Assembly (NCBI GenBank): GCA_964016885.1
Contig: OZ024740.1
Span: 316,262,001-316,326,000, forward strand
Length of the DNA stretch: 64,000 nt
Direction of reading: 5' to 3'
From: Eledone cirrhosa
Taxonomy: Eukaryota
A program made the position numbers and the translations under genes. Shown one piece after another: positions 1 through 64,000 of the stretch. How positions within the stretch are numbered: position 1 is the first letter of the stretch; every line of letters begins with the position of its first letter. The notes under the pieces were generated by a model. It made no database searches, was not told where the DNA came from, and saw only the letters and a program-made list of their open reading frames with translations.

Positions 1-95
1 CTGCAACTACAAATAAAAAAATTGTTAGTTTGCTTTGTAACAATAGCATATCTAAGTTTTCAGATAAATCAACTTACTTTAACTTTGACCTCATT

Positions 96-1117
96 TCAAT
101 GGGACCCTTGAGCTTCATGGAGTCTAGCTAACTCTTTGACGTGAGGCTGAATTTTCCTAAGATGTAACCAGAGATCTCCACGTGTAATTACATTGTAGCG
201 GTTGCGAGCCTTACTGTGCAGTCTGGAAACAGCATCAAACCTCCTCTCGACTAAGTATTGGAAAAGGCAGAGCAAATCCCTTAGCCTCTGCATGTAGGTG
301 TGGAAATCGACGCTGAATTTCCTCTTGCATCCCAAAAAGAGGTTCACCTATTTTGGGAAATCTAATTTTGATCATGTCATTTGCTTGAAGTTCAATGAAT
401 ACTTCCTGAAATTTAACATCCAAATTGTTGACGTTAGCTATGAAGTGATCTGCTATCCACATTGGAATGTCCATCGGCAAAAGGTTGACAAACCATTCTC
501 TCATGTTGTCTTGAGCGCACAGAGGTGAGTGGAGTTGGTCATCGCTTACAATGTTTTGAACATTGGCGACACTAGAAAATTATAGAATTCCCGTCAACAA
601 AGATTCCTTTCGATGACATTCAATTTGGCCAGGAATGTTTTCACAGCATTCCTTGCTTTAAGCAAGGTGATCTTCTTCCCCTGCAAAGCCAAAATGACGC
701 TATTGCATTTGTCGAAGATGTCGGTGAGGTAGGACTTTTCTTGTACAGTTCTGTGTTGCGTCCTCGCAGAAACTCAATGATAGAGTCGAAGAGTTCAAAG
801 AAGTGAGTAAAGCACTTGCCCTTTGAAAGCCACCTCACTTCAGTATGAAGGAGCAACTTGATGAATTCTTTATCATTATCTTGGCACAGTTGCTGGAAAA
901 TTCGTTCTTTGAGGGAATGCCGTTTGATAAAATTGATGACATCAATGGCCACCTGCAAGGACTTGCTCAGCGGCTTGCTGAGTTTCTTCGCAGCGAAGTG
1001 TTGTCGATGAATGACACAATGAACAACAAATACAGATAGATTTTCTCTCTTCAGAAGAGTGACGAAACCCTTATGTTGGCCAACCATTGCTCTTGCGTCG
1101 TCCGTAGCACGATACAA
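96..1117 (-). mobile_element. hAT (Buster/Charlie; ZBED8/SCAND3-like) transposase relic, frameshifted
   Basis: Motifs TDDARAMVGQHKGF, HCVIHRQH, LLLHTEVRWLSKG and the C-terminal FPxxYLVERRF are spread over several frames. Confidence 0.85.
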
Positions 1118-1118
1118 T

Positions 1119-1322
1119 GTGTGTTGTATGTGGTCCTAGATGTATGTATTACCTGCCTGTATGTTGTATGTAGTCCTAGATGTATGTATTACATGCTTGT
1201 GTGTTGTATGTGGTCCTAGATGTATGTATTACCTGCCTGTGTGTTGTATATGGTCCTAGATGTATGTATTACCTGATTATGTGTTGTATGTGGTCCTAGA
1301 TGTTTGTATTACCTGATTATGT
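1119..1322. repeat. 40-bp minisatellite, ~5 copies
   Basis: GTCCTAGATGTATGTATTAC recurs at 1133, 1173, 1213, 1253, 1293. Confidence 0.95.
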
Positions 1323-1559
1323 GGTGGAATGGCTAGTGAAGTTAATATCACTAGCTATCCTCTGTAGCAATGCTTTCACCATTTTCTCCATGAGGCATAG
1401 CTAAAATATACTTCCTCACCAGGAATGTAAAGTTTGCCTCTCACTTCCTCTTTCTTCGTTATTAATTTTTTCTCCTCGTCCCTTTTTTTTCTCTCTCCCT
1501 GCTTATTATATATAGTAGTTCTATCAACATATTCCTTAATAGAAAAACAGTCAAGCCTT

Positions 1560-1665
1560 TAAGAAATAAAGTATCTTGCTTAAGGACACAATGTGCCACA
1601 GGGAATGAATTCACTTCTTTATGATCATGAGCCAAACACTTTAACCACTAAGACACATGTTTCCA
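1560..1665 (-). mobile_element. tRNA/CORE-type SINE fragment
   Basis: Minus strand has a tRNA-like head plus GTGTCCTTAAGCAAGATACTT, resembling the CORE domain; related copies at 44270 and 55945. Confidence 0.55.
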
Positions 1666-1683
1666 CAAAATAAAATAAGTACT

Positions 1684-1848
1684 AATAATTGTTTCTACTT
1701 TAGGCACACGGCCAGCAATTACCCAGTGCATTACTGGTACTTTATTTTATCGACCCCGTAAGGATGAAAGGCAAAGTTAACCTCGGCGGGATTTGAACTC
1801 AGAATGTAAAGGGACGTAACTATGTTAGAAAGCATGGCGTCCGACCCA
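1684..1848 (-). mobile_element. tRNA-headed SINE (family S1)
   Basis: B-box GAGTTCAAATCC, body GCCTTTCATCCTTACGGGGTCGATAAAATAAAGTACCAG, tail CCGTGTGCCTAAAGTAGAAACAATTATT. Confidence 0.85.
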
Positions 1849-1850
1849 AG

Positions 1851-2240
1851 GGAGGTGGATTGACAGAATTGGTAGAGCAGCAGATAAAATGCCATTGCAG
1901 TATTTGTTCTGACACTTTACATTCTGAGTTCAAATCCCACCAAGGACAACTTTGCCTTTTGTCCTTCCAGACAAGGGTCAGCTGAAAAGTTCATAGGCTG
2001 ACTATGAAGGAGTGATGCTAGAGCTGTGAAATCTTGCCTACATTAATTTCAACTCTTATTAATAACTGCATTGTTTCTTTCCAGGGACTATGTTGAAAAA
2101 TAAACCTCATTTGGTCATTCCATGAGAGTATCTTGGTCAGCCTAGGAACTTTTCAGCCGATCCTTGTACTTGAGTTTATTTAATCAACTTTGTCTTTTCC
2201 CAAAATTTGCTGGCCTTGTGCCTAAATTAGAAATCAATAA
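1851..2240 (+). mobile_element. SINE S1 interrupted by a MITE
   Basis: A-box-like TGACAGAATTGG and B-box GAGTTCAAATCC; tail resumes after 2168. Confidence 0.8.
1972..2166. mobile_element. Mariner-like MITE
   Basis: ~31-bp TIRs CAAGGGTCAGCTGAAAAGTTCATAGGCTGAC / GTCAGCCTAGGAACTTTTCAGCCGATCCTTG; 3' TA; second copy at 31594. Confidence 0.85.
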
Positions 2241-2699
2241 TATACTGGATTAGATTCAATTGATTATAAGCATGTCTCCTTGTTAAATGATCATACCCAT
2301 CCGATGCTTTAGAAGCGACTGCTAACTTTAACAACCGCTGAATGACTATACCGATTTTGCATGCACACGCTGATAGGGTATATTCTTTGGCATATTTCAA
2401 TCGGTTTGACACTAATCCTAGCAACAAAGGTCACATAGATTCTTTTCCGACAAACATCCAAAGTTCCTTCAGATCCCCCGATAATGGATGTGAAATCCGA
2501 AATATAGGGACGAATAAATCTATTCCCATGTAACTTCATCTCTGGTTTTCATTTCATTTTACATTTCTTTACCGCTTTATCTCTTTTCTTCCTACTGCTA
2601 CCTGATTTTGTTACCTGAAGATTTAGCCATCTGTTGAAGCTTTCAAAATGACCTTTTTTCAATAACTTAATATTTTACTGTTTCTCTTTTAATTGTTGA

Positions 2700-2822
<123 letters not shown>

Positions 2823-2982
2823 TAATTTATTTAATCAATACATCCACCAGTAACTTTACATGAAGAGCCAGATTAGGTCTTTTTGAGGCCTAAAATATTA
2901 TGACCCCATTCCCCATATAAAGTCTGCAAAAATTTTTTTCTTTTTGGAATAACAAATACAATCAATACCGGGGCCTGACTGC

Positions 2983-3171
2983 TTCCATTTTGTACTGCTT
3001 GCTGTTGAGACTTCAGGTATCCTTGATCCCTGCAGTGCTTATTTCCTTTCTAAAATTGGAAAGACAGCAGCCTGCTTGGGGAAGGAACTCCTTGAAGTGG
3101 GGTGGCTGTTGCAGCAGGTGTCTCTGGCCATTCTCTGTAACTATACCTTTGCCATTTTATCTGCAGGATGA
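2983..3171 (+). mobile_element. CRE-clade non-LTR retrotransposon 3' fragment
   Basis: FHFVLLAVETSGILDP...WLLQQVSLAILCNYTFAILSAG* matches the CRE C-terminal pattern FvPfAVETlG...QRlSiAIqrGNA. Confidence 0.7.
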
Positions 3172-3998
3172 AGCTGAAACATTGCTCAGACTGAGGTGTA
3201 GAGTCTGTCACTCCCTCCCTTTCATTGCTTAATTCCTTTTTTCTTCTTTTCCTCTCTTCTATTTTGTTTCTGAATTCTGTTTTAACGCCCACTTTCTTTG
3301 TTTGCAAGGTTTGGACAGGTCTACATAGACGAAGTCAGTATTGATCTGTGAAAACCCGTCCAACCCTTGCTAGCAGAGAAAGCAGATGTTAAAATGATGG
3401 TGATGATGAGGATTGTCATGTATAATTTGCAGTAATAAAATGAAAATAAATTCCATTATATAAAAAAAAATCAATTTCAATAAAATGGCACCATTCTTCC
3501 TTTGGTGTTATATGTATGCATTTATTTTGCTTAATGGTTAACCCATCCCTGCTGTTAAATATATGCAAAATAGTTAAACACTATTGTATTCTATTGAAAT
3601 TTTACATCCATTTTCTTCATACAAGTATTACAACATGCGATGACCTTTCCAAATGACAACCATTCAACCATAATACTTTCACCAATGGGGGCATGAAAAC
3701 CTAATTTTCAATAGTACAAAAACTCAAACATACACATGCATATGTCAGACATGTAGACCAGTTAAGGAAGAACGCATTGATCATTTGTTTTTGCTTTGAA
3801 CCGTTTTCATTTCACATTTGAAAAGAGGGTAATAGCCCTGAAATATTGTGTTGAAATATACTGGGTAAAACATTACTTTGTTTTGTTGTATTTGTCATCA
3901 TTTCTCCTTTATATATTTCTACCCCATTATACCAGCTTTTTAAAACTTCTCAGTCAAACATTACACATCTGTTTGAAAGAATCTTCCACCTCAATACC

Positions 3999-4195
3999 TA
4001 GGGCTGGTTTAAGTCCTTTTGAGGCTCTAAAATCTTCTAAGATTATGTCGCCACCTGCCATTTAAAATCCACAAAAAGAAATATGCTGGAGGGAAGGGCA
4101 AAAACAGTATACATTTAATATGAATAAAATGGTGTCTCACTTCCCCTGATGCCCTAAACACATGCTTATTTTGTATACTGATCAATCCAGCTCTG
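3999..4195. mobile_element. MITE with (C/T)AGGGCTGG termini (hAT/Harbinger-like)
   Basis: TAGGGCTGGTTTAA...TCAATCCAGCTCTG; relatives near 2866, 7915 and 9541-9973. Confidence 0.5.
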
Positions 4196-4289
4196 TCTAC
4201 ATGTCAATAAGTTGCTGTTTGTCCTTCTATATGTCTGTTTATGTATAAGTATGTTTATGTTTATTGATTGTTGTCATTTGTTTGTCCAG

Positions 4290-4413
4290 GCTGTCTGTAC
4301 TTGATGAGGACACCATTGGCTATGATTTCATTGGAGAATACAAAGTACCACTTATTCAGTTAAAAAGAAACCAAACTAAACGCTACTCTGTCTTATTAGA
4401 AGAACATCAACCT
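4290..4413 (+). CDS. RPH3A: Rabphilin/DOC2-like C2A exon (LSVLDEDTIGYDFIGEYKVPLIQLKRNQTKRYSVLLEEHQP)
   Basis: tttgtccAG acceptor, GTAAG donor, phase 2 to 0, DED..DFIGE Ca2+ loop. Confidence 0.93.
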
Positions 4414-5555
4414 GTAAGAAGACTATTAAAATTATTGAATAATTTTATGAACTTTTTACTCATATGTGTTATGGCTAGCATGATGATGATGATGATGATG
4501 ATGGTGGTGGTGTTGGTGGTGCTGGCAGCAGTGGTGGTGTTGGTGGTCATTATTATTATTTCATATCCACTTTCCACACTGGCATGAGTTGAACTGGTTC
4601 TCATGGTCTGAGACGTTATGTCCTTGTGTAAGACACTTTATTTCACATTGCTCCTTCAGCCAGGAGTTACAACCAGTAGAAAATATTAGCAATTGGAAAG
4701 ACTCATGGAAACATTGTTTCCTTGTTCTGATCAGATAAGATCCACCCCACTTGATAAGCCAATGAGGTCTGAGATCTTGTCAATCATTTTAAAAAAAAAA
4801 AAAAAATTAATTTTGATAGTTTTAAATTTCAAAATATTTTATTTTTATCAGTCTTAAAATCCAAAGCAAGCTACCTAATGCTATCGTGAACTGGTGTATA
4901 AGTTACATATTTTTTTATCCCCAAATCTAGTGTACACCAAGTCTTTTATTACTATACAATTGAAAAATACACCTCTTCCTTCCTTAATGTCATGGAAAGA
5001 AATGGTGCATTTTATACACAGACATATCTCAAAGGCTAAAGCTGAAATATATGCTAGTTCCTATGTAAATTAAATGAGGATAACCTAATTAATTGTAAGT
5101 AGGAAGTCATTACGAATATAAACTAATTAGTAGTTCACAGTATTTATGTAATGATGTAAGAAAACAATGATTTTAATACTAACCCCTAACACCAGCCCAT
5201 CTGAACACTCAGTAGAGTGCTGGATCTTATGTTATTGAGTTGCAACCCACCCCTCAGCCTGTCTGAGAGGTCTGCAGCTCAGCCCGAGTACTGACTTGGT
5301 CTGTAACAACTCATCCAACCCTTGTTAACAGGGTAAAATGGATGTTAAATGATGATGGTTATGACAATGACCAACATCACAACAACAATGACAACATAAG
5401 AGTAGAGTTATTGCAATATTTTGATTGATAAAATGGCTCCAGATTAAGATAAGATAGCAATAGAGAGAGTCCAACTGAACAATAAGGTTCAGCTGAGCTC
5501 TATATTACAAATAGTGTTTTTATATATTTATATATATATAGATAAACATATATAT

Positions 5556-5817
5556 CATCATCATCATCATCATCATCATTGAACATCTGCGTTTGGTGCT
5601 AGCAAGGGTTGGACAGGTTTACATAGACCAAGATAGTACCAAAGCAGGGCAACTGACATCCCAGACAGGTTGATGAGGTCTGTATCGAGTGCAGAGGAAA
5701 AGTTGTCATGTCGTTTGACACAAACTGGAGGATCCTTTTAAGCCCTTGTTTGGCAAGCTTTCTATGGCTGGATGCCCTTCTTAACACCAACCACTTTACA
5801 GCATGTACTGGGTGCTT
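5556..5817 (-). mobile_element. Short RTE-tailed (bipartite) retroelement
   Basis: GGTGTTAAGAAGGGCATCCAGC motif plus CCCTTGCTAGC...(GAT)n tail; similar copies near 7350, 8140, 15215, 37440, 37930, 52550. Confidence 0.75.
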
Positions 5818-6002
5818 ATATATATATATATGTGTGCCTGTATGTGTAAGATAATTAGGTAATGAAAATCAGGAGTGTTAAACATAACTATGTATTATGG
5901 TTTTATGCACATTTGTTATAAATATTTATTTCATGACTTATTAGTACACAAAATCAAATAAAGTTGTGCATTCTTTAAAGAGACTTTATTTGTTTAAAAT
6001 AA

Positions 6003-6164
<162 letters not shown>

Positions 6165-6247
6165 TAAGTCTTCTCATTTTAGTTTGTTTTGTTTTTGATA
6201 TAATCCTTGTCACATATTTTTTTAATCTATTTTAGAATGAGTTGGAT

Positions 6248-6445
6248 AATATTTCACATTCAACAATGTGATTCAAGGCTGGAGATATTTCACATTTACA
6301 GATGTAATTAAAGACTGGAGAGGATATTTCATATTTTCAGATGAGTTTTAGGGCTGGAGATATATCACATTTACAGATGTAATTCAAGACTGGAGATGAT
6401 ATTTCATATTTTCAGATGTGTATTAAGGCTGGATGTTTCATATTC
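6248..6445. repeat. ~36-39 bp minisatellite, ~5 copies
   Basis: CTGGAGATATTTCACATTTACAGATG recurs. Confidence 0.8.
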
Positions 6446-6529
6446 TCCTGAATTAGGAGGTAGAAATGGTATCTAACTCTGAAGTGTGTAATATAGAGTG
6501 TCTCTCATCTACAACACCCATGTATTGTC

Positions 6530-6720
6530 ACAATAACACTACACCTGATATTCCCCCTCCATACACACACACAAACATGTGTGTCTGTGTGTGTATCATA
6601 ACTAATACACTGTTCCCTTTCCTGACATCTATACATTATTCTCTGTACTATACATGCACCTTTGATGAGTTGTAGTGCACCTGAATACTGTACACAATCA
6701 TTTTCATTATTATTATTATC
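6530..6720 (+). mobile_element. CR1 LINE 3' tail fragment
   Basis: Matches 43730-43900 (GATGAGTTGTAGTGCACCTGA...TTCATTATTATT). Confidence 0.85.
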
Positions 6721-6725
6721 ATCTG

Positions 6726-7050
6726 AGGGCAGTGATTTGGCAGAATCAGTAAAGCGTTGGACACCCTGCTTCATGAATGACAGAGTTACGGCCCTTTGCG
6801 ATCTGAGTTTAAATCCCGCCGTGGTTAAATTTGCCTTTCATCCTTATGGGGTTGATAAAATAAAGTACCAGCCACGCACTGGGGTTGATTTAATCAACTT
6901 TCCCTCCCCCAAAATGACTGTCCTTGTGCTAAATTAGAAAACATTATTAAGGTTAACTTTGCTTTTCATCCTTACGGGGTCGAGAAAATAAAGTACCAGT
7001 AATACACTGGGATAATTGCTGGCCTTGTGCCAAAAGTAGAAACAATTATT
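6726..7050 (+). mobile_element. SINE S1 full copy plus tandem 3'-half copy
   Basis: A/B boxes and body; the body and tail are repeated from 6949. Confidence 0.8.
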
Positions 7051-7610
7051 AATATCATTTGAATAAAGTTATAAACCCTTAACAGCCTGTACCACATGAA
7101 ACCACATCAGCAATATATTCTTGAAAAGTATAACACAGCAGTACAATGACTGCATCACATTAAAAGTTAAAGTCTTTCGACAATGGGTGATCGACGACGA
7201 TGATGATGATGGTAATGATGATCTGTCCTCTAGTAAAAATATTTATAAATATTTTCAGACATTTTCAGCTAAATCCTTACAGGATGTTAAGAGTTAATTA
7301 CCTTTAACACACAAAACTTGATTGTGTTTGGAGAATAGAAAGCGATATTGTCATCATCGTTTAATGTCCACTTTCCACGCTAGCATGGATTAGATGGGTT
7401 GTCCCATTAGAGGCAAGTTGGTCAGGTGACCGTGTTGTGCTCATATAGAACTGTTTCTGGCTAGGTTTCTACAGCTGGATGCCCTTCCTAATGCCAACCA
7501 CATTTACAGTGAGTATAGTTAGTAATAAAGAGGATGAATTTAAAAGCAGTTAAAAATGATTTAGTAAGTGTTTGATAATGTATCTAATTTCAGTTTTTAA
7601 TTTTCTTTAG

Positions 7611-7692
7611 ATATTTGAAACCTGATCCAGACAAGAAATCAAAATTTAAAACAGAAACTAAGAGAAAAACGTTAAACCCTGAATATAATGAG
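7611..7692 (+). CDS. RPH3A: Rabphilin/DOC2-like C2B exon (YLKPDPDKKSKFKTETKRKTLNPEYNE)
   Basis: ttttctttAG / GTTAGT, phase 2 to 0, polybasic strand and TLNPEYNE. Confidence 0.95.
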
Positions 7693-8620
7693 GTTAGTAT
7701 ATATTTACATTTCAAACCTGTTTATTGTTGCAATTGTCTTCGTTGTTTTCATTGCCGCCACCATCATTATTGTCGCTTTTACATCCACTTTCTGCACTGG
7801 AAAAGGTTGGACAGGTTATTACATTCTGAGGTTAGACCAGTAAGACGACCATGTTTGACTTATTATGTTCCATATTTGACATGGTTTCTATGGTTAGATG
7901 CCCTTTTTGGGGGGGCGGATGGGATGACAAATACATTTAATTTGAATAAAATGGTATCTCACTTCCTTTGATGACATAAACAGGAGCTTATTGTAATTAA
8001 TTGTCAATCCATCTCTGATTGAGGCATGCTACATACATCTGTTGTCTGTTTTTTCATAAGATAGTCAGAAGAGTAAAATCAGATTCAATGAGACACCCTT
8101 TGAAACAGGTGAGAGGAAGGGAGATCTTGATATTCTCAGCTACTGTAAATGTGGTTGGCGTTAGGAAGGGCATCCAGCCTTAGAAACCAAGCCAGAAACA
8201 ATTCTATATGAGCATGACACAGTCACCTGATCCAACTTACTTCTAATTGGACAACCTGTCTAACCCATGCTAGCATGGAAAATGGATGTTAAATGATGGT
8301 GATGATGATAATGGTTGTGCCTACAATCAAATATAATTGTTTCTACATTTGGCACATAACCAGCAATTTGAAGAGAAAGAGAAAGTCAATTAAATTAATC
8401 CCAGTATGTTACTGGTAAAAATATTATTGAAGCTATTGATGTATATGTGTGCATGTGTTTGTATGTGGGGGAGGGGGATTTTTATGTGTGTGTATGTGGG
8501 GGTGTGGGCTTTTGCGTATGTGTATGTGGTTTTTATGTGTGCATGTGTATGTGTGATTGTTTGGATGAGATATAGAAAACCGCTTGACAGTTAAAAAGAA
8601 CAATGTACATATACTGTTGA

Positions 8621-8809
<189 letters not shown>

Positions 8810-10046
8810 TGATGATCATATTATTTTATCTTATTGATCTCTATCAGTTTTGGCAATAGTTGATCTAGTTGTTTGATCAACAGAAAAGCGAAATTCTCAT
8901 ACAGCATACCACTGATACATGTAACCTTAACATAACTCTCAGGAAGATTCAGTATGGCTGGTCCATTGAATTACAGGTACAGCCTATTTGACAAGCTTCC
9001 AAACAACTTCCATCATCATCATCATCGTTTTTTAACATCTATTTTCCATGCTAGAATGGATTAGATGAGCTGTCTTATTGTAAGACAAGCCTCTGGGTTT
9101 CCTGCCAGCTGGTTTTGTCAGTAAAATTTCTCCTGAGACATTCTAACCACATGCCCATAATATCAGAGTTATGATTTCTCAATTGGTTATTTTCAAAATT
9201 AATTAAAACACATAAGCTGTATATTTCATCTAAAATATAGTAATGAAACACTTAGGTATCTTTACATGGGAGATAGAGCTGTGCTTGTGATACAACAGAC
9301 TTTGTTTTTGCTAGAGGTTGGTATTTTATTAATATGGCCTATCGCAATCTTCAAAAGAATCAGTTATTCCAAATAACATTATACAACACTGTCATTGGTT
9401 GAATGGCTGTCATTATAGTATGGTTGAATGGTTGTCATTTAAAAAGGTCATCACAATTTGTAATACTTGTGTGAAGAAAAATAGATGTAAAATTGCAATA
9501 AAATACAATAATGTCTAACTATTTTGCATATATTCAACAACAGGGCTGGATTAAGCAATAAGCAAAATAAACATGATTAGAGTATTAAAGGAATGGAAGC
9601 ACCATTTTATTCAAATTAACCATTTTGATAATATAACTAACTGCCTGAAACTGCACTTGGTTTTACAATGCAAAGCTGTTTATTTTAAATTATCTATATC
9701 CATCTAAAATCCTTTCATCATAATTTTATGTAAAAACTATTTATTAAGTTATTCTCCATACAGCTTAATAATGAGATAGTTAGTTATATTGATAAACCCC
9801 TTCGAATTTTTGATTATTTTCAAAATTGTTTCAAAATTATAGGGAATGGCTTTCATTAGAAATATGGTAAAACATTTTTTTTTTTTACAGACTATATATA
9901 TATATGGAGTGGGGGGTAGACACACTATAATCTTGTAGTTGCTTATGGCCTAAAAAGGAATGACCTGGCCCTGCACTACACACCTACACACACACACAGG
10001 CACACATGCATACATCCTAGTATATAACATATTATTAACATTCCAG

Positions 10047-10168
10047 GAGGACTTGAATTTGGATGTCATTCCAAAGGCGACAGATTACAACACTGGTACG
10101 AGATGTTAAGGAATCCTGATCAGAAAGTGGAATACTGGCATGTACTAACACCAGATTTTTGTCCATGA
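10047..10168 (+). CDS. RPH3A: Rabphilin/DOC2-like last coding exon (GGLEFGCHSKGDRLQHWYEMLRNPDQKVEYWHVLTPDFCP*)
   Basis: ttccAG acceptor, phase 1, KG.RL.HW...WH.L terminus, TGA at 10166-10168. Confidence 0.93.
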
Positions 10169-10492
10169 AGGCCGCCTTTAATCTCTGGAACAGCATTCTT
10201 CACAAAGTGAGTGAATTTTATATTTCTTTGTATTTTGAGAAAATCCTTCTTCTCCCTTTTTTTTAATGGGAGTTAGTTCAGATAAACATTGAGCATCAGA
10301 ATTCATCATTTCATCAATAGGACCTGCCTTGTGAATAAATGTAGATTCTGAAGTTGTATTTATCTAACAAGTGATTTGATCTGAGACCATGTGTTGAAAC
10401 TAAAACAATTACAGCCTGGGAGAGTCATTTTAGCCAGTTAATGATGTCAAAATGTTTATACCAACAAATAAATGATATATATATATATGTAT

Positions 10493-10656
<164 letters not shown>

Positions 10657-10853
10657 GGAGTTCAAAAGTCCGGCCATCCAAAGACTGGTTAATCTATGGT
10701 AATCCATGATGGGTGAAGAGTTCCAAGGCTCCAGGTAATTATCCAGGTTCAAATGGTCCAGGTTCACATGTTAAGTGTATGAAACTTTGTTTATACTAAA
10801 TAAGCTCTCTTGCAACAGGTTGAACACTGTTTTCCTTGATCCTTCATCTACAG

Positions 10854-10892
<39 letters not shown>

Positions 10893-10895
<3 letters not shown>

Positions 10896-11761
10896 TCATC
10901 ATCATCATCATCATCGTTTAACGTCCATATTCCACGCTTGTATGGGTCTGGACGGGAGTTTTCCCACTTGAGGCAAGAGTGGTTGTCTTGCTCGCATAGG
11001 ACTGTCTGGCGGGTTTTCTACAGCTGGATGCCCTTCCTAACACCAACCACATTTACAGTGTGGGGCTGGGAGGTTTTTACCGTGTTGCCTACACGGCCAC
11101 ATTACAGCGTGGACTGTCTGGCGGGTTTTCTACAGCTGGATGCCCTTCCTAACACCAACCACATTTACAGTGTGGGTCTGGGAGGTTTTTACCATGTTAC
11201 CTACACGGCCACATTACAGCGTGGACTGTCTGGCGGGTTTTCTACAGTTGGATGCCCTTCCTAACACCAACCACATTTACAGTGTGGGTCTGGGAGGTTT
11301 TTACCGTGTTGCCTACACGGCCACATTACAGTGTGGACTGTGTGTTTTTTTGTCGTGACACCTACACGACCTCATTTGTTTCGGGCTGGATGTTGTGACA
11401 CCAACATAACTTTACATTGAAAGGGGTGGTGTGGATGGGGTGTGGGTAGTGGGACGGGGGTGTATTTTGTTAGAGGTGCCTACTGACTGTAGTAGGTTTC
11501 ACTTTGTACTTAAGTAAGGCAGGTCTTCTCTATTACTGTGTAGTACCAAAGCTCTCGGTCCAGTGACATTGTCTTGGAGAGGTGTAAATGTGTGAGGTCG
11601 GAATTTATCAAGTCATCCCAGGTTTTTCTGGGTCTGCCTACTCCGTGGCTACCATCTATTTTTATTGCCCTGCACTTTTTTATACAGCTGTCGTCTTTCA
11701 TGCGCATCACGTGACCATACCAACGTAGCCTTCTCTCGAGTAAACAAGATCTGATCCCTCT

Positions 11762-11762
<1 letters not shown>
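10893..11762 (-). mobile_element. 5'-truncated RTE LINE family B with an internal 3 x 112 bp duplication
   Basis: [12 protein letters not shown]...GRPRKTW C-terminus, long 3'UTR, (GAT)n tail, (TA)n on both flanks. Confidence 0.9.
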
Positions 11763-11800
<38 letters not shown>

Positions 11801-12385
11801 TGTAGTAAAGTTAATAGTTTTGAGTGTTTTGAAATGGATAAAAGAACTCTTCCATGCAGCATTAATTATTAATAAATTTATTCTAGTGAAATGCTGTTGT
11901 ATGTAAAGTAAGATTGTACATAAACCATTTTGACCAGAGGCTAAGGAGACCGTGAAAGACATGGGAGGAGAAGGAAATAGAGAGAGAGAGAGAGAGCCCT
12001 TAGTATCATGCAATTAGATCTTTGATGCTACAAATATAATTTACTGATGATAATTATGAAGTAGAAGTGTCACTGTTACCTCCACTCCTCACTGACAATA
12101 TCATCATAACATTTGAACATGACTAATGACAGCCATTATATATTTATTCCAACTGCTGTTACAACAGAATTTTGCTACCACAAAAAAAATCATAAGAACT
12201 AACAACTTCTCCTCTGCACTCAATAGAACATATGACGATATGTAAGCAGACCCCTCAGCCTGTCTAGGAGGTCAGTAGCCCTACTTCAGTACTATGTAGA
12301 CCTGTCCAACTCTTGCTAGCAGTGAAAGTGGACATTAAATGATGATGATGATGATTCCTTTTTTTCTTTTTGTTTATTTAAAACA

Positions 12386-12610
12386 TAAAGTGACAAATTG
12401 GCAGAATCATCAGAGCATTGGTATTTGTTCTGGCTTTCTGTGGTCAAATCCCACTGAGGTTAATTTTGCCTTTTATCCTTTTAAGGTCAATAAATAAAGT
12501 ACCAGTACAGAGGCAGTAGATTAGATTGACAGAATTATTAAACAATCAGACAACATGCTTTGTAGTATTTGATCTGGCTCTGAGTATTCTGAGTTCAAAT
12601 CTGACCCCTT
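12386..12610 (+). mobile_element. Two tandem partial SINE S1 copies
   Basis: A/B-box heads near 12398 and 12525. Confidence 0.65.
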
Positions 12611-13307
12611 TCTGTCTGCCAGGACAGAGAGTATCAGCAATGGAACAAAACAAATAAACAAACAAAAAACATGGTTTCTTCAGTCCAGTCAGAATATCAG
12701 ATCCTTTCTTTATTTAAGTTTCTCTTACAGTTAATTATTTTTCTTCCACTTTACAAATTTGATATCATTTATCATATTTTATTATATGAGTATATTTACA
12801 AAACCAAACAGTGACAATGGATATAATTAATATTTATATTCCCTACAAAATTGAATTTTGTAGCTAGTTATTCCAAGCAAACTCTATGGTATGTATGGAA
12901 CAATAGATATTGTCCAAAAAGGTACAGTCCAGTATTGATCTTAAATATGTTGCAATGTAAAGCAGTGGTAATTCAATGTTTTGTTTGTAGTATTGTTTGT
13001 GCTTTTATTACATTTTTGTTGTCTTTACTTTTCTCCCCAGCCTTTCCGTTTTTCTGCAAAAATTCCCATTTTGTACAAATATTTGCTTTTTACAATTATT
13101 CTTTGCATTAATAGAGATTTTCTATAATGTTTTTATTGTCATTTTTATGTTCTACTGGTCACAATATTTTCCTTGTTGATAAAAGCTTCATGTCACTTAT
13201 TCTGATAAGACTGTCGGAAAGGCATTACTCTCATTACTTCTAGTTGTCCATATAAAATAGCCTATTGTATCATAGAGATACCACTGAAGAATTCTTCTTC
13301 ATACACA

Positions 13308-13557
13308 GTTCCTCTCCAAATTTGTCTGAGCTCAACATCTCACTCCAAATCTGTCTGAGCTCAACATCCCTCTCCAAGTCTGACTTACAGAGCTCAACAT
13401 TCCTCTCCAAGTCTGCCTGAACTCAACATTCCTCTCCAAATCTGCCTGAGCTCAACATTCCTCTCCAAATCTGCCTGAGCTTAATATTCCTCTCCAAATC
13501 TGCCTGAGCTCAACATCTCTCTCCAAATCTGCCTCACAGAGATCATTCCTCTCCAAG
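13308..13557. repeat. 29-bp minisatellite, ~8.5 copies
   Basis: Unit TCCTCTCCAAATCTGCCTGAGCTCAACAT. Confidence 0.93.
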
Positions 13558-13761
13558 CTGTATTCAGAGTAAGATTTGAATTTAACACTGTGACTAACAA
13601 AGCACACGTCAATTAATCCTTTTGATACCCAACTACTTGAAACCACCTCTGGTTCTATGATACGAAGCTGTTTACTTCAAAATATATTTATTATCCAAAA
13701 AATAAACACTTCCCATTTCGGCTGCTTGAATCCCAAAATTTTTCAAATTTACCATCCATTA

Positions 13762-13940
13762 TTAAGCAGAGTGGCTGTTGAGCGGGTGTCACTGGCCATT
13801 GTCTGTGGAAATGCTTTTTGCCGTCTTGTCCGTGAGGCACAGCTCCAACACCACCACCCCCTAGGTCCAGAGCCCATCACCCTCACCCTCCCCATTCTTC
13901 TGTGGCCCTAGAGCCCTTGCCTTTCCCTTCCTTTCAGTTT
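13762..13940 (+). mobile_element. CRE-clade LINE 3' fragment
   Basis: ERVSLAIVCGNAF; DNA similar to 3100-3170 and 49110-49170. Confidence 0.6.
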
Positions 13941-14630
13941 TTAAATATTTGTAATGTTTTTCTAATTATTTTATAGTCATTCCTTTATGTATTTACTCAT
14001 TTATTATTTCATTAAAGAAATGTTCCCGTTTAGTTAATTTAATTATTATAAATTTAAATGCATCACCAGTTTTGACAATATATGTGTGTTGTGTATTTTT
14101 GATAAACCCTCTGCTTTTGTTTTGGCTTTCCCTTTACTTTCTGTAAATCTCTAAACTAACAAAATTGGCTTACAATGTTATACTAACTTCAGTGTCTAGT
14201 TGATGTTTTCATTTTATATAAGTTTCTTTAAAGTGAACTTTTCTTGAATATTTCCCCTTCAATATGCACAATAGATGTTGTGTTTTGTATTGCATATATA
14301 GTTTTAAATGTCTTTACATCCAAAGTTTAATTGGTTCTTCAAATTGATGTTTTACAGCTTATTGACTTTTCAAATAGCAATCAATTGGTTGATCATACTT
14401 CTTTGTCTAGGTACAGTTATATAATTTTGCTTCTTTTTCAGCCTCTATGTAGTAAATTAAACTGCTAGATATAGCAGTCAAATCTCTCTCAAATCACGCT
14501 CTACTGTTATATATAAGAACAGAATATATTAAATAATATATTCATATTATAGTTAGAATGAATTTGATCATATGTCTGCTCAATCAGGGTTGACCTGGGG
14601 CTAAACAACAACTTATTTATTGGTATTTAA

Positions 14631-14816
14631 CCCTTTAGCATTTAAACTGGCTGTAACCGGCCAGAATTCTCTCACCTCTTTCTATTCAAACCAGCCATAA
14701 CCAGCCACTCATACTGACGCTAAGGTATTGTTCTCAAAATAAATATCAAAATCTCATAGATTCAATATTATGTGAAAATACAATAGTAAATGTAGAGTAA
14801 TGCAAATGCTAAAGGG
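14631..14816. mobile_element. piggyBac-like MITE
   Basis: TTAA|CCCTTTAGCATTT ... AAATGCTAAAGGG|TTAA; copies at 23871 and 39849. Confidence 0.85.
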
Positions 14817-16074
14817 TTAAATGATGCCTGTTTATTGATAATTAAGTATTTTTGCTAGACATAATACAAGTTAAACTGAATTATAACCTCTTCAAAAACT
14901 CTCTATCTTCACTTCTTCCCATCACCTATACATATCTTTCTTATTTGTCCTTGCACTAAACACTTTATTCAATTTTTCAATCTTTTCTCCTCCTTCTAAG
15001 AACTAAATCTTTCTAGAACTACTCACTTATATCTCATCAAACAGGATCTTATACATACAACCATTTTCAAGCAGTGGACCATATGAGATATGTATCATCA
15101 TACGAAAGACTGTACTACTGAAAGACATTCAAATTCATTTTTTGTTAGGTATGCCATGCAGAAAGCCAAATAAGCTGCAATTTACCCTTGACTGATTTAT
15201 TTACTATTATGACCCAGTCCACACTGTAAATGTGGTTGGCATTAGGAAGAGTATCCAGCCATAGAAACCAAGCTAGAATCAGTTCTGTGTAAGCAAAACA
15301 CAGTCACCTGGTCTGACTTGTCTCAATGGGGACAACTCCTCTAACCCATGCTAGTGTAGAAAAATGGACATTAAACAGTGATGATGATGATATGACTATA
15401 TACATCTTGTGCAAACCATCTCTCTATTCACTTCCAGATATCTCTATAATACCAGGGACCCTGCTTTTATTTCATTGATTAACTCTTCACACCCTACAAT
15501 GATTTAGTAGAAATATCTAAAAAATAAGTTTGTCTATTTGAATGTTTGCAGTATCTATAGTAGTGAACAGATCTTTTTTTTTTAAACTTCACTATTAGAA
15601 CAAAGATGTCAATTTTTAATGTGAAGTAGTCATAGTGCTGCTTAATACTTTTCAAGACTGTTTTGCTAATACAGTTTTATGTGGTACAGGACATTAAGAG
15701 TTAACAGGAGAAGCATATGGATTAACAATATATCTAAGTGACATTGGTATTACTCTACTGTAATAGTAATGTAGAGGTAAACTAGTAAATTAGTTAAAAA
15801 ATCAAGTAAAAATATCTTGCTAACATAATACAAGATCTTAATGGTTAACAAATATATATATAACTTATTCTAACTTTGCATGTAAATTCTTAATGTTTGT
15901 TGTTGTTGCTGATGTTGATGTTCCACATATAGGTGAACTTTGGAATGTTGTTATATTGGTATATAGTAGTGTAATGTAGTATTTTTTATTGATCTAGAGA
16001 GCCAGTGCTTTGATTTGAGGGTGTCATATAGTTGTGTTGTATTTCAAATATTTTTCAATATTATCGTGTTCTAG

Positions 16075-16880
16075 CTCTCACAGAACATTTCCAGATAAGG
16101 CCCAAGTCTCACTGCCATGTAGTCTTGCTGTATACCTGTAAACATCATACAGTGTACCCTTCACACTAAGAGAGCTCTTTGTTGTCAGCTGAAGTACTAG
16201 TTCCCTAAACCTCTTCCAGCCTGTTCTAACTCTAGCTACACTTTCTGATCATTCACCTCCCCACTGAAAATCGGGTCACCTAGGTAACAAAAGTTATTGA
16301 GGTCATCTATTTTACAAGTGTCCTTGATACTTATTTCACCTGAATATCTACTGCACACAAAGTCTACCTTTTCTTTTAACCTGCCTGTAATCCCACTATA
16401 TCTCTTGTGTATCCATATATGGCACTGTGTGCATCTTATGGAACTTCTACCTACTTCTTGTGGAACTTCTGCCTACTTCTTTTTCAACATATCCAGCAAG
16501 GCTATTTCTCAGACATTATCAAAGTTTGTCTTCCCTACTTATTAAGACCTTAGTCTTTGCTCAGTTCACTTTCTATTCTAAGTTTTGCATTTGGAATTCT
16601 TCCTCTAACTTTTCCATGGATTCAGCTATAAGGACTAGGTCATCAGTGTATTGAATTTCCCATAGAAATTCAGTCTTAAACTCCTATGTTATGATCTAAA
16701 GAACAATGATAAACAGAAGGGGACTGATGACTGAGCCATGGACTCCCAGTTGCACTCCAAATTCATCACTGTACTCATTGCTAAATCTCACTTTGCTGGT
16801 TGCACCGCTATACATGGCTTGTATGGCCCTCATTAGCCATTTGTCTATGTTTAACTTCTTAAATGCCCACCAGATTAAGA
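16075..16880 (-). mobile_element. Old degenerate RTE LINE RT fragment
   Basis: Decayed YxDDLVLIAES, AKTKVL, WIHKR, GSETWA motifs with stops. Confidence 0.75.
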
Positions 16881-17433
16881 AGTTCAGGAAACTGGTCAGT
16901 CACTTTATCTTCTAATCAGATGGATACACATGCCAGATAGACTTTATTCTCACTAGGAATAGGGATAGACAGATGGTTGTAAATGTTAGGTCTTTCTCTG
17001 GTGAAAAATATACCACCCATATAGACTGGTGATTAGTGACTTCAGAGTGAGAACTAAATAGACCCACAGGTACAAAACAATCTGGAAAATGAAGACATGG
17101 AAGCTGAAAGAACTATCAATCAGTCATAGTTTCAGTTGATGCATGTGACAGGTAACAGAAGGATGGAGGAGATAGAGGCTTATAACATTAAGGAAAACTA
17201 GAAGTTTCCACAAGTTAACCTATTGAAGGTTACAGAGCTGATCTGTGACTGCTGTAAGGTTCCAGCCAGATGGAAAATAATGTAGTGGGGGGGAATTGTG
17301 CTATAGATAGAGCCATAAAAGGTAAGAGAAGCCAGATATCAGGTATATTTAGCAAAGAAAGAAACAGAAAGTAAAAGTTTTCCCACATTCTGTACCACTG
17401 TTAGAAATTGTTATTATTATTATGTTATCAATA

Positions 17434-18078
17434 ACGGGGAATTGGCAGTATCAGTGGAAGGTCAGACGTCATGCTTTCCAGCATAGTTACGTCCCTTTAC
17501 GGTCTGAGTTCAAATCCCGCCGAGGTTAACTTTGACTTTCATCCTTACGGGGTAGATAAAATAAAGTAACAGTAATGTACTGGGTAATTGCTGGCCTTGT
17601 GCCAAAAGTAGAAACAATTATTATGTTATCAATATGAAAAGGCAGTGCATTGGCAGTATTGGTTGGGTGTCGGACAACATGCTTTGCAGCATATAGTTAT
17701 GTCCCTTTATATTCTGAGTTCAAATCCTGCCGAGGTTAGCTTTACTTTTCATCCTTATGGGGTCGATGAAATAAAGTACCAGTAATGTACTGGTGTCAAT
17801 TTAATTGACTTTCCTCCTTCCACAAAATCAAAAACTATTATTTTTGTAGACCAAGGGCAGTGGGTTAGCAAAATCTGTAGAGCGTCAGACATGCTTTGTG
17901 GCATAGATAGTTACATTCCTTTGTATTCTGATTTCAAATCTCACCAAAGTTAGCCTTGCCTTTCATCCTTGCGGGGTCGATAAAATAAAGTACCAGTAAT
18001 GCACTGGAGTCGATTTAATCAACTTCCCCCTTCTCCTCAAATTGTTGACCTTGTGTCTAAATCAGAAACCATTATTAT
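17434..18078 (+). mobile_element. Three head-to-tail SINE S1 copies
   Basis: Heads near 17434, 17638, 17853, each with a B-box-like motif and body. Confidence 0.85.
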
Positions 18079-18580
18079 ATTACCAATAGATGTTACTTTA
18101 TACCATGCCTTTATATTATATTCTTGTATTATTTACATCCAATATTCATCCAAAAGAAATTACCTCTAACTCAATATTGTTTCTGTTTTTCAGAAATCAA
18201 ATTTCCTGTACAGATGTCAAAATTTTCATAAAATTTGTTTTCTCTGCATTTTTTTTTTTTTTTTTTTTAAATCATAAAATATCATTATTTCTTTTGTTTT
18301 ATTATCAAAAAAATCTCATCTTTTGTTTCATTATTGATAAATCTTTTCTTCTCTTTCTATTTTTTTTTTTAATCAAAAATGCCATCTCTTTTTCTGAAAT
18401 ATGATCTAACACTTCCATTTATTTCGATTTTAATGAAAATGTCATGTTTAAATATCTTTAATCTTATATTGTCTTTCCTGTTATGTCATTAAAAATTACC
18501 TTTAATTTTATTTCCCATGATATTCTCTCTTAAACGAAATTATTCCACACATTAGACAGACCGTTTTTTAAAAGAAATTA

Positions 18581-18744
18581 CCATATATACTTAAATATAA
18601 GCCAAGGTATATGTGACCAAAAAATCAATGTTAAAATAAATATAAAGTGTTGATTAGCTGCCTTGGCTTATAAATGGGGTTTGTACTTTTGCCCAGTTCT
18701 CAGACATAAAATATTGGGGTTGGCTTATATTTGAGTATATATGG
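18581..18744. mobile_element. pogo/Tigger-like MITE
   Basis: TA|CCATATATACTTAAATATAAGCC ... GGCTTATATTTGAGTATATATGG|TA. Confidence 0.8.
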
Positions 18745-18949
18745 TATATGCTTTATTGACAATTGACTGTGTTTTGTTGTATGATTTTTATACATGCTTG
18801 CCTTGGGAAATAGCATTCTTGTGTGTATTATAAATAAAGATAGAGGAAAAGTTTGAATAAGTTATATAAATTGTTGGATAATGTGATGTGACGTGACTGA
18901 GGTCTAAATAAATGTCTCTTGTGTAAATGTCTATTTATTTACTATGTAG

Positions 18950-19192
18950 CTTCCTGTCATGTGATCACCTATCATAAAATTGTGTCACGTGACCACATGT
19001 CATAAAACTGTCATGATTACTTGTTATGTAAATGTCTGTCATGTGATAGCTTATGTAAATGTCATAAAACTGTTATCATGTGGCCATCCATCCTATAACT
19101 TTGTCATGTGACTTATATGATAATTTGTTATGTGACTGTAGAATTACTGTCATGTGATCGTTTGTAATGAAACTCTCTATCATGTGACTATC
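18950..19192. repeat. Degenerate tandem repeat built on (G/A)TCA(T/C)GTGA
   Basis: About 8 TCATGTG-like motifs; perfect GTCACGTGAC at 18984-18993. Confidence 0.7.
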
Positions 19193-19523
19193 AATGAGTT
19201 ATTCCTCCAGATAAGGAAACCTTATCTAGTCTTTTACCTGTTCCAGCCATCTGGCTGAGGCCATGCTGGGACACTGAATATTTCTTACTGTTAGATTACT
19301 TGTCCATGTTGTAGATTGACTGAATATTTAAAGAGTCAAAAAAAAAACATCCTGCTGTATTTGTTCCAACTCTTTATATTCTGAGTTCAAATCCTGCTGA
19401 GGTCAGCACAAGTCCAGCAATTTTAAAGAGGGGAAAGTTAATTAAATCCACTGAATGGGAAGGCAATTGTTACAAATGTATTTCTCTTAGCTTGCAGTGA
19501 TATAATATTGTACAATCAAAGTA

Positions 19524-19740
19524 GGGTGCTGGATTGGCAGAATTGGGAGAGCATCAGATAAAATTCCATTGTGATATTTGTTCTGGTTCTTTACATTCTC
19601 AGTTCAAATCTCGCCAAGGTCAACTTTGCCTGGGTCTAGAAGATAAAGTAGGAGTCAAGTACTAGGGTTGATTTAATCAACTTTGCTCTTCCTCCAAATT
19701 TGCTGACCTGATTTTGTCTAAATTAGAAATCAATATTATA
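19524..19740 (+). mobile_element. SINE S1, long-tail variant
   Basis: TGGCAGAATTGG A-box, B-box, tail AATTAGAAATCAATATTAT. Confidence 0.8.
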
Positions 19741-19987
19741 CCATCAAAAAATCATTTGTTCATGGCAGTAGTCAACTTTGCGGTCTGGTAATCCGAAAAC
19801 TCAGTACATATTGTTTCATTAAATAGTCTATCTAGCTTTCTCTAAGATCATCATTATCCTTGTAAGGTGAATAAAATAAATACCAGTTATATATTAGTAT
19901 CAATCATAAAATTGGACTAGTGCCATAGAAAAATATTCTTCTTCTTGTATATATCATCATTTATTTTGTCAATTTTCTTTCTTGCAG

Positions 19988-21250
19988 GACTTCGATGACT
20001 ACATTCTCCTCAGCATAATAAGCCAGCTTTGGCCAAAGCACAAATGTCCACTGCCTGAACAACTATTCCAGCCTCAGCAGCTTCTCTTTATTATTTACCA
20101 ATTCTACTACATTTTACTGATTTTTTTTCTTACTTAAGCCAAGAGCAAGATTTTCATATTCTAATTGTGATTGCCATTAGTTTAAACTTTAATTGGAATT
20201 CACTTTACGTTGTTGAAAAGCTTGTAAATTTGGTTAACTCTTCCCTCCTTTTTATTATGTTCTGTTCCATTTGTTTGTTAAAGCTAATCTGAGCTTTCAC
20301 TTAACTCAGAAAAAAAAAATGAAAGAAAGAAATGTGAGAATTATTGGTTACCACAAAACTGTCCTGGTCTTTCATTACAATATTGTTGCTTTTGAAAAAT
20401 GTATGTAACTCTGGTTATTGAAACATTGGATTCTATCGGAAAAGAAAACACTGGGATCTAGTTGACAAAATATTTTGAATTCTATTTAATTAAGTATATG
20501 TTAAATTCTAAATTATTGTTAACAAACTATATTGGATTGTAATTAAGAAGATATATGGAATGTTATACTGTTAAAAGCTGATATACAGCCATCAGAACAT
20601 ATCAGGCTTAAACTACTGATGTTATATCTAGTTAATAAATAATATTGGTACTTTGTTGTAAAATAACCCCCAAAAAACTCATGTTTGCTTATTGTTAAAA
20701 CACACGGTTTCCTTGTGATCAAACTAGACTGGTTCTTACAGATTAAAGAATACCAGCTGCTAGTGTTTAGAATACATTTGATCCTAGTTGTCAAACTATA
20801 TTAGTTTTTAGATGTCAAACATCACTTATTCTTAATGGTCAGAACACACCAGAACCTTAATGTCCAAAATACAGCAGATACTGGTGATCAAAATACTCTT
20901 GCTTTTTCTCGCCAAATTTTTAGTGGTTAACCATTCCGGTTATCCATGTCTAAATGTATCTGGTTAAAAACTTAACCAGTTTCCAGACATCAAATTTTTC
21001 CAGCCCCTTAATATGTTAAGACTTGTCTCATTTGTATTGTTTTTGCATTTGATATTTTGCTTAAGCTGTTACTGTGTTGTATATATACACACACACACAC
21101 ACAATATATGTGTATATATATATATATGTGTGCATATATATAGCCATGTATGTATATATAATTTTCTCAGATATTTCCCTATCATTCCACCATTTTGGGG
21201 GACTGGTAAACTCCTCTGATTATTCAAAATAAAATCTAATATCTTCATAT
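19988..21250 (+). other. Candidate terminal (3'UTR) exon of the rabphilin-like gene
   Basis: Strong acceptor ttttctttcttgcAG at 19987, then ~1.2 kb with no recognisable TE, AATAAA at 21228; partner donor AA|GTGAGT at 10207. Confidence 0.5.
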
Positions 21251-22003
21251 CAGTTTTCCTTGTCTTTACTATTTTATTTTCATTTTAACCCTTTGATATA
21301 ACATTTCTAATGAAATACACTCAATTCTACATATCTGATACCTTGATACTCAAAATAAATTCAAGTACCTCGGAGCTGTATTTATGAGCAATGGAAGGAG
21401 GCTGAATTCAGTGAAATTTTACAACTTTTGTAAATGTTGCCAGAAGCATTTAGGCTAACAGGGCTGATCACTCACTGATGATGAAAATTGGAGTAATAAA
21501 CATAATCATTTGAAAACAAAAGGATCACAATGAAGACGAAAGTAGCATATTACATTATATAGTCCATGATGAATCAGAAAGAAGTAATATTTCTGCTACT
21601 TCTCAATATATTAAAAATTGCAAACCAACCCCACAGGAAACCCAGAGCAAGATGGTTGGATAACATCCATGAGCTTGGCTGTGGATCCAGCAGGATCAGT
21701 TGCTTCTGGAAGGAGTGTTTGAGGACTCTGCCCACTTATTCCTGAAAGGGTCAGGGGGGGGGGGGCAAAGAAGAAGCAACTAAGTCTACCACGAATCATT
21801 ACTAATGGGTTTTTTTAATGTAATACATTGGGTAATGTAATTTTATATGGAGCCATAACTCTGGAGTTGTAGGGGTACCAGTGACATATGGCAGGTCTTG
21901 GTGAAACACATCCTCTCTCCAGATATATTTTTAACACACCTGATTTCTTCTAGGAAGTGATGTAGAGCAGGAATTGATCCCAGTACTTTCTAACAGAAAA
22001 TAT

Positions 22004-22190
22004 TGATTTCCAATTTAGTCACAAGAGCAAAGTTGATTAAATCAACGCCAGTACATGACTGGTACTATACTTTATCGACCCCAGGGTGAAAGACAAAGTT
22101 AGCAGGATTTGAACTCGGAATGTAAAGAGCCATAAGTACCACAATGGCATTTTATTTGATGCCCTACCAATTCTGCCAAGCTATCACTTA
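22004..22190 (-). mobile_element. SINE S1
   Basis: Reverse-complement B-box GGATTTGAACTC, body and tail. Confidence 0.7.
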
Positions 22191-23870
22191 TTAAAAATAA
22201 TCAACCACCTCCCACCCTAACTTACACTCACCAGCTGTTGGCCCACCTCCTTTACACCTTTCATTATTCAATTACCTCTTAGTCTACTTTCTTTCCTTAC
22301 CCTTTAACTTCTGCTGGCCATTAGTTGACCACTCGAATGAAGGACCTGTGTCCAAAACATCAAGCTTATTCACACCTAGAAAAATCTCATTTGAATTTTC
22401 TTACCATTCTGGATTTTACACTAAATGAACCAAGAGTAAAATTTAGAGTCCACTGAAAATGTGTGTCAATACTAAACAAGAATTAGGTTATTCAGGTCTC
22501 AGCATAATTCTAGATTGCAGAAAACATTGATAAGAACAACAGGGAAAAAAAAAAAAAAAAAAAAAAAATTTCTTTTTTCAGTCTTTCTCTCTGTAAATAT
22601 GTTTATTATTTAATCTCTACTTTATTGACTCCTACAATCTTTCTAACCTTTCTTTTATCTTTGACTGTTCTGATGAGAAACAGTCACATTTAGCAAGGGG
22701 TTATACCAGATAACATATAAATAACATTCTAAGAACAGTTCTTAAATGTAAGTGTTAGTTTTTGAACTTGTGTCCTTTGGGTGATTTGTTTCAGTGGCCT
22801 AACCTAATTTTCTCAACAATTATTTATAGTGATTAACTTATTAGTCATTATTTACATTTGGGATGCTTATATTTTCAAATCCTCTCAGCACTACAAAAAT
22901 CATAAAATATGTGTTTATGATGGAAGGGTTTAATTTAAGTATGAACATTTTAAAATGAGATCTGTATCTTAGAACCAGAAATGATCTCAGGCAGGTTGGT
23001 ATTGAGTGTTAAACAAATCCACATATAATGGTTCATACTGGAGGTTAGACAGTTCATAATATCACCACAAGAGTAGTCTGTAGCAAAGGTACTTAACATG
23101 CAAATGGCTTAACCAACCCAGTTCTAAGTAGGTACTGTAAATTATAAAAGAAAAACTTGTTGCCATAACAACTGCAACACACTGATCATAGTTTGTCTTC
23201 TATCACTGTTTTCAGATTGAGCCAGAGACATCTGGAGAGAGAAAGTAGAGCTGGCTCAGGCAATCTGCCCGATTCAATATCAGCTCAATCAGGGCTGACC
23301 TCAGGCTAAACATGAATCTATCTACATGAAATTAAAATGTTTTGGAGGAATTGTTTAGTGATCTAAGCCTGCTGTCCTTCAACATATTTTACTAAACTCA
23401 TTGCTGTTGTAGATATAACTATATTGAATCTAACCAGATTAATATATGTATTGTATAGTCACAATACCAGATTTGACCAGGTATATTTTAATGATTTTTA
23501 ACACAAAGCTACATATTTTGGAGGAATGTAACCCGTGTGTCATCTACTATTGTGGGAACCAACTCATGGGAGACACAGAAAAACCTGCTCAAACCTTCAT
23601 CGGTACAAACTTCAGTTAGGGAGCAGTTGCCAGGACCAATGGAAAATTGTGGAGGAATGTTTGACCGTGGTCACAACAATGATGATCAGCATCATTGTTT
23701 TTGTCTGCTTTCCATGTTGGCATAGGTTGAACAGGTTGTCACATTGAGGCTAGACTAGTCAGATGACATCTTGCTCATATATTCCACATTTGATATGGTT
23801 TCAATTAATGGATGTCCTTCCTAACACCAACACCTTTACAGCATTTTATGGTGCCACCACTATCACTTAA

Positions 23871-24035
23871 CCCTTTAGCATTCACATTACTCTATATACT
23901 ATTATATTTTCATGGTAAAGGCCTCACATAATATCGAATCTATGAGATTTTGAAAACAATACCTTAACATCAGTTTGAGTGACCAGTTTCAACAGAAAAA
24001 GGTAGAGACTTCTGGCCGGTTTGAACATTAAAAAG
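23871..24035. mobile_element. piggyBac-like MITE (degenerate right end), nested in a short RTE-tailed element
   Basis: TTAA|CCCTTTAGCATT; body matches 39849-40066. Confidence 0.7.
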
Positions 24036-24462
24036 TTAACAGGATGGACTGGATGTATTTTATGGCACTAGCACAAGAGAGTTTGTCACATGAGTATATT
24101 TTTTTTTATTGTGGAAGGACATGTGACAGTAGGATTTGAACTCGAAATGTGACATCATCACTGTTTTACGTCCATTTTTACACACTAATATAGGTTAGAC
24201 TAAATCCTGGAAGGATTCTGTCTAACACTCTACTAATTCAGTTAATTCACGAGGTTAGACAGGTCATAATATCACCACCAGAGTGTAGTCTGGAACAAAG
24301 GTACTTAACATGCTAATGGCTTAAATCAACCTAGTTCTAAGTAGGTACTGTAAAGTCTAAAAGAAAAGCTTGTTGCCATAAATAACAGCAACACTATATT
24401 TGATAAACAGTCCATTGACTTGCAATACTGAGTTAAATTCTGTTTATGGAAAAGCTGTAGTG

Positions 24463-27400
24463 TCATCATCATCATCATCATCATTTTACGTCCGCTTTTC
24501 CCTGCTTGCAAGGGTGGGACGGGTCTTATTCAGCACAGCATCTCTCCACTCGTCACGGTCCCTCGTCATCTCCACCGTGAGCTTCAATGATCTGAGGTCT
24601 GTTCTCACCACCTCCGCCCATGTTTTTCGTGGTCTACCTCTACCTGGCACTTCTTCACCCATCGGTCATCCTCCATGCGCATCACATGTCCATACCACCT
24701 CAGTCTCCTCTCCCGTACACTACACTCCATCCCTCTCAGACACAGTTTCTCTCTCAACACATTTATGCTGGGTCGTTCACGCACATTTACACTGCACATC
24801 CAACGGAGCATGCTTGCCTCGTTTCTCTCCAGCCGTCGCATATCCTCTGCGGTTGCTGCCCATGTCTCACTACTATGCAGCATCGCGCTCCTCACACAGG
24901 CATCATACAACCGGCCTTTCGTACGCAGGGAGAAACCCTTCTTCGTCAACAGAGGAAGCAGCTCCCTAAACTTCTTCCAACCCGTCCTTATTCTAGATAC
25001 TATGGCCTCGGAACACCCTCCTCCCATGCTAATCTGATCTCCTAGGTACCGGAAGCTATCCACCACTTCTATAGCGCCCTCTCGCATTTGAAAAATGTGT
25101 CTATCAGTGCGACTTCTACTGTCTAATTTCCCTGTACATCTACTGCATACATATTTCTCCCTACCTGTTAGTTTGCCTGCTATCCCGCTACATCTCTTGT
25201 GTACCCAGGACCTGCATTGTGTGCATTTTATAGAATTTATGCCAGTTCCTTTTCTGCATATCGAACATGGCCATTTCCCTGACGGAATCAGGGTTTTGTC
25301 CTCTTTTCTACTCATCAACACTTTTGTCTTAGCTAGATTTACTCTCAGTCCTCTTGCTTCCAACTGCTGTTTCCATAGCCGGAATTTATTCTCTAGCTCC
25401 TCTACTGATTCTGCCATAAGAGCCAGATCGTCAGCATAGAGAAGTTCCCATGGACAGCCAGTCTTAAACTCCTCTGTTATGGCTTGGAGTACTATAATGA
25501 ACAAGAGCAGGCTGAGGACCGAACCCTGATGTACTCCTACTTGTATCTGGAATTCCTCACTAAACTCCATTCCTACCCTGACTTTACTGAGAGTACCTCT
25601 GTACAAAGTTTGCACTGTCCTCACAAGCCATTCCTCAACACCTAGCTTCCTTAGGGACCACCAGATGACAGATCGGGGTACCCTATCAAAGGCCTTCTCT
25701 AGGTCAACAAAGGCTAAGTATAGTGGCTTATTCTTCTCTAAGAACCTCTCTTGCATTTGTCTCACCAAGAAGAGGGCATCTGTTGTACTCTTCCCAGGCA
25801 CAAAACCAAACTGCATCTCATCTAGTTTGACCCTTTCTCTAATTAGTTGTGCTAAAATCCTTTCTGCCACTTTCATAACCTGATCTATCAGTTTTATACC
25901 CCTATAATTGCTCCTCTCCAAAGCATCCCCTTTACCTTTGTAGCAATTTATGAGAATACTGCTGCACCAGTCTTTGGGTATGACACCACCATATATAGCC
26001 TGATTGATGATGCGTGCAACCAGTTTAGTGCCTACGTCCCTTGATGCCTTCAGCATCTCAGCAACTATTCCCGATGGTCCGGCCGCCTTACCATTTTTCA
26101 TTTCCCTAATCGCCTCTTGGACCCTATATTCGTCAATCTCAATAGCTGGTCCCTCTGTCGGATCTACCAAGGGTAATTTCTCTCTCTCCCATTCGTTCTC
26201 CACATTCATCAGTCTCTCATAATGACATTTCCAGGCCTCCTTTTTCTGGTCATTCGTGACACTAAGTACACCAGCATCATCCCGGACACATTTATCTCCA
26301 ACAACATCCTGATTTGCATTGACACACTGCCTTGCAATGTGGAACACCGCACGCCTCTGATTTTCCCGTCGCAGAACATTGGCAAACCTCCTACTCTCTG
26401 CCTCCCTGCGTGCTAAGTACACCTGACGTCTAGCTTCTCTCTTAGTGGCTGTATATTCTTCCCTACTCCCACCCTTTTTCCAAGCCTTCCATGCTAGTCT
26501 TTTGTCTCTAATAGCCTTATCTACTGTGCTGTTCCACCACCAGGTCACTCTCTGTCTGGTTGGAGCTCTGCTCCAGCCACAAGTTTCATCAGTAGCCTGC
26601 AGTAAGTTGTCACGTAAGAACTTCCAGTTATTATCTATGTCATACGTCTCTAAATCGTCTTCTTTTTCGTCATATACATCTTGAAGGGCTTTCCTAAATT
26701 TGTATTTTAGTGAAAGGTCTTTTAGCTTCCAGACCTTTCTTCTCCACACCTTCCTATATGTCTCATTCCATCTCTTGCTTACTGAGATATCACTAACTAA
26801 CCTATGCTGTGGGGTACATTCTTCCCCAGGGTATGCCTTGGTATTAGACACTATCTGCCTGTCCCGCTGCCTAACTAGCAGGAAGTCAATCTGGCTTATG
26901 TGCTCACCAGATTTGTAGGTTATTAGGTGATTGGCAGGTTTCTGGAAGTTTGTGTTGCAAATAGTCAATGTACTCGCATCACAAAATTCAAGAAGTCTCA
27001 CTCCTTCATTTCTTGAACCGTAACCGTAACCGTGCCCACCATGTACCCCAGTGTAACCATCCTGGAGCTGTCCAACATGACCATTGAAGTCTCCTGCTAG
27101 CATAACGATGTCTCCGTCCTCTGTCATTGTAGTTGTTTGCAAAAGTTGCTCATAAAAGCAGTCTTTCTCATCTTTGCCTAGGCCTGCTTGGGGAACATAG
27201 ACCGAGATGATTATCAGTAGTCTCCTACCTACAACTAATCTAAGCTTAATTATTCGATTACTAACTCGAACTACCTCTATTGTCTTATTGATCCATTTCT
27301 CAGCCAGGAAAATGCCTATTCCCCCTAACCCATCATCCTTACCTACCCAGAATAGCTTATAGCTAAGACGCTTGCCTACGACTAGTCTCGCAGAGGCACC

Positions 27401-27730
27401 TCTCCATCTCACCTCTTGCACGCAGCACACATCCACCTGCCTTCTCTCCAGCATCTCCGCTATTTCAGCAGATCTACCTCTGAGAGTGCCAACATTAAGT
27501 GTTGCAACTCTGAGATGCGACGTCTTCATATTTTTTGTTGTTGTTCCTATGCTGTTTTGTTGCTGTGCTGATAAGCTTTTTGGCATTGATACACTGGTTG
27601 GATGCCCTTCCTAACACCAGCGCCACTTTACAGCATGGACTGGGTGCTTTTATTTGTGCCACCAGCACTAGAGAGGATGTCTTACTAGACTCAAGGGCCC
27701 TCTCTACCCCTCCATTTTACAGCATGGTCA
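24463..27730 (-). mobile_element. Near-full-length RTE LINE, family A copy 1
   Basis: 5'UTR with GGTGTTAGGAAGGGCATCC, APE+RT ORF, tail CCCTTGCAAGCAGGGAAAAGCGGACGTAAAA(TGA)n. Confidence 0.95.
24605..27529 (-). CDS. RTE ORF: APE endonuclease + reverse transcriptase + PHD-like finger; C-terminus frameshifted
   Basis: TLNVGTL, VQEVRW, AGDFNGH, SQIDF, QHRLV; FVDLEKAFD, GVHQGSVLS, LYADD; likely ATG at 27529 (shared with copy 2); 25-bp deletion at 24643/24644. Confidence 0.9.
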   Translation of the reverse strand: MKTSHLRVATLNVGTLRGRSAEIAEMLERRQVDVCCVQEVRWRGASARLVVGKRLSYKLFWVGKDDGLGGIGIFLAEKWINKTIEVVRVSNRIIKLRLVVGRRLLIIISVYVPQAGLGKDEKDCFYEQLLQTTTMTEDGDIVMLAGDFNGHVGQLQDGYTGVHGGHGYGYGSRNEGVRLLEFCDASTLTICNTNFQKPANHLITYKSGEHISQIDFLLVRQRDRQIVSNTKAYPGEECTPQHRLVSDISVSKRWNETYRKVWRRKVWKLKDLSLKYKFRKALQDVYDEKEDDLETYDIDNNWKFLRDNLLQATDETCGWSRAPTRQRVTWWWNSTVDKAIRDKRLAWKAWKKGGSREEYTATKREARRQVYLARREAESRRFANVLRRENQRRAVFHIARQCVNANQDVVGDKCVRDDAGVLSVTNDQKKEAWKCHYERLMNVENEWEREKLPLVDPTEGPAIEIDEYRVQEAIREMKNGKAAGPSGIVAEMLKASRDVGTKLVARIINQAIYGGVIPKDWCSSILINCYKGKGDALERSNYRGIKLIDQVMKVAERILAQLIRERVKLDEMQFGFVPGKSTTDALFLVRQMQERFLEKNKPLYLAFVDLEKAFDRVPRSVIWWSLRKLGVEEWLVRTVQTLYRGTLSKVRVGMEFSEEFQIQVGVHQGSVLSLLLFIIVLQAITEEFKTGCPWELLYADDLALMAESVEELENKFRLWKQQLEARGLRVNLAKTKVLMSRKEDKTLIPSGKWPCSICRKGTGINSIKCTQCRSWVHKRCSGIAGKLTGREKYVCSRCTGKLDSRSRTDRHIFQMREGAIEVVDSFRYLGDQISMGGGCSEAIVSRIRTGWKKFRELLPLLTKKGFSLRTKGRLYDACVRSAMLHSSETWAATAEDMRRLERNEASMLRWMCSVNVRERPSINVLREKLCLRGMECSVRERRLRWYGHVMRMEDDRWVKKCQVEVDHEKHGRRW

Positions 27731-28089
27731 TAAAAAAAAAAACTTATTGACACGACGCACACACAAACACTCACACCAATACTCATGCCTACAAACCACA
27801 ACCACACATACCAACACTCATTCATGCATACGATCACACACACCACTCACAAACACATATATATACATATATTACCAACAGTACTGATACAAAATCAAAA
27901 TCGTCAAAGTCAAAATCACTATCATGTCAACTGTTGACCTTTCCCAGTCCAGTTCAGCTTGTATATAATAATTGTTTCTACTTTAGGCACAAGACCAGCA
28001 ATTACCCAGTGTATTACTGGTACTTTATTTTATCGACCCCATAAGGATGAAAGGCAAAGTCATAATAATAACAATAATAATTGTTTGCT

Positions 28090-28335
28090 TTACGCTGGTA
28101 ATGGCGGTGGTGGATGGTGTCAGTGTGGTGATGGTGGATGGTATCAGCGTGGTGGTGGTGGATGGTCATTGATGGTGGTGGCAGTTGTTGGTGCTGTAGT
28201 TGTTGTCGTTGTTGCTGTTGTTGTTGTCCTTCATTTCACTGCTGCTGTTGCTGCAGACGATGGTGTTGTTGCTGTTGTTGTTGTTGTTGTTGTTGTTGGT
28301 GGTGTTGCTGCTGTTGTTGTAGTTGTTGCTGTGTT
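28090..28335. repeat. (GGT)/(GTT)n low-complexity tract
   Basis: Direct reading. Confidence 0.9.
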
Positions 28336-28627
28336 GAAATTTGGTCGTATCCACTGAGATATACCTATACACACACATACACATATGTATATACACATAC
28401 ATACATCAAAAGAGAGTCAGCAGTATGTCAACAGGGGACAGGACAGCGACCTTAGAGTAATGTGGTGATGGTGGGGAGCGAGTGTAGGTGTTATTGTTAT
28501 TGTGGTGACGGGGGGGGGGGGGGGGGTCAGTGAGATGTACAAGTTCATAGATCACTTTTCTCTTTTCCTCTCTCTTCAAAATTTTGAATTTATGGCCTTT
28601 TGCAATGGTGGACAAGTATATATAATA

Positions 28628-29190
28628 TAAAGTGCAGGGCAATAAAGATAGACGGTAGCCACGGAATAGGCAGACCCAGAAAAACCTGGGACGAGCTGAT
28701 AAACTCCGACCTCACACACTTACACCTCACCAAGACAATGTCACTGGACCGAGACCTTTGGCGGTACTCAGTAATAGAGAAGACCCGCCTAACCTAAATA
28801 CAAAGTAAAACCTACTACAGTCAGTAGGCATCTCTAACAAAATACACCCCCGTCCCACCACCCCCACCCTATCCACACCGCCCCCTTCTATGTAAAGTTA
28901 TGTTGGTGCCACACCATCCAGGCCGAAACAAATGAGATCGTGTAGGTGTCACGACAAAAAAACACACAGTCCACGCTGTAATGTGGCCGTGTAGGCAACA
29001 CGGTAAAAACCTCCCAGACCCACACTGTAAATGTGGTTGGTGTTAGGAAGGGCATCCAACTGTAGAAAACCTGCCAGACAGTCCTATGCGAGCAAGACAA
29101 TCACTCTTGCCTCAAGTGGGAAAACCCCCGTCCAAACCCATGCAAGCGTGGAACACGGACGTTAAACGTTGATGATGATGATGATGATGA
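28628..29190 (+). mobile_element. 5'-truncated RTE family B
   Basis: KCRAIKIDGSHGIGRPRKTW...EKTRLT*, 3'UTR, (GAT)n. Confidence 0.9.
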
Positions 29191-29229
29191 TATATATGAA
29201 GCAAAGAAAAGAAAATTTTCACTGATATG

Positions 29230-29541
29230 AAAGATTTCCTGGTAGAAGTTCAGGTGTATTCAGTGATTGGTATCCAGTTTCGGGGTATCCAATTAGAAAA
29301 TCCAACGAATCTTTAAGAGGGGTCCACGCAAGCATTGATATATATATATGTATATATGTAAAATGCAAGCAGAAATAACAACGAAAGATTTCCTGGTAGA
29401 AGTTCAGGTGTATTCAGTGTTGGTATCCAGTTTCGGGGTATCCAATTAGAAAATCCAACGAATTTTTGAGAGGGGTCCACGCAAGCATATATATAGATAT
29501 ATATATATGTATATATGTAAAATGTAAGCAGAAATAACAAC
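29230..29541. repeat. ~154-bp direct tandem duplication
   Basis: AAAGATTTCCTGGTAGAAGTTCAGG...GCAGAAATAACAAC occurs twice. Confidence 0.9.
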
Positions 29542-30244
29542 ACATATACTAATGAACATACATTAAACACAGAGGGACTGTAAATGATAATAGCAATATC
29601 TAGATATAAATATATAAATGTACATATCTCTATTGGTCTCATACATTTTTCTCTTTCCTCTTGTGTGTGTGTAGCAACACGTGGTTGTGTGTTGCTGCTG
29701 ACTCTAGCAGAGCCCAAGAAAACACGTCTTGCCCTAACAGCCGCTGCTCCCTATATAAACCAGAAATAAGTATTAATCCAGTGGACTGCAACAGTTTGAA
29801 AGAAATCCACACATGGCTAGAATTACAATACTTTAAATTATCTAAAACATCTATCAAAAGTGTAAGTTTTGATGAAAAATGTTTTGTATAAGAGTTGTTT
29901 TACATCCCAACACTGCTTAATATGCATGTGTATGATAGAGTTACGGCCCTTTACGATCTGTCTCATCAGGATAGTGCTTCCCTGCTCTGCTGATATATAC
30001 ATCAATAAAGGACTTTAACATCTGAAACTACTTTGCATTTTCTTCTTCTATTTATATATCACAGGTTTCTGCAATTTTAATTTACCAAATTCCACCCACT
30101 GGGCATTAACTAGCTCGAGACTAACATAGAAAATATCCTAAGTGCCAAGCAGTAGGATTGAACCTAGAAGCTGTTGGTTACATGGCAGACATCTTAACCA
30201 CATAGCTATGACTGAAGAGATTTGTATTATAAATACAATGACAT

Positions 30245-30250
30245 TTTATT
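30245..30250 (-). promoter_or_regulatory. Candidate poly(A) signal of PRELID3
   Basis: AATAAA on the minus strand ~1.07 kb after the stop, at the end of a TE-free stretch. Confidence 0.4.
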
Positions 30251-31315
30251 GTATTAGTCAGAAAATATGATTGGAAGCTCCATTCTTTACCTTTAAAAAT
30301 GTAGCTTCCTCAAATAAGCTTTGCCCCTAATTTTCTTTTAATCAATATCCTAGATCACTTTCATGTCCAGGCTTTACTGAGTGAGAATCCATAGTGTTTT
30401 CTGAGCCCATAAAATAGGGGATAAATATAACTATATATTACTTGTTGAGTTTGAATTCTTGCAGGTCAATGATTTAACAAAAAATACAATAAGAAATGAG
30501 TTCCAGTAAGATGTAATCTTTGAAAAAAAAATAATAAAAAGATTTAACAAATACTTACAAAGGAATGCAAATTATGAAACAAGAAATCGATTCATTAGTG
30601 AATGTATTTCAAACTTGTATGGAGTTAGAAAAATCAGTGGAGGAGAAGTTGTTACACAAAGTAAGGTACTCAATAGATTAGTAGAGTGTAAACATCAAAT
30701 TTGATATAGAAATGACTTCTACAGGACTAGAACTGTTTCATTTGATTTCTATATTAAATTTGATACAGTGTGTGCGTGTGTATGCCTTATATAGAGTCAG
30801 CAACAGCTCCAATGATAAAATATTTTAGCAGTGTTAACAACGAAAAGCATAGAAATAAATAAGAGACACCCAACACTGAAAAAAAAAACAATTGAATATG
30901 TAGTGTAAGGGTCTGAGAAAGCTTTAACATCTGCTATGGTGGAGTACCTGAAAGGCTTTAAATTAAAATTGTATGATAAAATTAAATACTGTTAGACATT
31001 TAGTCCAATAAGACATTTTTTCTACATCCCCAACCATAAATTTAAGGATATTGAAAAACAAAAACAAAATTTCTGAGTTTATTTTAACTTGTTTTTCCAT
31101 GTCATGTAGTAAGAAAAAAAAATGATGTTGTTCATGAGGCTTCTTACTATAGTTGTAATTGTTTGTATGCTAGCTACCAACTTCTCACAAGAAGAGTGCT
31201 ACAGTTTCGAACTGACTGTCCATCTACACTGTTATGTATAACAAACAGGGTATGGTATCTTCTAAAAGGAGGCAGGCAGGTAGGAGATGATATTATAACC
31301 TAAGTTTAGTCTTCG

Positions 31316-31441
31316 TCATAATGATGTTGCTGTAGAATGGTTTGTAGGTAATACGGAATCCATACATTTTTTAGCTTCTTCTGTTAAATCTTTAGCTTCT
31401 CCTTTCAGTTTACCAATTACCCATTCCATTGCTTGCCGACC
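31316..31441 (-). CDS. PRELID3B: PRELID3/slowmo last coding exon (GRQAMEWVIGKLKGEAKDLTEEAKKCMDSVLPTNHSTATSL*)
   Basis: ttttacAG acceptor, GRxAMEWVI motif, TGA at 31318-31316. Confidence 0.93.
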   Translation of the reverse strand, partial: GRQAMEWVIGKLKGEAKDLTEEAKKCMDSVLPTNHSTATSL

Positions 31442-31593
31442 CTGTAAAAATAAAGACAATGAAAAACTTGTTTAGTTGAGGATCATAAACTATCTTCAAA
31501 ACAAAGAAGATATGTAGCTGATCTCTTGGACTTTTCAGCACTGAGAATATGAAGAATGATGTGCTCATGTGCAGAGATGCTATAAAATAAATA

Positions 31594-31790
31594 TGAGGAT
31601 GGGCTGAAAAGTTCATAGGTTGTTGATAAAGGAGTAATGCTAGAGCTGTGAAATCTTGCATGCATTAATTTCAACTCTTCTTCATAATAACTGCATCGTT
31701 TCTTTCCAGGGACTATCTTGAAAAATAAATCTCATTTCGTTATTCCATAAGAGTATCTTGGTCAGCCTATGAACTTTTCATTGACCCTTG
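31594..31790. mobile_element. Mariner-like MITE, copy 2
   Basis: TA-flanked; same TIRs and body as 1972-2166. Confidence 0.85.
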
Positions 31791-33039
31791 TAGCTTATAG
31801 AATAGGATGAAAACCCTTAAAAGAGAAAAAAAGAAGTTGCCAGTGGCTGCTATGAAGAATTGAACCCCATATCTCCCAGATACTAGTCTTCACCCTATTT
31901 TATAAGTTACTTTATAGCATCTCTGCTCATGAGCATATCTTTATATTATCTTCAAAACATCTAAAGATACTAGATTTAATAACTGCTGCATATGACTAAA
32001 TTATGGCCTCTAAATGACTGCTCTACCTGTTAAATACAGCAAGCAAACTTTTCCTTTAATAAATCTTAAATGCAAGGACTACTATATTCAGGTACTAAAT
32101 GAATATAGTATAGTGAGAGACTAAGAGTTAGAACTCATCATCATTTAATGCCTGTCTTCACTGCTAGCGAGGGATTGATGGTTCATCACTGACCGAGTCA
32201 AGCAGACCCACTGACCTCTTAGATGGGATGGGGGTCTTTGTGTTGCTTATTATATACATTACAGCACTCTACCGAGTGCATTTTATCACAGCAACAGAAC
32301 TAGAAATAACGAAGAAACTATAATTATATATGGTTGCCAGCTGGTGGGAAAAACAAAAAGGTAGGCCAAAAAAAATGGAAATCCACCCTTAAAGATGACC
32401 TGTGCAGGTGTGGCATAAACTGGTTTCAAGCACCAGTCCTTGCAAGAGACAGAGAGAGAGATGGAAAAATATAGTTGCCATGAGGCTGGAGAAACCAGAT
32501 TACCAGATATATATATATAGGGTGTCCAGAAAAAATGTATACACACTTTGATTACCTGTACAGGCAATATTTATTAGTGCTGTTGAAGTGAGTATATATA
32601 TATCTCAGTATATATATCAGTATATAGTGGTGGTTTTTTATCCCCTATAATTAAACACATACCTTTATGTGTCTTCCTCTCTATATACTGATTTATAAAG
32701 AGCCCAGAATATATTCCTTGCGCTCATTAAATTATAAGAGATTAACGTGAGGTTTTAACTCCGTTTTTTAATTTTATATATATATATTATCGTAGGGTGG
32801 TTTATTTGTTGAAACAATTACTTTGTAGAGCTGGATACCCTTCTTATTTTAAACCACTCAATTATGAAGTAAGAATGGAGCTAACTGTGTGTTCATTCAG
32901 GCAAACTAAGCAGAGTTAGATACCTTGTTAAGGTGAATAACATGATAAATATTAATTCATTCAAACAATCAAGATCTACTCATGTTAGAGTATTGCTGTC
33001 TAAAAAAATGTATAAACCTCTTCATGAATTAATGTACTA

Positions 33040-33336
<297 letters not shown>

Positions 33337-33337
33337 T

Positions 33338-33532
33338 CAACTCATTCGTTACCATATTTCTAATGAAAGTCACTGCTGTTGAAAATAATCGAGAATTTGG
33401 AGGAATTTAGTAATATAAAGGTTTTACATAAAATTATGATGAAAGGTTTTAATATGCGTATGAACATTTTAAAAGGAGTAGTTTTGTATCATAAAACCAC
33501 ACGTTGTTTCAGGTGAGTTGATATTAAAAGGG
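33338..33532. mobile_element. Second TTAA-type MITE family (degenerate)
   Basis: Ends AAAAGGG|TTAA; related pieces near 13614, 21287, 22850, 36355. Confidence 0.5.
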
Positions 33533-33639
33533 TTAAGTGACGTATTCTTAAATCCTATTCAAACACCCTATATATATATATATATATATATATAGATAAT
33601 CATCGTTTTACGTTCATTTTTAAAACGTTGATGATATAT

Positions 33640-33830
33640 ATCATCATCATCATCGTTTAACATCCATCTTCCATGATAGCATGGGTTAGACAGGTTTGTC
33701 CCATTTAGAGGCAAGTTGGGTTTCTACAGCTGGATACCCTTCCTAACGCCAACCACATTTACAGTGTGTGCTGGGCGCTTTTTGTTGTGATACCTACACG
33801 ACCATTTACAGAGTGGGCTGGATGTTTGTG
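33640..33830 (-). mobile_element. Short RTE-tailed element containing 48-bp-type units
   Basis: GTTGGCGTTAGGAAGGGTATCCAGC and AACCCATGCTATCATGGAAGATGGATGTTAAAC(GAT)n. Confidence 0.8.
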
Positions 33831-33833
33831 AAG

Positions 33834-33868
33834 AAAAATATGGAACATTTCGTAAATTTGCGTGTCAT
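33834..33868 (-). pseudogene. RNU6: U6 snRNA 3'-end fragment
   Basis: ATGACACGCAAATTTACGAAATGTTCCATATTTTT versus U6 ATGACACGCAAATTCGTGAAGCGTTCCATATTTTT: 30/35 identical, all differences transitions. Confidence 0.85.
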
Positions 33869-35382
33869 ATATACACACACACACACACACAAATACCCAT
33901 CCTTTAATTATGTTTGAGCAACTCAACCAGATAAGTATGATCAGAAAATTACCAAGAAACTAGTGTAGACATAAACATACAACGATAAGGTTAACAAGAG
34001 GGAAAAATTCCTGCTAGTCTATATTTACCCCTTTAACAAATATGGATATATAATAATTAAAATAAGTTCAGTTAAACTGGAGAAATAAATGTAAATACAG
34101 CTGATGAATAACAATTCTATTTACTGTAATAAACTATACTAATGGCTACATGATGATGACAATATATGCTATAGATAATTTATAATAACTTGGTGCTCAC
34201 CAACTCGTCAAATGATATGAACAGAATAGCACAAGTAAAGTCTGCTGTGAACTTATTAGATAAGATGTGGAAACCTTATATAACCACAAAAATAAAAATT
34301 TAGATTATTCAAAGCCACAGTGGAATCAATTTTACTTTATTCCTGTGAATCATTGTCAGTGACAATACCTATCACCAAAGCTTTAGATGGTTGCTACACA
34401 TGAATGTTAAGGATGAAAAAAAAACATCAAAACTCTTCACCATATTACAAACAAAATTCTCAGTGTTAGTGAATGACTTGTTTTTTTATTGACAAAATTA
34501 AAGGTACTCTAAACAATTACAGCTTAAAGAGACTAACAGTAACAGTCAGGCAGAAAGACAAAAGGAAATGGGAAGTAGTTTAAAGCCAAACACTGCAATT
34601 ATGATCACTTAATTTTATACTAACAAAAGAAATATTCCATTGCTACTTTGAATAATTTCAAGTCATTCTGAGACTAATTCATATTTTGTATAGAAAATCT
34701 GAAAGACACCTCACTTTATAAGGAAATCTGTCAAAATACTGACTTAAAATGAGTAATTAAGTATTACTGTTATAAATTATCATTAACTAATAATACAAAA
34801 GCAGCAAATACTGTAAAATATAATCCCTTATGATATCTAGTTTTGTCTTATGTTCTGAAGTCTAACTTCCATATATCCCAAACTGGTCACAGCAAAATAT
34901 TTAGATTGATTCAATAGCCTGTACTCCTACAAAATGTATATTTTGTGGTCAATCTAAAGAAATCAAGATTTACTGGTATACTCCTGACATAAAAATATAG
35001 ACAAATCTCCTTTATAATTATATAACTTTTGGCAAGGTTCAGACTATTTAACTCACATTGTTAAAACTGTAGGAGTAATGATGAAGTTTAGTAATTCTAT
35101 CCAGAGTGAAACATGTCTTTCATCAACCCAATGAGTCTAGAACAAAAACAATATTTTATGGGACTGACCTACCATATATACTTTTATCACTGTTACTCCA
35201 GAACAGAATATTGAATGGACATTTTACTAAATGATGTTTTAAACAGAAAACTGTTTTACTATGTGATGTCTTCAACAGCTGGTTGAATCAAAAGTATTGA
35301 CCAAATGTGATGGGTCATACTTATAATCAAGATTATTTTCACAAAATTCAAATAAAATTTCAATGTGATATCAACAACTTAC

Positions 35383-35453
35383 CTAGATTTATCTTTAGGA
35401 TCTGGACAATATGTTAAGTTTTCATCAATCGATACAATGTTACAGAATGTTAA
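35383..35453 (-). CDS. PRELID3B: PRELID3 exon (LTFCNIVSIDENLTYCPDPKDKS)
   Basis: ttttcAG / GTAAGT, 71 nt, phase 0 to 2. Confidence 0.95.
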
Positions 35454-36746
35454 CTGAAAAACAAAATATTTGATAATGTCAATCTATATTATAAAAGAGA
35501 ATCTATAGACTATTTTACAAATTGGCTTGGGGGGGGGGGGGTTCCCCTTACCCCTCCGTTTTCTGAAGGAAAAAAGTATTTTGCAGCATGTTCATAGGTA
35601 AGATTAGTTAGCAGCACATGATAAAATAGTAGAAAAGAAATTATTTCCTACTGAAATCAGTCGGGGTGTCTTTCTATAAATTCATTAATGTCTTTACTTT
35701 ATAATCAAGAAATTTCAATTAGATTATATAATGTTTGCAATAAAAAGAAAAAGAGGAATTAAAATTAAATAAAGAAATTACGGGAAAGTGGGAAGAGAGC
35801 AGCAGACTTCACACCTGAATATCACAGCTGCACCCTGCAAATGAAATAGTGAAGTAGTTACTATGGAGAGCAACCAGTGACACGTGCTACATCAACTATT
35901 TCACTTCACAGGGCTTCTTCCTCAGGCAGGATGCTCTCCTCGCAATTTTGCAGAGGAAATGAGCAGTTCAGAGACAGAGGACACCAGATGTCCCAACAGC
36001 AATTGGCATGTAAAGAAAGTGGCCTGTCAAATCCCAGGTTTGTGGCCGAAGCAACAAAGTTGAAGGTGAAGAACATGTCATTCCAGATTAAAAATTTACC
36101 TCCCTCAAAACGGAAGTGTTATCTCATCTTGGCCCTTACCATCAGTACGGTTGATGACCAGCAGGCTCCAAATGTGATGAGAAACTGGTGACATCATATT
36201 ATTACTATTACTGAAGTGATCACTGTGGTGGTCTACTCTCAGTTACAACTGTAATGTTAAGTGTTGAAACATTACAGTATTGTTAATAATTAAAATTACA
36301 GATTCTTCTTTCCTCTTTATAACTCCACAATTTCCTACCTATAATTTTGAGACTCAACTCTTTCATGACCACATTTCTAATGAAATACACTATTTTAATC
36401 AATAGATGAAGAATTTGATGGTCTATTAAAAGGTATTAATTATTTCATAACTAAGTAACTTAATTGTTTCTACTTTTGGCACAAGACCAGGAATTACCCA
36501 GGAATGGGTTGACAACTAAAGAGTTAATAAACATGTAACATGAAGAATATAAATGCCATGCTGGGCCTCACATTGACTCCACCTTAAAACGATGGGGTGA
36601 AATAAGAATACACCTCTATTTTATATTGAGTACTTAGTTATATTCTGAGATTAAATCAATTCCCACCAGAATAATTTCCTTCTCAACTAATTACTAATGT
36701 TTCACACACACGCACACCAAAGCAAACATTAAAAAAGATGACTTGC

Positions 36747-36833
36747 ATTTCGTGTTTGTAAGGTCATTCTTTTAGAGTGTGGATCAACTTCAGAGCGTTC
36801 ACTGGCAAAACATGTTCGATCGATGCCAACAAT
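36747..36833 (-). CDS. PRELID3B: PRELID3 exon (IVGIDRTCFASERSEVDPHSKRMTLQTRN) with GC donor
   Basis: ttccAG acceptor, 87 nt, donor AAT|GCAAGT required to keep frame. Confidence 0.9.
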
Positions 36834-38239
36834 CTGGAATACAATGAAATTTCAAATGAGATCTACAGAATGTAAATTCACTTCTAATATAAGAATATAT
36901 ATCAGAGAGAGATTATTCACGCTTACTACAATTGACTAGATTATTTACAAATTCATAGCTTTGATTTCCCGTAACAGCATAAGCCAATATAACAACTATT
37001 CAATTACTACAACAGTACCCATCAAAAATGACAAGGTCTATAGTAAAAAATATTTTATTTAATAATTCTTTGATTAAAATATCCTATATGAAGACGTTTG
37101 AATCCCCAGGTTTTCTTTGACCTTTGGGACCTTTAATCTTCTGCATTCCTCTCCCTTGCCCCCTTCTGGTCATTCCAGTCATCACTATTTCTTCACTTTA
37201 TATTATAATAATATTAGCCTTCATATACTCCATACTTTACTTAACACTACAACAACGATTATTGGTAACAACTGCCTGGTTGGCTGGTGGTTTTGTTGAT
37301 TTCTGAAGATAGAGCGAGAGACAGATACATAGGTAGATTGATGTACACAAAGCTGATGTACACAAAGCTAAATGGATAGACATTGTTGTTGTAAACATCT
37401 ATCATAGCTGTTTTTGTGGTTGTAAACAAAGACACACATATCCATCATCACATCACCATTTAACGTCTATTTTCCATGCTAACATGGTTTAGATGGACTG
37501 TCATCTTAAGAGACATGTCGGATCAGGTGATCATGTCTAGCTCGTATGGATCTGTTTCTGGCTTGGTTTCTACAGCTAGATGCCCTTCCTGATGCCAACC
37601 GCATTGGACTGGGTGCTTTTTATCATGGCACCAAAATTACCACTTGATAGGGTTCTTTTTATCATAGCGCCAGCATGACGATCTATAGAGTGAACTGGAT
37701 GCTTATATATATATAAATATATAAAAATATAGATAAAGAGAGAGCTAACAGTTTAGACAAATATGACCATTGTTCAGCTGAGTACTAGATATTTGAAAAA
37801 CTAGTGTGTAGGTAATGTACAGGTTAGTGCTTGATAGCTGAGCTCTTGTTTCAATGTCAAAATGGCAAGAGTTCAGCTGTCAAGCATTAACTCTTTACAG
37901 TGTATATACATATTCCAATGTTAACTTGGTTGGTGTTAGGAAGGCAACCAGCTGTAAAAAGCCAGCCAAAATACAGTTCTGTTTGAGCCAGGTACAGTGC
38001 AGCCATCTGGCCAGAGTTGTATCATAATGTAGATAACCTGTCTAACCCATGCAAGCATGGAAAAATAGTCATTAAATAGTGATGATGATGATATATACAT
38101 TGTAAATATTATCATCATCATCATCATGTTTACTTGTGTGATCAAGCTTTCTTCCTGGGTACATGCATACAATACAGCTTCCCTGACTAACCAAAGGTTA
38201 AGTCACATGATCATGGGTTTTATATATTTAGATATTAGC

Positions 38240-38490
38240 TGTGGTCAATATTATGGGCATGTGGTTAGAATGTCTCAAGAAAGAATCGCTGGACAGATTT
38301 TATGGGCTAAACTAACTGGCGGGAGACCCAGAGCAAGATGGTTGGATAACATCCACGAGCTTGGCTGGTCTCGCTTGGGGATCCAGCCGGATCAGTTGGA
38401 GATGGTTGCTTTTGACAAGACCCGCTAGAATGAGTGTTTGAGGACTGACCCCCATGACCCTCCCAAGAATAAGTGGAGTAAAAAGAAGAA
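38240..38490 (+). mobile_element. 3' end of a third RTE family
   Basis: YYGHVVRM...GGRPRARWLDNI; related pieces at ~21620-21780 and ~56625-56760. Confidence 0.7.
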
Positions 38491-38795
38491 CATTAATTAT
38501 ACTAACAGCTTTGTTCAACTGATTATTGCTTGGGATTATAAAATATGAAAATTAATGTAATTTGTTGGTAAATTCATTTGTTAATGTGATTTAATAATTT
38601 TAAAGTTACTTTTCAATTCCTCTGTACAGCTATTGTCTGTTTTGATAGTTTACTAAATATCATCATCATCATCATCATCCTCATCACTGTTTAATGTCCA
38701 TTTTCCATGCTAGCATGGGTTAGCTGGGTTGTCCTATTTAAGGCAAGTTGAGGTCATATTGGATTTAAAATGATATATGACACAGTCAGCTATTA

Positions 38796-39323
<528 letters not shown>

Positions 39324-39848
39324 TTATAATTACTGTTATAATATAAATAAAACAAAATAATTACTGCCATAAAGAAAAGAAAAGAAAACAAACACAAAGA
39401 GAGTAAAATTAAAGTACCAAAATACTGGTAACTGATTCCATTACTAAAATACTTGAGTAAATTTTTCTATCAAAAAGCAGAACACCACAGAGATTCTTAT
39501 TTGAAATATCTGAACCATTAAGCTGACCTTCCATATTTCTGTTACTTTGATTTGTTTATATTCTGTTGTCCTATACACTCCTCTGGTATTTATTTCTAAT
39601 GCTAAGTTTAACCTTAATCCTTATATCACAACCATTAATCAAATGTTAACACATTTGAACTTTGTAATGACAGCTTTACTGTTATATCTATACTGTGATT
39701 TATAATTTACTTATTAATGGTAATAAAATCAATCAACAGGTAATATACACCAGTATACAGGTAAATACCCGACACACTGAATCTTTAAGCCAGGTTCAGT
39801 CTCTTGTTAAAACCAGTTCTCTTTTAGTCACGTTATTAATGTATTTAA

Positions 39849-40066
39849 CCCTTTAGCATTTACATTACTCTATATTTACTATTATATTTTTGAGGTAATG
39901 GCATTACCTCACATAATTATCTCGCATAATATCAAATCTAGGAGATTTTGATATTTATTTTGAGAACAGCACCTTAACATCAGTATGAGTGACCAGTTAC
40001 AGCTGGTTTGTATAGAAAGAGGTGAGAGAATTCTGACCAGATACAGTCGGTTTAAATGTTAAAGGG
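39849..40066. mobile_element. piggyBac-like MITE
   Basis: TTAA|CCCTTTAGCATTTA ... TAAATGTTAAAGGG|TTAA. Confidence 0.85.
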
Positions 40067-40204
40067 TTAAAGAAGTGGATTAGCAGAATCTTTAGTACAT
40101 CAGTTGAAATACATTGCAGTATTTTGTTACAGTCCTCGACATTCTGAATTCAAATTCTGCAGAGGTCAACTTTGCCCTTCATCCTTTCAGGCCTGGTGGA
40201 TGAA

Positions 40205-40515
40205 TAGGGTATTAGAGAGAGAGGAAGACAAATAAATTGCAAAGGATGATGGAGATAGAACCAGTGATGAATGTTTTGAAGAGAAATGAAATGAAATAAT
40301 TGGGACATATGTTGAGGAAGGGTGAAAGGGATTGGGTGAGAGGAGTGAAGGAAATTAATGTGGAAGTAGGTAGAGGAAAAGGAAGACCAAGAAAGACATG
40401 GCAAAAGTTAAATGCCAATGTTGGTAAGGGAAGGTGCATCCAATAGGGCAAAATGGATGACTTTGTCACGGGGCCCTATATGGCTAACCCTTACTTTAAC
40501 AGGGAAACAATCTTA
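40205..40515 (+). mobile_element. Old RTE 3' fragment
   Basis: LGHMLRK...GRGKGRPRKTWQ with stops. Confidence 0.6.
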
Positions 40516-40734
40516 AACACTTGTAGTTATATCAGGAAGATAAAACAAAGAAGCATGAACAGATTAAAAAAAAACAATTAGAAATTAAATATTTTATAAA
40601 CAAACTCCAATAAGAGAAAAAAGGACAACTGATAAATATAATAATAAATACAAACAGTTTACTCAGCTGTAGAAATGAGATGATAGGGACTGGGGTCCAT
40701 ATCATTCCACTGCAAAGTGGTCGTGGAGGTTCCA

Positions 40735-40895
40735 CGGCAAAAAAGCACCAGCACTCACTGTAAATGAGGTTGGTGTTAGGAAGGGCATCCAGCTGTAGAA
40801 ATCAAGCCAGAATCAGTTCCCGTCCCACCCTTGCAAGCAGGGAAAAAGCGGACGTAAAATGAAATGATGAAATGATGAAATGATGATGATGATGA
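40735..40895 (+). mobile_element. Short element with an RTE-A type tail
   Basis: GGTGTTAGGAAGGGCATCCAGC body joined to GTCCCACCCTTGCAAGCAGGGAAAAAGCGGACGTAAAATGA. Confidence 0.8.
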
Positions 40896-41060
40896 CAATA
40901 ACCTGTACTGGGGACAAGGATCAAGAAAAAGCCTAACAATTGTTTGGGTCATTTTATTGTTAGGTTACACTTAGATTATCAATGGTTGGAACAAAAGAAA
41001 CTGTGACTCAGCTAGAAACACAGCAGAAAGTTATATGACAGATTTATTACATCATTTATC

Positions 41061-43900
41061 AAGGTCAGAAGCATCGACCCTGACTTCATCACAGTCACGG
41101 AAACATGGGCACATTCCTTACTCTGTGATGGGGTTTTCAGCATTACTGGGTACAACCTTTTACGCAAGGACCGCATTAATCGCCGTGGTGGTGGTGTGAT
41201 GGTCTACGTTCATTCAAACTTTTCGGTAATTCCTTGCGTTGATTTGAACGAATCACAGGAAGAAGTTTTTTTCTGTGACATACGTATGACCATGTCAACA
41301 CTTCTGCTTGGTGTTGTTTATCGCCCCCCAAACTACCATCAGGACACACAGCTTTGCGATATCCTCAGAGTTGCTGCCAAGAAAACAGCCACTTATGTGT
41401 TTATTGCAGGTGACTTCAATCATCCTGAGATCGATTGGGAAACCTTTCGTTGGCCACAAGGTGCAAACGATTTCCTTGAACTAGTGCTGGACTTAAACTG
41501 GTCACAAGTAGTCACCTCTCCAACAAGAGGTGACAACACTTTGGACCTGATCTTCACCACTACTCCTGAAGTGGTTATCAGTTGTACTACTGAGTAACCT
41601 CTAGGTGACTCTGATCATGCTATGATCATTGCCAATCTGGCTCTTGCGGGCAGCAACAAAAACCAGAGCCATCTCCAATCTGCTTGCTTTGATTGGAAGA
41701 AAGCGGATTGGAACTTGTATTGCACTGAGCTACAGCGCCCAAACTGGCATGAGATGTATAACTCTGGAGATGTGAACACTATACTCCAGAGCATCCTGGA
41801 CTCAATATGGATAGCGTGTGCAGCATCGGTGCCACGTAAGCAGAAAAAAAACCACCCCAAAAGTGCAATTTGGGAAACTTCAGCGGTCCGACTTGCCAGG
41901 AAAGAACGTCGGAACGCTGAACGGGAATATAAACTGCATAAATCAGATGCCAACAGAAAAAAGCGGAATAAATCTTCTAACCATCTCAAGCAAGTGACAA
42001 AGAAGGCAGTGCTTGAATTTGAACAGTGCATAGCAACCAATCCTGACAGTAAGGTGTTCTGGAAATATGTTCAGTTGGTCCTCTTCGCAATCCCCACACA
42101 AGCCAGATCACTGACGATCCCAAAGAATGCGCAGAACTCATTGCTGAGTGCTATGCAAGTATTTTTACTGTTGAAAACCAGAATGCACCATCTCCACCAT
42201 CTCTAACATCAAATTCCATAACAACTATGGAATTTACACCTGCAATGTTGCGACGTCACCTTAAGAATAAGTGCAACTATGCCTCCCCTGGTCTTGATGG
42301 TGTGACATACCTGCTTCTCAAGCGTGGCGGGTATTTCCTTTTGCGCCAGCTTTCTTTCTTCTTTCAATACTGACTCAACAATGGTGCTACTCCGGAGCAG
42401 TGGAAAACTGCCAGTGACATTCCCCTGTTCAAAAAGGGCAACCGCATGTCACCTGTCAACTATCGTCAAGTCAGTCTTACTAACTGTATGGCCAAACTGA
42501 TGGAATCCTGTGTCAGAGAAACACTTTGGAACTTCTGGAGCTCTCACAGCCTCATCCGGCCCTCACAGTTTGGATTTATCCCTAACTCCAGCTGCTGTGA
42601 TCAGCTTATCGAGTTCCTTGAAGACATCACCCGGATCACTGACAGCGGCTCATGGGTGGATGTTGTTTACCTTGACTTTGCTAAGGCTTTTAATTTTGTG
42701 CCACACAAAAGACTTATGGCAAAACTCTCTGCAATGGGTGTGAGGGATGATCTTTTCGACTGGTTGAAATCCTTCATTCTCAGCCGAAAAGAAGTAGTCA
42801 CGGTTCTAGGACAGCATCCTTCACCATATGAGATGTCATCTGGTGTACCGCAGGGATCTGTTCTTGGTCCCCTTTTGTTTGTGGCATATATTAATGACAT
42901 AGATGCCAACTTGCAGAATGCCACGGTACTGAAATATGCAGATGACATCAAGCTGTACCTTGAAATCAAAAGGACTGATCCTGAAATCTACAACTCTTTC
43001 CTACAATCGGACCTGGACACAATGCAGCAATGGATCACAGACTGGCAACTGAAGCTGGCTGTGGACAAGTGTACCACCATGCATTTTGGGAAAAATCCAG
43101 CGTCCACATACTCCCTCCACAACACTGATATCAAGAAGTCCTCTTGTGAACGTGACTTGGGCATTACTGTCAGCAGCGATTTGCGTTGGACAAAGCATGT
43201 CTCTAAGATTGTCAAGAAGGCCGAGGGTGTCTTGGCATCACTCAGCAAGACCTTTGTTAGCCGCTCTCCAGCCATCTATTTAAAACTGTATACAGCTATG
43301 GTACGACCACACTTGGAATTCGCATCATCAGTCTGGAACCCCTATCTTGCTCAGAACATTGACCTCCTGGAAACTGTTCAGAGACGTGCAACCAAGCGCA
43401 TACCCTCCATCAGACACCTACCATACTCTGAACACCTTGCTTCCCTGGGCATGGATTCATTGAAGCTCCGACGTCTGGCAATGGACTTGGTAAATACCCA
43501 CAAAGTTATTAACCATCTCGCCAATTGCAACCCTGAGCACCTTTTTGATCTCCATGTGTCTAACACACATGGACATGCCTACAAAATCAGAAAACAGCAC
43601 AGCTCCCATGACTTTCGTAGACATTTTTTCACGCTCAGAGTTGCTGAAGCATGGAACAAACTGCCTGCGTCAGTTGTTAGCTGCCGAGACACTGCATCCT
43701 TTAAGACACTCATGCTTCCCGAAATACGCCAAAACTACACCTGATGTACCCCTTCCATACACATGCACACATGTGTGTATCATGACTCGTGCACTGTTCA
43801 TTTTCCTGATGTTTGTGCATTGCCCTATGTACTGTACATGCACTTTTTGATGAGTTGTGGTGCACCTGGGCACTGTACACAATATTTCATTATTATTATT
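41061..43900 (+). mobile_element. CR1-clade LINE, 5'-truncated and disrupted (APE + RT)
   Basis: VTETW, VYRPPN, AGDFNHP, LDLIF; YLDFAKAF, VPQGSVLGPLLF, KYADD, FFTLRVAEAWNKLP; (ATT)n tail. Confidence 0.93.
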
Positions 43901-43902
43901 AT

Positions 43903-44022
43903 ATCATGACTCATACACTGTTCATTTTCCTGACATTTGTACATTATTCTATGTACTATACATGCACCTTTGATGAGCTGTAGTGCACCTGAGCACTGTA
44001 CACAATAATTTCATTATTATTA
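43903..44022 (+). mobile_element. Second CR1 3' tail in tandem
   Basis: Repeats 43779-43900 with substitutions. Confidence 0.85.
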
Positions 44023-44269
44023 TAACCTAGCTCAATATTTACTATTGAATAGAAACATGAAAAAGCACGGTTTTTTATTCTATATTATAACACCTTCTTG
44101 GGCAGGATTTAGTTTTCTTGAGCAAATGAACCAAATAATATATAAAACGACACTGAAACCATTATCATCATTTAACATCCACTTTCCCTGCTAGTAAGGG
44201 CTAAAAAGGCCATCAGTAGACCAGTTTGCTACTCAAGTGGAATTACTGAACCCTTGGGATATCTTTTCT

Positions 44270-44530
44270 TCTTAAGTCATTTTGCTTTCACTTTTTCTAA
44301 TGGCTAAAATATATGCAGTTCGCCACACCTGCATAAACATCCACACCACCGATGTTGTCCAAGGGAAAGGCAACAGCCGATACAGCCTGGCATTAATGTC
44401 ACACCTCATTTCTGTAGCTGAGAAAACTGGAGCAACATGAAAATAAAGTGTCTTCCTCGAGGACACAGTGCATCACCCAGTCCAAGAATCAAACTCACAA
44501 CCTCCAGACTAACTACTAAACCATGCGCCA
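44270..44530 (-). mobile_element. tRNA/CORE-type SINE
   Basis: Minus strand GTGTCCTCGAGGAAGACACTTTATTTTCATGTTGCTCCAG. Confidence 0.65.
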
Positions 44531-44619
44531 TGGGATATAAAAGAGATATAAAGCAATATATTTTTTATGGAAGACATCTATATAAATTTTACAACCTTAT
44601 TACAAATGTTTTGAATATG

Positions 44620-46410
44620 TGTTGATAAACTGCTACAAGGGTAAAGGGGATGCTCTAGATAGGGGAAACTATAGAGGCATTAAGTTAGTTGACCAGATCA
44701 TGAAGGTCACAGAAAGAGTTACAGCGCAACTAATCAGAGAGCGAATTGATCTAGATAAAATGCAGTTTGGGTTTGTGTCAGGTAAAAGTACCACAGACGC
44801 TCTTTTCCTTGTACAACTACAAGTACCTAGCTAAAAGTAAACCCCTCTATTTAGCTTTTGTAGACCTGGCGAAAGCCTTTGACAGAGTCCCCCGCTCCAT
44901 TATCTGGTGGGCTCTTAGAAAACTAGGTGTAGATGAATGGCTTGTGAGAGCTATACAAGCTATGTATAATGAAACAGTCAGTAAGGTTAGAATTAACAAT
45001 GAATATTGTGAAGAATTTAGTGTAAAAGTTGGTGTTCATCAAGGCTCTGTCCTTAGCCCACTCCTATTTATTATTGCCCTTCAGGCTATAACAGAGGAGT
45101 TCAAGACCGGCTGCCCATGGGAACACCTATACGCAGATGATCTAACGCTCATAGCTGAATCAATGGCTGAACTAGAGAAGAAATTCCAAACATGGAAGCA
45201 TGGCCTAGAATCAAAAGGCCTTAAAGTTAACTTGTCTAAGACTAAAGTTCTAGTTTGTAGAAAGGAAAATAGAGCACAGGTGCCCTCAGGGAAATGGCCA
45301 TGCTCAGTGTGTAGGAAAGGAGTAGGCAGAAATTCCATTTTATGTCCCAAATGCAAAGTATGGATACATAAAAGATGTAGTGGGATCACAGGTAAACTAT
45401 CTAAGAACATAGATTTTATATGTGGCCAATGCTCAGGTGCAATAAGTAGCAAGTGTCCACAGGATACTAGCTCCTTCTATTGCCCAGATGGTTCTATAGA
45501 AATAGTAGACACTTTCCGTTACCTGGGTGACGAAATCAGCAGTGGTGGAGGGTGTTCTGAAAGTACAGTAGCCAGAGTCAGAACGGGATGGAAAAAAAGG
45601 TGTCTCTCTAAAAATGAAAGGCAGATTGTATGACGCGGGTATACAAACAGCAATGCTACATGGCAGTGAGACATGGGCATTACGTGCAGAGGACCTGCGC
45701 AGACTGGAAAGGAACGCAGCATGCATGCTCTGTTGGATGTGTAATAGTAATATACGTGAATGGCAAAGCATAAATGAACTAAGTGAGAAATTAGGAATAA
45801 GAGGGATCAGATGCTGTTTACTCGAGAGAAGACTACGTTGGTATGGTCAGGTGATGCGCATGAAAGACGACAGCTGCATAAAAAAGTGCAGGGCGATCAA
45901 AATTGATGGTAGTTCCGGAGTAGGTAGACCCAGAAAAACCTGGGACGATCTGATAAATTCCGACCTTACACACTTGCACCTCTCTAAGACAATGACACTG
46001 GACCGAGATCTTTGGCGCTATGCAGTAATACAGAAGACCCGCCTTGCCTATGTACAAAGCGAAACCTACAGTCAGTAGGCACCTCTTATCCAAATATACA
46101 CCCCAATCCACTACCCCTACCCTATTTTCCCACTCCCACCAACACCACGAGATAATGAGATCTAGATCGTGTAGGTGTGTCACAACAAAAAACACACAGT
46201 CCACGCTGTAATGTGGCCGTGTAGGTAACACGGTAAAAAGTTCCCAGTTCCACACTGTAAATGTGGTTGGTGTTAGGAAGAGCATCCAGCCATAGAAAAC
46301 CTGCCAGATAGTCCTATATGAGCGAGACCAACCTTGCCTCAAGTGTGACAACTCCCGTCTAACCCATGCTAGCGTGGAAGATGGACGTTAAACGATGATG
46401 ACGATGATGA
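44620..46410 (+). mobile_element. RTE family B, 5'-truncated (RT + PHD-like finger + 3'UTR)
   Basis: LINCYKGKGD, GVHQGSVLSP, LYADD, CSVCRKG..CPKCKVWIHKRC; frameshifts; (GAT)n tail. Confidence 0.92.
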
Positions 46411-47282
46411 AATCCTCTAAAATATTTAACATTTATATGTTAAAGTTTTGAAATACAACCCGGTTAAAGAACCCACATGCTGCGACACTACAATATCCTT
46501 TTCATATAGGTGTCTATTTTTAAAACATAACAGCAGATATGAATTAAATATTTTATGATATATCTTTATATCTCAACATTTGACATACGACTTACATTAC
46601 ATGTTATAAGGACTCTATTTAGCTGTTCTGGTTTAATGTTGCATGTGTTAAGAACATATCAAAAACATTAAATAAGGTTTTAAAACATTAAATTCAGTAA
46701 TATACACCAGATGGATAGAAAATATTTCATAAGATTTAACGTAATTATAATTGTTTCTACTTTTGGCACAAGGCCATCAATTATCCCAGTGTATTACTGG
46801 TACTTTAAAGTAATTATAATGCTAATTAATCTTAACTAATTAATATCCAATCCTAACAATACCTTTTTCATTTGGTTTTCAACATTTTGTGGAGGTTTTC
46901 ATGAAAACCTGAGAACTTTTTGACAACTATAAAGAAACATGATTCAATAGTTGAAATTCTCCAGATGTCATTATTAAGAAAAACCAAGGAAGATTGCATG
47001 TGATTTTAAAATATACACAGCTGATATTTACAAATAAATTTATAGCTAATTCAGGGCTTCTAGATGGTTGCTTAACCTGAAAGAAATAGCAGCCAACTTT
47101 CACTCAAATCATTATCGTCTTAAAAGGAAAGGCATAATACCCCAATGTTGTTATGGATAGGATATAGAAAAAACAAAACAAAAAGATTGTCACAACTGCA
47201 ACACCATTGAACATATGTCTGCTCAATAATACTTGACCTGGAGCTAAAAAAACTACATTAAGTATTTTAAAATATATTCTAT

Positions 47283-48250
47283 CCAGTCCACAGTGTAAAG
47301 TGATTGTGTAGGTGTCATGACGAAAAGCACCCAGACCACAGTGTAAAGTGGTCGTATAGGTGTCACGACGAAAAGCACCCAGACCACAGTGTAAAGTGGT
47401 CGTATAGGTGTCACAACGAAAAGCACCCAGACCACAGTGTAAAGAGGTCGTATAGGTGTCACAACGAAAAGCACCCAGACCACAGTGTAAAGTGGTTGTA
47501 TAGGTGTCACGACGAAAAGCACCCAGTCCACAGTGTAAAGTGGTTGTATAGGTGTCACAACGAAAAGCACCCAGTCCACAGTGTAAAGTGGTCGTATAGG
47601 TGTCACGACGAAAAGCACCCAGTCCACAGTGTAAAGTGGTCGTATAGGTGTCACGACGAAAAGCACCCAGTCCACAGTGTAAAGTGGTCGTATAGGTGTC
47701 ACAACGAATAGCACCCAGTCCACAGTATAAAGAGGTCGTATAGGTGTCACAACGAAAAGCACCCAGTCCACAGTGTAAAGTGGTCGTATAGGTGTCACGA
47801 TGAATAGCACCCAGACCACAGTGTAAAGTGGTCGTATAGGTGTCACGACGAATAGCACCCAGACCACAGTGTAAAGTGGTCGTATAGGTGTCACGACGAA
47901 AAGCACCCAGACCACAGTGTAAAGTGGTCGTATAGGTGTCACGACGAAAAGCACCCAGACCACAGTGTAAAGTGGTCGTATAGGTGTCACGATGAAAAGC
48001 ACCCAGTCCACAGTGTAAAGAGGTCGTATAGGTGTCACAACGAAAAGCACCCAGTCCACAGTATAAAGTGGTCGTATAGGTGTCACGATGAAAAGCACCC
48101 AGTCCACAGTGTAAAGTGGTCGTATAGATGTCACGATGAAAAGCACCCAGTCCACAGTGTAAAGAGGTCGTATAGGTGTCACAACGGAAAGCACCCAGTC
48201 CACAGTATAAAGTGATCATGTAGGAGTCAACAAAAAGCACGCAGCACTCA
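47283..48250 (+). repeat. 48-bp minisatellite, ~20 copies, continuous with an RTE-tailed element
   Basis: Unit GCACCCAGTCCACAGTGTAAAGTGGTCGTATAGGTGTCACGACGAAAA. Confidence 0.97.
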
Positions 48251-48418
48251 CTGTAAATGTGGTTGGTGTTAGGATGGGCATCCAGCTGAAGAAACCTAAC
48301 CAGAAACAGTTCTAAACGAGTAAGACATGGTCACCTGATCCAACTTGCCTCAAATGGGACAACCTGTCTAACCCATGCTAGCATGGAAAATGTACGTTAA
48401 ACAACAATGATGATGATT
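48240..48418 (+). mobile_element. Short RTE-tailed element (3' part of the array-bearing copy)
   Basis: GGTTGGTGTTAGGATGGGCATCCAGC...AACCCATGCTAGCATGGAAAATGTACGTTAAAC...(TGA)n. Confidence 0.85.
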
Positions 48419-48856
48419 TTAATGTATAAAGATTCTCATAAATTTCTTTTATTCCCAACAGAAAAATTGAAGATTGAGAAACATAGCTTTGATTCAATAC
48501 TAACTTAGTTGTGACTATTTCTAATATTCATTGCATATAATCACATTTTCAATTCAATGATGATTCTAACAGAATCGATTGATGGTGAGGTGAATAAATC
48601 TTGACATTTACATATTTTCATGAGATGTATATTTATGAAATAAATCATTATATAACACCTCTTACTATATAAAAATAAGAGGAAATGGCTCACTGCATAC
48701 CAGAATTACACAATCCAAATTTATATTATAATATAACTTGAATATAATTGTATGTGACAATTTCCCATATGTAACAGCTTTATATTTATCCACATTTTCA
48801 AGCCTTGTTAACTTTGAATAAAGAAGTTTATTTTTTAATTTATTCGATTTATTTTG

Positions 48857-48897
<41 letters not shown>

Positions 48898-49039
48898 CAT
48901 ACAATTTATCCAATTTTATTTCAAAATACTCAAATATATTTCTAGGATAAAATTACATAAAAATAATAAAGAATTTAATATTTAATCAAATGTATAGAAA
49001 AAGAGAGTAGCATTGGAAAAGACTATAAATGCCATAAAT

Positions 49040-49330
49040 GAGAGGAAAAGAGCAAGGACTATTAGGTAATGAAAGAAAGGGGAAAGTGTTTTGGTTGCAC
49101 CCAACAAAACAAAATGGTAAAGGCATTTCCGTTGACAATGGCCAGCGACACCCACTGCAACAGCCACCCCACCATGCGAGGCTCCTTCCTCAGATGGACT
49201 GCTGTAATTCTAATTTTACAGATGAGGTTAGCTGTATGGGATCCTATGAGGCCTGTGGTCTCAACAGCAACCGGCGCTATACTATGATTATTAATACCAC
49301 ATTCAAAAGATATTGGAACTTATTCTGTTT
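49040..49330 (-). mobile_element. CRE-clade LINE 3' fragment
   Basis: IAPVAVETTGLIG...WLLQWVSLAIVNGNAFTIL. Confidence 0.7.
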
Positions 49331-51723
49331 ATAATATTGATTTCTTTATTAGCCACAAGGGCGCAACAAGAAAAGGGGACAATACAAAGACATGCCGGGG
49401 ATTTTACATACAGTCGTGTAAAAAATATAAAAACAAACAATTTCAACAATCGAAATCCCCAATAGGGGGGAGGCGCCACAAATGGGTTGTTTAATACCCC
49501 GTCGATAGAACAACCCTCAACTCAAGGAGCGTGTTGTGCAAGTGCTCCTTTCTTCCTTTTGCTCTCTTCCTCAACCTACAGGCTTATAAACAGAGAAGGC
49601 CCAATCACTCGGGCCATTTTCGCTTCATTCACCCACCTTTCAGTAAATTTACTGGGGTGCAGTGCCTCTCTCTCCACCCTGATTCTCCTTCTAAAGTGAT
49701 ACTTAAAGAATGGAATCAATTGTTGTCCGGAGAGAAAGGCATCTGTCCTCAGTCCTCTCAACCTCGTCCACCATATAACTTCTTTCACCATAGCCACCGT
49801 ACAGAGGAAAACCGCCTCTCTTTCGTTTTTGAAAGAGTCTGGCGGTTTGATCCTTACTATGGATTCGGCAGTCAACTGTATTTGTCCCATACGCGACAGC
49901 AGTTGTTCTGCATAGTTCCACAGGTCGCTTACGCCCGGGCAGTGTACAATTGCGTGCAGAACTGTTTCAATGTCCTGCGCACATCTTGGACACGTCCTCT
50001 TGGAAGGATCCCTGCCAGGGCGTCCATGCCTGTAGATCTTGTCACGAACCGGTAGAGCTCCTCGGTAGCACTGCCAGGCCAGGGACCTCTGGAAGTTGTC
50101 CATAGGTCCCGGGCGGAAAGTCCTACCAAACATACTGGTGAGCTCATCGTCTTCGACGCCCAGAGTCTCTCCGAGCACGTCGTCGCCCTTGTAACGTACA
50201 ATCCCTCTATAGAATATCGAAGTGGAGTATCCACTGATTGCTGCGCCCGCTTGCCAGAGGACTGTGAGCGCCTGAGCGCATTCAATGTGCCAGGCGCCCA
50301 TCGTTTTCGGTCTTTTCTTCACCCAGGACTGCAGCTCCGTTAGCGAGACGAGCTGTGGGAAAGCCTGTCTCACAAACGGTGCCCACACCGGTTGGGGGTC
50401 GGTGAGGAATACCTGGAGATGCCGCAGCCTCAGCGCATGTTTGCGCATAATAAGCCACGGCATTCCCAGCCCTCCGTTGGAAGGGTGCTGACAGCAGACG
50501 GATCTCCTCACCAGCGGAGCCTGCTTCTTCCACAGAAACTGGAAGAGCATGCGTTCCATCTTGGCGAGGTGTTCACGGGGACAAGGCACGACAGTCAAGC
50601 GGTAGTAGATGACGGACGCTATGAAAGTGTTCGCCACCTCCGCTCGACCTTTCAAGGACAGTTTGCACTCTGCCCACTTCTGGGTGAGTGCAAACACCTT
50701 GGCCGTGACCTCGTTCCAGTTTTTCTCCACCTGGAGGTCTGGACCGAACCAGACCCCGAGCAATTTCACCGGTCCGTCCGTCCAGCGTCCAACGACGCTG
50801 TCGGATGTCATCGGTTTGCCTCTCCACGTACCGAGTTGCAAACCGACAGACTTGTCTGGGTTTAGTTTTGCTCCCGTCAGCGTTTCGTATTCTTTCAGTA
50901 TGTTGCCGATCACCCCGATTTCCGAGGTGCTCGACACCATTACTGTCACGTCGTCGGCATAAGCCGACGCCGCTTTGCGCAGTCCCGGTTCTAGGGGGAT
51001 GCCCTGCAACAGCTACAATTTCCGCAGTAGTGGCTCTAGAGTCAATACATACAGAATGGAGGAGAGAGGGCATCCCTGTCGAATGGAACGCGTGATTGCG
51101 AACGGCTCCGATAGGTAGCCGTTCACCTTGACCCTCGAGCAGATGCTGGTGTGCATCGCCTTGATCCAGCCTCTGAACACGGGACCGAAACCGGCCGCCT
51201 TGAGAACCGCTTCCAAGTATCGATGGTCGACCCTATCGAATGCCTTAGACTGATCCAAGTTGATCAGAGCCCCACCGAAGCCGGGTTTACTACCCACCCT
51301 CTCTATGATGTATCGCATGAGGTGGAGGTTGTCGTGTATGGACCTGGTCGGGATTGCACACGTTTGCGCTTTCCCTACCAGGTTCTCGACGACAAGCGCC
51401 AACCTCGTCGCTAGCACCTTGGCTAAAATCATTAACTCTGTGTTGAGCAGAGTTATGGGCCTGAAGTTGTTAATTTCGTCCCCCTTGTTCTCGTCTTTCC
51501 TGATCAGCGTTACTATGCCCTTGCCTGCAGAACTGGGAATTCTCCAGTTCTGCTGCCAATTGCAGTAGACGGCTTCGAGGACGCCAGAGAACAAGTCCGG
51601 CATGCCTATGTAAAATTTGTAGGGTAGACCATCTAGACCGGGTGACTTGCGTTTCCCGCAGCGGCCCAGAGCGTCCCGTATCTCAGTGTCCGTGATCGGT
51701 CTTTCGCAGAACTCGGCGTCCAT
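49331..51723 (-). mobile_element. Tx1/L1-clade LINE, 5'-truncated (RT + CCHC), one in-frame stop
   Basis: SPGLDG, FRPITLLN, LDQSKAFDRV, RQGCPLS, AYADD, CPRC..ETVLHAIVHC; stop at 51013-51015; AATAAA at the 3' end; GC-richer than flanks. Confidence 0.93.
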
Positions 51724-53679
51724 TACAAGTCCAAGATAAGCTAAGTTGTTCTGTCTTTTTCTGCCAAAACAAAATTACATTTAGGAGATTGGATTCTATT
51801 TTTAGAGCTAAAAAAAATAAAATAAAAATACAATCCTGAAGTCAAGATAAAATCTTTCAAATATTGCTCACAGCTATTAAAATAAAGTAAATCAATTTCT
51901 GTTGGTTTCAACAAGGAGTATTTCAATTGTTCAATCAATAGAATTGAAATAATATGTAAATGGTTGAGTATTCCACAGACGTTTTTAGTCAATGTAATTC
52001 TCAGGGAGAACCAGCATGACACATTGTGATATAGCTGGTTCTTTGAATTACATGTACCATCCATTCAACAGGCTTCCAAGCAGTCCCCATTAACAGATTT
52101 TCTCTGTCAAGGTTTAGATCAACCCAAGACTATGGTAAAAGACACTTTCGTAGTAAGATACAACCCAGGGTTTCATGAGTTGAAGCAAACACTTCTTAAA
52201 TATTTTACCATACCTCAAACTATTACACTGAATCTAAAAAAAATAAATAAATAAAAACTCCATTATTTACAGCCTTTATACTTTGAGTAAGTTATGTCCT
52301 TTTATACTTTAAACTTGATGATCCAGTAATGATGTCCATGTGGTTATTCAATTCACTAGAAATATTATAAAATCTCCCTTAAATTACACCTTACTGTTGT
52401 AAGAAAATGGACAAAAAATGTAATCTTATACAACCCTAAAAAGATGCCTGTAATCATAAGTCTACTCAATTACGGCTTACTGGGAGGGGAGCATGACAAC
52501 TCATCTTAAACTTAAAACATTGGTTAATCTTTGATCTAAGATGGATCAAGTCCATGACAAAAAGCACCAAGTCCACCCTGTAAGGTGGTAGTGTTTGTGC
52601 CCCAACAAGCACCCAGTCAGCCCTATAAGGCAGCGGTGGTGGTGCCACAATAGAACACACCTGGTTGGTACTTGGAAGGGCATCTAGCCATAAAAACCAA
52701 ACTCAAAACAAAACTTATGAGCAAGATATGGTCACCTTAGAACAGTGCAACCTGTCCAATCCATGCAAGCATGGAAAATAGAAGTCAAACGATGATGATA
52801 CACTGTTACTCAGCACTAAACCTACATTTGTTCCTGTAAAATAGTTATTTCTCCAAAGTTACTCATACATTTAATCCCGTGTGCCATTTGTACATAAATG
52901 CTGAACATTTGTAATTATATCCTTGAAATAAATTATTAAAATATCATTCCTATCTTTAAACATATCAGTAATCAACATAAACTGTAGAGTTTTTCTTATG
53001 CAAACCCTTAATTTATCAAAATACAAATTCTTCGAGTAGCCCTGGTATATATGACATACTAATCCTAAAAATTCAGTACATTCAACACATTGACAGCATT
53101 GGTCCACTAGTACAATATATTTTAACATTGTATAAAGTATACTGTTACAGAACATTTTTCTTCATGTGTCCAGAGATCATGCAAAGCTATTTATAAGTCT
53201 GTCAAGATTGATATAAAAAACTTTATACACTTCCTTGGGAGGGGAAAAGGTCAGCTTTCTGCTCTTGTCATTTTTTCTACAAGGAATTTTTCAACATGCT
53301 AACACATATGTATATGTATGTGCATAGATTTATATGTATGAGTATATATATAAAGGCGCAACACAGACACGCTTACAAAAATACACACTCACAGACACAG
53401 CGTAGCAAATAGAATACCAGTCGCTGTTTTGCTATAGCTTTTTCACCATCCCCTTCCTCCCTTTTCCACACAAACACACACACACACACACACACACATT
53501 GTGTGACGGACAGACGGAAGTCACTCAAATTTATCTATAGATATTATAATTATCAAATAACTGAATTTACTTACACTTTTTTAACTCAAACTATTTTAAA
53601 TACTTGATTTATTATAAAATGTAGTTTGCTTGAAGCATTGTGTATAATATATAATGTAGAAAATGATATATATATATAT

Positions 53680-53810
53680 AATTGTTTCTACTTTTTTGCA
53701 CAAGGCCAGCAAATACCCAGTGCATTACTGGTACTTTATTTTATCGAACCCATAAGGATGAAAGGCAAAGTTAACCTCGGCGGGATTTGAACTCAGAATG
53801 GCAAGGGCCG
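53680..53810 (-). mobile_element. SINE S1 (3' two-thirds)
   Basis: Close match to 1684-1810. Confidence 0.8.
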
Positions 53811-53980
53811 TATATGTATGTGCATGTGTGTATGTGCATATGCATACATTTATATGTATGAGTATATATATAATGTAGAAAATGATATATATAAGACAGC
53901 TAAGACAATGTGAAATGGACAGTAAAATGAAGGCAACAAAAAAGTTAGTTACCTGCTTTTTATTATTTAGAATTGAATTA

Positions 53981-54135
53981 CCATATTTCCCAGCATCGAA
54001 GACGCTACTTTTTTCCTAAGATAAGTCTAAAAAATCTACCATGTGTCCTGGAGGCCGAAGGGTTTTTTTTTTTTATTTGGTTGTCAAAAGCGTGCGTCCT
54101 CGAGGGCAAAACGTCTTTGGCACCAGGAAATACGG
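53981..54135. mobile_element. pogo-like MITE
   Basis: TA|CCATATTTCCCAGCATCGAAGACG ... CGTCTTTGGCACCAGGAAATACGG|TA. Confidence 0.75.
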
Positions 54136-54235
54136 TATATATATATATATATATATATATAATAGAATACATTAAGTATACATATTTTAGGCTTTGTTCC
54201 ATTACATCAAACTGCAATCAACCATAATACACTAT

Positions 54236-54850
54236 ATCATCATCATCATCATCATCGTTTAACGTCCATCTTCCATGCTAGCATGGGTTTGGATGGTAAT
54301 TTTCCCACTTGAGGCAAGATTGGTTGTCTTGCTCGTATAGGACTGTCAGGCAGGTTTTCTACGGCTGGATTCCCTTCCTAACACCAACCATGTTTACAGT
54401 GTAGACTGGAAGGTTTTTACCGTGTTACCTACACGGCCACATTACAGCGTGGACTGTGTGTTTTTTGTCGTGACACCTACACGACCTCATTTATTTAGGA
54501 CTGGATGTTGTGGTACCAACATAACTTTACAGAGAAAGGGGTTGGTGTGGATGGGGTGGGGGTAGTGGGACGGGGGTGTATTTTGTTAGAGGTGCCTACT
54601 GACTGTAGGTTTCGCTTTGCACTTAGGCAAGGCGGGTCTTCTGTATTACTGCGTAGCGCCAAAGATCTCGGTCCAGTGACATTGTCTTGGAGAGGTGTAA
54701 GTGTGTGAGGTCGGAATTTATCAAGTCGTCCCAGGTTTTTCTGGGTCTGCCTACTCCGTGACTACCATCTATTTTTATTGCCCTGCACTTTTTTATACAG
54801 CTGTCGTCTTTCATGCGCATCACGTGACCATACCAACGTAGTCTTCTCTC
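54236..54850 (-). mobile_element. 5'-truncated RTE family B
   Basis: MRMKDDSCIKKCRAIKIDG...KTRLA*, 3'UTR, tail. Confidence 0.9.
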
Positions 54851-54874
54851 TATATGTGTTTATATATTTATATA

Positions 54875-55197
54875 CACTAGAACCTTGGTTCACAAATGCA
54901 TGTCATCACAAACAAATCAGTTCACAATTTTTCTGAACATAAAACATCTCGTTTCATGAAAGGTGTCTCGAGTAACGAACACACAAGCTGGCAACAAGCT
55001 TGGAGTATCAGCAGGAAAGTGTCACTTGCTGTGTAGTTAGTTACTATGGTGTTATCTATCTGTCTTTCACATACAATCTCTCTCTCTCACTGTATTTCTC
55101 AACATTTCACATGAGAAAAATAGTTTTGGTTTATGAACATTTCAGATGACGAACAGCCTTCAGGAACAAAATAAGTTTGTGAACTGAGGTTCCACTG
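54875..55197. mobile_element. Tigger-like MITE
   Basis: TA|CACTAGAACCTTGGTTCACAAA ... TTTGTGAACTGAGGTTCCACTG|TA. Confidence 0.75.
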
Positions 55198-55944
55198 TAC
55201 TATATAGTCATGTTACTATAGTAAGAAGCTTGCTTTCCAATCACAAGGTCCTCAGTTCTAACCCAACATTTGCCCCTGTACATGTTTCTCCAAAGTTATT
55301 CATACATTTAATCCTGTATGTTATTTTTACATACATGCTGAACATTTATGTAATTATATCCTAGAAATAAATTAAAATATTCTTATTTTTTAATCACTTC
55401 CTCATATCAATAATCAATATAAACTCTCAGGTTTCTCTTATGCAAACAGTTTGTATGATTGTTCATATATCCAGTAATCCTGGTATATGGAATACAAACC
55501 CTGAACTCCAAAAATTAAATACATTCAACGCTATTGTCATCATTATTGACAGCACTGGTCAACTAGTAGAATAATAAATTCTTTCTTGAGCACAAAATAT
55601 TTTAATTCCTTTTTGTATTATTATTGGTCACGAAGCTGACTCCAGCCCAATTTGTTTATAAAAGTATGGAACAAGATATAATATATCAAATCCAGTTTTC
55701 TTCATCAACTCATCTTTACTAACCCTATAGTCCAATTATTTAAACATATGAGGAGTTCAACTCATAGGATTAGTCTGCTCAATTTCAATTCTTGACACTC
55801 CCGTGCTATAATATACTCACTCACATACTAAGATATATCAATAACAATATTAAAACACCATCACAATATTTTTTCTTAACTTAGATAGCTGTAATATTTA
55901 TATTAATCAATTATGTTCAAATATTTTGTGAATAAGTCTAAAGG

Positions 55945-56215
55945 CTGTCTCAAGTTCGGAGGCTCATCAGGTTGGTGTTTATCCCAGTTTCTGTGGCGTG
56001 AAGCAACAGGGAATACAAGACTCCCCCCTGGACAGCATGCCAGTCCATCATAGGGTTAAACCCCCGGCTATTGCTGGTACTCATTTTCAGCTGAGTATAC
56101 TGGAGCAACATGAAATGAAGTGATTTGCTCAAGACCAACATGCAAACCAGGCCAGTAATCAAAAACACAACATTATGACAGTAAGTCCAACACTCTTACC
56201 ACTAGGTGACTTGCA
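55945..56215 (-). mobile_element. tRNA/CORE-type SINE
   Basis: Minus strand TCTTGAGCAAATCACTTCATTTCATGTTGCTCCAGTATACTCAGCTG...GATGGACTGGCATGCTGTCCAGGGG. Confidence 0.65.
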
Positions 56216-57302
56216 TGTCATAAGAGACAACTAAAAGCGTTGGTGCCTGGAAGAGCATCTGGCAGTAAAACTATCTCAAAACTTATGCCAGCACATAAAA
56301 ATGATAATTTGGTATGTTTAAAACAGTTTCTACAGCAGCTGTTACATGAGGTTTTGATGTCATAAAATAGCAATCAATATATAACAGTGTACAATGTTAT
56401 TTACTCAAATGAAGAATGAGTATAGAGGGTATTGGAACAGTACATTGCTTCCTAGTAGTACTAGTTACCTCTATAAGTCAGCTTCAGATGATTTATAAAG
56501 GTAACTCTACAATGAAACTCATACCATAAAAATAAGTGAGATGTTTAAAGACCATCCAGAGATTTTTAAATACAAAAAAAGAACATTTCTTTTAAAAATC
56601 AAAACAAACTATATATATTTTAAAATACTTGGCTGGTCACACTTGGGGGTCCAGCAGGATCAGTTGGAGACAGTTGCTTCTGACAGGACCCACTAGAGGG
56701 AGTGTTTCAGGACTCTGCCCCCACGACCCTCTCAGGAATAAGTGGGCAAAGAGGAAGAGTTGAAGGGAAACAGAAATTTTTAAAAAGTAGATAATGTTTG
56801 AAGATAATTTTTAAAAAATAGTATATTTAATGAATGAATGAAATTATTTTCTGTCTGAAATACATAACTCTTAATATATAAAACTGGAAAATTATAATTA
56901 TGTATACTTCTTATGCAGAATAGATTGAAGCATGCTCTGCCTAATGGAAAGAAAATTTCAAACACTACATGGTTACAAACAGTACAAGGAACAACAATAA
57001 AGACCTTGAACAAATGAAGGAGCTTTTAAGTAGTTACTCAATGTCTTAGAAAAAACATTGGCTGTCAAAGAAGTGACAATGTGTAGACACTGAGACCTAC
57101 TTTTACTTGCTGGTAATGGGTTGGACAAGAGATTTTTACAGCAGAATTCTATAGCTGGATGACCTTCCTGCTGCCAACAATTAATTGTTTTTTTTAAAGT
57201 ATTGTACAGATCTCTGTATACCTAACTGCTGCTCAGCAGGATCTCTTTATGTAGTACCTGAATAATAAACACCGCCTTTGATGTCATATATGGTAAGGGA
57301 AA

Positions 57303-57646
57303 CACATATACATATGTATATATGCATACACACACATACATATGTATACACACACAAACACATACACACACACATAAATATATACACACATATACATAAA
57401 TATACACACATATATAAATATATATACATATATACAGACACATATATACATATACACACACATAAATATATATACATATACACACACATAAATATATATA
57501 CACATACACACACATATATACATATACACACACACATATACATATACACACACACATATACACACATATATATACATATACACACACATATACATATATA
57601 TACATATACACACACACATATACATATATATACATATACACACACA

Positions 57647-57647
<1 letters not shown>
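57303..57647. repeat. Compound (CA)/(TA) microsatellite
   Basis: Direct reading. Confidence 0.95.
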
Positions 57648-57678
<31 letters not shown>

Positions 57679-58751
57679 ACGTTTAACGTCCGTGTTCCAC
57701 GCTTGCATGGGTTTGGACGGGGGTAGTCCCACTTGAGGCAAGAGTGATTGTCTTGCTCGCATAGGACTGTCTGGCAGGTTTTCTACAGTTGGATGCCCTT
57801 CCTAACACCAACCACATTTACAGTGTGGGTCTGGGAGGTTTTTACCGTGTTGCCTACACGGCCACATTACAGCGTGGACTGTGTGTTTTTTTGTCGTGAC
57901 ACCTACACGATCTCATTTGTTTCGGCCTCGATGGCGCGGCACCAACATAACTTTACATAGAACGGGGTGGTGTGGATGGGGTGGGGGTGGTGGCGGGACG
58001 GGGTGTAGTTTGTTAGAGATGCCTACTGGCAAGGCGGGTCTTCTCTGTTACTGAGTACCGCCAAAGGTCACGGTCCAGTGACATTGTCTTGGAGAGGTGT
58101 AAGTGTGTGAGGTCGGAGTTTATCAGCTCATCCCATGTTTTTCTAGGTCTGCCTATTCCGTGGCTACCGTCTATCTTTATTGCCCTGCACTTTGTAATAC
58201 AGCTATCGACTTTCATGCGCATCACGTGTCCATACCAACGCAGCCTTCTCTCGAGTAAACAACATCTGATCCCTCTTATCTCTAATTTTTTCCTTAGTTC
58301 GTTTATGCTTTGCCGTTCACGTATATTACTGTTACACATCCAGCGGAGCATGCAAGCTTCGTTCCTCTCTAGTCTGCGTATATCCTCTGCACACAATGCC
58401 CAGGTCTCACTACCATGCAACATTGCTGTTCATATGCAGGCATCGTACAACCTGCCTTTCATTTTTAGGGAGAACCCTTTAGCAGCTAATAGTGGTATAA
58501 GCTCTCTGAACTTTTTTCCAACCAGTTCTGACTCTAGCTACAGTACTTTCAGAGCACCCTCCCCCACTGCTGATTTTATCGCCCAGGTAACGGAAGCTGT
58601 CCACTATTTCTATAGAACCCTCTGCGCAATTGAAAGAGCTAGTATTTTGTGGGCACTTGCTGCTACTTATTGCACCAGAACACCGGCCACATGTAAAGTC
58701 TATGTTCTTAGTTAGCTTACCTGTGATCCCACTACATCTTTTATGCACCCA
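57648..58751 (-). mobile_element. 5'-truncated RTE family B
   Basis: WVHKRCSGITG...MLHGSETWA...GRPRKTW, 3'UTR, tail. Confidence 0.92.
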
Positions 58752-58878
58752 TACATATATATACATATACACACACACATATACATATATATACATATAC
58801 ACACACACATATACATATATATACATATACACACACATATATACATAAATATATATAGATATATACACACATATATAC

Positions 58879-58911
<33 letters not shown>

Positions 58912-59105
58912 ACACACATATACATGCACATAAATATATATACCTATACACACATAATTATATATATATACACACACAACACATGCACATACATATATAA
59001 ATATATATACATTTACACAAATATATATACCTATATACACATAAATATATATATCCACATACACAACACACATACAAGCACATATATATATACATAAATA
59101 TATAT
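58752..59105. repeat. Compound (CA)/(TA) microsatellite
   Basis: Direct reading. Confidence 0.95.
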
Positions 59106-59159
59106 AAAAAAGTGAAGAATAACATGGTTAACAGTCACACACACAACACATCACATACA

Positions 59160-59700
59160 CACTATTTAAAGCTGTACATGGCTATGGTGTGGCCACACTT
59201 AGAATTTGCATCACCAGTCTGGAACCCCCATCTTGCTCAGAACATTGACCGCCTGGAAACGGTTCAGCGACGTGCAACCAAGCAAATACCCTCCATCAGG
59301 CATTTACCATACACTGAATGCCTTACTTCCCTGGGCATGGATACATTGAAGCTCCGACTTGGTAAACACCCACAAAATTATTAACCATCTTGCCAACAAC
59401 AACCCTGAGTACCTTTTTGATTTCCATGTGTCTAACACACGTGGGCATGCCAACAGAGTCAGAAAACAGCACAGTTCCCATGACTTTCGGAAACATTTTT
59501 TCACTCTCAGAGTTGTTGAAGCATGGAACAAACTCCCTGCATCACTTGTTAGCTGTCAAGACTGCATCCTTTAAAACCTCCATGCTTCCTGAGATTCGGC
59601 AACACTACACCTAATATTCCCCCTACATACACACGCACACATGTATATCACGACTCATACACTATTCACTTCCCTGTCATTTGTATATTGTTGTATGTAC
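59160..59700 (+). mobile_element. CR1 3' fragment cut by the RTE-A insertion
   Basis: YLKLYMAMVWPHLEFASPVWNP...EAWNKLP; matches 43275-43830. Confidence 0.9.
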
Positions 59701-62700
59701 TATGGTGTTAGGAAGGGCATCCAACCAGTGTATTAATGCCAAAACAATTACGAGCACAGCAACAAATATATATCGCAATAACTGCGTAAACAGCAATAAC
59801 ACTAACGTAGTGGGGTGGCTGGTGCGTGAACCCCCCCGACCATCTTCAGGCAATCGCACAACAGGAAAAGGAACAAAAATATGAAGACGTCGCATCACAG
59901 AGTTGCAACACTTAATGTTGGCATTCTCACAGGTAGATCTGGTGAAATAGTGGAGATGCTGGAGAGAAGGCATGTGGATGTGTGCTGCATGCAAGAAGTG
60001 AGATGGAGAGGTGCCTCTGCGAGACTAATCACAGGCAAACATCTTAGTTATAAGCTTTTCTGGGTAGGTAAGGATGATGGGTTAGGGGGAGTAGGCATTT
60101 TCCTGGCTGAGAGATGGATCGATAAGACAATAGAGGTAGTTCTAGTTAATAATAGAATAATTAAGCTTAGATTAATTGTAGGCAGGAGACTACTGACAAT
60201 CATCTCTGCCTATGCTCCCCAAGCAGGCTTAGGTAAAGAAGAGAAAGACTGCTTTTACGAGCAACTTTTACAAACAGCCGCAATGACAGAGGACGGATAC
60301 ATCGTTATGCTAGCAGGGGACTTCAATGGTCATATTGGACAGCTCCAGGATGGTTTCACTGGGATACATGGTGGGCATGGTTACGGATCAAGAAATGAAG
60401 GAGTGAGACTTCTTGAATTTTGTGATGCAAGTACACTAACCACTTGCAACTAAGCCAGATTGACTTCTTACTAATTAGGCAGCGGGACAGGCAGATGGTG
60501 TCAAATACCAAGGCATACCCTGGGGAAGAATGTACCCCACAGCATAGGTTAGTCGTTAGTGATATCTCAGTAAGCAAGAGACGGAATGACACATACAGGA
60601 AGGTGTGGAGAAGAAAGGTCTGGAAGCTAAAAAACCTTTCACTAAAATACAAATTTCGGAAAGTCCTTCAAGATGTGTATGACGAAAAAGAAGATGATTT
60701 CGAGTCGTATGACATAGATGATAACTGGAATTTCTTACATGACAACTTACTGCAGGCTACTGATGAAACTTGTGGCTGGAGCAGAGCTCCAACCAGACAG
60801 AGAGTGACCTGGTGGTGGACAGCACGGTAGATAGGGCCATTAGAGAGAAAAGACTAGCATGGAAGGCTTGAAAAAAGGGTGGGAGTAGGGAAGGATATAC
60901 AGTCTCTAAGAGAGAAGCTAAACGTCAGGTGTATTTAGCACACAGGGAGGCTGAGAGTAGGAAGTTTGCCAATGTTCTGCAACGGGAGATCAAAGACATG
61001 CTGTGTTCCACATTGCAAGGCAGTGTGTCAATGCAAATCAGGATGTGGTTGGAGATAAATGTGTCTGGAATGATGCCGGTGTACTTAGTGTCATGAATGA
61101 TCAAAAAAAGAAGGCCTGGAAATGTCATTATGAGAGACTGATGAATGTGGAGAACAAATGGGAGAGAGAGAAATTACCCTCAGTAGATCCAACAGAGGGA
61201 CCAACTATTGAGATTGACGAATATAGGGTCCAAGAGGTGATTAAGGAAATGAAATATGGTAGGGCTGCTGGACCGTCGGGGATAGTTGCTGAGATGCTGA
61301 AGGCATCAGGGGACGTAGGCACTAAACTGGTTGCACGCATCACCAATCAGGCTATATATGGTGGTGTCATACCCAAAGACTGGTGCAGCAGTATTCTCAT
61401 AAATTGCTACAAAGGTAAAGGGGATGCTCTGGCGAGGAGCAATTATAGGGGTATAAAACTGATGGATCAGGTTATGAAAGTGGCAGAAAGGATATTAGCA
61501 CAACTAATTAGAGAAAGGGTCAAAATAGATGAGATGCAGTTTGGTTTTGTGCCTGGGAAAAGTACGATAGATGCCCTCTTCTTGGTGAGACGATTACAAG
61601 AGAGGTTCTTAGAGAAGAATAAGCTACTATACTTAGCTTTTGTTGACCTAGAGAAGGCCTTTGATAGGGTACTCCGATCTGTCATCTGGTGGTCCTTAAG
61701 GAAACTAGGTGTTGAGGAATGGCTTGTGAGGACAGTGCAAACTTTGCACAGAGGTGCTGTCAGTAAAGTCAGGGTAGGAATGGAGTTTAGTGAGGAATTC
61801 CAGATACAAGTAGGAGTACATCAAGGTTCGGTCCTCAGCCCGCTCTTGTTCATTATAGTCCTCCAAGCCATAACAGAGGAGTTTAAGACTGGCTGTCCAT
61901 GGGAACTTCTCTATGCTGATGATCTGGTTCTTATAGCAGAATCAGTAGAGGAGCTAGAGAATAAATTCTGGCTATGGAAACAGCAGTTGGAAGCAAGAGG
62001 ACTGAGAGTGAATCTAGCTAAGACAAAAGTGTTGATGAGTAGAAAAGAGGACAAAACCCTGATTCCGTCAGGGAAATGGCCATGTTCGATATGCAGAAAA
62101 GGAACTGGCATAAATTCTATAAAATGCACACAATGCAGATCCTGGGTACACAAGAGATGTAGCGGGATAGCAGGCAAACTAACAGGTAGGGAGAAATATG
62201 TATGCAGTAGATGTACAGGGAAATTAGACAGTAGAAGTCGCACTGATAGACACATTTTTCAAATGCAAGAGGGCGCTATAGAAGTGGTGGATAGCTTTCG
62301 GTACCTAGGAGATCAGATTAGCATGGGAGGAGGTTGTTCCGAGGCCATTGTATCTAGAATAAGGACGGGTTGGAAGAAGTTTAGGGAGATGCTTCCTCTG
62401 TTGACGAAGAAGGGTTTCTCCCTGCGTACGAAAGGCCGGTTGTATGATGCCTGTGTGAGGAGCGCGATGCTGCATGGTAGTGTCATGGGCAGCAACTGCA
62501 GAGGATATGCGATGGCTGGAGAGAAATGAGGCAAGCATGCTCCGTTGGATGAGCAGTGTAAATGTGCGTGAACGACCCAGCATAAATGTGTTGAGAGAGA
62601 AACTGTCTGAGAGGGATAGAATGTAGTGTACGGGAGAGGAGACTGAGGTGGTATGGACATGTGATGCGCATGGAGGATGACCGATGGGTGAAGAAGTGCC

Positions 62701-62896
62701 AGGAATTGCCAGTTGAAGGAAGACGTGGTAGAGGTAGACCACGAAAAACATGGGCGGAGGTGGTGAGAGCAGACCTCAGATCATTGAAGCTCACGGTGGA
62801 GATGACGAGGGACCGTGACGAGTGGAGAGATGCTGTGCTGAATAAGACCTGTCCCACCCTTGCAAGCAGGGAAAAGCGGACGTAAAATGATGATGA
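59701..62896 (+). mobile_element. Near-full-length RTE LINE, family A copy 2 (disrupted ORF from 59881)
   Basis: Colinear with copy 1 in the opposite orientation; deletion near 60450, frameshifts and stop, intact 3' tail. Confidence 0.95.
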
Positions 62897-62931
62897 TATA
62901 TATATATACACATGTATATATATATATACAC

Positions 62932-62994
<63 letters not shown>

Positions 62995-63077
62995 CACACA
63001 TGTATATATACACATATACACATGTATATATATATACACATGTATATATACATATATACACATGTATATATATATAT

Positions 63078-63115
<38 letters not shown>

Positions 63116-64000: not shown

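What the first reader, a model, noticed from the sequence alone, without database searches (positions are those of the whole stretch)
33640..33868. U6 snRNA 3' end fused in sense to an RTE-tailed element (candidate U6/RTE chimeric retrocopy)
Seen: on the minus strand the last 35 nt of U6 (30/35 identical, ending at the natural ...CCATATTTTT) are followed after ~9 nt by a short element ending in the RTE (GAT)n tail. Known: mammalian U6/L1 chimeras have this order, U6 3' terminus joined to LINE RNA, attributed to RtcB ligation or template switching. Inference: an analogous process may operate with RTE machinery in this lineage. I know of no such report for cephalopods but cannot search.
Basis: partly seen in the sequence, partly recalled or inferred. 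Interest (0 to 1): 0.72.

Follow-up and report, generated by a model that had tools for sequence, protein, structure and literature searches.

The report
U6–RTE chimeric retrocopy, one of many
A dead fragment of the splicing RNA U6 sits directly in front of a short RTE jumping-gene remnant in an intron, likely pasted in as one copying event; such fusions are known from vertebrates, and this genome holds dozens more with many kinds of partner.

Summary
Confirmed. Window 33868-33834 (-) is U6 nt 73-107 (30/35 to the genome's own U6 gene; chance about 3e-8 per window). After 3 unassigned bases (not 9) comes a 190-nt element built from an RTE 3' UTR, with a (GAT)5 tail, in an intron of a PRELI-family gene. 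The junction is unique in the genome, so this is not a U6-headed SINE. Of 68 dispersed U6 copies examined, 58 are followed in sense by a retroelement, none in antisense (random flanks: 72 sense, 97 antisense of 1020); 10 partners are RTE-type. Other partners: CR1-group tails, tRNA-SINEs, CRE-like LINEs and hammerhead-bearing Penelope-like repeats, 11 joined exactly at the predicted ribozyme cut. Best reading: one RTE-driven insertion, joined by a template jump (about 55%) or RNA ligation (about 33%). U6/RTE chimeras are published for anole and opossum (PMC4476161); my four searches found no cephalopod report. The scan already noted this phenomenon on other pieces of this genome and on other genomes. 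This locus is a new, degraded member of a known kind.

The parts
33834..33868 (-). U6 snRNA fragment, nt 73-107, 5'-truncated, natural 3' end with five T
   Evidence: 30/35 to U6 gene L002; Rfam U6 20.1 bits
33831..33833 (-). 3 junction bases not assignable to U6 or to the partner family (non-templated addition or decayed family sequence)
   Evidence: alignment offset 3 against family copy L033; family starts listed
33655..33830 (-). RTE 3'-UTR-derived short element; starts about 13 nt inside the family's shared 5' start; lacks one 48-bp unit and a roughly 44-nt internal stretch near 33721
   Evidence: 175/188 identical to L033 without gaps; alignment A1; 395 exact copies of a diagnostic 28-mer
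33640..33654 (-). (GAT)5 RTE tail
   Evidence: same tail ends RTE copies in the window
33869..33891 (-). 5' flank: (TG)n then TATAT; landing site; TATAT is a possible short target-site duplication
33634..33639 (-). 3' flank ATATAT; other half of the possible duplication, unresolvable in a TA run
38865..39033 (-). upstream exon of the host gene (PRELI-like family)
   Evidence: Pfam PF04707 E 4e-14; exon call
33169..33271 (-). downstream exon of the host gene; the chimera lies in an intron before it, sense to the gene
   Evidence: PF04707 E 0.004, below cut-off; AG/GT read
33004..33081 (-). second, older U6-like copy in the next intron (not part of the same insertion)
   Evidence: Rfam U6 E 0.008; alignment score 44 against a maximum of 34 in 150 order-2 Markov simulations
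24463..27610 (-). reference RTE LINE copy (APE, RT, PHD; GAT tail), used to identify the tail's clade
   Evidence: the label RTE rests on recalled features (single APE-RT ORF, motifs, short-repeat tail), no tree built
45572..46410 (+). RTE 3' end whose UTR and tail are the closest LINE match to the partner within the window

Best explanation
A 35-nt U6 3' end and a 190-nt RTE-3'-UTR element lie joined head to tail in a TA/TG run and likely arrived as one retro-insertion, the RTE reverse transcriptase likely running off the element's RNA and jumping onto the oligo-U end of U6. Shown: structure, order, strand, RTE origin of the tail, uniqueness of the junction, genome-wide recurrence with strand bias. 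Inferred steps: (1) an RTE protein binds the element's tail and primes at a TA run; (2) it copies the roughly 190-nt RNA to or near its 5' end; (3) it adds a few untemplated bases and continues on U6 from its 3' end; (4) it stops at A73, at the 3' arm of the U6 internal stem-loop beside G72, and the cDNA end anneals to the TA target; (5) the copy has no promoter and decays neutrally. That it is one chimeric insertion I put at about 0.9; the confidence below is for the jump route at this locus.
For: Single event: 58 of 68 dispersed U6 copies have a sense partner within 15 nt, 0 antisense; controls 72 and 97 of 1020. L061 is a near twin from another RTE subfamily (U6 from nt 73, five T, RTE 3' UTR, GAT tail, TA flanks). 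Divergence of the two parts is compatible with one age (5/35 against 13/188, Fisher p 0.17). Short TATAT on both sides. Jump route: 3 extra bases here. All 4 RTE-tailed tRNA-SINE partners, and 11 of 12 tRNA-SINE partners in all, start within about 6 nt of the SINE's normal 5' end, with 0-8 extra bases; a Pol III 5'-triphosphate end is a poor RtcB substrate (PMC6789731 Discussion). A tRNA-Sec copy with a 3' trailer ending in T4 heads a CR1 tail at the point where U6 joins (L239), and such an end is expected to be 3'-OH (own knowledge). R2 RT jumps end to end and needs untemplated additions, mostly A (PMC8857657 passages), which would pair with U6's U tail (inference). U6 5' ends cluster at nt 64-75 in 21 of 68.
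Against: Five of the six U6 joints to RTE LINE 3' ends have no extra base, and two share one joint with a third 3 nt away (L063, L101, L096), as expected for ligation at an RNA cut. Eleven hammerhead-family joints sit exactly at the predicted 5'-OH cut with no extra base, so a ligation route probably works in this genome. The 3 extra bases here could be decay of the family's own sequence in a 7-14% diverged copy. PMC8857657 notes that 3-nt A overhangs are unproductive for jumping and that human chimeras arise by pre-ligation; in HeLa extracts a 5'-triphosphate L1 RNA was trimmed and then ligated. The target-site duplication cannot be told from the TA run. The cluster at nt 64-75 lies next to the edge of my selection (last 32 nt required). 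The partner library was assembled after I had seen the partners.
Confidence: 0.55

Rival explanations
1. RNA ligation first: RtcB joined U6 (2',3'-cyclic phosphate) to a 5'-OH fragment of the RTE-derived RNA, and the RTE protein then retrotransposed the chimeric RNA, truncating it inside U6.
For: Established for human U6/L1 (PMC6789731). The partner starts about 13 nt inside its family's shared 5' end, so the original end is gone. U6 keeps exactly five T. Zero-extra-base joints in 5 of 6 RTE LINE partners and exact joints at hammerhead cuts in 11 loci.
Against: 3 unassigned bases at this joint; SINE partners joined at their normal 5' start and a trailer-bearing tRNA-Sec head are hard to get by RtcB. 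A hammerhead cut also defines the RNA's 5' end, so an end-to-end jump would give the same exact joints.
Confidence: 0.33
2. Two independent insertions: a U6 piece (carried by something else, or captured in repair) landed at the 5' edge of an existing RTE element because both favour TA/TG runs.
For: TA runs are insertion hot spots here: remnants of further tails lie just downstream (33633-33600), and 13 of 1020 random positions sit in or before a sense RTE sequence. No clean duplication.
Against: Solitary 5'-truncated U6 copies without a partner are rare: 10 of 68 were unclassified by script, and 4 of those were assigned by eye or motif (L047, L081, L104, L109). No TA run separates U6 from the element; the family's usual first 13 nt are missing exactly where U6 sits.
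Confidence: 0.08
3. The unit is a copy of an amplifying U6-headed SINE family.
For: 24 U6/CR1-tail fusions share nearly one joint; a table of an Octopus repeat annotation lists 'U' and 'U-L1' SINE classes (PMC13282606).
Against: The exact-pattern search for this junction returns only the window; joints, U6 lengths and U6 gene variants differ from copy to copy; U6 needs upstream promoter elements.
Confidence: 0.03

Closest known systems
U6/RTE and U6/RTESINE1 copies of opossum; U6/RTEX-2 of Anolis; U6/L2 and U6/Mon-1 of platypus (Doucet et al. 2015, PMC4476161; passages and section 10 read)
   Same: U6 3' end upstream of a short non-L1 LINE or partner-SINE 3' part; U6 usually 5'-truncated; duplications small or absent; simple-repeat tail.
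   Different: Invertebrate genome; partner is an ORF-less RTE-3'-UTR family; the same genome adds CR1-group, CRE-like and hammerhead/Penelope-like partners (the paper has one unresolved CR1 case and, in the parts read, none of the other two).
Human U6/L1 chimeric pseudogenes, RtcB model (Moldovan et al. 2019, PMC6789731; abstract and first part of Discussion read; Law and Burns 2025, PMC11838501; abstract, outline, two passages)
   Same: Order and strand; U6 ends in its T run directly on retroelement sequence.
   Different: Mostly full-length U6 on a poly(A)-tailed L1 with clear duplications; here 35 nt of U6, a (GAT)n tail, a TA target and 3 extra bases.
Minimal hammerheads of Penelope-like elements (Cervera and De la Pena 2014, PMC4209133; first quarter of text read) - for the side finding only
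   Same: Type I minimal motif with palindromic helix III, the U3-A8 core variant and inverted pairs 100-700 bp apart are all seen in the partner families; one family-A copy follows a GIY-YIG remnant.
   Different: The part read reports low cleavage in vitro and no U6 fusions; here U6 marks the predicted cut in genomic DNA.

Membership tests
U6/LINE chimeric retrocopy | U6 sequence ending at its natural 3' oligo-U | tested here: met
   30/35, five T
U6/LINE chimeric retrocopy | Directly followed in sense by a LINE or partner-SINE 3' part with its tail | tested here: met
   3-nt joint, RTE-UTR element, (GAT)5
U6/LINE chimeric retrocopy | One target-site duplication around both parts | tested here: inconclusive
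   TATAT on both sides, inside TA runs
U6/LINE chimeric retrocopy | Both parts arrived together (orthologue or empty allele) | not testable with these tools
   no relatives held; ages compatible, p 0.17
U6/LINE chimeric retrocopy | Recurrent, strand-biased association beyond chance | tested here: met
   58 sense, 0 antisense of 68; RTE-type 10/68 against 13/1020
RTE-clade partner | Tail and UTR continuous with an APE-RT ORF end in sister copies | tested here: met
   window LINE ends; L207 and L215 carry the diagnostic 28-mer with an RTE-type ORF end upstream
RTE-clade partner | RT groups with RTE clade in a tree | not tested
   clade label from recalled features and from PMC13282606 listing RTE as an active Octopus LINE group
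snRNA-headed SINE (amplifying family) | Many copies sharing one head-body junction | tested here: not met
   1 match genome-wide, the window itself (exact pattern only)
RtcB-ligated chimera | Seamless joint of U6 T run to a 5'-OH end; chimeric RNA before insertion | tested here: inconclusive
   3 extra bases at this locus; no usable RNA run

The most novel reading that the evidence does not exclude
In this invertebrate germ line U6 acts as a general trap for free RNA 5' ends, and its fossils record two routes side by side: seamless ligation to 5'-OH ends made by Penelope-type hammerhead ribozymes (11 of 14 hammerhead-family loci join exactly at the predicted cut, five families), and reverse-transcriptase jumps from intact SINE and LINE-tail RNAs. 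That would be genomic evidence that minimal animal hammerheads cut in vivo, and that U6 capture extends to Penelope-like and CRE-type elements. The window's locus is one RTE-type entry in that record.
Probability: 0.5. Interest if true: 0.7.

Novelty: new member of a known kind. Interest (0 to 1): 0.4.

Why it matters
The locus itself is a decayed pseudogene with no sign of function. It extends U6 chimera formation, so far described in the vertebrate papers I read, to an invertebrate RTE system. The surrounding set matters more: joints with RNAs of known or predictable 5' chemistry (hammerhead 5'-OH, Pol III triphosphate) make the old question 'template switch or RNA ligation' testable within one genome, and give indirect evidence on whether Penelope-type hammerheads cleave in vivo.

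Tried and rejected
Rfam at gathering level finds nothing in the window. Rfam E-value scan of 20 loci showed no hammerhead family among the 150 of 235 rows listed, which were U6 and TA-driven miRNA noise; hammerheads were therefore called by my own type I pattern and by eye. BLAST with the junction gave three hits that seemed to span U6 and element (L035, L041, L042); inspection showed TA/TG flank plus the family's normal start, no U6. Idea that the 27-nt piece after U6 in L063/L096/L101 marks a U6-headed SINE: rejected, it is the ORF-end/UTR of an RTE subfamily with 9871 matches. Idea that the 65-nt CR1 tail is itself a hammerhead or HDV ribozyme: rejected by eye, no core. The first classifier had a wrong CRE reference and a circular family-D reference; corrected, whose last loop crashed, so duplications were listed for only 5 of 10 intended loci and two of those (L067, L068) used a wrong tail position. 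In one search L060 was auto-labelled family F; by eye it is family C. L101's RTE match is only 27 nt and has no tail. L145's tRNA-like head was found neither by Rfam nor ARAGORN; ARAGORN did not recognise the three SINE heads as tRNA genes, so 'tRNA-SINE' rests on recalled tRNA-like motifs. Sequencing runs: no RNA holder listed for the U6 gene stretch; read laying not used. Papers: searches (0 hits) found no cephalopod or invertebrate U6-chimera report; subscription journals and all supplements were not seen.

Full report
Observation. On the minus strand, window 33868-33834 matches nt 73-107 of the genome's own U6 gene copy L002 at 30 of 35, ending in five T. From base composition, 3e-8 such matches are expected per window and 0.0014 per genome; a reversed-pattern control gave 0 matches genome-wide against 192 for the U6 end at up to 3 mismatches (the window's own copy, with 5 differences, is not among them). 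Three unassigned bases follow, then an element from 33830 to a (GAT)5 tail at 33654-33640. The unit sits between a (TG)n-TATAT run and ATATAT, in an intron of a PRELI-family gene on the same strand.

The partner. Its tail matches the 3' ends of LINE copies in this window that follow reverse-transcriptase ORF ends (77-88%), one of them a 1001-aa APE-RT-PHD frame. I call these RTE from recalled features; no tree was built. A diagnostic 28-mer has 395 exact copies. Of 30 examined, 11 begin at one shared point behind a TA run, at least two (L207, L215) continue upstream into an RTE-type ORF end, and the rest are truncated or mixed. So the partner is an ORF-less family of about 290 nt derived from an RTE 3' UTR. 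The window's copy is 175/188 identical to L033 without gaps, begins about 13 nt inside the shared start, and has lost one 48-bp unit and about 44 internal bases. The junction pattern occurs once in the genome (exact matches only).

Is the adjacency chance? The genome holds a tandem U6 array on C19 and two single gene-like copies. I examined 68 dispersed loci: all 59 distinct dispersed ones fetched from the 100 of 192 pattern matches that were listed (two gene copies and one duplicate fold-back locus dropped) plus 9 more from the Rfam search. With a library of 17 reference stretches cut from non-U6 insertions, 58 have a sense match starting within 15 nt of the T run, 0 an antisense match, 10 none. 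Of 1020 random flank positions, 72 matched in sense and 97 in antisense. RTE-type partners: 10 of 68 against 13 of 1020, p 3e-7. The library was built after I had seen the partners, which inflates the classified share but not the strand bias. Partners: CR1-group tail 24 plus a second CR1-type end 2; RTE LINE 3' ends 6; RTE-tailed tRNA-SINE 4; other tRNA-SINEs 8; CRE-like ORF ends 2 by script and a third by eye (L047); hammerhead families 12 by script and two more by motif or eye (L081, L104). L061 repeats the window's anatomy with another RTE subfamily. Joints, U6 lengths and U6 variants differ between copies, so these are separate events.

Mechanism. A single RTE-driven insertion explains order, strand, tail and flanks; the ages of the two parts are compatible (p 0.17); the duplication is unresolvable. 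How U6 was joined is open. For a jump of the reverse transcriptase: 3 extra bases here; 11 of 12 tRNA-SINE partners join at about their normal 5' start with 0-8 extra bases, though a 5'-triphosphate is a poor RtcB substrate (PMC6789731); 22 of 24 CR1-tail joints fall within four bases of one point where 30 of 70 sampled U6-free copies also begin (one listed U6-linked copy was not refetched), and one of those carries a tRNA-Sec with a T-ended trailer as its head (L239); R2 RT jumps end to end after untemplated additions (PMC8857657). For ligation: five of six RTE LINE joints are seamless, two at one base; and 11 loci from five families join with no extra base exactly behind the predicted hammerhead triplet (A: L076, L078, L106; B: L053, L103, L108; C: L060, L066; D: L090; E: L014, L081), with L104 and L044 probable and L051 one base off. 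Family A has 6009 exact copies, the published U3-A8 core variant and, in one copy, a GIY-YIG remnant upstream. Against over-reading: family B has a core change in both native loci seen, family C showed a regular 5' core in 1 of 3 full natives, family F's helix I is doubtful, no cleavage was tested, some families may be non-autonomous retrozymes, and a jump at a ribozyme-defined 5' end would give the same joint. I put the window's joint at 0.55 jump, 0.33 ligation. U6 5' ends fall at nt 64-75 in 21 of 68 loci, four at 73 as here, next to the internal stem-loop and G72, which is methylated in human U6 (search listing only); a stall there is an inference, and the cluster borders my selection limit.

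What is known. Doucet et al. 2015 (PMC4476161; passages and section 10) report U6 chimeras with RTEX-2, L2 and a SINE in anole, L2 and Mon-1 in platypus (U6 mostly 5'-truncated, short duplications), and 5'-truncated U6 on RTE_Mdo and RTESINE1 in opossum without a clear duplication. The window's unit fits that class; only the duplication and the orthologue test remain open. Searches found no cephalopod or invertebrate report and none linking U6 to Penelope hammerheads; subscription journals and supplements were not seen, and an Octopus repeat table lists small 'U' and 'U-L1' classes without comment in the passages read (PMC13282606). After my own analysis I looked up the scan's notes: two reports on other pieces of this genome and several on other genomes describe the same U6 fusions, including the hammerhead-site joints. 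They agree but are not independent evidence.

Verdict. Interest 0.4 for the locus with its context; the two-route reading would deserve about 0.7 if confirmed.

Noticed in passing
window 33081-33004 (-): A second, much more decayed U6-like copy (about nt 21-107 with a 12-nt gap) 750 bp downstream, same strand, next intron of the same gene; score above all 150 simulations. No partner recognised. Two U6 copies this close are unexplained.
   Followed up: partly
L076/L077, L078, L106, L053, L103, L108, L060, L066, L090, L014, L081: U6 joined exactly at predicted hammerhead cut sites of five Penelope-like or retrozyme families; L060, L076, L103, L108 and L109 also show an inverted U6 piece upstream, as if U6 and partner were copied in one cDNA.
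   Followed up: yes
L047, L064 (=L050), L105: U6 joined in sense at three different points to the ORF end of a CRE-like element (restriction-like endonuclease motifs in L168; clade label recalled, no Pfam support).
   Followed up: partly
L121-L150, L232-L271: A CR1-group LINE has a large class of tail-only copies of about 65 nt that start at nearly one point 12-14 nt behind the stop codon (30 of 70 sampled); heads include a tRNA-Sec with trailer (L239), a tRNA-like half with trailer (L145) and an unidentified T-ended stretch (L128).
   Followed up: partly
L063, L096, L098, L101: Four of six U6 joints to RTE LINEs lie within 7 nt of the ORF's apparent stop codon (read by eye); could reflect ribosome-linked RNA cleavage, numbers too small.
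   Followed up: no
G000:C19:31780605-31840331: Tandem array of about 32 U6 gene copies, roughly 1.8-kb period, of a sequence variant distinct from the single copies L001 and L002; both variants occur among the chimeras.
   Followed up: partly
L075: U6 joined to an unclassified sequence with AATAAA and a short A run, flanked by an inverted repeat; possible U6/mRNA chimera.
   Followed up: no
window 47283-48263: The 48-bp unit of the RTE 3' UTR expanded to a 20-copy tandem array; similar arrays elsewhere.
   Followed up: no
window 41016-43744 (+), 49576-51774 (-), 235-1135 (-): Other mobile-element remnants by their translations: a CR1-like LINE, an L1/Tx1-like LINE and a hAT-like transposase fragment; labels recalled.
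   Followed up: no
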